Source of the DNA: Carcharhinus amblyrhynchos
Taxonomy: Eukaryota
Length of the DNA: 64,000 nucleotides
NCBI GenBank assembly: GCA_965287045.1
Contig: OZ336873.1
Coordinates: forward strand, 110,546,001-110,610,000
Direction of reading: 5' to 3'
A program made the position numbers and the translations under genes. Under the pieces are notes generated by a model that made no database searches, was not told where the DNA came from, and worked only from the letters and a program-made list of their open reading frames with translations. This document shows, piece after piece, positions 1-64,000 of this stretch; the first letter of the stretch is position 1; each line of letters begins with the position of its first letter.

Positions 1-145
1 CTGTTCCCCAACTCTTACCCATTGCACATTAAATTGTTGCAAGTTTTTATCCAACCCCATTTGGAAAGTCATTATTGATTCTGCTTCTACTATCCCTTCG
101 GGCAGTCTATTCAGCTGGCTACGCAAAAATAATTCTCCTCATCTC
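1..145 (-). mobile_element. Old CR1 3' fragment
   Basis: Reverse strand reads gatgaggagaattattttt...gtagaagcagaatcaataatgactttc, matching the CR1 3' ends elsewhere in the window. Confidence 0.6.
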
Positions 146-1389
146 ACTTTTGACTATTTTCCTTTGAAGTTTATATAGACATTCTGAAGTATTTGGAAGA
201 ATTAAGAATAGACTTGGTGAAAAAGGCTAAGGTTTCAATTCTGAAGTGTTTGAATTATTCATTTTTCATTGATTGGAAAACCTGCTAAATCTAAAATCAA
301 GGGCCTTCATTTGGATGATCTATAATTGAATCCTCTATATAGGCCAAGCTGAACACTGTACCTTGGATGAAAGGTAGCTCGTTCAGGATCAAAGGGCAGA
401 ATTCTCCCATTTGGAGACTAACTCTGTAAAATCTGACCTCACACATGGCTGGGATTGTCCAGTGCCGCTGCAGTGAATGAAGATACGGCTGGGTGCCAAA
501 TTCTCGTTCTTGCTGACGGGGGTGGGGGCAAATGAGATTATAGAATCCCATCCCAAGTCCCATGGCTGAGGTGGGAGCGTGGAATGTTTCCCATTGTGGA
601 TGGCTGTACAGAAACATGCCAAATCTTTTGGCGCCAATCTTGTTATTATCCACCTGGGTGCTTTACACTGTATTCCATGATAGGGCAGGCTTCACATTTA
701 GTACTGGAAGAATAGCCTGCCTATCTGTGCATTTACTGAAAAAGCGTTCAATGTCACCAACCCAATATTGAGGAAGGAATGTGGAAAATGAAGGTAGATC
801 TTCAGGAACACTCTAGGGGTAGAAAGTGGACATCCTGAGAAAGGAGATGGATCTCCAAGAACATTTTGAGGCTGGAAGATGGAGACCCTACAGGACGTCC
901 AGGGATCTGGAAGGTCCAGCTACAGATTTCACCACCACAACGCCCCCATCCCCGAAACTCACTGTTGTCCAGGTCCCCGTGTGACAGGCAAGCTCCATCC
1001 TGAATTCTGGAGGGAGTCCAGGCTTTGTTTAGTGAGACCTGACATCTACATGCCACGTTGTTCCAAACATGTTTCATGCTGGAGTGTTTTCCCAGTGGTG
1101 CCATGAAGAATCAGGAGTGACTGGTTGAGTCTTCATCTGCATCCGATTAACAAGATGCAAATTAGTTTTGTGTTGGCCTCCAGTGGGTTTCTCCCCGCTC
1201 ATCGTGGTACACACTTGCAGATGGCCCCACTGTAAATTCATGCTGGCATGAAAAGGATTTCTGGGCCTCCTGCCATATTCTCCCCACACTCCCGCCATCA
1301 AACCCATCAGAGGAGCCTTGGGAAATTCTGCCCAAAATGTTGATAAAGACAGGCACTCAATCTCAGTGGGACAGAGGAAAGGATGACAA

Positions 1390-1526
1390 GCAAAACTAAT
1401 CCTATTAACTGACAGACGTCTCCCATTGCTTAATCACAGAGCTTTAATCTTTGCAGAGAAATCCATGGCTCTGATTGTGTCTCCTCCTTCAATGATAGAC
1501 GACATGCGGCAGTAAATGCTAAGAAG
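1390..1526 (-). pseudogene. Candidate exon I: LLSIYCRMSSIIEGGDTIRAMDFSAKIKAL*LSNGRRLSVNRISF; 3' boundary not found
   Basis: Acceptor ttttctctacttccaattaaag (phase 0), TGA at 1436-1434. Resembles the end of the GABA-B flytrap domain (RAMN..F.GVSG.V.F..G.R). No clear donor. Confidence 0.35.
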
Positions 1527-1765
1527 CTTTAATTGGAAGTAGAGAAAATGGCAAAATACATTAATTATGATAAACCTGCAGGTAATAGATGTACAGAATG
1601 TTTAAATAGTGTACAGTCTGCTTCTTGATACATTGCATCAGAGAATTGAAGTAGTTTTGTTATTCAGTAATAAAACATTGCCTTCTGTTGTCCTTGTTAA
1701 ATACAATGAATGACAATTTCTCTAATTTCACATTTAGTACTGGAAGAAGGGTGTTCATCACTTAC

Positions 1766-1814
1766 CCTGCTAATGCTACCAACCAGTTTTTGTAGGCTTT
1801 TGAGTGGGGACTTG
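1766..1814 (-). pseudogene. Exon H, 3' half (split by CR1): KSPLKSLQKLVGSISR
   Basis: Donor AGG|gtaagt at 1766/1765. Removing the LINE and one TSD copy restores a 100-nt phase 2 to 0 exon. Confidence 0.6.
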
Positions 1815-1829
1815 TGGGCATGTGGGGAC

Positions 1830-2827
1830 TTGGAGGGGCATGTGATGTGCTGTTTCTGTATGATGTGGGAGCTGGTGGACCCCAAGGTCCTTCCCAGTGA
1901 CCATGTGTGCAGTAAGTGTTGGTTGCTGGAGGAGCTCCGGCTCAAAGTAGATGAGCTGGCCTCTGAGCTTCAGACACTGAGGCTCATCAGGGGGAGGGGG
2001 TGTACCATAGATAATGGGGTGCAAGAGACATCCACACCCCCTAGACTGGCTCAACCTAAGAGTCAGGAACCAGAGGGGGCTGCTGGGGGGAGGAAGGGTG
2101 GGAGGAAGGGGGGGGGAGGGGAGTGGGGAGGAAGGAGGGGGGAGTGGGGAGGAAGGAGGGGGGGACCCAAATGCATCAGCCTCTCAATCTGTACAACAGG
2201 TTTGAGGTTCTTGCTCCCAGTGAGGACAAGAATGAGGGCTGTAAGGTTGACAAGCAAACTGCCCACGGTACAGTGATGCAGACACAGGACAAATACAAAG
2301 AGGAAGAAGTAAAGAGGAATGTAGTGGTAATTGGGGATAGTGTAGTTAGGGGTATAGACACTGTCTTTTGTCACAATGGTAAAGAACACAGAAGGGTGTG
2401 TTGTCTGCCTGGTGCTCGGGTCCAGGATGTCTCATCTGGGCTGCAGAGGAACCTGGAGTGGGAGGGTGAGAATCCAGTCGTTGTGGTACATGTGGGTGCC
2501 AACGACATAGGCAAATTGGGGACTAAGGATCTGGAGAGGAAGTATGAAAAGCTGGGAATGGAATTAAAAAGCAGAACCGACAAGGTGGTTATCTCTGGAT
2601 TACTACCTGAACTGCACGCAGATGGGCGTAGGGTAGATAGGATTAAAGAGATGAATGGGTGGCTCAGGGATCGGTGTGGGAGGAATGGTTCTGAATTTAT
2701 GGGGCATTGGCACCAGTATTGGGGCAGGTGGGACCTGTTCGGATGGGATGGTGTTAGTCTGAACCATGCTGGGACCAGAGTCCTGGCGAATTGTATAACT
2801 AGGACTGTAGACAGGGCTTTAAACTAA
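1830..2827 (+). pseudogene. CR1 ORF1 (Zn finger, coiled coil, SGNH/GDSL esterase), frameshifted in a G-rich tract
   Basis: CCFCMMWEL..HVCSKCWLLEELRLKVDEL; VVVIGDSVVRGID; VVVHVGANDIG; DGVSLN, where the catalytic His of DGxHLN is replaced. Confidence 0.93.
2073..2165 (+). repeat. Purine-rich G-run tract (GGAGGAAGG-like units) inside CR1 ORF1
   Basis: Nearly pure G/A with many G runs; G-quadruplex/H-DNA potential. Confidence 0.85.
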
Positions 2828-2865
2828 TTAAGGAGGGGGAGGGTGCAAGGGTAGGTGAAATTACA

Positions 2866-5810
2866 GTGTCTAAAGTAAAAGAGAGGGTACAGGTACAGGA
2901 AGAGGTCAAGGATGTCCCAATAATAAAGGGAGTAGGGGGCATGAGAAAGGTTGGTAGCGTTCCTTCAAATAGGGTACAGATAAATGCTGGGATAAAGACA
3001 CTTTATCTGAATGCACGAAGCATTCGGAACAAAGTGAATGAGCTGGTGGTGCAGATCAGCACAAATGGGTATGATCTGGTGGCCATTACGGAAACGTGGT
3101 TGCAGGGTGACAGGGACTGGGAGCTGACTGTCAGGGGTATCAAGTGTTTAGGAAGGATAGACGGGAGGAAAAAGGGGGAGGGGTAGCTCTGCTGATTAAG
3201 GATAGTATCAGGGTGGTAGTAAGGGAAGATATAGGTGCCAAAGAGCAGAACGTGGAATCGTTGTGGGTGGAGATAAGGAACAGCAAAGGGAGGAAGACGC
3301 TGGTGGGTGTGGTCTATAGGCCCCCAAATAATGACCTGGAGGTGGGGCGGGCTATAAACACACAAATAAATGATGCGTGCAGAAATGGAATGGCTGTAAT
3401 TATGGGGGATTTCAATCTACATATTGATTGGTTGACCCATGTTGGACACGGTGGGCTTGAAGAAGAGTTCTTGGAACGCTGCCGGGATAGTTTCCTTGAA
3501 CAGTGTGTGCTGGAGCCGATGAGGGAGCGAGCTATCTTAGATCTGGTGTTATGTAATGAGGCAGGTAGAATTAGGGACCTTGTTGTGAGGGATCCTCTTG
3601 GGAAGAGGATGAGTTTTTGATGGTTGAGTTTTTGATGCAGATGGAGGATGAGAAAGTAGGATCTCGGACCTGTGTCCTCTGTTTGAACAGAGGGGCGTAC
3701 GATAGGATGAGAGAGGAATTGGCAAATGTAGATTGGGGGCGCAGATTGGTCGGTAGGACTGCTGAGGAACAGTGGAGGATCTTTAAGGAGATCTTTCTTG
3801 GTGCTCAGCAGAAATTTATTCCGATGGTAAAGAAGGATCGTAGGAGAAGGGATAATCAGCCGTGGTTAACGAAGGAAATAAAGGAGAGTATTAAATTAGA
3901 AGCTAATGCGTTTAGAGTGGCTAAAAGTAGTGGGCAAGAAGAGGATTGGGAGAGGTTTAAAAATCAACAAAGAATGACAAAGGAGTTGATAAAGAAAGGA
4001 AAGATAGACTATGAAGCTAAACTAGCACTAAATATAAAAAAAAAGTATGAGTTTTTATAAATACATAAAGAGGAGGAGGCTGGCTAGGGTGAAAGTTGGA
4101 CCCTTAGAGGATGAGAAGGGGGATTTAGTGGTGGGGGATGAGGAAATGGCTGAGGCCTTAAATAAGTTTTTTGCTTCGGTCTTCACGGAGGAGGATGCGA
4201 ATAGTTTGCCAGGTATTAAAGATAGAAGGATGGTAGGAGTTGAGGGCCTGAATGCAATCACTGTCACTAGAGAGGTAGTGCTTGATCAACTAGCGGGACT
4301 GATGGTGGACAAGTCCCCAGGACCAGATGGAATGCATCCCAGGGTTCTGAAGGAAATGGCGGAGGTGATAGTGGATGCCTTAGTGATTATTTTCCAAACT
4401 TCGCTGGATTCCGGGGAAGTGCCAGAAGATTGGAAATGGCTAATGTTACGCCGCTGTTTAAAAAGGGTAGCAGGCAAAAGGCAGGGAATTATAGGCCAGT
4501 TAGTTTAATGTCTGTTGTAGGAAAAATGCTTGAATCCGTCATCAAGGAAGAAATAGCGAGGCACCTTGAGAAGAATTGTTTGATAGAGCAGACGCAGCGC
4601 GGATTTGTTAAGGGGAAGTCGTGTCTGACAAATTTATTGGAATACTATGAGGATGTGTCTAGTGTGGTGGACGGAGGGGAACCAGTGGATGTGGTGTTTC
4701 TCAATTTTCAGAAGGCGTTTGATAAGGTGCTGCACAAAAGGTTGTTACAGAAGGTTAGGGGGCATGGAGTTGGGGGTAAGGTGTTAGCGTGGATAGAGGA
4801 TTGGCTGTCAAATAGGAGGCAGAGAGTAGATGTCAATGGGTGCTATTCGGATTGGCGATTGGTGACTAGTGGGGTGTCCCAGGGATCGGTGCTGGGGCCT
4901 CAGCTATTTACCATTTATATAGATGATCTGGAGGAGGGAGCTGAGTGAAGGGTGTTGAAATTTGCTGATGACACAAAGATAAGTGGAAAAGCAAATTGTG
5001 CAGAGGGTGTAGAAAGTCTGCAGAGAGATCTAGATAGGCTAAGCAAGTGGGCGAGGACCTGGCAGATGGAATACAATGTTGGCAAGTGTGAGGTTATCCA
5101 CTTTAGCAGGAATAATAGTAGGAGGGACTACTATTTAAAGGGCGAAAAGCTGCAGCATGCCACGGTGCAGAGGGACCTGGGGGTCCTTGTGCATGAGTCG
5201 CAAAAACCCAGCCTACAGGTGCAGCAGGTGATTAGGAAAGCAAATGGGATGCTGGCCTTCATAGCGAGGGGGATTGAATATAAAAGTAGGGAGGTCTTGC
5301 TGCAACTGTACAGGGCACTGGTGAGGCTGCAGCTGGAGTACTGTGTGCAGTTTTGGTCACCACACTTGCGCAAGGATATTTTGGCCTTGGAGGGAGTGCA
5401 GAGGAGGTTCAATAGGCTGATACCGGAGTTGAGGGGGTTGAACTATGAAGAGAGGCTGAATAGACTGGGCTTGTACTCGTTGGAGTTTAGAAGGATGAGG
5501 GGGGATCTTATAGAGACGTATAAGATGATGAAGGGGATGGATAGGGTAGAGGTTGAGAGGTTCTTCCCGCTCAGAAAGGACAGCAGGACTAGAGGGCACA
5601 GCCTCAAGATAAGCGGGGGGGGGGGCGCAGTTTAGAACGGAGTTGAGGAGGAACTTCTTCACTCAAAGGGTGATGAATCTCTGGAATTCACTGCCCGTTG
5701 AAGTGGTGGAGGCTACCCCGCTGAATATGTTTAAGACGCGGGTAGATAGGTTTTTGGTAGGCAAGGGCATTAAGGGTTATGGGGAGAAAGCGGGGAAGTG
5801 GAACTGAGCC
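2866..5810 (+). pseudogene. CR1 ORF2 (APE endonuclease plus reverse transcriptase) with several frameshifts and a stop
   Basis: [70 protein letters not shown] and TRGHSLK, spread across six ORF pieces. Confidence 0.96.
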
Positions 5811-5898
5811 ACTTCAGATCAGCCATGATCTTATTGAATGGCGGGGCAGGCTCGAGGGGCTAGATGGCTTAGTCCTGTTCCTATTTCTTATGTTCTTA

Positions 5899-5959
5899 TG
5901 GGGACTTGCTCTAATCTAGTGTTTGATCTAGTACAGCACCTTCAGAGGAGTTGTGACAT
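5899..5959 (-). pseudogene. Exon H, 5' half (split by CR1): CHNSSEGAVLDQTLD*SKSP
   Basis: Acceptor tttctttccttgctcacag ending at 5960; runs into the TSD copy at 5899-5908; in-frame TAG at 5913-5911. Confidence 0.6.
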
Positions 5960-6517
5960 CTGTGAGCAAGGAAAGAAACAGCATCGTTCTTCAGCCAGTC
6001 AGATTGTTGACGACCTATCACAGAAATTGTAGTGGACAAGGGGTGAACGATGGAAAGGTCTGTTGACCTTGGGCAGGATTTTCTGGTTTGGTGGGGGGAC
6101 ATACTTGGACAGAAAATCCCACCCATTACGTCTAAACAATGAAGCAGGGTAAGCCTGGAATAAATCAATTTTAAATAATCTTCAGAAAGCAAAAGAAAGA
6201 TGGGATTAAAGTTTATTGGTCACAAGTAATCCTTACATTAACACTGCAATGAAGTTACTGTGAAATTCCCCTGTGTGATTCCCTGTGTGATTATAGGAAA
6301 GATATAAACAAAAGAGAGACAGAAAGAAAAATGGGAAAAAATGGATTATTAAAATATACCTCAGATTAATTTTCACCTGAAGGAATGAGATTCCTCAATT
6401 GTAAAATTACATTTTCAGGAACAGAGAGGTTGTTCAGCAATAGTTATCAATCAGCACACAATTATACATTTGTTTACTCCTCTATGCACTGATCCTAATC
6501 TTTGCAACCATTTTCAT

Positions 6518-6850
6518 TAGAAACTCTACAGTGCAGGAGGAAGCCATTCAGCCCATCAAGTCTGCACCGAAACAATCCACCCCAGGCCCTACCCCCACAA
6601 TCCCACACATTTACCCGGCTAATCCCTCTAACCTACACATCCTGGGACACTAAGAAGCAATTTAGAATGGCCAATCAACCTAACATGCACATCTTTGGAC
6701 TGTGGGAGGAAACCAGAGCACCCAGAGGAAAGCCATGCAGAAACAGGGAGAATGTGCAAACTCCACACAGATAGTGACCTAAGCTGGGAATTGAACCCAG
6801 GTCCCTGGAGCTATGAGGCAGCATTGCTAACCACTGTACAACCATGCCGC
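6518..6850 (-). mobile_element. HE1/V-SINE-type tRNA-derived SINE
   Basis: A/B-box head, central tgtgtggagtttgcacattctccc core, CR1-like tail. Confidence 0.9.
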
Positions 6851-7199
6851 TCCATTGGGGATGAACAGCAAATTTCCATAATTGCAGTCATTTCAGTTCA
6901 GAGGTCAATATTGGCAAGGACTGCAATGGCGCAGCCAATGGAGGTGCAGTATCTCAATGACAGGAGCATGTAAATTTGCATGTTTAATTGCACTTCTGCA
7001 GATGCCTGAGGTTGCTGTCTGATTCACCCCATTCTGCCAGTGCATATTGTTAGGTTCACCATTATTTTTGTTGCAAAATTAACCCAGTGCCTCATGGAGA
7101 ATATTTAATCTACTGCAGTTACCTGTTCAATCAATATTTGGTGGACTTTAGTTGTTGGCTTGTGCTACCCTAACCTTGTGAGATTTCGTATTCAGACAG

Positions 7200-8330
7200 C
7201 ATGAAGTGTATCCTCCTCGGATATTGCTAAACATTTATTTTAAAATAAGAACGAATCTTGCTCTATTCCTTTACTATAGAAGCCTATCTTGTAAAGGTCA
7301 GATTCTGGATGGTAAAAGACGGACCTTTTAAAGAAACAAAATGAAAGCCATGATAAACTCAGAGTAATTTTGAATATATGATGTATTGTTCTGCTGGCAA
7401 TGTCCCTGTGGTATTGTCAGTTTATTCTCAGCTTTCTCAAACAGGCATGAAGTCATGAACAATCTATTTTAATGACACAAAATACAATCGGTAGATAGAA
7501 AGTTGTCATTAATGATAGGTCTCCGTGGAGTCAGTTCAGTGGTGGAGTCCTGTAGAGATTTATTTTAGGGCAGATACTTGTCACGATCTATATCAATGAT
7601 TTGAGTGAAGGCATTCGAGGTACATTTTGCACATTTGCAGAAGATGTCAAGATCAGTGCTGGTCTCAGAACCTGCTGAAGATTTAAAAACATGCAAGCAG
7701 ACTTGGATATGATTGTTCTGCAATTTGCATACAACATTTAATCTAGATATAGGGTTATGCATCAAGGTAATGTACTGCCAAGTATGTGTATATGATACGA
7801 CTTTTAAATTGAAGTCTGTTGAGAGGGTGTTGTGGTGCATGAGTTTATAGGTCCATGAACAGTGCCGAGAGGTTTAGTGGAATTAGATAAACTATTAGAA
7901 TGGATAGGTGGGACGATCCTAATACATCATAATACATCTTTGTACAAGACCCATTATGTCCAGCTCTGCTCTGTTTACATGGAGGAAAGACATGGAAACA
8001 ATGAAAAAAGTTCCCTATATTAATATCTAGTTTAAAATCATGGTAAGCCTGAGGAACTAGGCCTGATTAATCTCAGAAAATGCAACACTTAAAGAATCGT
8101 TTAAGAGCTTTCATAATGATGAAGCGACTAGACTGTGTAGGCAGATTATTTGAATGTGATTACTCAGCGAGATGAGGATGTTCACGTACAAATACATAAA
8201 CAGAGAACAAGGCTAGAGAGTCTTTTCACAAGCGGGTTATTGACCTTGTGGAAACATTTGACAGTTTATGCAAGAGGTGCAGATCATTGTGAACAGTCAA
8301 AAGAAGTCCTGGAGAAGGTTGATAGTCATG
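7200..8330 (+). mobile_element. Ancient degraded CR1/L2 RT fragment
   Basis: 7520-7650 translates to a decayed GGVL..ILG..IYINDL..FAED motif set. Confidence 0.6.
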
Positions 8331-8554
8331 CAGGTTTGGTGAGCTGTTGGGCGATGTATTCCATTGTCACTGAAAGAGGTCCTGGAGCGTGATTTTGGTC
8401 ACCATTGACGATCAGAGTTCCCAAAATTATTTTCCTTGAATTAGCTTAGGGTTTGATTTGTAATCATGCTTCTTCCATGTGTCTCTCAGCAAATTACATG
8501 GTTGTTGAAAGGTGGAAGGAATCAGGGTAGGGTTGTGGGTGGAGGGATGGATGG

Positions 8555-9222
8555 GCCCTGGGGATGAAGTAGAAAGGGTCGAGAGTTTCAGGTTTTTAGG
8601 TGTCCAGATCGCCAATAGCCTGTCCTGGTTCCCCCATACCGACACTATCGTTAAAAAAGCCCACCAACACCTCTACTTTCTCAGAAGACTAAGGAAATAT
8701 GGCATGTCAGCTGTGACTCTCACCAACTTTGACAGGTGTACCACAGAAAACATTCTTTCTGGCTTTATCACAGCTTGGTATGGCTCCTGCTCTGTCCAAG
8801 ACCACAAGGAACTACAAAATGTTGTGAATGGAGCCCAATCCTTCATGCAAACCAGTCCCCCATCCATTTACTCTGTCTACACTTCCAGCTGCCTCGGCAA
8901 AGCAGCCAGCATAATTAAGGACCACACGTACCCCTTCATTCTCTCTTCCACCTTCTTCTGTCTGGAAAAAGATACAAAAGCCTGAGGTTACGTACCAACT
9001 GACTCAAGAACAGCTTCTTCTCTGCTGCAGCCAGACTTTTGAATGAACTTATCTTGCATTAAATTGATTTTTCTCTACGCCCTAGCTATGACTGTAATAC
9101 TACATTCTGCACTCTCTCGTTTCCTTCTCTATGAACAGTATGCTTTGTCTGTATGGTGCACGAGAAACAATACTTTTCACTGTATGTTAATACATGTGAC
9201 AATAATAAATCAAATCAAATCA
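8555..9222 (+). mobile_element. Rex1/Babar-type LINE 3' fragment
   Basis: VERVESFRFLGVQI..KKAHQHLYFLRRLRK..ITAWYGSC; AATAAA followed by a (CAAAT)n tail. Confidence 0.88.
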
Positions 9223-9289
9223 CATTACCATGAAAGACTCTGGTTTAAGGCGACAGGTTTAATGGATCAGCTGGAGTCTCATTGTGAAC

Positions 9290-9682
9290 CGTAAAATCCC
9301 TACCATGCAGAAGGATGCCATTTAGCCCATCAAGTCTGCACTGATTCTCCGAAAAGCATCTTACACAGGTGCACACTCCACCACCCCCTGCCCTATCCAT
9401 GTAATCCTGTGCATTTACCGTGGCTAATCCACCTAACCTATACACCTTTGGACAGTGAGGGGCAATTTACCATGGATAATCCATCTAACCTACATATCTT
9501 TGGACACTAAGGGGCAATTTAGCATGACCAATCCACCGAACCTGCACACCTTTGGATTGTGGAAGGGAACCAGAGCACCCGGAGAAAGCACAGGCAGAAT
9601 ATGCAAACTCCACATGGCCGGAATTGAATCGGGATCCCTGGCACTGTGAGGCAGCAGTGCTGACCTCTCTGCCACCGTGCTG
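9290..9682 (-). mobile_element. HE1/V-SINE-type SINE with an internal duplication
   Basis: Same family as 6518-6850; the ggggcaattta...aatcca.ctaacct unit is repeated. Confidence 0.85.
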
Positions 9683-10124
9683 CTTCTATGATAGTCTCCG
9701 CCATATGCCCTCTCCATTCTTAACCCCCTGATATCAGAAAAAGGCAGGCACTCTAATCCCTTTGCCTCGTCAACTAGTACATTATATTCTCACCCTCCTA
9801 TATCTTCAGTCATCGGATAATTGTCCATTCTGAACACATAACTGAACTGTTGAAATCTGGCTGGCACATTCTCCGATGTATTTTATTCAGCATAACCTCC
9901 TGTTCTCTACTCTTCGTTTGTTTTGAATGTTTTCAGATTTTGATCATACAAAGGTTATCTGTTTTTTTTTAAATATAGTAATTTCATGATGCCAAAATAT
10001 TGCAACTGGCAAAGAAATGACACATTTGGAATGAAAATGGGCTTAGAGATCCATTATATTGGACAAAAGAATACAACATATGATCTGATTTAAATAAAAA
10101 CAGAAACAAATGTCAAATACTCAC

Positions 10125-10145
10125 TGTGCCCTTCTTTTGCGAATG
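10125..10145 (-). pseudogene. Exon G, 21-nt microexon: IRKRRA(Q)
   Basis: tttttttcatag|CATTCGCAAAAGAAGGGCACA|gtgagt; length is a multiple of 3. Confidence 0.55.
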
Positions 10146-10629
10146 CTATGAAAAAAATTGCCATAAAGTACAATTTGAAGCTGTAATTACAAAGAGTTTA
10201 GACAAAGCATAGTCTGGAGAGTATGCCATTTTTCACTGTCAATTCAGTGCTTCCATGTATTCCGTAGGGACAAATTTACCGCAGGTTTTGCACACTGGAA
10301 GAGATATGGAACAAATTTGTTAAACACGTAAAATTGCTTGTGGTTGGAGCTAATTAAAGGACAACAATTTTAATTTTTCATCAGCCCGAATCCTCTTCCT
10401 GATTTGAGATATACAATTGTCTGCAAATGCATGTGGTTCAGCACTGCCTGCCTCCCCAGCCCCACAGCAGTTAGCTCTGTAACCAGTCCAAATTTGTCTA
10501 TTTAATGTTGACATATAATATTCTGTGTCCAAGTCAGTTTTTTTTTGCACAACTGTGCATCTTGCATTCATTTTTCTTGCATGAGAGCTCTTGATGCATA
10601 CACAGTGACATAGGTGTATACAGTTTTTG

Positions 10630-10930
10630 GATGAATAATCCAGAGACCTAGGGTAATGCCCTGGCGATTGGGTTCAAATCCCACCATGGCAAATTGTGGA
10701 ATCTGAATGCAAGAATAAAAAACTGGAATTAAAATCGTTCAGCTTGGTTGATTGTTGTAAAATAAACCATCTAACTCACTAATGTCCTTTAGAGAAGGAA
10801 ATCTGCGGTTACTATCTGATCTGGCCTGTATGTGGATGACTCTGGAATGGCCTAGAAAGCCATTGACTTCAAGGGTAATTATGATGGGCAATAGATACTG
10901 GTCTAACCAGCAATGTCCACATCCCCTTAG
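10630..10930 (+). mobile_element. Second tRNA-derived SINE family (partial)
   Basis: taatccagagacc..ggttcaaatcccaccatggc..ctaatgtcctttag; homologous to 44965-45310. Confidence 0.75.
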
Positions 10931-10967
10931 ACAATTTTTTAAGAAGTTAACATCATTGAACTATGAG

Positions 10968-11169
10968 GAGTGAGATTTTCCAGCCTCTCAGCTGTGTGCT
11001 TCCTGCCAGCAGGAGGTGGCATATTGTTTGCTAGTGGCGGGATTCTCTGACCCCACTATTGGTAATGAAGATTCCAGCTGATATCTCTCCACGCCAGCAG
11101 GAAACCCGAGGGCGGGTTTATGCTTCCGGCGGGATTGGAGAATCCTGAATGGCTGGATAATTCCGGCCA
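10968..11169. mobile_element. Small MITE-like element with terminal inverted repeats
   Basis: gagattttccagcc ... ggctggataattcc. Related copies near 393-530, 6070-6125, 12076-12212, 19620-19745, 44340-44460, 47130-47255, 51172-51300 and 58880-58965. Confidence 0.6.
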
Positions 11170-11919
11170 AGATATATGGGTGGATGTGTTAAAGGTTGCA
11201 CAATATAGGTACAATTAATATTGAAAATGCAAACAAAATGTATTGTCTGCCAGCCACTTTGGCATGTAGAGTCTATTTAATCTTTCAGTGCTAGTGTCCT
11301 CATTTCCCCTGTGATGCATTCATTCCATTTCTCTTTCATTTTAGTCTTATGAATTTCAGTGACTCTTGAGTCCTTTTTCTTAATGTATTTTCTTTTTGCA
11401 ACCTTGTTCTCGGAACATGTTCCCCTCCATCTGTTAAATTTTTCCCTGGGTGGTTTTTGTAAAGATATAGGTTTAATTTCTTCACGGCAGCCGGCTGGCT
11501 GCCCTTTCCCTTCACCTGCTCCCTTTCTCATTTGCCTGCACAAAATCGTTACCTGATACATTTAAATGCACTGCTGCATAGCTGATGCACAGTTGGAAGG
11601 GTTGAAAGAAAAGAAGCGTGTAAAAGAGTGATGAGATCAAGAGAGGTGCATCACCTCCGAGTAGAACAGAATGGAGTTAAGAAAAGAAGCTTTGAAAAAA
11701 ACCAGCCACTGAAACACATATTTGAATATTAAGCCAGCCTGAGGTCACTAACAAAGTAAATAGCAGATCTATTAAAAATATTGATTTCTTTACTTGGGAT
11801 ACTTCTTCAGTGTGAGAATTATTGTATTTTCTAAGCTACATAAATAAAATATGCCCTGTTGCCAACTTTTAAAATGATTAAATCATACAGCACAGAAGGG
11901 GGCCATTCAGCCCATCTCA

Positions 11920-12890
11920 GATGCTGAGGGGTCTTGACAGCGTGGATGTGGAGAGGATGTTTCCTCTTGTTTGAGGAGAAACTAGAATTGGGGGGGTTCA
12001 CTGTTTAAAATAAGGGGTCGCCATTTAAAATGAAGATGAGGTTAATTTTTTTCTCTTAGAGGGTCGTGAGCCTTCAGGGGTGAGATTTTCTAGCCATGCA
12101 CACTGCGGGAATCGTGGTGAGCAGGACAAAAAAAATTCAGTGGACCATTTAAATTCCATTGACAACGGCAGGAATTTCTGGTCTTGGGATGCACAGGGCT
12201 GGAAAATCCTGAACTGGAGCTCTGTTTCTAAAAAGCAGAGCCTTTAAATATTTTTAAGGCATAGCTGGATAGATTCTTATGAACCAAGGGGTTGATAGGT
12301 GCTGATTTGAGATTGTTATCAGGTCAGTTTTGATCTTATTAAATGGCGGAGCAGGCTCAAGGAGCTGAATGGCCTATTCCTGCTCCTTGTTTGTGTATAT
12401 GTATTGTGCCTGCACCTGCTTTTTGGAAGGGATGAGATAGTCCCACTTCTCTCTTTCCTACCAGCCCTGGAAATATTTCCTTTCTTAAGTGTAAGCCCCA
12501 TTCTCTTTTGATAGTTACTTTTGAAACTGCTTTCACCAACTTTCCAGGTAATGCATTCCACATCATAACAACATGTGACAGGAAAACATTTCTCCTCATC
12601 TTGCTTTTGTTTTTTTTTTCTCCTTATTTACTCTGTTAAGCTCTTCATAATTTTGAACACCTCTCTTAAATCACCCTTTAACCTTCTCTGCTCTAAGGAG
12701 AATAAACATTGCTGTTCTATTCTCTTCAAATAAATTAAATCGATCATCTCCTGTACAATTGTAGTAAATCACTTCGGCATCCTTTCTGAGGCCCTGACAT
12801 CCTTTCTAAAGTGTGGTGTCTACAATTGGGCACGATACTTCAGCTGAGGCCAAACCGATAATTTATAAAGGTTTAGCATGTTTTTCTTGC
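11920..12890. mobile_element. Two tail-to-tail CR1 3' fragments (+ 11920-12390 with a MITE insert; - 12400-12890)
   Basis: Typical CR1 3' sequence on each strand; the minus ORF reads MRRNVFLSHVVMMWNALP. Confidence 0.75.
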
Positions 12891-13556
12891 TTTGTCAAAA
12901 AACTGGAAAATTATTTTTCAAGTGGACTACCAGAAAAAGAGATGGAATTTATTGTAGATATCATTTGAATTTGAACAATGCAAACATTTGTCCACAAAAT
13001 TGTTTGTCTTTATCCCTCCCCTGATGAGCTGGGGGAGATGGAGCAGATTTTTCTTTTTACTCTGTTTCAGAAATTATTATTTCACTGAGTGCAGTGAGAA
13101 AGAAAATAGAGTATAGACTTGCCAACTTATCTCCTTAATGTCTACAGGCTTTGAATGATGATGGAGTTGAAGTCGACTGTATGGGTCCCTCCAATTCACT
13201 TATTTTCCAACATTCTCAAATCTCGGTTCACCTGTTACAATATGCAGTGACAGAATCTCCACAGACGGGAAAGAAGAGGGAGAAAACATTGTGGAATAAT
13301 TCACCTTCCCTTTGTTCTACTCCTTTTGAAATACCATTCATGTATATTGACTTTTGATTGCAATATAGGGTCTACGTCTAAAATGCTAAATCATCTCTTC
13401 ACAAATGTCAACTGACATTGAGTATTTCTTGCATTTATTGTTTTTAACTTGGCAACGAGAGCCTCAATTTGCTTGCCCTACATACTCGTCCAGGGTGCTG
13501 AGGCCAATTAGAGTACCACTGGCCAAGTACTAACTACTCTGGTTGGCATCAGCGAC

Positions 13557-14240
13557 AGTAAGAAGTCTCACAACACCAGGTTAAAGTCCAACAGGCTTAT
13601 TTGGTAGCAAATGCCGTAAGTTTTCGGGGCTTTGCCCCCTTCATCAGGTGAGTGGGGAGTTTTGACCACAAACAGGATATAAAAAAAGCACACACTCAGT
13701 TTACAGAATACTGATTAGAACGCGAATCTTTACAGCTAATCAAGTTTTATATGTGCAGACAATGTGAGTGGAGATAGCATTAAGCATAGGTTAAAGAGGT
13801 GTGTATTGTCTCCAGGCAGGACAGTAAGTGAGATGTTGCAAACCCAAGCAAGTCATAAGTAGTGTGACATGAACCCAAGATCCCGGTTGAGGCCATTCTC
13901 ATGTGTGCAGAATTTGGCTGTCAGTTCCTGCTCAGCGACTCTGTGCTGTCGTAAGTCGTGAAGGCCGCCTTGGAGAACGTTTACCCAAAGATCAGAGGCT
14001 GAATGCCTGTGACCGCTGAAGTGCTTGCCAACAGGAAGGGAACAGTCTTGCCTGGTGATCGTTGAGCAGTGTTCATTCATCCATTGCCATAGCGGCTGCA
14101 TGGCCTCCCCAATGTACCATGCCTCGGGACATCCTTTCCTGAAGCGTATCAGGTAGACAACGTTGGCCAAGTTGCAAGAGTTTGTACCGTGTACCTGGTG
14201 GATGGTATTCTCATGTGAGATGATGGCATCCATGTCGATG
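13557..14240 (-). mobile_element. Penelope-like element 3' fragment (GIY-YIG endonuclease plus pseudo-LTR)
   Basis: NVVYLIRFRKGCPEAWYIGEAMQPLWQWMNEH..PVGKHF..NGLNRD; terminal cctgttggactttaacctggtgttgtgagacttcttactg. Confidence 0.92.
13610..13655 (-). ncRNA. Minimal type I hammerhead ribozyme motif in the Penelope pseudo-LTR, probably degenerate
   Basis: CAC-CUGAUGA-AG-GGGGC-AAA-GCCCC-GAAA-ACUUA: core boxes plus a perfect 5-bp stem II. Stems I and III are imperfect. Confidence 0.7.
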
Positions 14241-14954
14241 TCAATCCATGTCAGCTAAGGCAGCTCAGAATGGGATTTGATAATGGTCCAGTTCTTTCAG
14301 TTGGAGCCAAGCATTTGCCCATGAGGTAGGTGAACGGGCGATTAAATACTTGGCAAGATCCATAATCAACAATCTTGAAGGGTTGCGCTTGGTCTTAAAA
14401 AGCAGTGATCTCAATGACCAGGAACATGATCTTGGTTGATTTTTCTTTTCTTACATGAATATCTCTCCCCTGCACTTCCTCCACCCCCTAACCACCTACA
14501 CAACTTGTACAAGGATCAGATAATTGTCATAAATCATGAGATTAAATTGGAGTTCCCTTGATCAGTGTGTCTTGATATCATACCGGGCACTTACCTAAAG
14601 AGCCAGTACAATTATACCCAGAACGTTCTCTAAATTAAAATCAGATTCCTTTACTGATTGGCTTTTCCTCTCTGGAGTTTCTCTACAAGCCAAGACTTCT
14701 ATTTTTTGAGATTCTTTTGTGTGTGCACAAAACTATTGGAAAATGGGAATGACAGCAAATTCTGAATTTATAGTAAATTAACCAAAACTCATAGGATTTG
14801 GGTTCTGAAAATCTTTGGTATTTTTTGTGTGTGAAATAGTGAAATGGAAACTTGGGGCTGATACAAATTTTCACTTTCTTTTTGAGCTGGAGAAAGGAAT
14901 GGCAGTTTTGATTTCACCTCATTCTGGCTTGTATTAACAGAAGACCATTCACTC

Positions 14955-15592
14955 AGATAGATGGGGTCAAAGTAGAAAGAGTCGAGAACTTCAAGTTTTT
15001 AGGTGTCCAGATCACCAACAATCTGTCCTGTCCTTCTGTGCTGACACTATAGTTAAGAAAGCCCACCGATGCCTCCACTTTCTCAGAAGACTAAGAAAAT
15101 TTGACATGCAAGCTACGACTCGCACCAACTTTTACAGATGCATCATTCTTTCTGGTTGTATCACAGCTTGGTATGGCCCCTGCTCTACCCAACACCGCAA
15201 GGAGCTACAAAAGGCCGTGAATGTAGCAAACCAGCCTCCCATCCATTGACTGTGTCTACACTTTCCGTTACCTCGGCAAAGCAGCCACCATTGTTAAGGA
15301 CCCTGCGCACCCTGGGCATTCTCTCTTCCATCTTCTTCCGTTGGGAAAAAAGATACAAATCTCTGAGGTCATGTACCAACATGAACAGCTTCTTCCCTAC
15401 TGCATCAGACTCTTGAATGGACCTATTTTGCATTAGGTTGATCTTGCTCTTCACCTTAGCTATGGCTGTAACAGTACTACCTGGACTCACTCGTTTCCTT
15501 CTCTATGAATGTAATGCATTGTCTGTTTAGTATGCAAGAAACAATACTTTTCACTGTATGCTTATACATGTGACTCAAATCAAATCAATCAG
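14955..15592 (+). mobile_element. Rex1/Babar-type LINE 3' fragment
   Basis: Colinear with 8555-9222; CAAAT tail. Confidence 0.87.
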
Positions 15593-16332
15593 AATCAAAG
15601 AAGCACAATCATTTATGCCTCTATTTCAAAAGGACAAGAATCTGTTAGCATTTTCACTTGATTTTATCGAGTTAACTTGGATTTTGCCATTTTAAATTAT
15701 CACATAATTTATTACACAGAATAAAATTGCTCCAAAACAACAAACTGGTTTTAATTTGTGACCAATTAAACTATTGGACTGTAACAAAAACTCAATGCAT
15801 AAGTGATGGCTGAATAGTTGAGGCACTATCTGTCCTCAATGAAAAAATAAACATGCAAAATAATTTGTTTTATTGACAAAAGAAGGCTTGCAAAATTCCA
15901 AGCCCCAGCAGAAACAGGGTGTTTAGCTCCCACATGAATACAAACCATTTCAAAGGCAGATCTGAAATTCTAATCGTGCAGGAGCTGCAGTCAAATATTT
16001 AACCCATTGACTTTATATTACATGCCTGAAATTGGTTTGGTGTTCCTTCTGCCAAAGATGCAGTATAATGTGGAAAAATCTAGTATCAAGACCAAATGGA
16101 CGAAGTGATCTGGTGCCAGCGAGGATGAAAATGAACTTTGTTACTAAGTAAACTAATGCAAAACCCTAGCAAAAACTATGGATTTTCACATGAAAAGAAA
16201 CTTGCACTTATGTGGTGCCATTCATTATTTCAGAGCACCCAAAGAAGTTCACAGTTAATTATTTACTTCAAAAGTGGCGGCACAGTGATTAGTACTGTTG
16301 CCTCACAGCACCTGGGACCTGGTTCAGTTCTC

Positions 16333-17429
16333 AAAGAACAAAGAACAGTACAGCACAGGAAACAGGCCCTTCGGCCCTCCAAGCCTATGCCACACATTGG
16401 TCCAACTAGACCATTCGTTTGTATCCCTCCATTCCCAGTCTGCTCATGTGACCATCCAGGTAATTCTTAAACGATGCCAGCATGTCCGCCTCCACCACCC
16501 TACTTGGCAGCGCATTCCAGGCCCCCACCACTCTCTGCATAAAAAATGTCCCTCTGATATCGGAGTCATACCTCGCCCCTCTCACCTTGAGCCCATGACC
16601 CCTCGTGATTGTCACCTCCGATCTGGGGAAAAGCTTCCCACTATTCACCCTGTCTATACCCTTTGGATGTGAGAGGAAGGTTCTTTACGCAGAGGGTTGT
16701 GGGGGTATGGAACACGCTACCGAGTAGGGTGGTGGAGGCAGGAACGTTGGACTCGTTTAAGGTTCAGTTAGACAGACACATGAGTGAAACGAGGATGGAG
16801 GGTTATAGTAGGGGCTATTAAATAAGGTCAGAACCTCGGGAGGCACCGGAAATGCAGACTTGTAAGTTAACGTTTTTGTCTTTTTATTCCGCAGGTGGAG
16901 GTCCACCTTGTTGTCAAACGAGGGGCATGCACACGGTGGGTCGTGCGTGGGCTGCTCTTGGAGGTTCCGGGAGTGGCCTAGTACTTTGTGTCGGTGTGTG
17001 TGCTTGATCGTGGACCGGTAGACAGGCGCCGCAACAGCTCGGTGACTAACACTGCTAGCTGTGCAGATACATGGATTTGGGCCTGTGTCTGTGGGAGTTT
17101 GCGCATTCTCCCTGTGGTTGCGTGGGTTTCCTCTGGGCGCTCCGGTTTCCTCCCACACCCCAAAGATGTGCTCTTAGGCTGATTGGTTTACTAAATTGAC
17201 ACTATTCTCCCCTGAATCTGGCTAAGTTAGGGGTTCCATTCGTAGACACGCAGGGTAGAATAGGTGTAGGGTGATGCGGCGGCGTGGGCTCATTGGGCCG
17301 AAGGGCCTGTTTCCCGTGCTGGGTTGTTCTTTGTTCTTTGTTTAATAATTTTGTACACCTCTGTTAGGTCTCCCCTCATTCTCCGTCTTTCAGGCGAGAA
17401 CACACCCAGTCTACCCAATCTCTCCTCAT
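16333..17429 (-). mobile_element. CR1 3' fragment (16333-16664, 17341-17429), itself interrupted
   Basis: TRGHGLKV..FFMQRVVGAWNALP; TTCTTTG-type tail. Confidence 0.9.
16665..17340 (+). mobile_element. Young, CpG-retaining CR1 3' fragment with a long 3' UTR containing a V-SINE-like core
   Basis: DVRGRFFTQRVVGVWNTLP..EGYSRGY*; UTR of about 520 nt; tail ttgttctttgttctttg. Confidence 0.88.
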
Positions 17430-18175
17430 CGGTAATCGCTCCTCACAGCCTCCCGGCTTGGGTCACTGTATGGAGTTTGCACATTCTCCCTATGTTTGCG
17501 TGGATTTCCTCCAGGTTCTCCAGTTTCCTCCCACAGTCTGAAAGACATGCTGCTTAGGGGCATTGGCTATGCTAAATTCTCCCTCAGTGTACCTGAATTT
17601 TTTTTGCAGTATTAATGTAAGCCAACTTGTGACACTAATGAATAAACTTTAAAATGAATGGTAATATACTCCTAATGGCAAAACTGGCTGCTGAAGCATC
17701 TCTCTTTTTCTCAAATGATCATTGTATTTCCAGATGATCCTTCATTTTGTGTTCATTTGACAAGACAGGGGTCCAGTTTTTGAGACAACGTTTCCAAGGA
17801 CCCAACTCAGCCCACTACCAAAATCCCCCACATACATGGCATCATATACCATAGATGACCATGTTGATTGACATGGATCATGACTTGCCTTCTGCCTGCT
17901 GTGGCTGGCCTCTACCCTTCCATGAGACTCTGTCTCGTTCTGACTTGACAGCTCATGAACAACTCTGCAGTTGGCGTGGTGCAGTAGCCAAGAAGGAAGC
18001 CTGAAACTTTTGGCTCCTCACTGCTTCAGTAGGCCAGACTTAAAAGTTGTGCATCTCACTCCGTCTGTTGGATGCTGGGTGTTAAGGTGCAGCTCTAATG
18101 TACTTTATATTATTGACTGTGGTGAAGTTCTGAAACGCAGCACTTGTAAATTCTGCGCCATTCTCAGACATTATG

Positions 18176-19442
18176 GCTGGTATTTTACGACCTCGCTCAG
18201 GCGATGCTCGTAAAATCCCGCCTGAGATCAACTTAGAATTCCGTTCTGTGACCTGTGCCCATCCAATTCGGGGGCGGGGTGGCGGTAAAATTCTGGCCAA
18301 TGACTTCAGGTATTCTGTGGGTGGAAAAAAATTGACGTGATCTTTCAAGGTAGCATGCAATATTAATGACTTCACCTCAAAATTGTCCATCTGTGATATA
18401 TATATCAGTGCAATTCTCTATGAGAAACATCAATGGGGGCTGTTTAATGGGCTCCCTGTTGGGCGCCACGGCCTCCCCTCATCTCTGAGTCCAGGATATT
18501 GGCGTCATCAGCTCTGTGCCGATTTCTGGCATGGAGCTGAGTTAAATATTAAAGTTCTGATTTTAATATCATTAGTGAGCCTGCGACTGAAGTTTCTGGG
18601 CCTGTTAGCCTCTCACCTCACTGTCAGGAGTGCTTCACTCCAGCGGAGTTTACAACAACTCCCCATTAACATGAAGCTGATGGCCTGACCCCACTGGAAT
18701 GAAGGGAGGCCATGAAGGCCCCCAGCAGATCGGGGTAAGTGGCCCCTGGCCTACAGTGCCAGCCAGGTGCCCAATGTCTAAGGGCATCGTGCAGTGCCAA
18801 GCGGAGCATGGCCGGGGGCGGGTAAAGCCTATTGGGAGGGCCTGTGAGGGGAGATTAGTGGGGGGGGGGGCTGATCCTGCTGCCATTCTGCAGTGAGGAT
18901 CAGTGGCAGAGTGAGGGAAGGGGCTGATTGGGGCTGGCCTTTGGAATGGGGCAGGGGCTACTGGAGCAGGGTCTGGGCTGCCAGGACTGCTGGGGGGTGG
19001 GGTGGGGGGGGTGTTGGGACTGCTGGGGTGGATTGGGGAGATTGAGACTGCAGGCGGAAGGGGAAGTTGGGAGATTGGGACGGCCCAGAGACATCCAGGA
19101 GGTCATTGGAGATGAGGGGATTGGAGAGGCAGCAACGCGGGTTCACAGGGTTGGCCAGTGATCAAGCTGGCCAGGAAGGCTGGCAGTGTGGGGCTACTGT
19201 GCATTCATTGATCTTTGCTATGACAGATTGGCACATGCACAGTGGCCTGCTCAGTGCTATGTTGCCAGCGGGAATAAGCACCACCCACCCACAGATTGTC
19301 AGCCTGAATCTCCCTGAGGTTATCTGCAGTGCACAGAATGTAGGTGATTAATGTTGAAAATCTTGCTGAAGAAAACAGCCAGAGCTACTCCAGTTTTCAT
19401 GCAAATTCAACATTTAGAATTTTTTTGAGAGAATCCTGGCCA
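18176..19442. mobile_element. GC-rich non-autonomous DNA-transposon-like insertions inside the Gypsy integrase
   Basis: Abruptly interrupts the integrase frame; hairpin-rich ends. 18400-18700 is homologous to 63645-64000. Confidence 0.55.
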
Positions 19443-20467
19443 TACATTGTATGTTGAGGTTTTGAGGCTCTTTAAGAGTGCAGGTCAGATGAACTCTGGG
19501 GGATTAGATCGTGCCAGTGTGGAACCTGGTTAAGCAGTCTAGAATCTGATGGAACAGTGCACTGAGTTCCTCAGTAATAAAGTTGCCAAGCCTACTCCAT
19601 GGCTCTTCTTAAACCATCACCAGAATTCTACCACCCCACCTGCCATGGAATTGGAGTGGGCAAGGGGCGGTCAATGGAAATGTCCCTTGACCTTGGGTGC
19701 AAATTTCCGATCTTGTTTGAGCAAATCCATTAAATACCGCCCCATGCATTGACAAGTACATCTTTCACACTATCCACTTGGGAGTGCATCAACAATGAGC
19801 AGAAACATTGTGTCCATGAAAAAACTAACATAATCAATATGAACTCATACTCATGGCCAGCCAGGCCATTCCCAAGAGTGCAGTGGGGCTGCAACAGACA
19901 ATATTTGTTGAAATTGGCACTGTTCACATTGCTTGACTAGGCTCTTGATGTTGGCATCCATGCCAGGTTGCCACTCATAATCTCTGGCAAGCATTTTGTG
20001 AGATGCCCGAATGAGCATTGTGTAATTCTATTAGAAACTACTATCTATCTGGAAAAGGGATGGCTACTCTTGTTCGGATTAGCCATGGTAACAGGGATCG
20101 GGTAGGGGAAAGAGCCTAGGTAAGATATTCTGTCAGAGAGAATCAGTGCAGACTCAATGGGCTCAATGGCCTCCTTGTGCACTGTAGGGATTCTATGATT
20201 CTATGAATCATTGCTCAGAAGGCTTAGTCCTTTGCTGTCACGATGAACACAAGAGGTTGGTCAGGCTGTTGCTGAAAGCCTACAGGTACCATTGCAGTGT
20301 CCACTATTTTTATCATTTCTTCATTGTAAGTTGTTAATTTGGCTGCAATACCCTTCAAATTCAATGGCTAAACTCAAATACCGGTATGCATGCTCACATA
20401 TTACAGTCAGTGATCCCCCAGAACCAACCAAAGAAGCTTCCCATATCCCCAGATCATTACAGTAATG

Positions 20468-20785
20468 GGTGGCATTGTGGCACAGTGGTTAACACTGCTG
20501 CCTCACAGCACCAGGGACCAGGTTCAATTCTGGCCTTGGGTCACTGTCTGTGTGGAGTTTGCATGCTCCCCTGTGTTTGCATGTGTTTTCTTTGGGTACT
20601 CCAGTTTCTTCCCACAGTGCAAAGATGTGCAGGTTAGATGGATTGGCCATGCCACACTGCCTCTTAGTGTCAGGGGGATTAGTGGGATGGATACATGTGG
20701 TTGCGGGGATGGGATTATTGTTGGTGCAGGCTCGATAGGCCGGATGGACTTCTTCTGCACTGTAGGGATTCGATAGGATTCTATA
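20468..20785 (+). mobile_element. HE1/V-SINE-type SINE
   Basis: gtggcacagtggttaacactgctgcc head, V core and tail. Confidence 0.9.
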
Positions 20786-21919
20786 AATAACTCATCTGCT
20801 TTTATATTAAATAGTGAGCAAATATTTAAACCATTGGAGCTAGATTCTTCTACATTGTATCCTGGTGACGCATTGTTTAATTGGCTACTTGGTATACTTG
20901 ACTTGGCTCTGCACCTATGCCTTAAGAGGCTGCTCCTATGACAAAAGAAAACCACTCAGCCTCCCTTATACCTGTAGAATTCAGTGGTGTGATTATCTCC
21001 ACATCGGAACACTCCACTTCAAACTTTGCTGGATGATTTTCTCTTTTAAAACTCCTTGCCTTATTTGTGGCTGAATTAGTTTCCCACTTTGTGGCTGCTT
21101 TTTCAGTTTTGGCATCAATACTTACTACAGTTTCCCTAATTGTAAATGGCACCATTTTGTGTGCTATGTAACTCTTGTGCACCTTTTTTAAGTGTTTTCC
21201 ATTGCCTGCGTGTTATCTCCATTGTTCTTTAAAATTAACAATGACCACTGCAAGTGATCTCTGTTGAATCACCCCATTATTCACTCCACATGCTAATCTA
21301 TCCTGTCACATATCATTCGATGCTGCTTCAAAATTGCAATGTTCTGATATTTGTTTCAATTTAACGATATCATTCACAATTGCCACACCTGGGCTTTCCC
21401 CCTTTGAATTAAACTTGAATCTCTGGAGTATAACTAATGGTTTAGGCTGGAAACATGACTTCACCAGTTCCACGACCTAACCGAATGATTTGGGGTCGGG
21501 TGTGCTTGAGGCTGTGAGACTGCAAATCAGATTATGAGTTTGGGTTCCATATACACTCAGAAAAATTGCCTTGCGCTTTGCCTCTGCCCCTATTCCATTC
21601 ACTTGGAAGTAATACCACGGTGCTCTATGTATTGTGTCCAGTCCTCCACAGAGGAGTCAAATGGATCTATCTGTCCAAAGAAGGGTATCTCGGTAAATAC
21701 TCGCTCATTTTCTCAAACTCATTCATTTATTACAGATTGAAATTGTACAGAGGCTTGCATCCTTGTGGTTGCAATCAGTTCCCGAGATGACTCTGAGTAC
21801 AGAAGCACACACATACCAGGCTGATCCCCCACTCTGCTCCCTGATTGTTTCCCTGAGTCGTATGGTTGATTGATCCTCAAAGGGACAACAACCATAATTT
21901 CAGAAGTACAACAGTCAAA

Positions 21920-23530
21920 TTTGACACAGTGAGATCACACAAATAGCAGTTTGTCAAATAACCAGATAATCTGTTTATGCGGTTTTTGTTAAGGTATAGA
22001 TTTTGGCCAGGACACTGGGGAGAATTCATCTGCTCTTCTTTGCAACAGCACTGCGGGATATTTTACCTCTCTCTGAGATGGCAGGAAGGTCTTGTTTTAA
22101 TATCTAATTCAAAAGATGACACCTCTGACAGTTCAACACTCTCAGTACTGCACTTGAGCTTTGGCCTAGATCAAAGGGAGCTCTGAGGGAACTGAAAACA
22201 AAGAAAAACCTTGCATTTATTTATTTCATGACCACTCCTCGACATTTCTTTCTTCTACTGAAGCACTTTTGAAGTATAGTCACTGTTGTAATAAAGGAAT
22301 CTCCAGAGCCAATTTTCACATAGCAATGCCCCACAAACAGCAATGTAATAGTAGCCAGATAGTCTGCTTTTTGTGATGTTGATTAAGGTTAAAATATTCG
22401 CTAGGAGAATGCAGGTAGCTCCCCTACTCTTTTTTGATGAGATCTTTTATGTCCTGAGTTGGCAGACTAGGGCCTTGGTTAAACATTTCACCCAAAAGAC
22501 ATACTTAGTTTGCGGATGACACGAAGATTGGTGGAATTGCTGATAGTGCCGGGATTGTCAAAGGACACAACAAGATATAGATAGATTGAAGACTTGGGCA
22601 CAGAAATGGCAGATGGAGTTTAATCCAGACAAATGCTAGGTGATGCATTTTGGAGGATCAAATTTAGGTGTGAGTTATACTGTAAATGACAGAACCCTTA
22701 GGAACATTAACGTACAGAGTGATCTGGGCGTGGAAGTCCACAGTTCCTTAAAAGTGGCAACACAAGTGGCCAAGGTGATTAAGAAAGCATATGGCATGCT
22801 TGTCTTTATCAGCTGGGGCATTGAGTGAAAGAATTGGGAAATCATGTTGCAGCTATATACAAACTTGGTTAAGCTACATTTGGAGTATTGTGTGCAGTTC
22901 TGGTCACCACACTACCAGAAGGACATGGAAGCTTTGTAGAGAGTGCAAAGCCTGGTCTCAAGAGTGTTGGCTATGAAGGGAGGTTAAATAAACTTGGATT
23001 GTTTTCACTGAATAGCCAGAGGCTGAGGGGAGACCTGATAGAGGCCTACAAAATTATGAGAGGCATAGACAGGATGGATAGTAAGATGCTTTATCCAAGT
23101 GTGGAACTGTCAATTATCAGAGTGCACAGGTTTAACGTGAGTGGGGAAAGTTTAAAAGAGATATGCAGGGGACATTTTTCATACAGGATGCGGTGGGTGC
23201 CTGGAATGCGCTGCCAGAGGAGGTGATGGAAGCAGACTCATTAGCATCATTTAAGAGGCATCTGGATGGGTACATGAATAGGGAGGGAATAGAAGGATAT
23301 GGACCGAATAAGGGCAGAAAGTTTTTTATAGTCTATTAGGCCATCATGGTTGGCACAGGCTTGGAGGGCAGAAGGACCTGTTCCTGAGCTGTACTTTTCT
23401 TTGTTCTTTGTCCCACTGAGCCAGAGAGTCAGCCTTGATTTTTTTTTGTGTTCAGGGCCTGGAGCGGGACTTGAACTCAAAACCTTACGACTCAGAAGTG
23501 AGAGGGTTTCTAACTGAGCCACAGCTGACA
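21920..23530 (-). mobile_element. Deu-domain SINE copies (21920-22185; 22200-22500 plus 23411-23530)
   Basis: ttttgaagtatagtcactgttgtaat..cccacaaacagcaatgtaatagtagccagata matches the Deu-domain consensus as recalled. Further decayed copies near 26330-26640 and 36180-36270. Confidence 0.7.
22501..23410 (+). mobile_element. 5'-truncated CR1 inserted in a Deu-SINE
   Basis: FADDTK, WQMEFNPDKC, RLRGDLIEAYKI; ttctttgttctttg tail. Confidence 0.9.
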
Positions 23531-25292
23531 CTATCAGTGGTTGACTATCCAATTAGAAATTTGGGACCATGTGTCCTTTAATTATTGACTCTGCTCTGAT
23601 TCCTAACACAGTGACAGCAATCACAACACACAAGCACCAGATGGCAAGCTGGGAGAAGCCTTACTTTCTTTTTTTAATTTGAAGCTGAAACAAACTACTC
23701 TGGACTAAGTACTTCATATCAAAAAAATCCTCTCGGCATCTGTACAAGAGAGGACTTTTCTTTGAATATGTTTAAATTGTGCTTTAGGAGCTATTTTGCA
23801 CTCAGAACACCATTTATTGAAGTAGACAGCATTTGAAAAAAAATTGAAAGCAAGGCGATCGAACAGTTTATTTAGTTTTTTTTCCCAAATCATATGGCTT
23901 TCACTTCACTGGTGTAAGTAATGGCTAGATAGAGCCAGGAAGAAAATTAATATGACAGAAATAGACTGAAAGGGATGATCATACTGGAGATCTCTAGTGT
24001 TAATATTATACAGTGCAAACTCTACCAAAAGACAAATAAATTGAATACTTGATATTGTGTTATCATAGCAACAGTTGCAGTCCCAGAAGGCTCCATGACT
24101 CTCCCTTTGGCAATGAATATGTTCCCACATTCTGAGTATAAAAATGAACAGAAGGAGACGCCACTCAATTGAATTGTTTTAATGCCGATCCTTCACCACC
24201 CAGATACAGGGGGTCACTTCCAACATGACGCCCAACACAAGGTGAATATGGGCCCAAAACAATGGCAGATTACTAATGAGCTGGACCTCTTATTCTCTCG
24301 GGTAGTGACCTATTCTGATCACTTCAGTGCAAAAATGCTATCAACGGCGTCGGGAACAAGCTAACCCCTTTTGACCTCAGTCAACATTCATTAGTGTAAT
24401 GATTGTAAAATGGGACTTTTCACGAGGGAACATGATTGAATCTAACTTAAGTTATAAACTGTACCTGAGTTAATTACATATTTGTTTATCATTCAGGTCA
24501 CAATTGATTATCTAGGTCTGAGAACACTTATTTCATTTTTATCCTGCATTTATTGAACATTGAGACCAAATCTTTTTTGCTTCATCTGTGCCTTTAAGAA
24601 CCAAAAATGTATCTTGGCAGCTTTACGCAATGAAAGATTATTTCAGACCCCAGCTTTCAACCGAGCATTTGAGAAAATAATTTTCCACAGATGTCAATAG
24701 ATATCAGGCTCTTAAAATTTAGAATTTTTTCAATACATTGTCATCTCTATTCTATCTTTAGATATTGGTGTAGGGGTATGACCACCATGCTCAGAAGGGT
24801 AAAATTGCAGAGTTGAAACAAGAACTATGGTTTGACGTTTGTGAAAACTTGTTGCAAAGGGGTTAATTTCATTTTCATTTCCACAGTTAATCAGATAGCC
24901 ATTATTTTGGCAATCTAGGTGCACATTAAGGCAGTACTGTTGTTTATGGAGCAGAGATTTGTTGGAATTAAATTAAGCCATGACGAACCACTTTGAAATT
25001 CTGAAAATAATGTTCCATATTTGAATCTGCTGTGGAATTGATTTTCATTCATCAGAAGTGGCGCTTAAGCCCCCATTTAGCACAAAGGAAAATGGACTTT
25101 CTCCACATGATTCCCCTTTATTTCACTTCGTTATAGAGTTTTGGTCTATTTAGGCAGCAGGAGAGTTTAGTCCTGAAGCAACAATCCATGCAAGAACACA
25201 GCAGGGATGCTAATGTTAGGATGGACTGACACCACAAACTCATTTTTCCCACTGTTTGGAATGATATGACCAGTGTCAAAAACTGTACTTAC

Positions 25293-25387
25293 ATTGGTAC
25301 CCTGGTGTGGCTCCCTCTGGGTGCAAGTTCAAAGTCTGTAGCATCTGCACTAATGCTGAGCACTGATCTTGTCATCCAGAACTGTAA
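25293..25387 (-). pseudogene. Exon F: LQFWMTRSVLSISADATDFELAPRGSHTRVP(I)
   Basis: Acceptor ttgtttttgctag (an alternative in-frame cag lies 6 nt later, exon start 25381), donor gtaagt. 95 nt, phase 0 to 2; the other two frames are closed. Confidence 0.65.
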
Positions 25388-25834
25388 CTAGCAAAAACAA
25401 GCGCAAGTGGTCTCACACTGTATTGGCACTCTGGCATTTTCTGTTAGCTGATCACGTGAATAAATGAAGATATCAAATGTTGCTTCAGGGTTATATGTCT
25501 ATTAGCACCAGAGCCATCTGGTATCATTTCCATGCAAGCACTTGGCTTTAGTATTGGTATGAGAATGGAAAAATGTCCCTCTGGAATTGAAATTCTCTCT
25601 AGAATGCGCCAATAGTTTAAAGAAAGTGATCAAATTGCCCAAGTTGTTTTAACAACGGTTGATTTCCTGTCAAAACCAAGTCACCCTCTAGAGCCTGAGC
25701 AACAGTGTGTTTACATTATCACACTTGTGGAATGCACTGAACTCTGAACCTCAGGTCTGGATGCTCTGGAGGGCTTAGAATGATTTGCCAATTCAGCAAC
25801 TGTGTTTAAGCCAGGGCAGTTCCAGGTTTAATAA

Positions 25835-26258
25835 TAAAGTAAAAATTTATTTATTAGTCACACACAGGCTTACATTGCAATGAAGTTACTGTGAAAATCC
25901 CCTAGTCGCCACACTCTGGCGCCTGTTCAGGTACACTGAGGGAGAACTTGGCATGGCCAATTCACCCAACCTGCACATCTTTGGAAGAAACCCGAGCACC
26001 CAGAGGAAACCCACGCAGACAGGAGGAGAATGTGCAAAGTCCGCACAGAGCCAGGAATTGAACCTGGGTTGATAAGAGAGGGGATTAAGGGTTATGGGGA
26101 GAAAGCGGGAAAGTGGAACTGAGCAGCGACAGATCAGCCATGATCTTATTGAATGGCGGGGCAGGCTCGAAGGGCTAGATGGCCTACTCCTGCTCCTATT
26201 TCTTATGTTCTTATGTTCTTATGAGGCAGCAATGCTAACCGCTGTGCCACTGTGCCCC
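25835..26258 (-). mobile_element. HE1-type SINE interrupted by a + strand CR1 tail (26070-26223)
   Basis: The SINE breaks after gaacctgggtt and resumes at gaggcagcaatgc; the insert ends in (TTCTTATG)3. Confidence 0.85.
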
Positions 26259-28139
26259 CCAATTCAGCATGGTGATAAGGGCTCAATGTTTACTTTGAGT
26301 GAGGGTAAAACAAAATCCTTGTATTGTACCTCATCATCTCTCAGAAATGCCTCAGTGTACTAAGGAGCCTGAGGTATTTTGACCAAGAGTGGCAATGACG
26401 TTGGAAAATAGCAGCTCTTTCATATTACGTTAGATCCCACAAAATGCAGTGATATCAGCCCGCTTCATTGGCTTCTGTGGATTCGAGGGAAAAGGCTTGA
26501 CCAGGAGAACTGCCCTACTTTTAGTTGCGCTGTAAGACCTTTCAGCAGCTACCGACACCAACAAAATAGGCTAAAGGAACTTTGAATTAATAGTCAGTTG
26601 GCAACATCTTTGACTGCGCTCCAACTTTCTGTTGTTACCCAAGATTATATGTATAATAGAATAGGCTTCAATTCAGGGATTTTGTCATGAGATTTTGGTG
26701 AAACACGTAACTGTGATGTGAGAAAAAAAGAGGTCCAGGTTGTCTGGACTAATCTGATTGGGTCGTACAATGCAGGCCTGAGAATTTTCCTCACTACATT
26801 CTGTACTATTTTGCTGTTCAGAGAGGAGAAGCCTGGAAAGGTGAACAACAACGTTCGTCAGGGGTCCTGGTGTTCACATCTATCTTTCAGCTGAGTGTGC
26901 AGCCTGCAGCAGCCCAACAGCACTTGTCTTGTGATTATTAGATAACACTGTTGGACATGAGAGGGGTGCACTTTGATGGAGTTGGGGGGCGGCGGGGCGG
27001 GTGGCGAGGGGGTTCAGCCTTCCATGGATGGGATTTGGGGGATGGGCTCTGGGGGTGAGGGGGTGGTGGTTGGTGGCAGTGGTGGGGACGGATGCATGCC
27101 AGCAGCAGCATCTTCTTACTGTGTCACTGATCTGGGAGGGACACAGCATTGCCATTCTCACACTCCACAGGGATGAGGCACCAGGTGAGAGTGATACTTC
27201 CCTCAAGCTTGGTGGCATGAACAGGCAGTGGGTGGGTGGATGAAATGAAATTTAATGCCAAACATTCGAAACAAAATGGTGATCTATTTACACTCGTGCC
27301 TATATTCACCCATGCCTACTAAGAGCCAAAGGTTTCTTAATCTTCCTCAACTTCCTATTATGTCTAAGTGTATTCCCAGGATCCACAGCTGAGGTTGAGG
27401 CAGCCTGCCAAACTCCATGCCCTTTTTCCTGAGGTAACCCATGAGAGGGCTGGGCCCTTGAGGCCTGCTTTCTGGCAGCACAAATGTTTGACTGCTTCTC
27501 TCCTCGGTGTCAAGGGCTGAGGATGTCTCACTCACAGGGAGCAGGGTATCAGATGGGCTGAAGGTGCTAGGGTCCCTTTCTAGAGGGTCCTGAGCTGTAT
27601 TCCTGCTGACCATTATTCCTTCTCTTCCAGATGCCCCTACACTCTGATCTAATTGTCTGATCTAACATCTCCTTAGTTCATTTGGTGTTATATTTTGTTT
27701 CATGATGCCTCTGTGAAGCACCTCACGATGTCTTGTTTCATTAAAATACATCTAAGTTGATTTTGTGGACCTCATGATGGCATTTTGCTCATTAGCAAGT
27801 TGAGTTCTGTTTTTAGTCCCTAGCTGCCAGATATGAGTCTTTGGGATCTGGCAACAAGGCATCTTTGACCAAATAGTACTCCCTCAGTACTGCACTGACG
27901 TGTTAGCCTATATTATGTACTCACCCCTGAGACTTGAACTCTGAGACTTCCCCAGAGAGTAGTGCAGGCAGGGTAACTGAATACTTTTAAGGCAGATTCT
28001 TGGCTACCAAGGGAGTCAAAGGGATAGGAGACAGGCAGGAAATGGAGCTGAGGCCACAGTACAGGTCAGCTGTGATCATATCAAATGGTGGAGCAAGCTC
28101 AAGAGGCCAAATGGCCTATTCATAATTCATAAGTTTGTA

Positions 28140-28720
28140 TTGAATCATAGAATCTCGACAGCGCAGGAGGAGGCCAATTGCTCCATTGAACCGACATGGA
28201 CAACAATGCCAACCAAACCTTATCCCCATAACTCCACATATTTACCCTGCTTATCCCCCTGACACTAAGGGGCAATTTGGCATGGCCAACCAACTTAATC
28301 TGCACATGTTTGGACTGTGGGAGGAAATCCACACAGATACAGGAAAAATGTGCAAATTTCATATAGACAGTTAACAAAGACTGGTATTGTATTTGGTGTG
28401 AAGTTTAAGTTTTTACGTTTATTTATTAGTGTCACAAATAAGCTTACATTAACACTGCAATTAAGTTACTTTGAAAATCCCCTAGTCGCAACTGTCCGGC
28501 ACTTGTTCGTATACACTACGGGAGAATTTAGCACAGCCAATGCACCTAACAAGCACATCTTTCAGACTGTGGAAGGAAGGTGGAACACCTGGAGGAAACC
28601 CATGCAGACATGGGGAGAACATGCAGGCTCTGCACAGACAGAGACCCAAGCCAGGAGTTAAACCTAGCTCCCTGGTGCTGTGAGGCAATAGTGCCAACAA
28701 CTGTGCCGTTGTGTTACCCA
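28140..28720 (-). mobile_element. Two adjacent HE1-type SINEs (28140-28385, 28410-28720)
   Basis: V core in both, with two different tail types. Confidence 0.85.
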
Positions 28721-29529
28721 AAGGAACCCATTATCTTCTGACTCAGAGGCGAGAGTCCTACCATGCAGCTAACGCCATATGAAGAAGCACATGTAGCATT
28801 TGATAACTTTGGTCATGAGATGACCTCACAGAATCCAGACAAGGTCATCTTCCCCATTCTTCGGGTGCATGAGGGCAGGGATGTGTCGTGATCTTGAAGT
28901 CATTTCCCCTGGGGGAACCAAGACTTCGGACTCATAGTCACACTATCTGGTGTAGAAGGCTAAGTAAATTATGTGTGCCTTTTTATGTACATAGTGTTAT
29001 TCATTCCTTGGTAACAGAGTCTCTTTTTCCTTTTTGGAATGTAAAGAACTGGAAAGGTAAAACCTTCTGACTGCAGTGCAGTGACCCCGAACAACATTCG
29101 GCAGAAAATGAAGCTAAAAGAATCAAAACTTCAAGACAGTGGAGCTATTAGAAAAGAAATAAGCTTGCAAACTGATTCTCGTTAGTTACTGGGTGCCTTT
29201 AGTCCTGAAGATGCTTTTTCCCAATGAAACCCACAGAAATTAAAGATATAAGAAAAAACTAGTCTACTACTATTTTAGATGGACCAGGTGCCTAAAAATA
29301 TGGAACTGTTAAAAACTGCAGAGATTAAGTCAAGTACTTAAGAGCAGATCTGGAAGTGCTGGAAAGGAGCTATGTTTCTTATATAACAATTGCAACAACT
29401 ATTGTATTTATTTTGTTCCTTTTATAATGAATGAGCATTCTGGAGGGAAATGTATAGAATGGTCATGATAATTGAAACGCCAACAGAATCCATGTGATCA
29501 GCAGTGGGAAGGATGAATTAAACACACAA

Positions 29530-30105
29530 ACATAGAAAATAGGATCAATAGAAAATAGGCCCTTCGAGTCTACTGTACCATTCAACATGATCATAGCTGA
29601 TCCTCTATCTAAATGCCATCCAAATTCCAGTGTTATTTTAATGCCATATTCCAGTGTTCTCCCAAACCCTTTGACTCCGTTAAAGTCCAGAAGTCTATCT
29701 CTTCCCTCCTTAACTATATTCAGTGATTTATGCTCCACAGCCTTCTGTGATACAGAATTCCACAGGTTCACCACCCTCTGAATGAAGGAGTTTCTCTTCA
29801 TTTTAGTCTAAATGGTCTACTTTGTTTCCAAAGACTGTGACTCCTTTTTCTAGACTCTCCAGCCAGAGAAGACAAAACCCTGCATCCAATCTGTCTGGCT
29901 CTGTCAGAATTTTATACTTTTCAATTAGATCCTCTCTCATTCTTCTCAATCCCAGTGAATACGGGCCGCATCAGCCCCAATCTCTACTCATACAACAACC
30001 TTGTTATCCCGGGGATCGGTCTGGTGTACTTTGGCCGCATCCCATCAATGGCAAGTAAATCCTTTCATAGATAAGGAGATCAGAACTGCATACAATACTG
30101 CATGT
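29530..30105 (-). mobile_element. CR1 3' fragment
   Basis: MKRNSFIQRVVNLWNSVSQKAVE. Confidence 0.85.
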
Positions 30106-30689
30106 GAGGTTGGAGAGAGAGGAGAAAGACCAGCCCCTGATGAGCTCATTACAATAATAGACTCAGCAATAATACAATTTATGATAACGAGTACAAGTTA
30201 GATGACGATAGTTAAAATGTTTCAGCACTTAACAGGCATTCAAGGCAGTAACCTGTGCAGTCCTGTGCAATTCATAGAGCTATGGAAAAATACACCCTTG
30301 TATATATAATATGAGCTCTGTTGAGAAAAATTAGGCCATTGAATGCCACAGGATTGTACTTTCAACCATGGGCCTAAGCAACAAATGGAGAACGTGTCGC
30401 TGAACATCAAATAGAAGCGGTTATCTGCAATTGCAGGGATTTGGAGACACCCTCTTGAGACAGATTTAGATTTTGCAACACATCTTCAGAGATGACATTA
30501 AAACCACAGAGTGTTCTCACAATACATTTGCTACAGCAAAGGATGAAATGCTGTTCAATGAGATAAAAATGTCCCAATTCCAGTCTGCTGACAGGGTGGG
30601 GGCCAATGGGGGATGCAGGAGCAGGGGAGAGGAGTAACTAAAAACTGGATTACTTTGCCTTGTAGTGTTAATTGCAGAGGAACTATTTT

Positions 30690-30966
30690 TTTAAATTTAT
30701 TAATTAGTCACAAGTAAGGCTTACATTAACACTGTAATGAAATTACTGTGAAAATCCCCTAGTCACCACAGTCTGGTGCCTGTTCAGGCCAATGCACCTA
30801 ACCAGCACGTCTTTCAGACTGTGAGAGGAAACCAGAGCACTTAAAGGAAATCCATGCAGGCACAGGGAGGACATGCAAACTCAAGACAGACAGTGACCCA
30901 AGCCAGGAATCGAACATGAGTCTCTGGTGCTGTGAGGAAGCAGTGTTACCCACTGTGCCACCATGC
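30690..30966 (-). mobile_element. HE1-type SINE
   Basis: Head, V core and acattaacactg tail. Confidence 0.85.
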
Positions 30967-33389
30967 AGTTCACAGCAGTTCACACGCCTGGAGAGGGATA
31001 GCATGAAGTGAAGGTCATTAGTTAGTAAACTGGGGATTGTTACAACCCACTGGCTTAATTCTAACCTGACACAACCATGGGCTTCCTGCGTTACACCATG
31101 CACAATTTAATATCCACTGACTTCAATAGAACACAACATCAAATAGATGTAAGATGGCATTCTACCCAAACCTGCACCATGTCCTGCTGAACAGGTTAGG
31201 TTACAATTTTACCCTCTTACTGGATGAAGAAAAAGTGAATGCTGCTGGTGCTGCCACCTGCCTAACCGGATTTGTCCATTGACAACAGACCAGTTAAATT
31301 TTGGTAGACTATGTCACAATCTGCAAAATAAAGTCAGTGGTTAGGAGACCTGGGCAACCTTGAAAAAACACATCAGGAATTTAGCGCAAAATATAACAAG
31401 ACTACTCTGAGGAAATACAATTTGAACCTGTAAACTGCGAGAACGTTGGGTGTCACACAGAAGTCGCAGTAATTGTAAACGGTAATGACATACCTTTTAC
31501 TTGAGAGCAAAACAGTGCACCAAATGGAGCCAGTTAATATATCCAGTAGAAAAATATACTTGCCAGCACAACTCAGGCCTCTTCATAGCCACCAGCGAGA
31601 CCTGTGAAACTAGTCATCTTGGATCAAATCAGAAAGAGTGTCCAGATGTCTTTTCAGGAACAGGCTGCCGCGAGGGAGAATATTAACTGCCTCAGATTCT
31701 CAGATGAAACTAGTGATTCATCCATTCAGCAAACTAGCAGTTGCAGTAAAAAGCCAGCTCAAGAAGTTGAAAGGCCGGCTAAGCTAAAGATGATGAACTC
31801 AGTAACCAACCTGGCCCAGTGAGTTTTCATTCAGGTCACTGCAGAAAAATAAGAGTTGGCATCGCACTTTGAGATTTAGACAGCTTAGGGCAAGGTAACT
31901 ATTTCTCGTCTATTACTGAGGATTTATTACCAGACTTAAGCTGTGTGAAAATCGTCAATCTTTTACTGTGTAGTACTGGATGGGAAGTATTCCTGTGCTA
32001 CAGTGCTTACTATGCATTTGGCAGTTGCAGATGATTGTGAATGCCCTTAGGGTTGCTAATTCTAAATTTGCATCTTGTCAAAGTATTTCTTAGGTTTTCA
32101 CAGGGACTTTTTTGTTGATGTCAGAGTTTCCACCCGCTCAGTATGAACGTCCTATTCCTTTGGTCCGGAAATATTCAACACTCCATGAGGTTTCATGCTG
32201 TCTTTGTGTGCCAAGAGCAATCCAGGATGCACAAGGATCTACAAAGAGAAAGACAACTTGCAAAATCTGCTTGAAAGTGCATAAAATATGTAATTGTTAA
32301 AAGTCATTTGTGTTGAGGTGGGTCTGATGAGATAATACTTCTTTGATTTAGCAGTTGAAAAACATACCTTCTGAAGGGAGGCAAGAGAATAGACCATTCT
32401 TTGAAAAAGCTACCGGAATTCTGCTGTGGAAGCACCAATCAACTGCTTACTCACATTAACCCCGAGAACAGTGATGTTTTCGCAATTGCAGATTTGCAGT
32501 TTCTCCGTCTAATCATGAAAGTTGATTAAACCATCCTTAGGCAGCTTGACCACAATGTCACAATAGGTGAGAAAGTTGTTTAAAAATAACCATCCCCAAA
32601 GGTGTGGCAGCCCTAACGTCTAAGCGGTATAATTAAGATCCCTGCTGTGCATTTTGAGCAGCGAAAAAATTCTCCCTAACTCGATTGTACATTGTCTTAT
32701 TTGTTTTATTTCCCACACAGTTGGTGTGAATTTGGAATGGGAATTATGATTTGAAGACAGAATAACAGAAGCATCAATTGTGCTGGCATTGACTGCGAAA
32801 TTGGAATCTATCTGGTTCCACTCCCCTGCCCTTTCTCCATAGCCTGCAGATCTTTCTTTTTGAAGTACATGGACGCAATTTTCTGTCCCACTCTGCTGGT
32901 CAAGTAACGTAGCAGGGGTGGGAAATTTAAGCGGAAAACAAAAAATCAAATTCCCATGCACCTGCCAATAAATTGTAAATATCAAGGGCCTTTTTTTTGC
33001 ATGATTAGCCTTGCGCCAACAAATGGCGCAAGGCTAATTGAAATATTCATCAACTGATTTCAATGTGTTTCATGAGTTCTGGATGGTATTGTCTGGGCTC
33101 ACTTGGATTTCCAATCTTGCCAATGGAGGTCCACAACAGCGGGGATCACAGCTAGTCCCCAGCAATGTTTATATTTAGAAATATAGTTTTCATTGTTAGA
33201 AACATAGTTTCTAACGGAGTAGGCTTAAAGGGCCAAATGGCCTATTCCTGCTTCTAGTTTCTATGTTTCTATGGTGGGGCCAGAGAACACTGAACCTTCC
33301 CCCCCCCCCCAACCCACGCACCCACCACGACCCTCCCCCATCTCCCCTCTGGTGGTCAGTGCCCCTTGGTAAGATTGCCCATTGCGGCT

Positions 33390-33735
33390 ATAAGAATTGG
33401 TCAGATGGTGGGAATTCTGAGATAAGTAATTGACTTCCTGACTTCCCACAGGTTGTCCACCATCTACAAGGCATAAGTCAGGAATGTGATGGATTTTCTT
33501 TCCACTTACAAAACATGGCTCCATCCAAGACAAAAAATCAGTGTGCACACCATCCTCCATTCTTAGCACTCACTTTATTCACCAACATGGCTGCAGTGTG
33601 CACCATCTGCAAGATGCACTGCAGTAATTTGCCAAAGTTCCTTCAACAGCAAATTCCAAACTCACAAACTTGACTGTAGAGAAGGACAAGAACAGTGGAC
33701 ACAAGGGAACATCTGCACATTCCTATCCAAGTGTG
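33390..33735 (+). mobile_element. Old CR1/L2-type LINE 3' fragment
   Basis: ccaccatctacaaggca.aagtcagga..caccatctgcaagatgcactgcag; same family as 61165-62460. Confidence 0.7.
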
Positions 33736-34345
33736 GCTGAGAATGAGCCCTATGTAAATGCCTTGAACAGAATACTTTGATGAGAGCTCACCTCCTGTAG
33801 TTCTACGTCACCTATGAATCCAAGAAATACCCAATGGTACAGGAATATTGCACTCGATATTCATGGTTAATGGGAAGGTAACTGTGTGTTGGTGCATTAT
33901 AAATTACCTGAACAGGGAAATGCTCAGGCAGGGAGTAAAAAATGGCTGATGGTGGAGTTATCGAAGGCAGGTGTCAAGTTTACAGTTACAGGCAAGGTTG
34001 TACTAACTACTGACTGCAATTCAAAATTCTCCTGCAAGTCAGAACATAGATTAACTGTCATTTGTCTGCTTAGTCTAAATCTATGTCTGACTTGTCTTCA
34101 CTAAAAGTCAAGAAACTCCAGTGGGACAGATAAACTGACAGGAAAGGATATAGCCTCCTCCTCTATCTTCTTTCCATGGCAGCAGCTGCCACATCCATCA
34201 TAATGTATCCTTCCATTGTCACGCTGTGTCTCCTTGCTGAAATTTCCTGCTCTGCTTTAAACGGCCCTAGTATTATTAAACGAGCTACACTTAAATGAGG
34301 CCTAAAACTGACTTTGATTTTAAAGTAGCAATTTAAAAAGCTTAC

Positions 34346-34487
34346 CTCAAGGCAATCCACTTGCTCTGTGAACCACAATGGGTTTTTAACATTTTTAATA
34401 ATTGAAAACAATTTGTCTTGACGTAGTGCATCTCTAATAGTACCGAAATCTTGTTTGAGAGTGCAAGCCACACATGACATGATCCTT
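34346..34487 (-). pseudogene. Exon E: RIMSCVACTLKQDFGTIRDALRQDKLFSIIKNVKNPLWFTEQVDCLE
   Basis: Acceptor catgctttcgacag, donor GAG|gtaagc. 142 nt, phase 2 to 0, open frame. Confidence 0.7.
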
Positions 34488-35459
34488 CTGTCGAAAGCAT
34501 GAACACAGGTTCTGCATTTTAACTCTGTTAGCCATCATGTTCAATATGGCTTCGTGTTATTTATATTACAGTTTTATACTCTTTAGCACTTGTAAAATCA
34601 GTCTGAACATTACAAAGATATTAATATAGATTTGACAAACTGAGGATTAGATGTTCTGTTTCTTTGAGCTCTGAGTAGCATACAGTTTACAGTAATAACG
34701 CAGAGATAATAAAATGACATTATGAAATCCTTCAGACAAAAAGCACAGCTCACAACTTAAATGGAAATGTTAATACTGGTCTTGTCTGTGTATGACAAAA
34801 TGCAGCACTCTCTATAGAGAGCGTGTGACATGCATCACTTTCTCACTCACCTGATTTAACATTATAGTCAGTTCTCTTATGCAGTGTGCTACTTGAAACA
34901 CCGACCTTTGCTATTAAACTGCATTAGCTACAATGGAAATAACCTCAGTGCCGTAATTTCTCATCATACCGGAGGATTGTTAGGTTAATGGGCCAAATTG
35001 ACCTGGAAAATAACCATGTGTTAATGATGTGCTGCTGTTATCAATGCACAAATCATCCAGCAAGTTCAGTGGGCGAAACTATACAAAGTGAGTCTCCAGA
35101 ACTTGCTGATCAATTTTAGCTGCTCTGCCATTTACCTCCAACAAAGAGCATTTTACCTTGGCCTCCCTGTTCATTTTAAAACCTTGCTGTATTTGCACAT
35201 TAATTGAGGACTAAATTCACCGCAGAGAGTAAGGGTTCATAATTAAAGAGGGTAATTCACATCAATGCGATGTCAACCAATTTGTCCGACATTGAAAGGA
35301 AACAATTGAATTTGTTAAATCTCATTCCCGCATGGAATAATTTGTTAGAAGTTTGAACAAAATTGGAGCATGGTGACTTCAGAAGAGCTGTGCCCAGCAT
35401 ACCCTCTAATTCAATCTTTTACTCTCATTCTATGTATTTAAAACTTTATTCTAACTCTT

Positions 35460-35628
35460 TTCAACTGTCTTTCTCTACACACTGGCTATGACTGTAACAT
35501 ACACTATGCACTCTCTCCTTTCCTTCTCTATGTACAATATGCTCCATCTGTATAGCACGTATGAAACAATACTTTTCACTGTATACCAATACATGGTCCA
35601 ATAATAATTCAAATCAAAATCAAGTCAA
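35460..35628 (+). mobile_element. Rex1/Babar 3' UTR fragment
   Basis: Matches 9070-9222. Confidence 0.8.
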
Positions 35629-37058
35629 ACTTTAAATGTTTTTCTCACTTTTGCTTTTTTTCTCTCTTTTCTCCCTCTTAATCCAATAATTTTTTTCCTT
35701 TATCATTTCCCTGTATGTATCTGATTTGAATTTAAGTCACCCTCCTCCAACATTCCTCTCTTGTTTCTCATTAGGTAAAGAGTTGCACTTTTGGTCCCAT
35801 CATTCATGCAGATCCCAGACTCCTCATTGCCCTGACATTCAGCGAGTTACAGAGCAAAACATTTTAAAGCTAAATGTTGCCAGAGAAAGTGTAAATAATG
35901 GCACACACGGGATGCCCCATGTACTTCAGCAAGATTTGTTGTTCAGTTATACTCCTAATTCAGTGAGAAATTTGGAGTTTATTTTGGAAGTTTTACTTGT
36001 GATTCCATCAAATGAATTAATAGGAATCTGACCTTGCATCATATGAGATTATAATATTATACACAACAAAAGTCTTCTCATAACATGTAGAGTATCAAAC
36101 TTGGGCTAATCCCTTACATGTATTTTGCAGGAGATGAATGAAGTGATAAGGAAAAGTATTGGCATTATTCTCACTTTTTACATTGACAAGCTGTTTCAAT
36201 GAGCTTCACAGCCTTGAAATGTATCATTACAATACAGGCAAACATGGCAGCCAATTTGTGCACAGCAAGGTCTGAGCACAAGCTGGGGGTGCAAAGATAA
36301 GTATAGCCCCTGGGGGAGAGGGACATACTAGAACAGTGCCCTGGCACTGCTCCCAGACAGTGCCAATCTGGCAGTGCCATCCTGATGGTGCTGGGTCAGT
36401 GCCAATGGTGGGCTCTCAGAGAAACTTCATTTGGGGGGGGGGGGGTGTTTCCCCTTATGTGTGTTTCGGTGGGAAGGTGGGTGTTGCCCGGTACTTGTGG
36501 GTGGGGGATCCCTGTACCCATGAACAGGTGCAGTATTCTTTTTAATGCAGATTGAGGTGCCTTTTAAATGGGCACCTCAATCTCTGTAGATCTGGTATTA
36601 CCAGTTCCATCAGGCCCCGCCCTGCCAGCGTGACAGCGAAAACCACGTTTCTGGTTTTTCTGTGCACAGCGTTCTAGAGAATCTGGAAAGAAAACTCAGC
36701 AGTGCAGCTGAAAAGCTGCACACCAGATTTCCTGCCCCAGCCAGCACTCTGTGCACAGAGTACAAAATTCTGCTTCATGAGTTGGAAAGAATGAAAAGAG
36801 AATTTGTGCTCTCTCTCTTGATATATATTTGTATACAATAAACACTGCAAGCAGTGTATTCAACATAAACCAAAAAGTTGCTGACTTCAGAGGAAAAGAC
36901 AGCAATCGTTTGCCAATTATTTAAATTATCACTGCACACACTCTGGAATTATCACTGAACATGGCCCGAAACCATTCAACACATCAACCTTCAGGATCCA
37001 TATAAGATTGACTTTCTTTTGTTTGCTCTTACACAATTGAACATAGCCTCCATGTAAC

Positions 37059-37093
37059 GTGTGTGTGTGTGTGTGTCAGATGTGTGTAAGTGT
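37059..37093. repeat. (GT)n microsatellite
   Basis: gtgtgtgtgtgtgtgtgt followed by degenerate units. Confidence 0.9.
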
Positions 37094-37240
37094 GATCTGC
37101 TATATTTTTATAATGGTTTATCTATTGGGGTTCAGGACAATGAGCTCTTTTCTCTTATTTATGAGAAAACCTATCTGCGTTTCTTTTGCAGTTATGGCAT
37201 TTAAACAATTAAATACTCAATAAGTTGACAAGAAAATTAC

Positions 37241-37308
37241 TTTAAAACTCCTGTTACTGTCAACCGAGAGGTGAAATAAAGGCAGACCATTTTAATACTT
37301 CTCACTGG
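37241..37308 (-). pseudogene. Exon D: PVRSIKMVCLYFTSRLTVTGVL(K)
   Basis: Acceptor ttctctttcttatcttacag, donor gtaatt. 68 nt, phase 0 to 2, bridges exons C and E in frame. Confidence 0.6.
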
Positions 37309-38554
37309 CTGTAAGATAAGAAAGAGAATGTCAAGTCCTCTTTTCTAGTGTAGAAGTGGTTGTTGTCTCTATTATTATAGATCCAAACATCATGCAGTGT
37401 TTGAACTGAGATCTCAACTTCCATTCCAGCACAAGTGGAAACCACCCAATGTCTAAGTTTTATAGTGGGAGTTCAGGCTCCTGTCTAACAAGGTGAGCTT
37501 GCTGTCTCGCAAGCTCAGACTCCTGCTCCCATGGCTATGGATTCCAATGCTCAAATGTTACTGCAGTGAGTCATAGCAGTCCAGCCCTCTGTCCCCCCAT
37601 AGAATAATGGGATTGCTGGGGTGCTTCCCCTAGGCAGTGGTAGTGACTCTGTGGAACATGCACTCTTAGGATGACAGTAATCATCTTCCCACCATGGCCA
37701 CTCCAACAATATCCTTATTGTTGTCCTTGGCTGCCAACCTCAGCTGTTGCAACTCTCACCAAGATGTCGTTTGAGGCAGGATGATTTGCAGTTTCCTCCA
37801 CTGAATGTCAGCAATCTCCAACCAGAAACATTGCAGCCATTGGGATAACACTGGACAGGAACACCAAGATAGGCAAAGACATGTGGAAGACAGACACAAA
37901 GAGAGATGCACAGGGGTAATTAGTTCACATTTGTGCTCAATATGGTATGCTTTGATTTATAAATTTGGTTTGGAGTGTTTATTTATTGGCCACTGTGGCC
38001 AAGCACATGCTATGTCAGTTAGCGATAGATGGAAGGTAAGGTATGGAAATGTTGGTGGATTGGGGTTACATTTACTAGCACCAGAGTTGGATAAATTGTT
38101 TATCAACAGTCAGCCACAAAGGGTCTCATTAGGTTGCCTCCTACCTTCCTCTTCTTGTACTTCTTACTTGTTCTCACTCTCCTCTTCCTGCTCACTGGTG
38201 ATCACCAGTAAGCAGGTGGCAACGACTTTGGTCTCATGATGGTAAGGCTGTGCAACATTAAAAGGACCACAATTAGTCTTGACATCTGCTCTGCCAAAAA
38301 CTGCCAGCATTTTCCACAAAAATAAAGTATATTTATAAATGAGTGATGTGGTGAACAGACACTGCAGATGAAAAAAGGATCAAGTTTAGCCAGAAGTTGG
38401 AGAAATAGAGAATAATGGCTGGCCCTATTTTACTTATGGCTTTAACTGAAGGCTAATGGACAAGTTGAATTTTTTAGCCTCGTCGAGAATACTTCCAAAG
38501 TGGGACCAATGTGCTTCAGGAAAGGAAGAAGGTGTTTCCATGATACCAACTCAC

Positions 38555-38813
38555 TGTTTCTTGGTAGCTGGTAGGTTGATAATTTAATCTCTGTAATACT
38601 GCTGTAAACTTAGGATGTTTGGAAAAAGTTAATCTAAACAGTGTTTTATATCGCCTGACTTTTAGTAAATCTGAGCTGCTGCCATCATAAACATTAATGG
38701 GGTCCACAAGTGAACTTGTAGTTCTGCCAGCAACCTACTCATCCCATAGCCTCCTGATTCCAGCAGAGTCATTGTTCCAGCGCTTAGATCCGATGGCTCC
38801 TCTTAATGTGGCT
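38555..38813 (-). pseudogene. Exon C: ATLRGAIGSKRWNNDSAGIRRLWDE*VAGRTTSSLVDPINVYDGSSSDLLKVRRYKTLFRLTFSKHPKFTAVLQRLNYQPTSYQET
   Basis: Acceptor tttttttcactgttctccttag, donor gtgagt. 259 nt, phase 2 to 0, with a single TAG at 38737-38735 in an otherwise open 86-codon frame. Confidence 0.7.
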
Positions 38814-39139
38814 CTAAGGAGAACAGTGAAAAAAACAACAGTGTTTAAATAACTGGCAACTACTAAGCAAAATACTATAGATGTTTCTTCCCCACATGTG
38901 GTTAGATACACTTTATTTTAATTTTTGAGCTTTCTTTCTCCATGGGCCAGATCTTCCCTCACCTGTGTAGGATGTGTTGCAGCCATTTTGTTTTGCTGCA
39001 GTCGTCTGAAACTACCAACCATTCAGGATCTTTCTCCAATGTAGGTCTGTAACATAACCCTGTTTGAAAGAGACTTCTTCTCAGTAACAATTTACAGATC
39101 ACAAGTTAGATGCTAATCAGGTTTAACAAAGTTTTGTGG

Positions 39140-39445
39140 ATGCCATCTCCTTCTCTGATACCCTGCTCAAATGGGCATTGCTCTCTGTCTGTAAAACCAG
39201 GCAGTAAGTTTGGCAGGCTGTTCAATCACAAGTAACACCGCAACCAGGCCTGAGACTGGCCATTGCCCAGAACCCACACACACAGGCGCTCAGTGATCAG
39301 GAGCGGGAGGCCTTCTTGGCTTGGAACCTGAGAGATTGTGGTGACCTTTCCTCTACCTTCCAACTCCAGCAGTGGGTGAGATCAGCAAACTTGGCACAGA
39401 ATGGGGATTGACCTGGATCTGCTCAGTCTGTATGGTTCAGCAATA
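39140..39445 (-). mobile_element. Ancient tRNA-derived SINE relic
   Basis: gagatcagcaaacttggcacaga..ggggattgacctgg..tctgtatggttcag reads as a reversed tRNA-like head. Confidence 0.4.
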
Positions 39446-39517
39446 CTCTAGGACATATTTAATCATTTCATCGCTTGATCTTGTACTGCAAAATGTTTAA
39501 AAAAGAAAATTGTTTAC

Positions 39518-39642
39518 ACATGTCTAAAGTAATGTTTGGCATTGAGTTGCTCAGCCACATCCAGGACATTTCCTTTTAATTATCCCCACAGCTGCAAATA
39601 CATGACCGAGGCTTTTGTCTCTGTGTCTCCGTACAACTAATC
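39518..39642 (-). pseudogene. Exon B: GLVVRRHRDKSLGHVFAAVGII / frameshift / KGNVLDVAEQLNAKHYFRH(V)
   Basis: Acceptor ttttcttttgcag; weak donor gtaaac. 125 nt, one base longer than needed to link phase 1 to phase 2, consistent with an extra A in TTAAAAGG. Confidence 0.45.
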
Positions 39643-40194
39643 CTGCAAAAGAAAACATGCATTCTCTCTGGGCTTTTTCAGCTGTAGTGCTAAATAATGG
39701 GTAAACAACAAAACGTGGGTTTTCACCGGTAACAAATTGGAACCAAACACAAATAGATTTAGAATGAGACTGTGCCTTTTTGATATCAAAAGTAGCTGCA
39801 TATATTTCACTCCATGGACATATTTTCCCACTTGCAAAAGTGCTTTTTCTCTACCCCTGATTTCTCTCCTATATTACTGGTGACAGAATCTATTTACCCA
39901 CAGGCAAATGTATCTTAACCCCAAGTCCATATTATCCATTCTCTCATTAGTTCGCAGGAACAAAAGAATAGGTAAGGCCAATAAGAACAAGAAATGGTGT
40001 CATGAGAGCATATAGGCTTCAATGCATTCCTTTCTGAGGAGCAGAAGCCGTTTGATTAAAAAAAAGTATAATTCCCGATTCCATTAGATGAAAGCAAATA
40101 CGTTTTGCTGGAGGTGTTTTTTAAAATGCGGATTAGTGATTTATATTAACGCTTCATCGGTGATTGTGAAGTGAAGCTTTAGACCTAGAGCCAG

Positions 40195-40995
40195 GGGTGG
40201 CATGGTGGCACAGTGGTTCCCCCACAGCTCTAGGGACTTGGGTTCGATTCCCGACTTGGGTCACTGTCTGTGTGAAGTTTGCACGTTCTCCCTGTGTTTC
40301 TGTGGGTTTCCTCTGGGTGCTCCATTTCCCTCCCACAGTCCGAAGTTAGGTTGGGTGAATTGGTCATGATAAATTCTCCCTCAGTGCTGGACTGTATAAC
40401 ATTTTGATGGGTATAGATAGAGTGAATGCAAGCAGGCTTTTTCCACTGAGGCTAGGAGAGAAAAAAAAACCAGAGGGCACGGGTTAAGGGTGAAAGGAGA
40501 AAAGTTTAAAGGGAATATTAGGGGGGGCTTCTTCACGCAGAGAGTGGTGAGGGTGTGGAATGAGCTGCCGGATAAAGTGGTAAATGCGGGGTCACTTTTA
40601 ACATTTAAGAAAAACTTGGACGGATACATGGATGAGAGGGGTGTGGAGGGATATGTTCCAAGTGCAGGTCAGTGGGACTAGGCAAAATATGGTTTGGCCT
40701 GTTTCTGAGCTGTAATTTTCTATGGTTCTATGGACTGTGGCAACTAAGGAATTTTCACAATAACATCATTGCTGTGTGAATGCAAGCCTACTCGTGACTA
40801 ATAAATAAACTTTACTTTAGATGTGCAGGTTAGGTTGTTTGGACATGTTAAATTAACACTCAATGTCTTGGGATGTGATAGATTAGATGGATTAGTAGGG
40901 TAATTAAACAGGGACAGAGCCTGGGTGGGATTATTGTCGGTGCAGACTTGATGGACTGAATGGCCTCCTTCTGCACTGTAAGGTTCCCATGATTT
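40195..40995 (+). mobile_element. HE1-type SINE interrupted by a CR1 3' fragment (about 40395-40731), followed by a second SINE tail
   Basis: Insert translates to GNIRGGFFTQRVVRVWNELP. The string ggactgt flanks it at 40389-40395 and 40732-40738 (probable TSD). Confidence 0.85.
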
Positions 40996-41224
40996 TTCTT
41001 TCTCTCACAGTCAGCCTACCCTGTCTCTTCCTGGAACCACATTACCTCCTCTCCCACCCACCACCCCTCCTTCTGATTTCTTCAATGTGACCCACAATCT
41101 GGTTTGACCACATTTCTCTGACATTAGCCTTGTCTCTCCATCTGTTTGACTTGGTGAGAGAGGTTTCCGTGACTGGAGCCTTGATAGTTCTTTGTCCCTC
41201 CACGTTCTACTTCTTTAAAACATA

Positions 41225-41850
41225 GACTGGAATTTCCCCAAACTTTCTGAGTGTCATAACTGGGTGAAAACGGGAGTCCTCCGTACAAATCCCTCGGGTA
41301 AGCTCAGTACTACAATCATCTGGCATTCTGTCAATCTCTTTCATAGTGATTTCACAGCTGGAGGATGGAGGTGGTGGGGGGCATTAAACCAGGCTTCACA
41401 TTACTTGGGTGCCATTGTGCAGGTCGCCCTGATCTGCTCATGAACTGGGAGACCTATTCCAACCACCCTTGTGGACAACCCCCATTCTCTAACCCACCAC
41501 CCCGACCACCATTATCGGGGCCATTGTCAACCTCACACCAACACAAGTTGCTGGCATTGGGTCATCAGAACCCTCCCATTGGCGGACCTCTGGCAGACCC
41601 ACCCCTCCCTTGCACAACTCCCCCTTGTGTAGGTCATTCCACCCTGCATTATCCCCCCATCATTATCATACCTCACTCGCATTCAGGCTTCACCCCACTC
41701 AGGCACCACCCCCATTTAGGCACCATCCACTTGGCACTTCCCTTGGCACCTTTATGGTGTCCAAGTAGGCACTGCCAGGGGGGGCAAATGAGCACTGCTA
41801 GGGTGCCAGGTAGACACTATCAGGCTGGGAGGATTGAAGCAGCTGTGCCA
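41225..41850. mobile_element. GC-rich non-autonomous repeat (related pieces at 26970-27310 and 36270-36790)
   Basis: Starts with gactggaatttcccc, a terminal motif shared with other such elements; C-rich body with ggcactgcc motifs. Confidence 0.45.
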
Positions 41851-41969
41851 AAGATGGTAAGTACATTCTAATTTAGGTCGCAAAGCTGCTTTTGCCTGTA
41901 AATAGGGACCGGGAAGGTAGCCGTCGTATTTGCTCCCTTTTGGCTTTTTGCGTTGCCTTGCTGGCTCAC

Positions 41970-42078
41970 CACACTGATCAACTGGCATGGCAAGCAGTAA
42001 GATGGTATCCAAAATCTTTAAATTCAGAATGATCATCTTGAAAGTTTTCATGTGATCGACAATCTGGTTTGATAACAT
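41970..42078 (-). pseudogene. Exon A, candidate first coding exon with signal-peptide-like sequence MLSNQIVDHMKTFKMIILNLKILDTILLLAMPVDQC(G)
   Basis: Donor G|gtgagc at 41970/41969 (phase 1). Hydrophobic stretch ILDTILLLAMP. In-frame ATGs at 42078, 42051 and 42036. Locally higher CpG density. Confidence 0.45.
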
Positions 42079-44025
42079 TAATGTCACTTTAGTTTTCAGA
42101 CCAATTCCCAGCCAGATACAAAATTAAAACCAATAATGATTTGTTTTTAGCACTGCGTACAGGAGCAGGCTAATATCCGTTTCAATGATGCAAAGATGAT
42201 TCTTTCTGAATTGCAATCGAGACAATTCTGCACTCCTTGCACATGACATATAGGCCAGCGAAGCAGGGCTGCAATATTTTTATCTGATGCCGGGTGTCAT
42301 GCCCTAACTTCAAACAGCGCTCCCTGTGAGCACAGCTCCCTGAAGGGAGCTTATAATTATCCTGTGTAATGCCAAAATTTTTATTCACTGCAGATGAACA
42401 AACCTAAGGTTTAGTTATTTTCTTTATCTTTTGGATTATCCACGTAACTTGCAACAAATAAATGATGAATCACGACTTTGTGGAGGAGCGGGGTATGAAT
42501 GGAATGCTTTTGTTGAATGTAGTTAGCCTGAGAAATCTATCGGGGTTTGCAGTTATTAAAACGTTCATCAGTTTGAAGTTACCCATATTTAATATTGGAA
42601 TTCATTGCAATATTAAAATTTTGCAAGGCTGACAAATGTCTATGGCTGAACAAGACTGTTTGTAACTCTGGACTAGGATTTTATGTGCAGACCTGTCCAC
42701 AAGAAGATGAACTTAGACCATATGACGTAGAAACAGAAGTAGGCCATTTGACCCATCATGTCTGCTTTGCCATTCAATGAGATCATGACTGATCTGATGT
42801 GATAATCCCCAACTCCAATTTCCCATCTTATCCCCTTAAACCTTGATTCCCTTACAGAGTAAAAAATCTATCCCAGCTTGAACATATTGAACGTGCCATC
42901 CTGTACAGTCCTCTGCAGTAAAGAATTCCATGGACTCACTACCCTCTGAAAAGAGAAATTCCTTCTCACCTCAGTTTTAAATGGGTGATCCCTTACTCTG
43001 AGATTATGCCCTCTGCTCCTAAACTCCCACAAGAGAAACAACTGCTCAGCATCCTGTCAAATTCCCTGAGAATTCTATATGTCTCAATTAGGTCGCCTCT
43101 CATTCTACTAAACTCCAATCAGTACAAGCCTAACCGACTCAACCTCTCATCATCAGAAAATTCCTCCATACCCATGATTAACCTATTGAACATTCCCTGG
43201 ACTGCTCCAATGCCAGTATATCTTTCTTTAGCTAAAGGGATCAAAACTGTTCACAATATTCTAGGTGTGGTCTTATTAGTATTATAGTTTTAGCAAGACA
43301 TCCCTATTTTTATATTGCATTCCCTTTGAAATAAAGGCCAACATTTCATTTGCCTTCCTCATTACCTGCTGAACATGTATGCTAGCTTTTTGTGGTTTAT
43401 GCACAAGGACCCTAAATCTCTTATTATGGAGTAGGTAGCAATCTAAACCCCAGAAGTCTGCCTCTAAACCCCAGAAGTCTCACCCCAGGGCTTGTTGACT
43501 AAGGAAGGTGCATTCATAATAAGCCAAACAGGTTGCATGTCAACCTGAAAAATTCTTCCAACATGCCAGTGTCTAGTGGTAAGAGCGGGAAAGACACTTG
43601 GTCAGTCATGCTTGACGTGGAGTGGCACCCCTTGAGCAATAAGCCTCTGACTAGCAAACTGTTCCAGAAATAACTGGCAATGGAAACAAAGGTCTGCCTT
43701 AGTGCATCACTAGGTGCAGAAAGAGAATTGGAATGGAAACCCCAAAATCCTTTATTGTTGCAGCTTTCTTTACTTTTTCTCGGTATGAATAATATTCAGC
43801 TCCTTTATTTTTCCTACTCAAGTGCATAATTTCAAATCTATCCCAGCTTGAACATACTTAATTACCCAGCCTCTACAGCCCTCTGCAGTAAAGAATTCCA
43901 TGGACTCACTATTCTGTGAGAAGAGAAATTCCTTCTCACCTCGGTTTTAAATGCGTGATCCCTTACTCTGAGATTTTGCCCACTCACCTAACTGTCCATA
44001 TCCCTCTGTAGATTCTTTGGGCATT

Positions 44026-44335
44026 GGGGTGGCATGGTGGCATAGTGGTTAGCACTGCTGCCTCACTGGGCCAGGGACCCAGTTTCGATTCCTGTCTTGG
44101 GTCACTGTCTGTGTGGAGTTTGCGTATTCTCCCCATGTCTGCATGGGTTTCCCATGGGTGTTCCAGTTTCCTCCTACATCCAAAGATGTGCAGGTTTGGT
44201 GAATTGGTAGTGCTAAATTCTCCCTCAGTGTACCCAAACCGGCGCTGGAGGGTGGTGACTAGGGGGTTTTCACAGTAACTTCATTACAGTGTAAGTGTAA
44301 ATCTACCTGTGATGTATAAATAGAAACGTTAAAAC
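44026..44335 (+). mobile_element. HE1-type SINE
   Basis: Head and V core. Confidence 0.9.
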
Positions 44336-44964
44336 TGATCTTACCAGCTATTCATGCCAGGCTCCCATTGCAGCGAAGGCAGGGAATTTGACATCCAACC
44401 AAATCTCCGCTCACTGCAGCAAGGTGGGAAAATTCTGCCAGTGTGAACAGCAATAACATTACACTTTTGGGTCATCCTTACCACTTGCCTTTCCATCTAT
44501 TTTTGTATCACTTGCAAACTTGGAAATAGTACATTCACTTCTCTCATCCAAGTTATTAATATGTCTTGTAAATAATTATAGCCCTGACACTGTTCCTTGT
44601 GGCACTCCATTTGTTACAGATTACCACCTTGAAAATGTCTCTCTTACCCCAACCCTCTTTCTTCTATCAGTTAGCCAGACTTCTATCCATGTTAATATAC
44701 TCTCCCAACAGATGCAGGAAGGACGCAGCTTTCTGTGCAGGGACTCTTTTCTTAGCCTATTGTGCAGTATCTTACTGAATGTTTCTTTGGAAATCTAGTA
44801 CATTACGTCTACTGGTTCCCCTTCATCTACCCTGTTCCATTACCACTTCAAAGATTTCTAATAACTTTGTCAGGTATAGTTTCCCCTTCATAAAACCATG
44901 CTGACTCTGCTTGATTATATTATGTACATATGATATAATATTATGTATCACATTATGTGAGTAG

Positions 44965-45310
44965 GAGACAGTGGCGTAGTCGTATTGTCACTGGACTAGT
45001 AATCCAGAGACCCAGGGTAATGCTCTGGGGATCTGGATTCGAATCCCACCATTGTAGATGATGAAATTTGACTTCAGTAAAAATCTGGAATCAAAAGCTC
45101 AATGGTGACCATGAAACCATCGTTGCTTGTTGTAAAATCTCATCTGCTTCACTAATGTCCTTTAGGGAAGAAAATCTGTGGCCCTTACCTGGTCTAGCCC
45201 ACGTGTGACTCCAGATCCACAGCAATGTGATTGACTCTTAAATGTTCTCAGGGGTGGGCAATAGATGCTGGCCCAGCCAATGATGTCCACATCCATGAAA
45301 GAATAAATAA
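44965..45310 (+). mobile_element. tRNA-derived SINE, second family, near complete
   Basis: A box gtggcgtagtcgt, B box gattcgaatccc, tail gaataaataaa. Confidence 0.8.
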
Positions 45311-45364
45311 ATTTGTTCCAAATGCTTGGTTATTACATCTTTCATAATGGACTTTAACATTTCT

Positions 45365-45670
45365 TTAAGTTTACTTATTAGTGTCACAAGTAGGCTTACA
45401 TTAACACTGCAATTAAGTTATTGTAAAAATCTCCAAGTCACACACTCCAGTGCCTGTTGGGGTACACTGAGGGAGAATGCAGCATGGCCACCCCATCTAA
45501 CCAGCATGTCTTTCGGGCTGTGGGAGGAAACCGGAGCACCCAGACAAAACCCATGCAGACACAAGGAGAACGTACAGACTCCACACAGATAATGACCCAA
45601 GCTGGGAATCGAATGTGAATCCCTGGCACTGTGAGGCAGCAGTGCTGACCACTGTGCCACCGTGCCACCA
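45365..45670 (-). mobile_element. HE1-type SINE
   Basis: Head and V core. Confidence 0.9.
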
Positions 45671-46187
45671 TTTACTCAATGACAGACTTTGAACTAAATG
45701 GCCAATTATTTCTTGTTTTTCGTTTCCCTCCATTTTTGAATAAGGATGTTACAATGGGAGATTTCCAATCCTCTGGAATTTTACCAAAATTTAAGTATTC
45801 TTGAAAGATTACCACCAGTGCGTTCATTATCTCTGTGGCTACTTCCTTTAATATCCTGGGATACAATCCATCAGGTCCAGGGGATTAATTGTCCTTTAGT
45901 TTTCCTTGTACTCTGAAGCTGTGGTTCAGATCCCTTGTGTATCTCAGATTTTAATTGCCCTACCATTGGGGAATTCCCTCTGTAAACCTCTCTATCTCTC
46001 TTTTGCCCTTTAAAGCATTCATTAAACTCTCCAGGAAGAATTTTATAGCCACCATGCCGCATCCAAGTCAATGGACTGTTGAATGGCTCACTGCATTTTA
46101 TGGCTGTGCCACCATTGCAATGGGGCCATAAAATTTTGCCCTAACTCTTTGATCAAGCTTTTGGTCATTGACTTAAGATATTCTTCT

Positions 46188-46432
46188 GTGGCCGTATAGC
46201 TCAGTTGGCTGGATAGCTAGCTTGTGGTTCAGAATAATGTCAACAGCGTGGATTTGATTCCTGTTGTGGTTGAGGTAGACTTGGGACTGCCCTCGACATC
46301 CTGTCCCTAAGAGTGGAAGGCAATGGCAAAACAGCACTGACAAAAACTGCCAAGAAAAATGGCTCAGGATGAAGTATCCATGATTAATGAGCCAAGGACC
46401 TGGTTCTGGCCAGAGCACACATACTATATCAT
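46188..46432 (+). mobile_element. tRNA-derived SINE with an RTE-like tail
   Basis: A box tagctcagttgg, B-box-like gatttgattcc; ggaaggcaatggcaaaac is typical of RTE 3' ends. Confidence 0.6.
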
Positions 46433-47580
46433 GTGGCACAGTGTTTAATTTTGTTTGATAATCCTCCTGCTTAGTGCCTTGGGATGCTGAACGTGCTCTA
46501 TAAATAAGGTTGTTATTGTTGAGATTAACAAATCTTCCAATAACAAACCAATATCACTTTATTTGAGTCACTGTACTACAGATAAAAAAAATACTCTAAT
46601 TCCTCATGTTTCGATTAATAGATTTAAATAATGAATAAGGATCATATTATGTTGGTACAACTCATACAATCCATAGAACTGTTGGCATCACTTGATAAAA
46701 TAAAACATCGCCATGAGGTAATTTTTTGATGCTAGTTAAGCAGTCGTTTTTAGTACCTTTTCTCGATTTGGAGTACAGATGATTATTGATTTATACATTG
46801 TGCAAAATATTTGGCCATGAGTTAGTGAAATCGCTTTTGTTTTTGTGTGCTGGGAAAGGCTATTGCTTTAAATTGAATATTCTTTCCCATTTCAAGTATT
46901 CAATGAGTGTATTCACCGCTTCATTATTTTGAAGTTGGATTCTACAATTTGTTTTGCAATGTTAGGTGTCTAAAGCTGAGAACTAAGCTGTTGAGTGGCC
47001 CACTTGACCAACATGGAATGGCCACTCCCGCTAACTAAATTATTTTTGGTCTATACAACTGACCTATTTTCTACAATGGGCACAAAGAATTAAGAATGGG
47101 CTGAATTAGACAGTCTCTTCTCCAACACTGAGTGGAATTCTCTGGCTGTACTAGTCTAAAAGCTGGAAATACCTGCCCGATTGTCAATGGGGTTTCACAT
47201 TGTCTGCAACCTGCCTGTTAAAATTCCAGTGCTGGACAGGATGGGAGAATTCCAGCTATTATTTCATATCTGCCTTTTCATTGTGGTTAAGCCTCATCAA
47301 GTTATGGATAACCACACAGACTTGGTGAGGCAAATGCTGCCATTTTCATTTTCTGCAGGGTTTATTTACCAGCTCCCTCTCATGGGAAAAACCACAATTT
47401 CTAAAGTTTAGAAATGTCATTTTGATCTTTTATGTCTCTCCTCCTCACTGGGAGATAACTTGATTCAATTATTTGCTTACTGGGAAGGTAAGTGTTGTTT
47501 CAAAGGCTGTGATCTTTTTATATATTTACAGAAATGCCATTTCTTTTTCATATCCCTAACTGTGAATCTAGTCTCCAAAC

Positions 47581-49392
47581 AGTGGGGGACTGTGACCCAT
47601 TATTTGAGTGGTGGAGGGGGGCAGGAGGCCCCTCTTTGCTGAGGGATGGTGGAGCTTCCCCGGATCCTCAGGGTCCAGAACCCCAGGCCCATGCTGGTCA
47701 TTGTCAACACCAACACCCATGTATTTCCCGTTGGAGACATCGGTGAATGGCAGAGTTTGTCAGGTGGGATTCACCCACCTGATGAATCCAAATATATGCA
47801 TCCTGAAAATCCCACCAGGCATCCAAAACTAGGTTATTTGTTTACAGGTTTAGTTGATGAGGCTGGGTTGATTTCACCACCATGTGTTTTTTTTTGTCTT
47901 TCTCCTTCATTCTAACATTCTGATCAAAGATCAACAACCTGAAACTTGGCCGTGATTCTCCCAAATTTGGACAAAGTGCCCACACCAGCAGCAAGTCTTT
48001 CCTGCTGGCCTGGCAGTGTGTTTCAGGTGAGATTCACTAATCTAATGCATCCAAATATATGCATCCTGGGAAATCTGCCAGCCAGATTGGCTCCCCCACC
48101 CTCCAAATGGAAATAATATCTCCCCCACCCTCCCCCCCTGCTGACCAAGAGAGCACCAACAACCCCTCCACAAAAGAGGGGCATCCTCCCTCTCACCCAC
48201 AAATAATGGGCTGTTCCCCTTTCACCATGTAGGCATGAGGGTGACCCAACCGCCTCCACTCAGGCACCCCCACACACATTCCCCCCTCGTCATTCAGATC
48301 CCAATTTAGCCTCCTTCCCCACTCATTCCCCCACTTATCCCCTCTTTCCTACTCAGATTCCCCATTTAGCTCCACCCCACGCTAACCCCTACTAACCCCC
48401 CTTTCCCCATTTAGACCCCCCTTCAACTTCCCACCTACCCAGATGTCCACTCAGGCTCATCTTCAGGCCAAGCACCTTGGGAGTACGAAGGTGATCTGTC
48501 CCCTGGCACTCTGGATGTCTGTCACTGACATCTTGACCTGATGCCTTGGGTGTTGAGGGAGGTGAAGGAGGTTGGTCCAGTGGCCATTTGCCTCTCTGCT
48601 ACTGCCAAGGCTGCCTGAAATCATCATGTCAGGGGTGATCGTCAGGTCTCCCAGGACTAGAAGTGGCAATCTAGCCTTGAGGCACCATTCCTGGGAGAGT
48701 GTGGCTCCTTTGCTCCCAGCCCAAGCCCAACCAACCCAAGGACCTTTGAGGGACTCTTACTCTGCAGCCTGGCAGTGGCAGAGGGAAAATGGCCACTGGA
48801 CCTATCTGACCTGCATGTGGGGCTTAAGGTGCCGACCGGGTATCAGTGCCAGTGTGCCAGAAGTAGCGGAGCTGAAGAGTGTCCTGGTGGGAGTCTGAGA
48901 GGGGAGGTGGGCTGAAGGGGAAGCTCTGTGGGGGGTGGGTCAGGTTGAGTCAGCCTCATGTCTGTGTGGTGTAGGCGAAGTGGGGGACTGTGACCCATTA
49001 TTTGAGTGGTGGAGGGGGGCAGGAGGCCCCTCTTTGCTGAGGGAATAGTGGAGCTTCCCCGGATCCTCAGGGTCCAGAACCCCAGGCCCATGCTGGTCAT
49101 TGTCAACACCAACACCCATGCATTTCCCACTGTAGATATAAGTGAATGGCAATGTTTGTCAGGTGGGATTCACCCACCTGATGAATCCACACATATGCAT
49201 CCTGAAAAACCCACCAGCCAGAATGCCCCCCTCAAAATGGAAATGATTTCCACCCCCCCCACCCCCCTCACTGACTAGGGAAGCACCAACAACTCCTCAC
49301 CAAAGAGGGACATCCTCCCTTTCACCCATAAATAATGAACCATCCCCCTCTCACTACGTAGGTATGAGGGTGACCTGTACCCATCCACTCCC
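47581..49392. repeat. Composite direct and inverted repeat cluster
   Basis: Direct pairs: 47581-47818 with 48979-49217, and 48022-48262 with 49157-49390. Inverted pair: 48150-48252 with 48940-49045. Confidence 0.85.
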
Positions 49393-49711
49393 AGGGCTGA
49401 GTGGGGGTCCGAGTAGGGGAGTTAAATAGGGGATGTGAGTAGGAAAGAGGGGATTAGTGTTGGGATATGAGTGGGGAATTGAGGGTCTGAATGATGAAGG
49501 GAAGATGAATGGGTTTGCATAATTATCAGGTTGCAGCCCACTACAGGAGGAAACTTGATTAGGGCCGATGGTCTGGACTGGGAAAAAATGCGATGGGCAC
49601 TTTTTTTTTGTTCAACATCCAATTCTCCAGGGTATCGCAATTCTCATCAGGAAAAATAAGCCTGGAAGATAACAGCCCCTCCTGCATGCACTGCATTTCT
49701 GTTTTGCCATT

Positions 49712-50325
49712 TCATAGAATCCCTACAGTACAGAAAGAGGCCATTCAGCCCATTGAACCTGTACTAGCAACAATCCCACTCTGGCCCTACCTGTGCAACT
49801 CCTTGCATCCACCCCTGACATCAAGGGGAATTTTGCATGGCCAGTCAACCTAACCAACATATTTTTGGCATGTGGGAGGAAACTGGAGCCCCCGGAGGAA
49901 AGCCGTGCAGACACGAGAAGAATATGCAAACTATTTGGGTGACACGGTAGCACAGTGGTTAGCACTGCTGCTTCACAGCTCCAGGGGCCTGGGTTCGATT
50001 CTCGGCTTGAGTCATTGTCTGTGTGGAGTTTGCATATTCTCCTCGTGTCTGCGTGGGTTTCCTCTGGGAGCTCCAGTCTCCTCCCACAGTCCAAAGATGC
50101 GTGGGTTAAGTTGATTGGCCATGCTAAAATTGCCCCTTAGTGTCCTGAGATGGGTAGGTTAGAGGAATTAGTGGGTAAAATATGTAGGGATATAGGGTTA
50201 GGGCCTGGGTGGGATTGTGGTTGGTGCGGACTCGATGGGTCGAATGACCTTTTTCTTTACTGTAGGGTTTCTATGATTTCTATGATTTCCGCTCAAGGCA
50301 GTCACCCAAGGCTGGAACTGAACAC
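49712..50325. mobile_element. + strand HE1 SINE (49935-50288) inserted in a - strand HE1 SINE
   Basis: The host breaks at gaatatgcaaact and resumes at ccgctcaaggcagtcacccaagg. Confidence 0.85.
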
Positions 50326-52880
50326 AAAGAAGGTGAAGAAGCTGATAAAGGAAGTTAGAATGGAATATGAATATCAAATAGGAAAGAGCATAAACTCAGA
50401 CTGTAAAAGAGAAGCTTTTGGCTAAGATGAATGTGGGTCCATTATAGGCAGAGACTGAAGAATTTCTAATGTGGAATAGGGAAATGGCCCGAGAAGCTAA
50501 ATAATTACTGAATCTCTGTTTTCAGTTACAAAAAATCTCTTAGTATTGGACATCCAAGGGAAGGATGAGAATTGAAGGAAAGTAGTATTAGTTAGAAGTT
50601 GTACTGGAGAAATAAATGGAATTGAAGAGTGATATATCCCCAGAGCCTGATTTTCTGCATCCCAGTATGTTGAAAGAAAAGATCATTTTCCAAAATTCTA
50701 TAGATTCAGGAATGGTTCCTGCAGATTGGAAGGTAGCAAATGTCAGCCCACTATTTACGAAGGGAGGGAGACAGAAAACAACGAGATCAGGACCTGTTTG
50801 CCTGACATTAATAGTAGGGAAAACACTGGAATCTATTATAAATGAACACTTTGATAAAATAATCTGATTAGACATTATCAATATGTTTGACGTACCTGTC
50901 AGAGTTTTGATAAAGGAGAGTGGGTGGACGTAGTATGCTTGGATTTTTACAAGGCTTTCAATAAAGTCACCCACATGAGTTGGTTAGCAAATAAAAGCAC
51001 ACAGGATAGGGAGCAATATACTGGCATAGATTAAGAACTGGTTAAAAGACAGAAAACAGAGAGTAGAGATAAACAAGTCATTCTCATGTTGGCAGGCTGT
51101 GACAAGTGGGGCACAGCAAGGATCAATATTTGGGCCACAGCTGTTCACAATGTGTGGGAACAAACATAAGGGACGGGATTTTACAGCCTCATTCGTCCTG
51201 CAACCATAAAATTCCACACAAGGTCAACAAACCTTTCCATTGTTTGCCCCACGGCCACTCCAATTCCCGTGGTGGGTGCTGCAGTAAAATTCCAGGCAAT
51301 ATTTCCAAGTTTATAGCAGGAATGTGCATTGTAAGGAAGATGCAAAGTAGCTGTAAGGGGATTTGTACAGGCATAGTGAATGATGAGAAGATGGCAGATG
51401 GAAAGTAATGTGGGAAAATATGAGGCAATCCATTTTGTTGGGAGGAATAGATGAGCACAGCATTTCCTAAATGGTAAAAGATTAGAAAGTGTAGATGTAC
51501 AAAGGAACTTGGGTGATCTCATCAATAAGTGAAAACTGACACGCACGCGCAGCAAGTGGCACGATGGCACAATGGTTAGCATTGATGCCTCACAGCTCCG
51601 GGGACCTGGATTCAACTCTCCGTTTGGGTCACTATCTGTGTGGAGTTTGCACATTTTCCTTGTGTGTGTGTGAGCTCCCTCTGGAGCTCTGGTTTCCTCC
51701 CATAGTCCAAAGATGTGCGGGTTAGGTGCATTGGACATGCTTAATTACCACTTAGTGTCCTGGGAAGTGTAGGTTTGAAAGATTAGCAGGGTAAATATGT
51801 GGGGCAAAGGCCTAAGTGGGATTGGTGTTGGTGCAGATTTTATGGGCCAAATGATCTCCTTCTGTACTGTAGGGTTTTCTATGGCTTCTAAGCAAGTTGA
51901 AAGGTGAATGGTATGTTAGCTTTTATCGCATTAGGATTTGAGTGCAGAAGTAACAGCGTCTTGCTTCAAATGTATATAACTTTGGTTAGGCCACACATGG
52001 AGTACTGTGTACGGTTTTGGTCCTCTTATTTTAGGAAGGATATTATTGCTGTCATGGGAATGCAAAGAAGGTTCACCTGGATTATTCTGGAAAGGTGGTA
52101 TTGTCCTATCAAGAGAGGTTGAGGAACCTGGGCCTGTACTCTCTGGAGTTTCAAAGAAAGAGAGGCGATCTCATTGAAGCCTACAAAATACTTAAAGGAA
52201 TAGCCAGGATAGATGCAGGTAAGATGTTTCCCCTGGTTAAGGAGTCTAAGACAGGGAGGCATAGTTTCAAAATAAGGGGGAAGTCACTTTGGGCTGAGAA
52301 GAGGAGAAATGATTATAGGTGGCATGGTGGCACAGTGGTTAGCACTGCTGCCTCACAGCGCCAGTGACCCAGATTCACATTCCGGGCTCAGACCACCAAC
52401 TGTACAGAGTTTGCACATACTCCCCATGTCTGCTTGGGTTTCCTTCGGGTGCTCCGGTTTCCTCCCACACTCCAATAATGTGCATGTTAGGTTGATTGGC
52501 CGTGCTAAATTGTCCATTAATATAAGAGGACTTGCAGGGTAAATATGTGGGGTTACAGGAATAGGCTTAGATGGGATTGTGATTGGTGGAGATTCGATGG
52601 ACCAAGTGGCCTCCTTCTGCGCTGCAGGGATTCTATGATCAAAGATCTATGATTTTACTCAGAGGTCTGTGAATCTTTGGGATTTTCTCCTCCAGAGCTC
52701 AATCATTGAATATGTTTAAAGCAGTGATTGACAGGCTTCTAAATGCCAATGACATAAAGGGATTTGGTGTTAGTGTGGAAAAAAGGCATTGAAATGGATG
52801 ATCAGCCATGATCATATTGAATGGCAGAGCAAGTGCAATGGGCTGAATGCCTACCCCTCCATCAATGTTCCTATGTTATT
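50326..52880 (+). mobile_element. Long degraded CR1 ORF2 fragment with a MITE (51172-51300) and two HE1 SINEs (51556-51890, 52317-52650)
   Basis: SPEPDFLHP..DSGMVPADWKVANVSPLF; LVRPHMEYCVRFWS; RGDLIEAYKI. Confidence 0.9.
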
Positions 52881-54944
52881 TTCACTTTGTTTATTCGAAC
52901 AAGGTTAATGATTAAATTTATAAAATTACTTACAAGATCCAAGTAGCTTTCTTGTTAAAATATTTGGGTTTGTTTCAGGATAACATTTTATCAGGTTAAA
53001 TCGCAATAAAAGACTGGCAGAAGGAAATTTTCCTGGATTTGCCAACATCCTTACGGGTAGATGCTTATTGAATCCTACACAACTAAACTATTGAGTTTCC
53101 ATCTGCCTCGATAGTCTGATATCATCCTTAGCTGTTTAGATTAAATGTGTTTCTTTTTCTACCCATCATATGACATTTTTATGTTGTATTAACGTAAGGA
53201 TAAATGTTCATGTTTTAGCGCTCCTGGCGAGAAGTAAACTGCTAGTCATTAACTTGCAGGGCAGTTACCCGGATCTCCTGTTTAGTGAAACAAATGATTG
53301 GAAAATGTGGGGCAGCAAGCTTACAATTTCTCTACCTTGTGAATCCTGTTCCTTGCTGGATTGGCCATTTGCCACCCCATAAGCATTCAGGCTCGATTTA
53401 ATGAAAATTCACAAAGGAAAGGGTCATGCAATGTGTTGGGCCATGTTTTCATTCAGCGTCGCTGTTTTCCTTTTTTTTCACAATTATGTAGCACTTATTT
53501 ACTGACTTATTATTTACAGATTTAGTCCTCTCTATCAGCAGCAGCTCTTTTCTTGCTTGTTTTCTTTCTTATTTCTTGTCCCTTGGCTTTTTTCCCTCCT
53601 TTTGCAACACAGAACAACACAGCATAGAAGGAGGCCATTCAGCCTATCATATTTCATAGAATCTACAGCACGGAGACAGATCCTTTGGCCCAAACTAGTC
53701 CACACCAACCAAAATGCCTATATGTGTTGGTGCAAGTTTTTTGAAAGAGTTGTCCAATTTGTCTCAATCCAGCAAAGCTCTTTAAATTTCTTCTTTGTCG
53801 GTACATATCCCATTTGATACTGAAAGTTACTGCAGAATCTGCTTTCCACTGCCCTGGTTAGGTGCATTGACCTGAACAGACACCAGACTGTGGCAACTAG
53901 TGGAATTTCACAGTAACTTCATTGTGATGTTAATGTGAGTCTTATTTGTGACTAATAAATAAACATTAACTTTACTTTTTAACTTTCAGGTGGTGCATTC
54001 CAAGTGACAGCAACTTTCTGTATAAAACAGTTTATACCACTTTGCCCCATAGATTTTTAGATAATTTAAAGAGATTTCTGAGATGTGATTACTGACCCTC
54101 TGGGATTCTTGGCCTTCCCTCTACTTTCCATTGTTTGTCAACCTCCTCCACCTCCCTGACCCTTCACCTTCCATCGTGCCCTCTCACCCTTCCCCCACCT
54201 GCTTTTGCACATCCCTCCTTCCTCATTGTCCCCACTGTGCTCATCAACACCACCCTCAGCTCACAGCTCACCTCACACCTCACCCACAGGTAAACTTCAG
54301 CCAGTCAAAGTGGAGAGCGCATGAGTCCCATGGCACATTGTTGTCTATACAGGCAATAGTGATAGGCATCAGGAGCAGAAGGTCCTGCTGTCCACAACTC
54401 CTGGTGTGGCACTGGTCAGAGTCAGTACAAGTGGAGGATCCATGGGTCCAGCAGCACAGTGCTGTGCATAAAGACAAGCTCAGCATGGAGCTAGAGGGCT
54501 GCCCCTGAGCACTGTGGGGTTCTTTGTGAGCCCCCTCACAATAGGACATGCCTTGCGGCTCATGCTGCTGCTCAGTTGTCTGGATGACTGTGGACTTCTG
54601 GTGCTTGCAGTGTTTTCATGGACAAACGTAAGCGGTAGCAGAGTATATTTGACTCATTTTGAATGTCAAGATTTGAAGAAATGATGGAATTGAGATCTGT
54701 AGCAGGTTGTTGGGAGAGACCAAGTTCCCTTTCCCATTGTAGTGATCCCTGTTCTCTCCAGCCAACTTGCAGTCTCCTTGGATTCGGTCATTGCCAATAT
54801 TTCAGTTGTCCTCCCCCCCTGTTTGAATTCACTCTCGCTTGTTGTGTGCCTGTTTGGCCTGTATGAGGATGTAAGAAAGGCATGTGATCAGAGGGGATGG
54901 AGCAGAAGTTGAGTTAATTGCATGTCCCCCTCCCAAGAAGATTT

Positions 54945-55330
54945 TATTTGATTTGATTTGTTATTGTCAAATGTATTTACAGTGAAAGGTATTATTTTTT
55001 GCACGCTATACAGGAAAAGCATAACGTTCATAGAGAAGGAAATGAGAGAGTGCAAAATGTAGTGTTACAGTCATAGCTAGGGTGTAGAGAAAGGTTGACT
55101 TAATAAAAGATAGATCCATTCAAAAGACTGATAGCAGCAGGGAAGAAGCTGTTCTTGAGTCAGTTGGTACCTGACCTCAGACTTTTGATGTTTTTTCCTG
55201 ATTGAAGAAGGTGGAAGAGAAAAAGGGTGCGTGGGATCCTTAATTATGCTGGCTGCTTTTCCAAGGCAGCAGGAAGTGTAAACAGAGTCAATGGACGGGA
55301 GGCTGGTTTGTGTGATGGGCTGTGTTTTGT
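54945..55330 (-). mobile_element. Rex1/Babar-type LINE 3' fragment
   Basis: QTSLPSIDSVYTSCCLGKAASIIKDPTHP; (ATTTG)n tail on the + strand. Confidence 0.87.
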
Positions 55331-55949
55331 TCCACCAGAGTTGCCTGTCAGCGCACTTGGACAAAATGATGGAGAATTTTGCCCTTTAGCTCTGTCCCCT
55401 CTTTACTAATGCTGCCAGACCTGTGGAGCATTACCTTCAAAGATTTGTTGTGTTACATCTGATTTCTCAATCCACTTGCAGCTTTCCTTTACATCTGGGT
55501 CCCTTCAATTGTGTGAGTGATCTTTGACCTGAATACTTTGGAATTTACAGTTTCAAACACTGATATACAAATCCTTGACCTGAGTGCCTTTCGAACAACT
55601 GCTATTTATATCAACAGCTTATCCACACAATGCATTCACAATATGCTGGCAGCAGGTTAGCTTGACAATGACCTGCATCTATATTCTCTGTGTACTCTTG
55701 AGTGCCTCACAGCTGACCAACGCATTTACTGAGTTCTCAAAGATCTAAATATTTGAGTGGAGCTGCATAACAACATTGCTGTAGCACTCACTACCATCCT
55801 GCCTGCAGAAGAGGAGAACACTTGATGTTGAGCATAAGTGGATGATTTTATGTGACACTGCACTACTTTTAATATTGTGTGCTTTGTGAAGAAACACTCA
55901 CGCATTTATTTGATGGAAAAAATACAGATGTAGGCATGCTTCTCTGTAG

Positions 55950-57800
55950 GAAGGGTAGAGTACGTGTAATCATATTGGCTAATCCCAAATTAGTGTCCAT
56001 GAACTCCCGCCTGAAGAACTTCAGTCACAATTGTACCTGAATAGAAAAATAATAGTGTGATATGAAAATCAAAAGAAAACTGTGTGCATTTGCTGACCAG
56101 TGGGATGCCCAATACACTTGCCAAATGGTCTGAAGGAAGTTTATGAACCAAGTTACATGATTTCTACTTCCTAGAAAATAAAGTCACCATAATCTCAGAC
56201 TTCTGTATGAATCACAAAAACTCAGTTTGCAGGTGCAGCAGGTAATCAAAAAGGCAAATGGAATGTTGGCCTTTATCGCGAGAGGGATGGAGTACAAAAG
56301 CAGGGAGGTCATGCTGCAATTGTACAAGGTACTGGTGAGGCTGCACCTAGAGGACTGTGTACAATTTATTCCCCTTATTTAAGAAAGGATATATTAGCTT
56401 TGGAGGGGGTGCAGAGAAGGTTCACTGGGTTGATTCCAGAGATGAGGGGGTTAGCTTATGAGAAGAGATTGAGTAGACTGGGCCTGTACTCATTGGAGTT
56501 TAGATGGTTGAGGGAACATCTTATAGAGACATACAAGATAATGAAGGGGCTAGACAGGGTAGAAGCAGTGAGGTTATTTCCACTTACAATGGCAACAAGA
56601 ACTAGGGGGCATAGCCTCAAAATACGGGGGAGTCAATTTAGAACAGAATTGAGGAGGAACGTCTTCAACTAGAGGGTAGTGAATCTTTGGAATTCTCTGC
56701 CCAATGAAGCAGTAGAGGTTACCTTGTTAAATGTGTTTAAGTCACAGATAGATTTTTGACCAATAAGGGAATTAAGGGTTATGGGGAATGAGCGGGTAAG
56801 TGGAACTGAACCCACTATCAGATCAGCCATGATCTTATTGAATGGCGGAGCAATCTCGAGGGGCTAGGTGGCCTACTCCTGCTTCTATTTCTCTTGTTCT
56901 TTATGTTCTTATGACCATAGGTTGTTCTCCCCTTTGAGAAGGGGAGCTGGTTGGTGGTTATTTAACCTGAGGATAACCACACCTCAGGCGCGGAGCAAGG
57001 TTGAGAAGGCATAACCTCAGCTGGTATAGGAATTGAACCCGTGCTGTTGGCATCGTTCCATAAACTAACTGCCTAGCCACTACGTTAAACCAATTCCCAA
57101 AAGATAAAATCTTTATTCTGGTAACCAGATGAAAAGGCCAGAGCCATGGTGATAGCTGTTGGGCATCTCCCTTAACTGTCAACTGTTATGAAGATTCTGT
57201 CTAGGATGTCACTCTATTACCATTTCACGAGTGTTTCAGTCAATGTATTTCCAAAAACACACTGGGCCCAGAACAATAACAGATACAATCAATATCCTTA
57301 TTGTCATGTGTCAAATGCGGGCAAAAAGTAGGGAATAGAGAATGGATCTCAACTCAGTCTTCAGTGGCCTGACACAAGCGGTAAGCACAAGCTGAATGCC
57401 TGGACTGTGTAAAAAATTGTCCGATCTGGATGTCAAGAAAGATATATTAGATTGTTTGCTCTCTGCATGATTGTATTTTTTTGACAAAGTGTATATACAT
57501 TGGTACCTTTCCAAACAAATTAAAATTACTAGCTTATTTGATATATTATTTTTGCAACAGTGATTGATGATCTTACAAAAGTTCTCAATGAGGTTGTTTG
57601 CATTAGATTTCTATTCAGCTGTAGACTCATCATATTGATCATTAGACCGAGGGATTTTGACTGAAGCTATTGAGGAAGCTATTCCTGAATTCCTCTTTGT
57701 TGTTGCGAACAGGCTCAGAGCAATGGTGCAGAATCAGCAAACTGAAGTCTAGTTGTGTCTTGTCCCCTAATCATTAGAATGGCCTCTGTTAACAATGGGC
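55950..57800 (+). mobile_element. Ancient RTE-clade LINE relic hosting a SINE and a CR1
   Basis: FADQWD..GLKEVYEP (56090-56150); LSTVMKILSR; CQMRAKSRE*RMDLNSVFSGLTQA, resembling RTE RQLQEKCREQN.DLY.VFIDLTKA. Confidence 0.7.
56201..56912 (+). mobile_element. 5'-truncated CR1 of the same family as 1815-5898, inserted in a - strand SINE (56178-56200, 56912-57092)
   Basis: Colinear with 5190-5898; TTCTTATG tail. Confidence 0.92.
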
Positions 57801-58494
57801 TGTCAAGTGCTGGGTTACTTAAACAATGAGTCTCTGTCTTTACTGTATTCAATAGGTCTGGAAGCTATGTCTGGAAGTATTGCCCTGAATTGTATATTGG
57901 GTTGCTAATGATTTTGCTTACCTTCATACAACTAAATCTATAAGTTTATAACTAAATAATCTACTGATTGTAACAATATTGACAGTTTTAGTAAGATTAA
58001 TGAAAATGAGGGAAATCATGCAGCCTAATTTAACTCAAACATAAATAGAAAACATGCAGAAAGGCTTTATAATCTTCTCACCTTTCAATAAACTATCCAA
58101 ATTTCAGAGGCCAGCCAAATAATAGACAAAATTAAGGAATGCAAGTTAATGAAAGGTGAAGAAGACCATTGGTTCATTTTGATTTATCCTTCTAGAAAGA
58201 TTCTCTACATTCCCCAGACAGTATCTAGTCAATCCCAATGGTTTTACATTTCTTGCCTCCACTATTTTGTTTGAGAATTCATTCCAAAAGAGCAACTTTA
58301 AAGTAAGCATGTTACGCAAATTGGATTTTCTCATTACCAATGTAGCTAGGTTCTGTAGGGCGTCTGTCATTAGAAAAAAAATGAAAATATTACCCCCTGT
58401 AAGTTGAAATACTTTACATTGTTAAATTCCTCTATTTGTAAATGAAAATGAAATAAATTTTAAAACATAAAATAAATATTCTGATTCCTTCTAC

Positions 58495-58876
58495 TTAGCA
58501 TGGTGAGGCCACTTCTGGCATATTGTGAGCAGTTTTGGTCCTCTTATTTATTTGTTTGAAGGCAGTTCAGAAAACTAGGGGGCATGGCCTCAAAATAGAG
58601 GCCATTTAGCTCTGAGTTGAGGAGGAACTTCTTCACACAAAGGGTTGTGAATCTGTGGAATTTGTTGCCCAGTGAAGCAGTTGAGGCTACCTCATTGAAT
58701 GATTTTAAGGCAAGGATAGATAAATTTTTGAATAGTAAAGGAATTAAGGGCGATGGTGAGCGAGCGGGTAAGTGGAGCTGTGTCCACAAAAAGATCAGCC
58801 ATGATTTTATTAAATGGCAGAGCAGGCTCAATGGGCCAGATGGCCTACTCCTGGTCCTAGTTCTTATATTCTTTTG
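58495..58876 (+). mobile_element. CR1 3' fragment with an internal deletion
   Basis: RRNFFTQRVVNLWNLLPSEAVEA. Confidence 0.88.
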
Positions 58877-59234
58877 TGACCCTAGCCAGGATTCTCCGGT
58901 CCTACTGCAGTGAATGGAGATTTGGTTGAGCACCAAATTCTCTGTTCTCCATGCCAACAGTAGCGGGACTTGTTCACATCTTTGGCACTTTGCAAAGTAA
59001 AATAAAATTTATTTATTAGCCACAAGTAAGGCTTACATTAGCATTGCAATGAAGTTACTGTAAAATTCCCCTAGTCACCACACTGCGGCCTTGTTTGGGT
59101 CAATGCATCTAACCAGTACATCTTTCAGCACGTCTTTGACTCAATTTCTTTGCTCTTCTCTGCAGTACCACCAATGTTTGAATGTGTGGGTCATTTATCA
59201 GCAGCCTGAACTATGAACGGACTGAACGTGCTAT

Positions 59235-60168
59235 ACTTTACCATTTTGATTCTAAGTGCTGAGCGGACTTGAAACTGGGAGTGTTTCAGATCTGACTTTT
59301 AGACCTGTTCTGAAGCACCCCCATACGATCAGTGAATCTGAATCACACTGCAGAAGCCTGTGGGCAGGCCTTAACACGCCCGATACCCTGCAGCTCCAAT
59401 CAGTGCCTCCAACTTTGCAAGTGCAGAATAACAATGACAGAAAGTCGCTCCCCAGCCACATCACCCCCGGGCCAGATAATGCCTTCCCCTGACCCCCACA
59501 GACATTGCCCCACCCCCAAAACATTACTGATCCCCTTATCCTCCCACCCCCTCCGCCATCCAGAACTGATTGCGGCCCCCCAAAATATTACAGATCCCCT
59601 TATCCTCCCACCCCCTCCGCCATCCAGAACTGATTGCGGCCCCACCTCCCCTTCTTCCCCCATTGATCTCAGGCAGAGTGGCAGTGGACCCCTTTTCACC
59701 CCCACTGATCTCAGGTAGAGTGAGTCACACTCCTCCTTCCCCCCTCCCCAACTGATGTCAGGCAGAGTGGCAGTGGGCCCACCTTCCCCCTCCCCGTCCC
59801 ACACACTGATCTCAAGCAGAGAGCTGTCAGACGCTTGGCACTTACCTCCTCCCTAACTAGAGTGCCCAGATCGGACTTATAGGAACATATTTGTTTCGTG
59901 CTGATTCTGGATGGGCGAACGCGGTGGTAAAGGAGGAAATGCCAGTAAAATTGGGCAGCCCATTAAGTCAATTTGAATGCATGAAAATGCATTTAAGTGG
60001 CTGTTGCTTCTGTTTCAGGCTTGGTCCTGATTACAGCCATTTCCGAGTCTTGGTAAAGGGGGAACAAGTGTGGAGGCTGGCGTGGATCGCACTACTCGCC
60101 TCATGCCCAACTTTACCAAGTTTTCGTGCCTAAAAACGGGAGCAACACTATGTTAAAATTGGGCCCTA
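59235..60168. mobile_element. GC-rich non-autonomous DNA-transposon-like element with internal tandem repeats
   Basis: Imperfect inverted ends (tttaccat / atgttaaaattgggccc); duplicated unit of about 56 nt at 59525-59580 and 59588-59644; repeated gatctcaggcagagtg. Confidence 0.6.
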
Positions 60169-60247
60169 TGACTTGATGGTGGCCTCTCACATTATTTTAG
60201 CTGTGCAATTCAATATTCAGCTGGCTTTACTGGCTGCTGCTCTACAA

Positions 60248-60775
60248 TTTTTTCTACAAAAATATACTTTATGTATAAAATTTCTAAAAGTACCTTACAT
60301 AACAGCTCAGAATTGATATTATATAAAGTGCAATAGAGAACAGTTTCTTTCATTACAGTACATGAGGTGGTTCACTACACTTGTCATTACAATTTATATC
60401 TACAATGCATATTTACATTTCATGGCAAACATTCTTTGGTGCATACAGCCCAAGGAAATTTACATGGATGACAGCCTCTCCGCATATTTTGATTAGAGGG
60501 CCTCAGACAATGGTCCTTCTCCATTGAGCCTTTGCAATGGCTGTCTCAAGCCTTACTGCATCTCTCAGCATGTAGTCCTGGAGTTTGGAATGTGTCAGTC
60601 TGCAAGACTCAGTCACTGAAAGCTCTTTGCACAGAAGGCAGTAGTATTCAAGCAGAGCAAAGACTGTCTTTCCCTGAGTGGTAGTTCTCCAGTACCAGTT
60701 GATGTATGCCTCAATGAGTGACCCTGGGAACAGCGCATGGAGCACATAGCCTTATGTTATGGAGCTGCTAGGAAC
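60248..60775 (-). mobile_element. Tx1/L1-clade LINE 3' fragment
   Basis: LFPGSLIEAYINWYWRT..CKELSVTESCRLTHSKLQDYMLRDAVRL..AKAQW; tail ataaagtatatttttgtagaaaaa. Confidence 0.8.
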
Positions 60776-60864
60776 TTTTTTTATAAGGCCGTCATGGGAT
60801 GCGTGTGTCACTTGCAAAGCCAGCATTTGTTGTGCACTGTACTTTTTAACAACTGCGGTCCATT

Positions 60865-61164
60865 TAAAAGTTAAAGTTTATTTATTAGTCACAAGTCAGC
60901 TTACAATAACACTGCAATGAAGTTACTGTGAAAATCTCGCAGTCGCCATACTCCGGTGCCTGTTTGGGTACACTGGGGGAGAATTTAGCATGGCCAATGC
61001 ACCTAACCAGCATGTCTTTCAGACTGGGAGAGGAAACCGGAGCACCCGGAGGAAACCCACGCGGATACGGGGAGAATGTGCAAACTCCACACAGACAGTG
61101 ACCCAAACCAGGAATTGAACCTGGGTTCCTGGCGCTATGAGGCAGCAGTGCTAACCACTGTGCA
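60865..61164 (-). mobile_element. HE1-type SINE (well preserved)
   Basis: Head, V core and tail. Confidence 0.92.
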
Positions 61165-62460
61165 TTTGGTTCAGGTGTAATGACAGTGTTGCGAGGAAGG
61201 GAGAGCCTTCACTGCTGTCAGTGAAGGAAAGGTGATATAGTTCCAAGTCAAAAGTTGTGTACCATGGAGGGGACTTTGCAGGGTGTAGTGCTCCCATGCA
61301 TTTGAGATCATTTACCCTACAAGATGTTGTAGGTTTGAAAGGTCCTGTCAAAGAAGGCTTGGTGAGTTGTTGTCATGCATATTTTTGATGATACACATTA
61401 CTGCCACAGTGATGGAGGGAGTGAACACTTAAAGTGGCAGAAGAGGCGCTGATTAAATGGACTCCTTTGTTTTGGATGTGTTGAACTTCTTGTGTACTGT
61501 TGGAGCTACATTTATCTGTTCTATCAACTCTGGTCTTGTGCTTTGTAGTTGGATAGACCAGCTTTGGGAAGTCAGGAGATCAGCTACTAACAGGTCAAGT
61601 TCAGCTTCTGGTCAGTGGTAACCTCCAGCATGTTGACAGTGGAGATTTCAGTGATAGCAATACCACTGAATGTCAAGAAAAGATGGTTAAATTTTCTCTT
61701 GTTAAAGATGGTCTTTGTGTAACTTGGCACTTGTGTTACAAAAGCCTAATGTCATCCAGGTTTTGTTGCATATGAACATGGACTGCTTCAGCATCTGAGG
61801 AGCTAAGAATTGTATTGAACACCAAATAATTATCTGCAAACAAGCCCACTCCAGACCTTATAATGGGAGGAAGGTCATTGATGAAGCAGCTGAAGATGGT
61901 TGGTGCCCGGGAACTAGCCTGCAGAACTCCTGTAAGATGGCCTGGGGCTGAAATGTTTGGCTTCCAATGAACACAGTCATCATTCTTTGTGCTATGTTTG
62001 ATTCCAATGAATGGATAGGTTTCCCCCAGATTCCCACTGATTTCAATTTGTTCCTTGATGACACTTGGATATTTGCTACCTTGATGTCAAGGGCACCCAT
62101 TCTCACCTCATATCTTGAGTTCCACTCTTTTCTTCATGACTGCAATGAGGTTGTAATGAAACCTGGAATCTGACAGAACTCAAACTGGACATCAGTGAGC
62201 AGGTTATTACTATGTATGTGCCTCTTGATAGCACCTTTCATTATTTTGCTGGAACTATATTTGGCTAGATTGGATTTGTTCTATCTTTTGTGGATAGGAC
62301 ATTCTTTGACAATTTCCCTCTTAGTTGGATAGATGTCAACAGTAGGGCACATGTCTGGCTCTAACATATAAGTCCTCACATAGCACTGATTGGATTTTGT
62401 CAGGGCTCATAGTATTTATTGTATTCACTGCCTTCTGCCATTTCTTGATACTATGATGAT
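61165..62460 (-). mobile_element. Old CR1/L2-type LINE RT-to-3' fragment
   Basis: RMGALDIKVA..(F)SCFINDLP motifs on the minus strand. Confidence 0.75.
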
Positions 62461-62479
62461 CATTGACAAAAACCACTAT

Positions 62480-62900
62480 CTCTCTTTCTGGATCTGCTTG
62501 GCAAAGGCGTATTACAGAAGGAGGTGGACAATGGACTGTTATCCACTACAGCTGCCTTGAAGGAAGCTTGTGTTAGCGTTGGTACTATGGGCATGTGGGA
62601 AGGATTTCTCACTGTAAGCCAAGCTCTGCCTTGATGCTTGATTGGAAGTTCTGACAATTAGGCATTCTGCCAAATGCATTTGACAATCTGTTCAGGAAAC
62701 CATCCAACAGAGTCCACCATCTCCTTTTCCCACAGAACCGTGAGGACATTGTGTTCAGACAGCCATCTGATTGTTTGGAGATGTTGAACATTGAGTCTGC
62801 AAGAGTTCTGAGTCTCACGCAAATGAGCTATTTCAGTACAATTCAAGGACAATGTGTGACATCTATTTTTCCTCTCCATCTGACCAGCATTCTATCAAAT
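62480..62900 (-). mobile_element. Ancient RTE-like LINE C-terminal relic
   Basis: QHLQTIRWLSEHNVL..AFGRMPN resembles RTE CLR.IL.I.W....N..VL..GH..RM. Confidence 0.45.
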
Positions 62901-63644
62901 TTCTAGTCAATACTGATTGGAATTTCTCCCAGTCCTGCAGCTCAAGCTAGTTTCTTTTCTCTTTTTCTCTTTTGCCTATCCTTATAGATTGCTTCTATAG
63001 GTAACAATATTCAGTGTAGTGTGCCTCATATATTTATTCCCATAGAGGATGTTGTGTTTTGGTTTATTTCATTCTAATGGGTTAATCCAATTATCAATAA
63101 TATTTTTGAGAGTGTGATTGTATATCCGGTTGCTTCCTCTTTGCTTTCAAAATGTTTTTCACTTTGCGCCTGTTGAAATATTCTTAAACAAACACTGCAA
63201 ACTCTTCATGAGTTCTTGCCTCACATCCTGATATTACCCTTTGTGAAAGGAGTAAATGTTTGCTCCTCTTGTATACCTAAACCCTGGATTATGTCATATG
63301 TCATACTATTCTATTGTCCTACCTGATCATTCATTGCTTATTATCCTGCATATGTCAGTGAGGGACTGGTCAAAATAATAATGGGATTGTGTTTCAAATT
63401 TTTAATGTCCATTGGAAATCTTTCCATTTAATCTCTTCGTACAACAATTGCAAAGTCATAAGCATTTTTCCAAAGAACCCATTTTTGCTTTTGATGCATC
63501 CAGAATGCAGCTTAAACTTTTGTTTCATATTGTGAGTCACTGTTACATCTTATCTGCAGATACAGGTAAAAGGTTTGAACCTGTCGCCGTTTTCCAATGC
63601 TTTTCAGTTCATGATTACATTCTATTGCAAAGACACAGATTTGT

Positions 63645-64000
63645 GGGGTGATTCTCCCAGCCCACTGCGCTGCTCTCGCAACGTGCCGGGCCAGGAAGCA
63701 TCAGCAGAGGCCATTGAGCGCCTTCCCGCTGGGTGCTATGGCCTCTGCACGTCACCAGTTTCAAGATTTTTGGACTGATCAGTTCTGTGCCAGAAATCGG
63801 CATGGAGCTGATTTAAATATTTATATTCGGATTAGTATTTGATTAGCAGGTCTGGGACTGAAATCTCTGGGCCACCTAGCATCTCTCCTCCTGCCAGGAG
63901 TGGTTCACTCCAGTGGAGTTTACTACTGCTGCCCACTAATGGGAAGCAGGGAGTCCAACCATGCTGGAGGAAACAAAGGCCATTGAGGCCCCTCACAGGA
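63645..64000 (-). mobile_element. GC-rich non-autonomous repeat, runs off the window
   Basis: Starts ggggtgattctccc; colinear with 18400-18720 (gcatggagctga.ttaaatatt, cactccag.ggagttta). Confidence 0.65.

Follow-up and report, generated by a model that had tools for sequence, protein, structure and literature searches.

Genomic setting of the locus

We analysed a window of 64,000 nucleotides of Carcharhinus amblyrhynchos, near the left end of which a LINE copy separates two splice-like signals of the minus strand. The site lies in the 484 kb that separate an intact PCDH19 gene from a diaphanous-type formin. The FH2 and DAD exons of the formin map to C4:109.85-110.09 Mb and its last exon to ~110.20 Mb, about 348 kb from the site. 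On the other side, four coding blocks together match a shark PCDH19 orthologue over its full 1106 residues with 99-100% identity, and the coding sequence ends at window coordinate 141,820, which places the LINE site 136 kb downstream. Our literature search found no paper on this site, and the sections of PMC9004415 consulted describe, near PCDH19 and DIAPH2, only transposable-element fossils and no lost host gene.

Between PCDH19 and the site, 6 CR1 3' ends lie in the plus and 1 in the minus orientation, the direction expected within a minus-strand transcript, and real genes nearby gave ratios of 6:6 and 1:2. The non-repeat T-A skew was slightly positive in the interval (0.038 on the left and 0.010 on the right) and was also small in known genes nearby. 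Because known genes give no signal, we consider both base skew and LINE orientation uninformative here.

Anatomy, junctions and age of a dead CR1-type LINE copy

The LINE copy (1831..5898, plus strand) is 5'-truncated, with a start placed at exactly 1831 by homology in 13 of the 24 other genomic copies compared. In CR1-clade LINEs, ORF1 carries an SGNH/GDSL esterase and the 3' terminus is a short tandem repeat and not poly(A). The ORF1 remnant (1831..2827, plus strand; ORFs 1710-2276 and 2060-2827) contains a GDSL/SGNH esterase-like part, with a Pfam match to PF13472 (E 2.2e-06) whose 28.7 bits are below the curated cut-off of 32.9. The ORF2 remnant (2803..5635, plus strand), split into six pieces, retains AP endonuclease and reverse transcriptase matches in Pfam (PF14529, E 3e-06; PF03372, E 9.4e-05; PF00078, E 1.3e-22), and the element ends in a short tail of TTCTTATG-type units directly before the target-site duplication (TSD). 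On the basis of this anatomy we provisionally assign the copy to the CR1 clade. The family is multi-copy and dispersed (39 other scored copies, 92-95% identity over 800 nt); ~5,800 first-look candidates for its ORF1 region were counted in the genome, a figure that is not a copy number.

The original prediction described the LINE as well preserved, which is accurate at the DNA level and inaccurate for its coding capacity. ORF1 loses its frame around an expanded G-rich stretch near 2060-2170 and the A of its truncated start codon is missing, four indels lie within 2260-4500 (near 3131, 3608, 4043 and 4433), and ORF2 contains a stop (TGA) at 4946-4948. The copy also lacks its 5' UTR, of which 13 other copies share up to ~330 nt. 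Without a 5' UTR, and with four indels and one stop, the copy is dead.

The insertion is flanked by a TSD whose left copy (1805..1814, plus strand) is identical at 10/10 positions to the right copy (5899..5908, plus strand), with no extension, a match beyond chance (~1e-4). The same 10-mer, TGGGGACTTG, is present three times (1805-1814, 1823-1832 and 5899-5908), the copy at 1823-1832 being part of an additional 18-bp stretch at the 5' junction (1815..1832, plus strand) that consists of 8 LINE-start-like bases followed by the 10-mer. The final TG of this copy overlaps the LINE start codon, forming a 2-nt microhomology. It had been proposed that deleting the LINE and one TSD copy would restore an exon; the TSD is real and a 100-nt unit is obtained, but because the 10-mer occurs three times the removal must take two copies plus the 8 extra bases.

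Two other origins for the sequence beside the LINE were considered and rejected. The left flank is not the LINE 5' UTR, since homology to other copies begins only at 1831 and the flank had no match to the upstream sequence of the 13 copies (E<=0.1). Nor are the flanks a recent duplicate or repeat: in the shark's own genome, 1480-1815 matches itself only, and within 5900-6200 the repeated portion is confined to ~6013-6136.

The LINE diverges from the family majority by 3.0% (K2P), or 2.1% without CpG sites. Its 5' junction, including the extra 18 bp, recurs in X3, X5 and X6, three samples with a divergence of at most 1.8%; their contigs run across 850/854-1860 and show just 3, 4 and 9 gap letters. 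All three samples that cover the left flank carry the insertion. Among the matches listed for contigs of X3, X5, X6 and X13 aligned to 700-6700, in which LINE contigs swamped the alignments, the right junction was uncovered and X13 reached the flank only at 950-1173, no empty site was seen. The shark substitution rates quoted in PMC9826928 correspond to 1.6e-10 to 1.1e-9 per site per year, from which our own arithmetic gives about 20 to 190 million years for 2.1-3.0% divergence. The use of the LINE as a datable marker, as first suggested, holds for relative age, while absolute dating is loose.

The exon-like unit and the search for a host gene

Deleting 1815-5908 yields a 100-nt minus-strand AG...GT unit (5959..1766), and the splice signals and stop codon first noted there were all recovered in the sequence. 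The unit is preceded by an acceptor-like polypyrimidine tract and AG (5960..5979, minus strand; AG at 5961-5960; 7.1 bits) and followed by a donor-like GTAAGT (1760..1765, minus strand; GT at 1765-1764; 6.4 bits), as scored with a simple and crude weight matrix. By these scores the acceptor ranks in the top 100 of 35,737 AG and the donor in the top 70 of 27,993 GT in 264 kb, and both are within the range spanned by genuine sites of the flanking genes (1.3-7.8 for acceptors, 5.3-8.8 for donors). The 5' half of the unit (5909..5959, minus strand, 51 nt) and the 3' half (1766..1814, minus strand, 49 nt including one TSD) are single-copy. The phase 2-to-0 frame comprises exactly the 33 codons originally predicted, with one stop, the TAG at 5913-5911, and all three frames are stopped in the 5' half. 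Of 5000 random unmasked 100-mers, as many as 88.6% contain a frame with one stop or none, so the near-open frame of the unit is not above chance.

Splice-like pairs of this strength also occur elsewhere in the surroundings. Within the 484 kb of intergenic DNA we counted 13 AG..GT pairs of at least 13.4 bits (8 plus, 5 minus), which cover 0.39% of the bases, and 57 plus- and 60 minus-strand pairs at looser thresholds over 664 kb, a background that may itself include unannotated lncRNA exons. A single insertion would accordingly have a probability of about 0.4% of such a landing, by crude estimate. With 13 equally strong pairs and a LINE-rich genome, some insertions should hit one by chance; our own arithmetic from the ~5,800 candidates puts the genome-wide expectation at about 20 coincidences.

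The original prediction held that the LINE split a coding exon (phase 2 to 0) belonging to a gene on the minus strand that was either killed by the insertion or already dead. In this view the TAG at 5913-5911 would be a nonsense change or the natural stop. Besides the strong splice sites, phase-matched minus-strand candidate exons (39059-38963, 34487-34346 and 32423-32368) can be chained from coordinate ~39 kb to the site. The score of the best such chain is, however, equalled in 7-8 of 82 sliding windows, the best of which has its chain on the plus strand. Of the 87 host candidate exons in 264 kb, 84 were scanned with Pfam and none had a match; the other three either overlap the LINE junction (two) or cross a locus boundary (one). 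Coverage of the wider 664/864-kb region was by tblastn and by a by-eye look at the long ORFs among those listed, at which level small genes could be missed. The 5' half of the unit had no protein match at E<=10 in a search weakened by the short query. The 3' half, in the two comparisons made, had no match to the fetched PCDH19 proteins and no DNA copy elsewhere in the genome.

The best upstream candidate exon (34346-34486) gave no credible homologue in a database that includes a shark proteome with a 99-100% identical PCDH19, matched only itself in the genome, where no paralogue was found, and in the ESM Atlas reached a recognition of 2055 (under 2300), with unnamed clusters only. Four phmmer matches among 1.84 billion proteins were rejected as summed weak repeats: all are two-component propeller repeat proteins (PF07494), the sole named member being bacterial, and the best single stretch scores 3-10 bits. 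In searches that are weak for short queries, the homology expected of a pseudogene of a protein-coding gene does not appear. With no host gene found, an intergenic position, and a frame and splice pair within chance, there is no support for the flanks being an exon that belonged to a gene killed or outlived by the LINE, and we judge a coding exon improbable; the proposed alternative of a 3' UTR insertion likewise has no gene to belong to.

A distal alternative exon of PCDH19, reached by splicing from exon 1, 2 or 3 and giving a short C-terminal isoform, would fit the position of the unit on the same strand, 136 kb beyond the last exon, and short annotated shark PCDH19 isoforms of 822-945 aa do exist. 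None of the 19 shark isoforms checked ends in sequence mapping to the site, though, no frame of either half scored above 30 against any fetched protein (self-scores 74-101), and the transcript would need to bypass the normal 3' end. Since the unit has its own donor, it would not be a terminal exon. We regard this origin as very unlikely.

Origin and significance of the insertion

We consider it probable that the LINE is a neutral insertion into a chance pseudo-exon, at a site for which our searches revealed no gene. The splice-like signals likely being no more than a chance pseudo-exon, the insertion probably did not disrupt a gene. According to the known mechanism of LINEs, the endonuclease would have made staggered cuts in the target, 10 nt apart, and the reverse transcriptase would have copied the RNA from its 3' tail, halting at the ORF1 start. 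The 5' end may have been attached through the 2-nt microhomology, and the extra 18 bp probably go back either to a single attachment that was aborted beforehand or to slippage afterwards. The neutral copy would then have spread in an ancestor common to organisms A and B, and decayed.

As an alternative of clearly lower probability, the unit could be, or have been, genuinely spliced as an internal exon of an unannotated transcript that runs on the minus strand through the PCDH19-DIAPH2 desert of ground sharks, with this one exon split by a clade-shared CR1; the transcript would be non-coding, either a desert lncRNA or PCDH19 read-through, or, less likely, that of a shark-specific protein gene. 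The antisense CR1 would have lengthened the exon to 4.2 kb, leading to its skipping or to cutting at cryptic sites, and weak selection would have allowed fixation. Stops in every frame suit a non-coding exon, and the human lncRNA DIAPH2-AS1, located beside DIAPH2, offers a parallel. Three further features favour such a transcript and stand as counterpoints to a pseudo-exon: acceptor and donor are as strong as the flanking genes' real sites; on the minus strand, a still better-scoring pair (16.3 bits) is found 6.4 kb past the donor, in the downstream direction, and one of moderate score 1.2 kb upstream (7304-7123), making this 15-kb neighbourhood the second-best cluster among 29 pairs of at least 12 bits; and CR1 copies upstream show the 6:1 antisense orientation. 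On the other hand, exon-like pairs show no strand excess, the T-A skew is slightly positive where a minus-strand germline transcript would give a negative sign, and Rfam gave no match in 1-42,000. Such a transcript would resemble DIAPH2-AS1 in being non-coding, on the minus strand and near a DIAPH2-type gene's 3' end, but the site lies ~348 kb past the formin's last exon.

Exonic LINE insertions are known to inactivate genes, as does L1 in exon 14 of human F8. The present site shares with these cases and with unitary pseudogenes a LINE with TSD between an acceptor and a donor, but differs in having no identifiable parent gene, orthologue or paralogue and in its unsupported coding status. The comparison with pseudoexons is closer. 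PMC1935003 describes these as 50-200 nt between good acceptor and donor signals, normally unspliced, and as possibly exceeding real exons tenfold. The unit agrees with them in its 100 nt, its strong signals, its stops in all frames, its lack of a homologue and its many equals on both strands, whereas pseudoexons are defined for introns of transcribed genes and the DNA here is intergenic.

As a pseudo-exon the unit matters little, and the LINE is a decayed CR1 copy among thousands. With its esterase-bearing ORF1, endonuclease and reverse transcriptase ORF2, short-repeat tail, 5' truncation and TSD, it shows no substantive difference from shark CR1-clade LINEs, apart from the short additional duplication of 18 bp at its 5' junction. 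PMC9826928 names CR1 and CR1-Zenon as the main LINEs in hammerhead and mako, and the 2-3% divergence found here falls within the 0-5% burst that it describes for hammerhead.

If, instead, the unit were spliced in species without the insertion, this would be a bracketed transcript loss adjoining the neurodevelopmental gene PCDH19, and a true minus-strand transcript would make the locus a natural, phylogenetically bracketed knock-out in which filled and empty species can be compared. Given its single-copy flanks and distinctive 18-bp junction signature, the LINE is usable as a single presence/absence marker in ground-shark phylogeny.

The LINE insertion and its junctions

Strong splice-like motifs stand on both sides of the site, a decayed, 5'-truncated LINE with a flanking target-site duplication (TSD); it is common to close relatives, and its surroundings are intergenic. 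In the window (G000:C4:110,546,001-110,610,000, from a genome of 2.92 Gb), the element occupies 1831-5898 on the plus strand, and its pieces have Pfam matches to reverse transcriptase (E 1.3e-22), AP endonuclease (E 3e-06) and, under the cut-off, GDSL esterase (E 2.2e-06). Its 3' end is formed by short TTCTTATG-type units, and from this anatomy we take it to be a probable CR1. The 10-mer TGGGGACTTG occurs at 1805-1814, 1823-1832 and 5899-5908, so that, besides a genuine TSD, the 5' junction holds 18 additional bp; the original prediction of a TSD-flanked LINE between splice signals was thus right about the duplication but had left this extra segment unmentioned.

Among 24 other genomic copies of the LINE, 13 have a match that starts exactly at 1831, where the TG of the start codon of ORF1 coincides with the final two bases of the target 10-mer. 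Up to ~330 nt more upstream sequence is common to these 13 copies and absent from the site copy, which has therefore lost both start codon and 5' UTR; since the host flank bears no resemblance to those ~330 nt, the 3' half of the exon-like unit (1766-1814) is host DNA. ORF2 of the site copy carries a TGA at 4946-4948. Given that LINEs integrate by target-primed reverse transcription, the target DNA would have been cut with a 10-nt stagger, reverse transcription would have stopped at the ORF1 start and the 5' end may have been joined via microhomology; the extra 18 bp may stem from a first attachment that was aborted, or from slippage afterwards. The insertion was probably fixed neutrally. The insertion is an ordinary example of an already known kind.

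The longer copies of the family (among L068-L091, other stretches of the same genome) carry in their 5' UTR a conserved, sense-strand motif resembling a consensus splice donor, ~45 nt before ORF1 begins (14 of the 14 listed, with small variants).

Divergence and sharing of the insertion

Measured against the column majority of the 20 of 24 copies covering 2260-4500, the site copy diverges by 3.0% (K2P), or 2.1% without CpG. Of 2,239 sites, 30 carry changes private to it, and it has four indels; the nearest of these 20 copies is 5.4% away. Contigs from sequencing runs X3 and X5, of organism A, and from X6, of organism B, span ~850-1860 and cross the additional 18 bp as well as the 5' junction, differing from the window by 5, 9 and 18 letters in ~1,010, respectively, and no empty allele was seen among them; a fourth run, X13, covers 950-1173 only. 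The insertion is therefore real and not an assembly artefact, and its presence in organism B means that it predates the split from that organism. Shark rates published in PMC9826928 allow ~20-190 million years for this divergence, so that the LINE, originally proposed as a datable marker, serves as a relative one through its shared junction and divergence and not as a sharp clock.

Coding potential and neighbouring genes

With 1815-5908 removed, what remains is a minus-strand unit of 100 nt (5959 to 1766) that an AG precedes and a GT follows; its phase 2-to-0 frame reproduces the 33 codons predicted from the window, with TAG at 5913-5911. That this was an exon of a protein gene killed by the LINE, or already dead, is very improbable: the frame is within chance, no searched candidate had a credible homologue, and no gene was found in the interval. 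None of the evidence supports a coding status. All three frames have a stop inside the 5' half, and 88.6% of 5,000 random 100-mers had at least one frame with at most one stop. The best phase-matched exon chain through the site was equalled in 8/82 overlapping 45-kb windows (7/82 for its no-stop version), and 84 candidate exons gave no Pfam match. A protein search with the 5' half (5909-5959) returned nothing at E<=10, a weak test, as exon sequence made up only 15 of the query's 41 residues.

A minus-strand exon-like cluster lies at 32368-39059 (39059-38963, 38361-38168, 34927-34851, 34487-34346 and 32423-32368), some members being open and phase-matched. The most protein-like upstream candidate and the one searched in depth, 34346-34486, had no credible homologue: other searches returned nothing, and phmmer gave four matches (E 1e-07 to 4e-04) to members of PF07494, which are two-component propeller proteins; the only one with a name is bacterial, and we attribute these matches to chance, as the score is summed over 11-13 repeats with a best single stretch of 3-10 bits.

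Across 864 kb surveyed around the site, two genes converge. To the right, PCDH19 is intact on the minus strand (best structure match protocadherin-19), its four coding blocks (including L056:2103-4835, L047:3881-4228 and L024:7820-8530) covering all 1106 residues of a Mustelus protein at 99-100% identity, with the last exon 100% identical, and ending at window coordinate 141,820; going by this identity, the host is probably a ground shark. To the left is a plus-strand diaphanous-type formin (C4:109.85-110.20 Mb overall; L096:174-270), with FH2 exons at C4:109.85-110.02 Mb, the DAD exon at C4:110.086 Mb and the last exon at ~C4:110.20 Mb, in L107; from synteny and a motif it is presumably DIAPH2. 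The distance from the insertion to the PCDH19 stop is ~136 kb and to the formin 348 kb, and no gene was found in the 484-kb interval between the two. A distal PCDH19 exon is the least credible reading of the unit, as none of 19 shark isoforms, short ones included, has an end mapping to the site. A catshark isoform's alternative internal PCDH19 exon matches weakly (E 0.5) at window coordinate ~201,400. Frameshifted, intronless fragments at L032:3478-4126 (-) may be an eIF3 subunit G processed pseudogene, and open frames at L024:2407-2808 (-), which had no Pfam match, and L040:6459-7466 (-) resemble retroviral envelope-type fragments.

Splice-like motifs: chance pairing or non-coding exon

On a simple and rather crude weight matrix, the unit's acceptor is among the 100 best of 35,737 AGs, its donor among the 70 best of 27,993 GTs, on par with nine real sites of PCDH19 and the formin. 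On the same strand, 6.4 kb downstream from the donor, a higher-scoring pair (L016:5161-5391, minus strand, 231 nt, 16.3 bits) would be the expected following exon were the site spliced. With a further, moderate pair 1.2 kb upstream, this 15-kb neighbourhood ranks second among the clusters that 29 pairs form; CR1 ends from PCDH19 to the site run 6 plus to 1 minus. These features make an lncRNA exon conceivable, although we hold it doubtful, and the unit is on balance probably a chance pseudo-exon. Pairs scoring at least as high as the site pair number 13 (8 plus, 5 minus) in the 484-kb interval, or 0.39% of bases; at looser thresholds, a stretch of 664 kb holds 57 on the plus strand and 60 on the minus. 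About 20 family copies would be expected to land in such a pair by chance, given ~5,800 first-look candidates for the family's 5' part, which is not a copy count. Base skew and LINE orientation failed their positive controls as signs of transcription, and PMC1935003 puts pseudoexons at up to tenfold commoner than real exons.

Read antisense, the LINE has no new donor better than weak (3.3 bits at best) but supplies several acceptors, scoring up to 6.7 bits, as well as three poly(A)-like hexamers; these features point to exon skipping or premature ending as the likely outcome had the unit once been a real exon.

The strongest acceptor-donor pair of the interval lies elsewhere, on the plus strand at 47359-47487 and 47848-48026 (18.4 bits, with a 13.0-bit neighbour); it has stops in every frame and may be an lncRNA exon pair.
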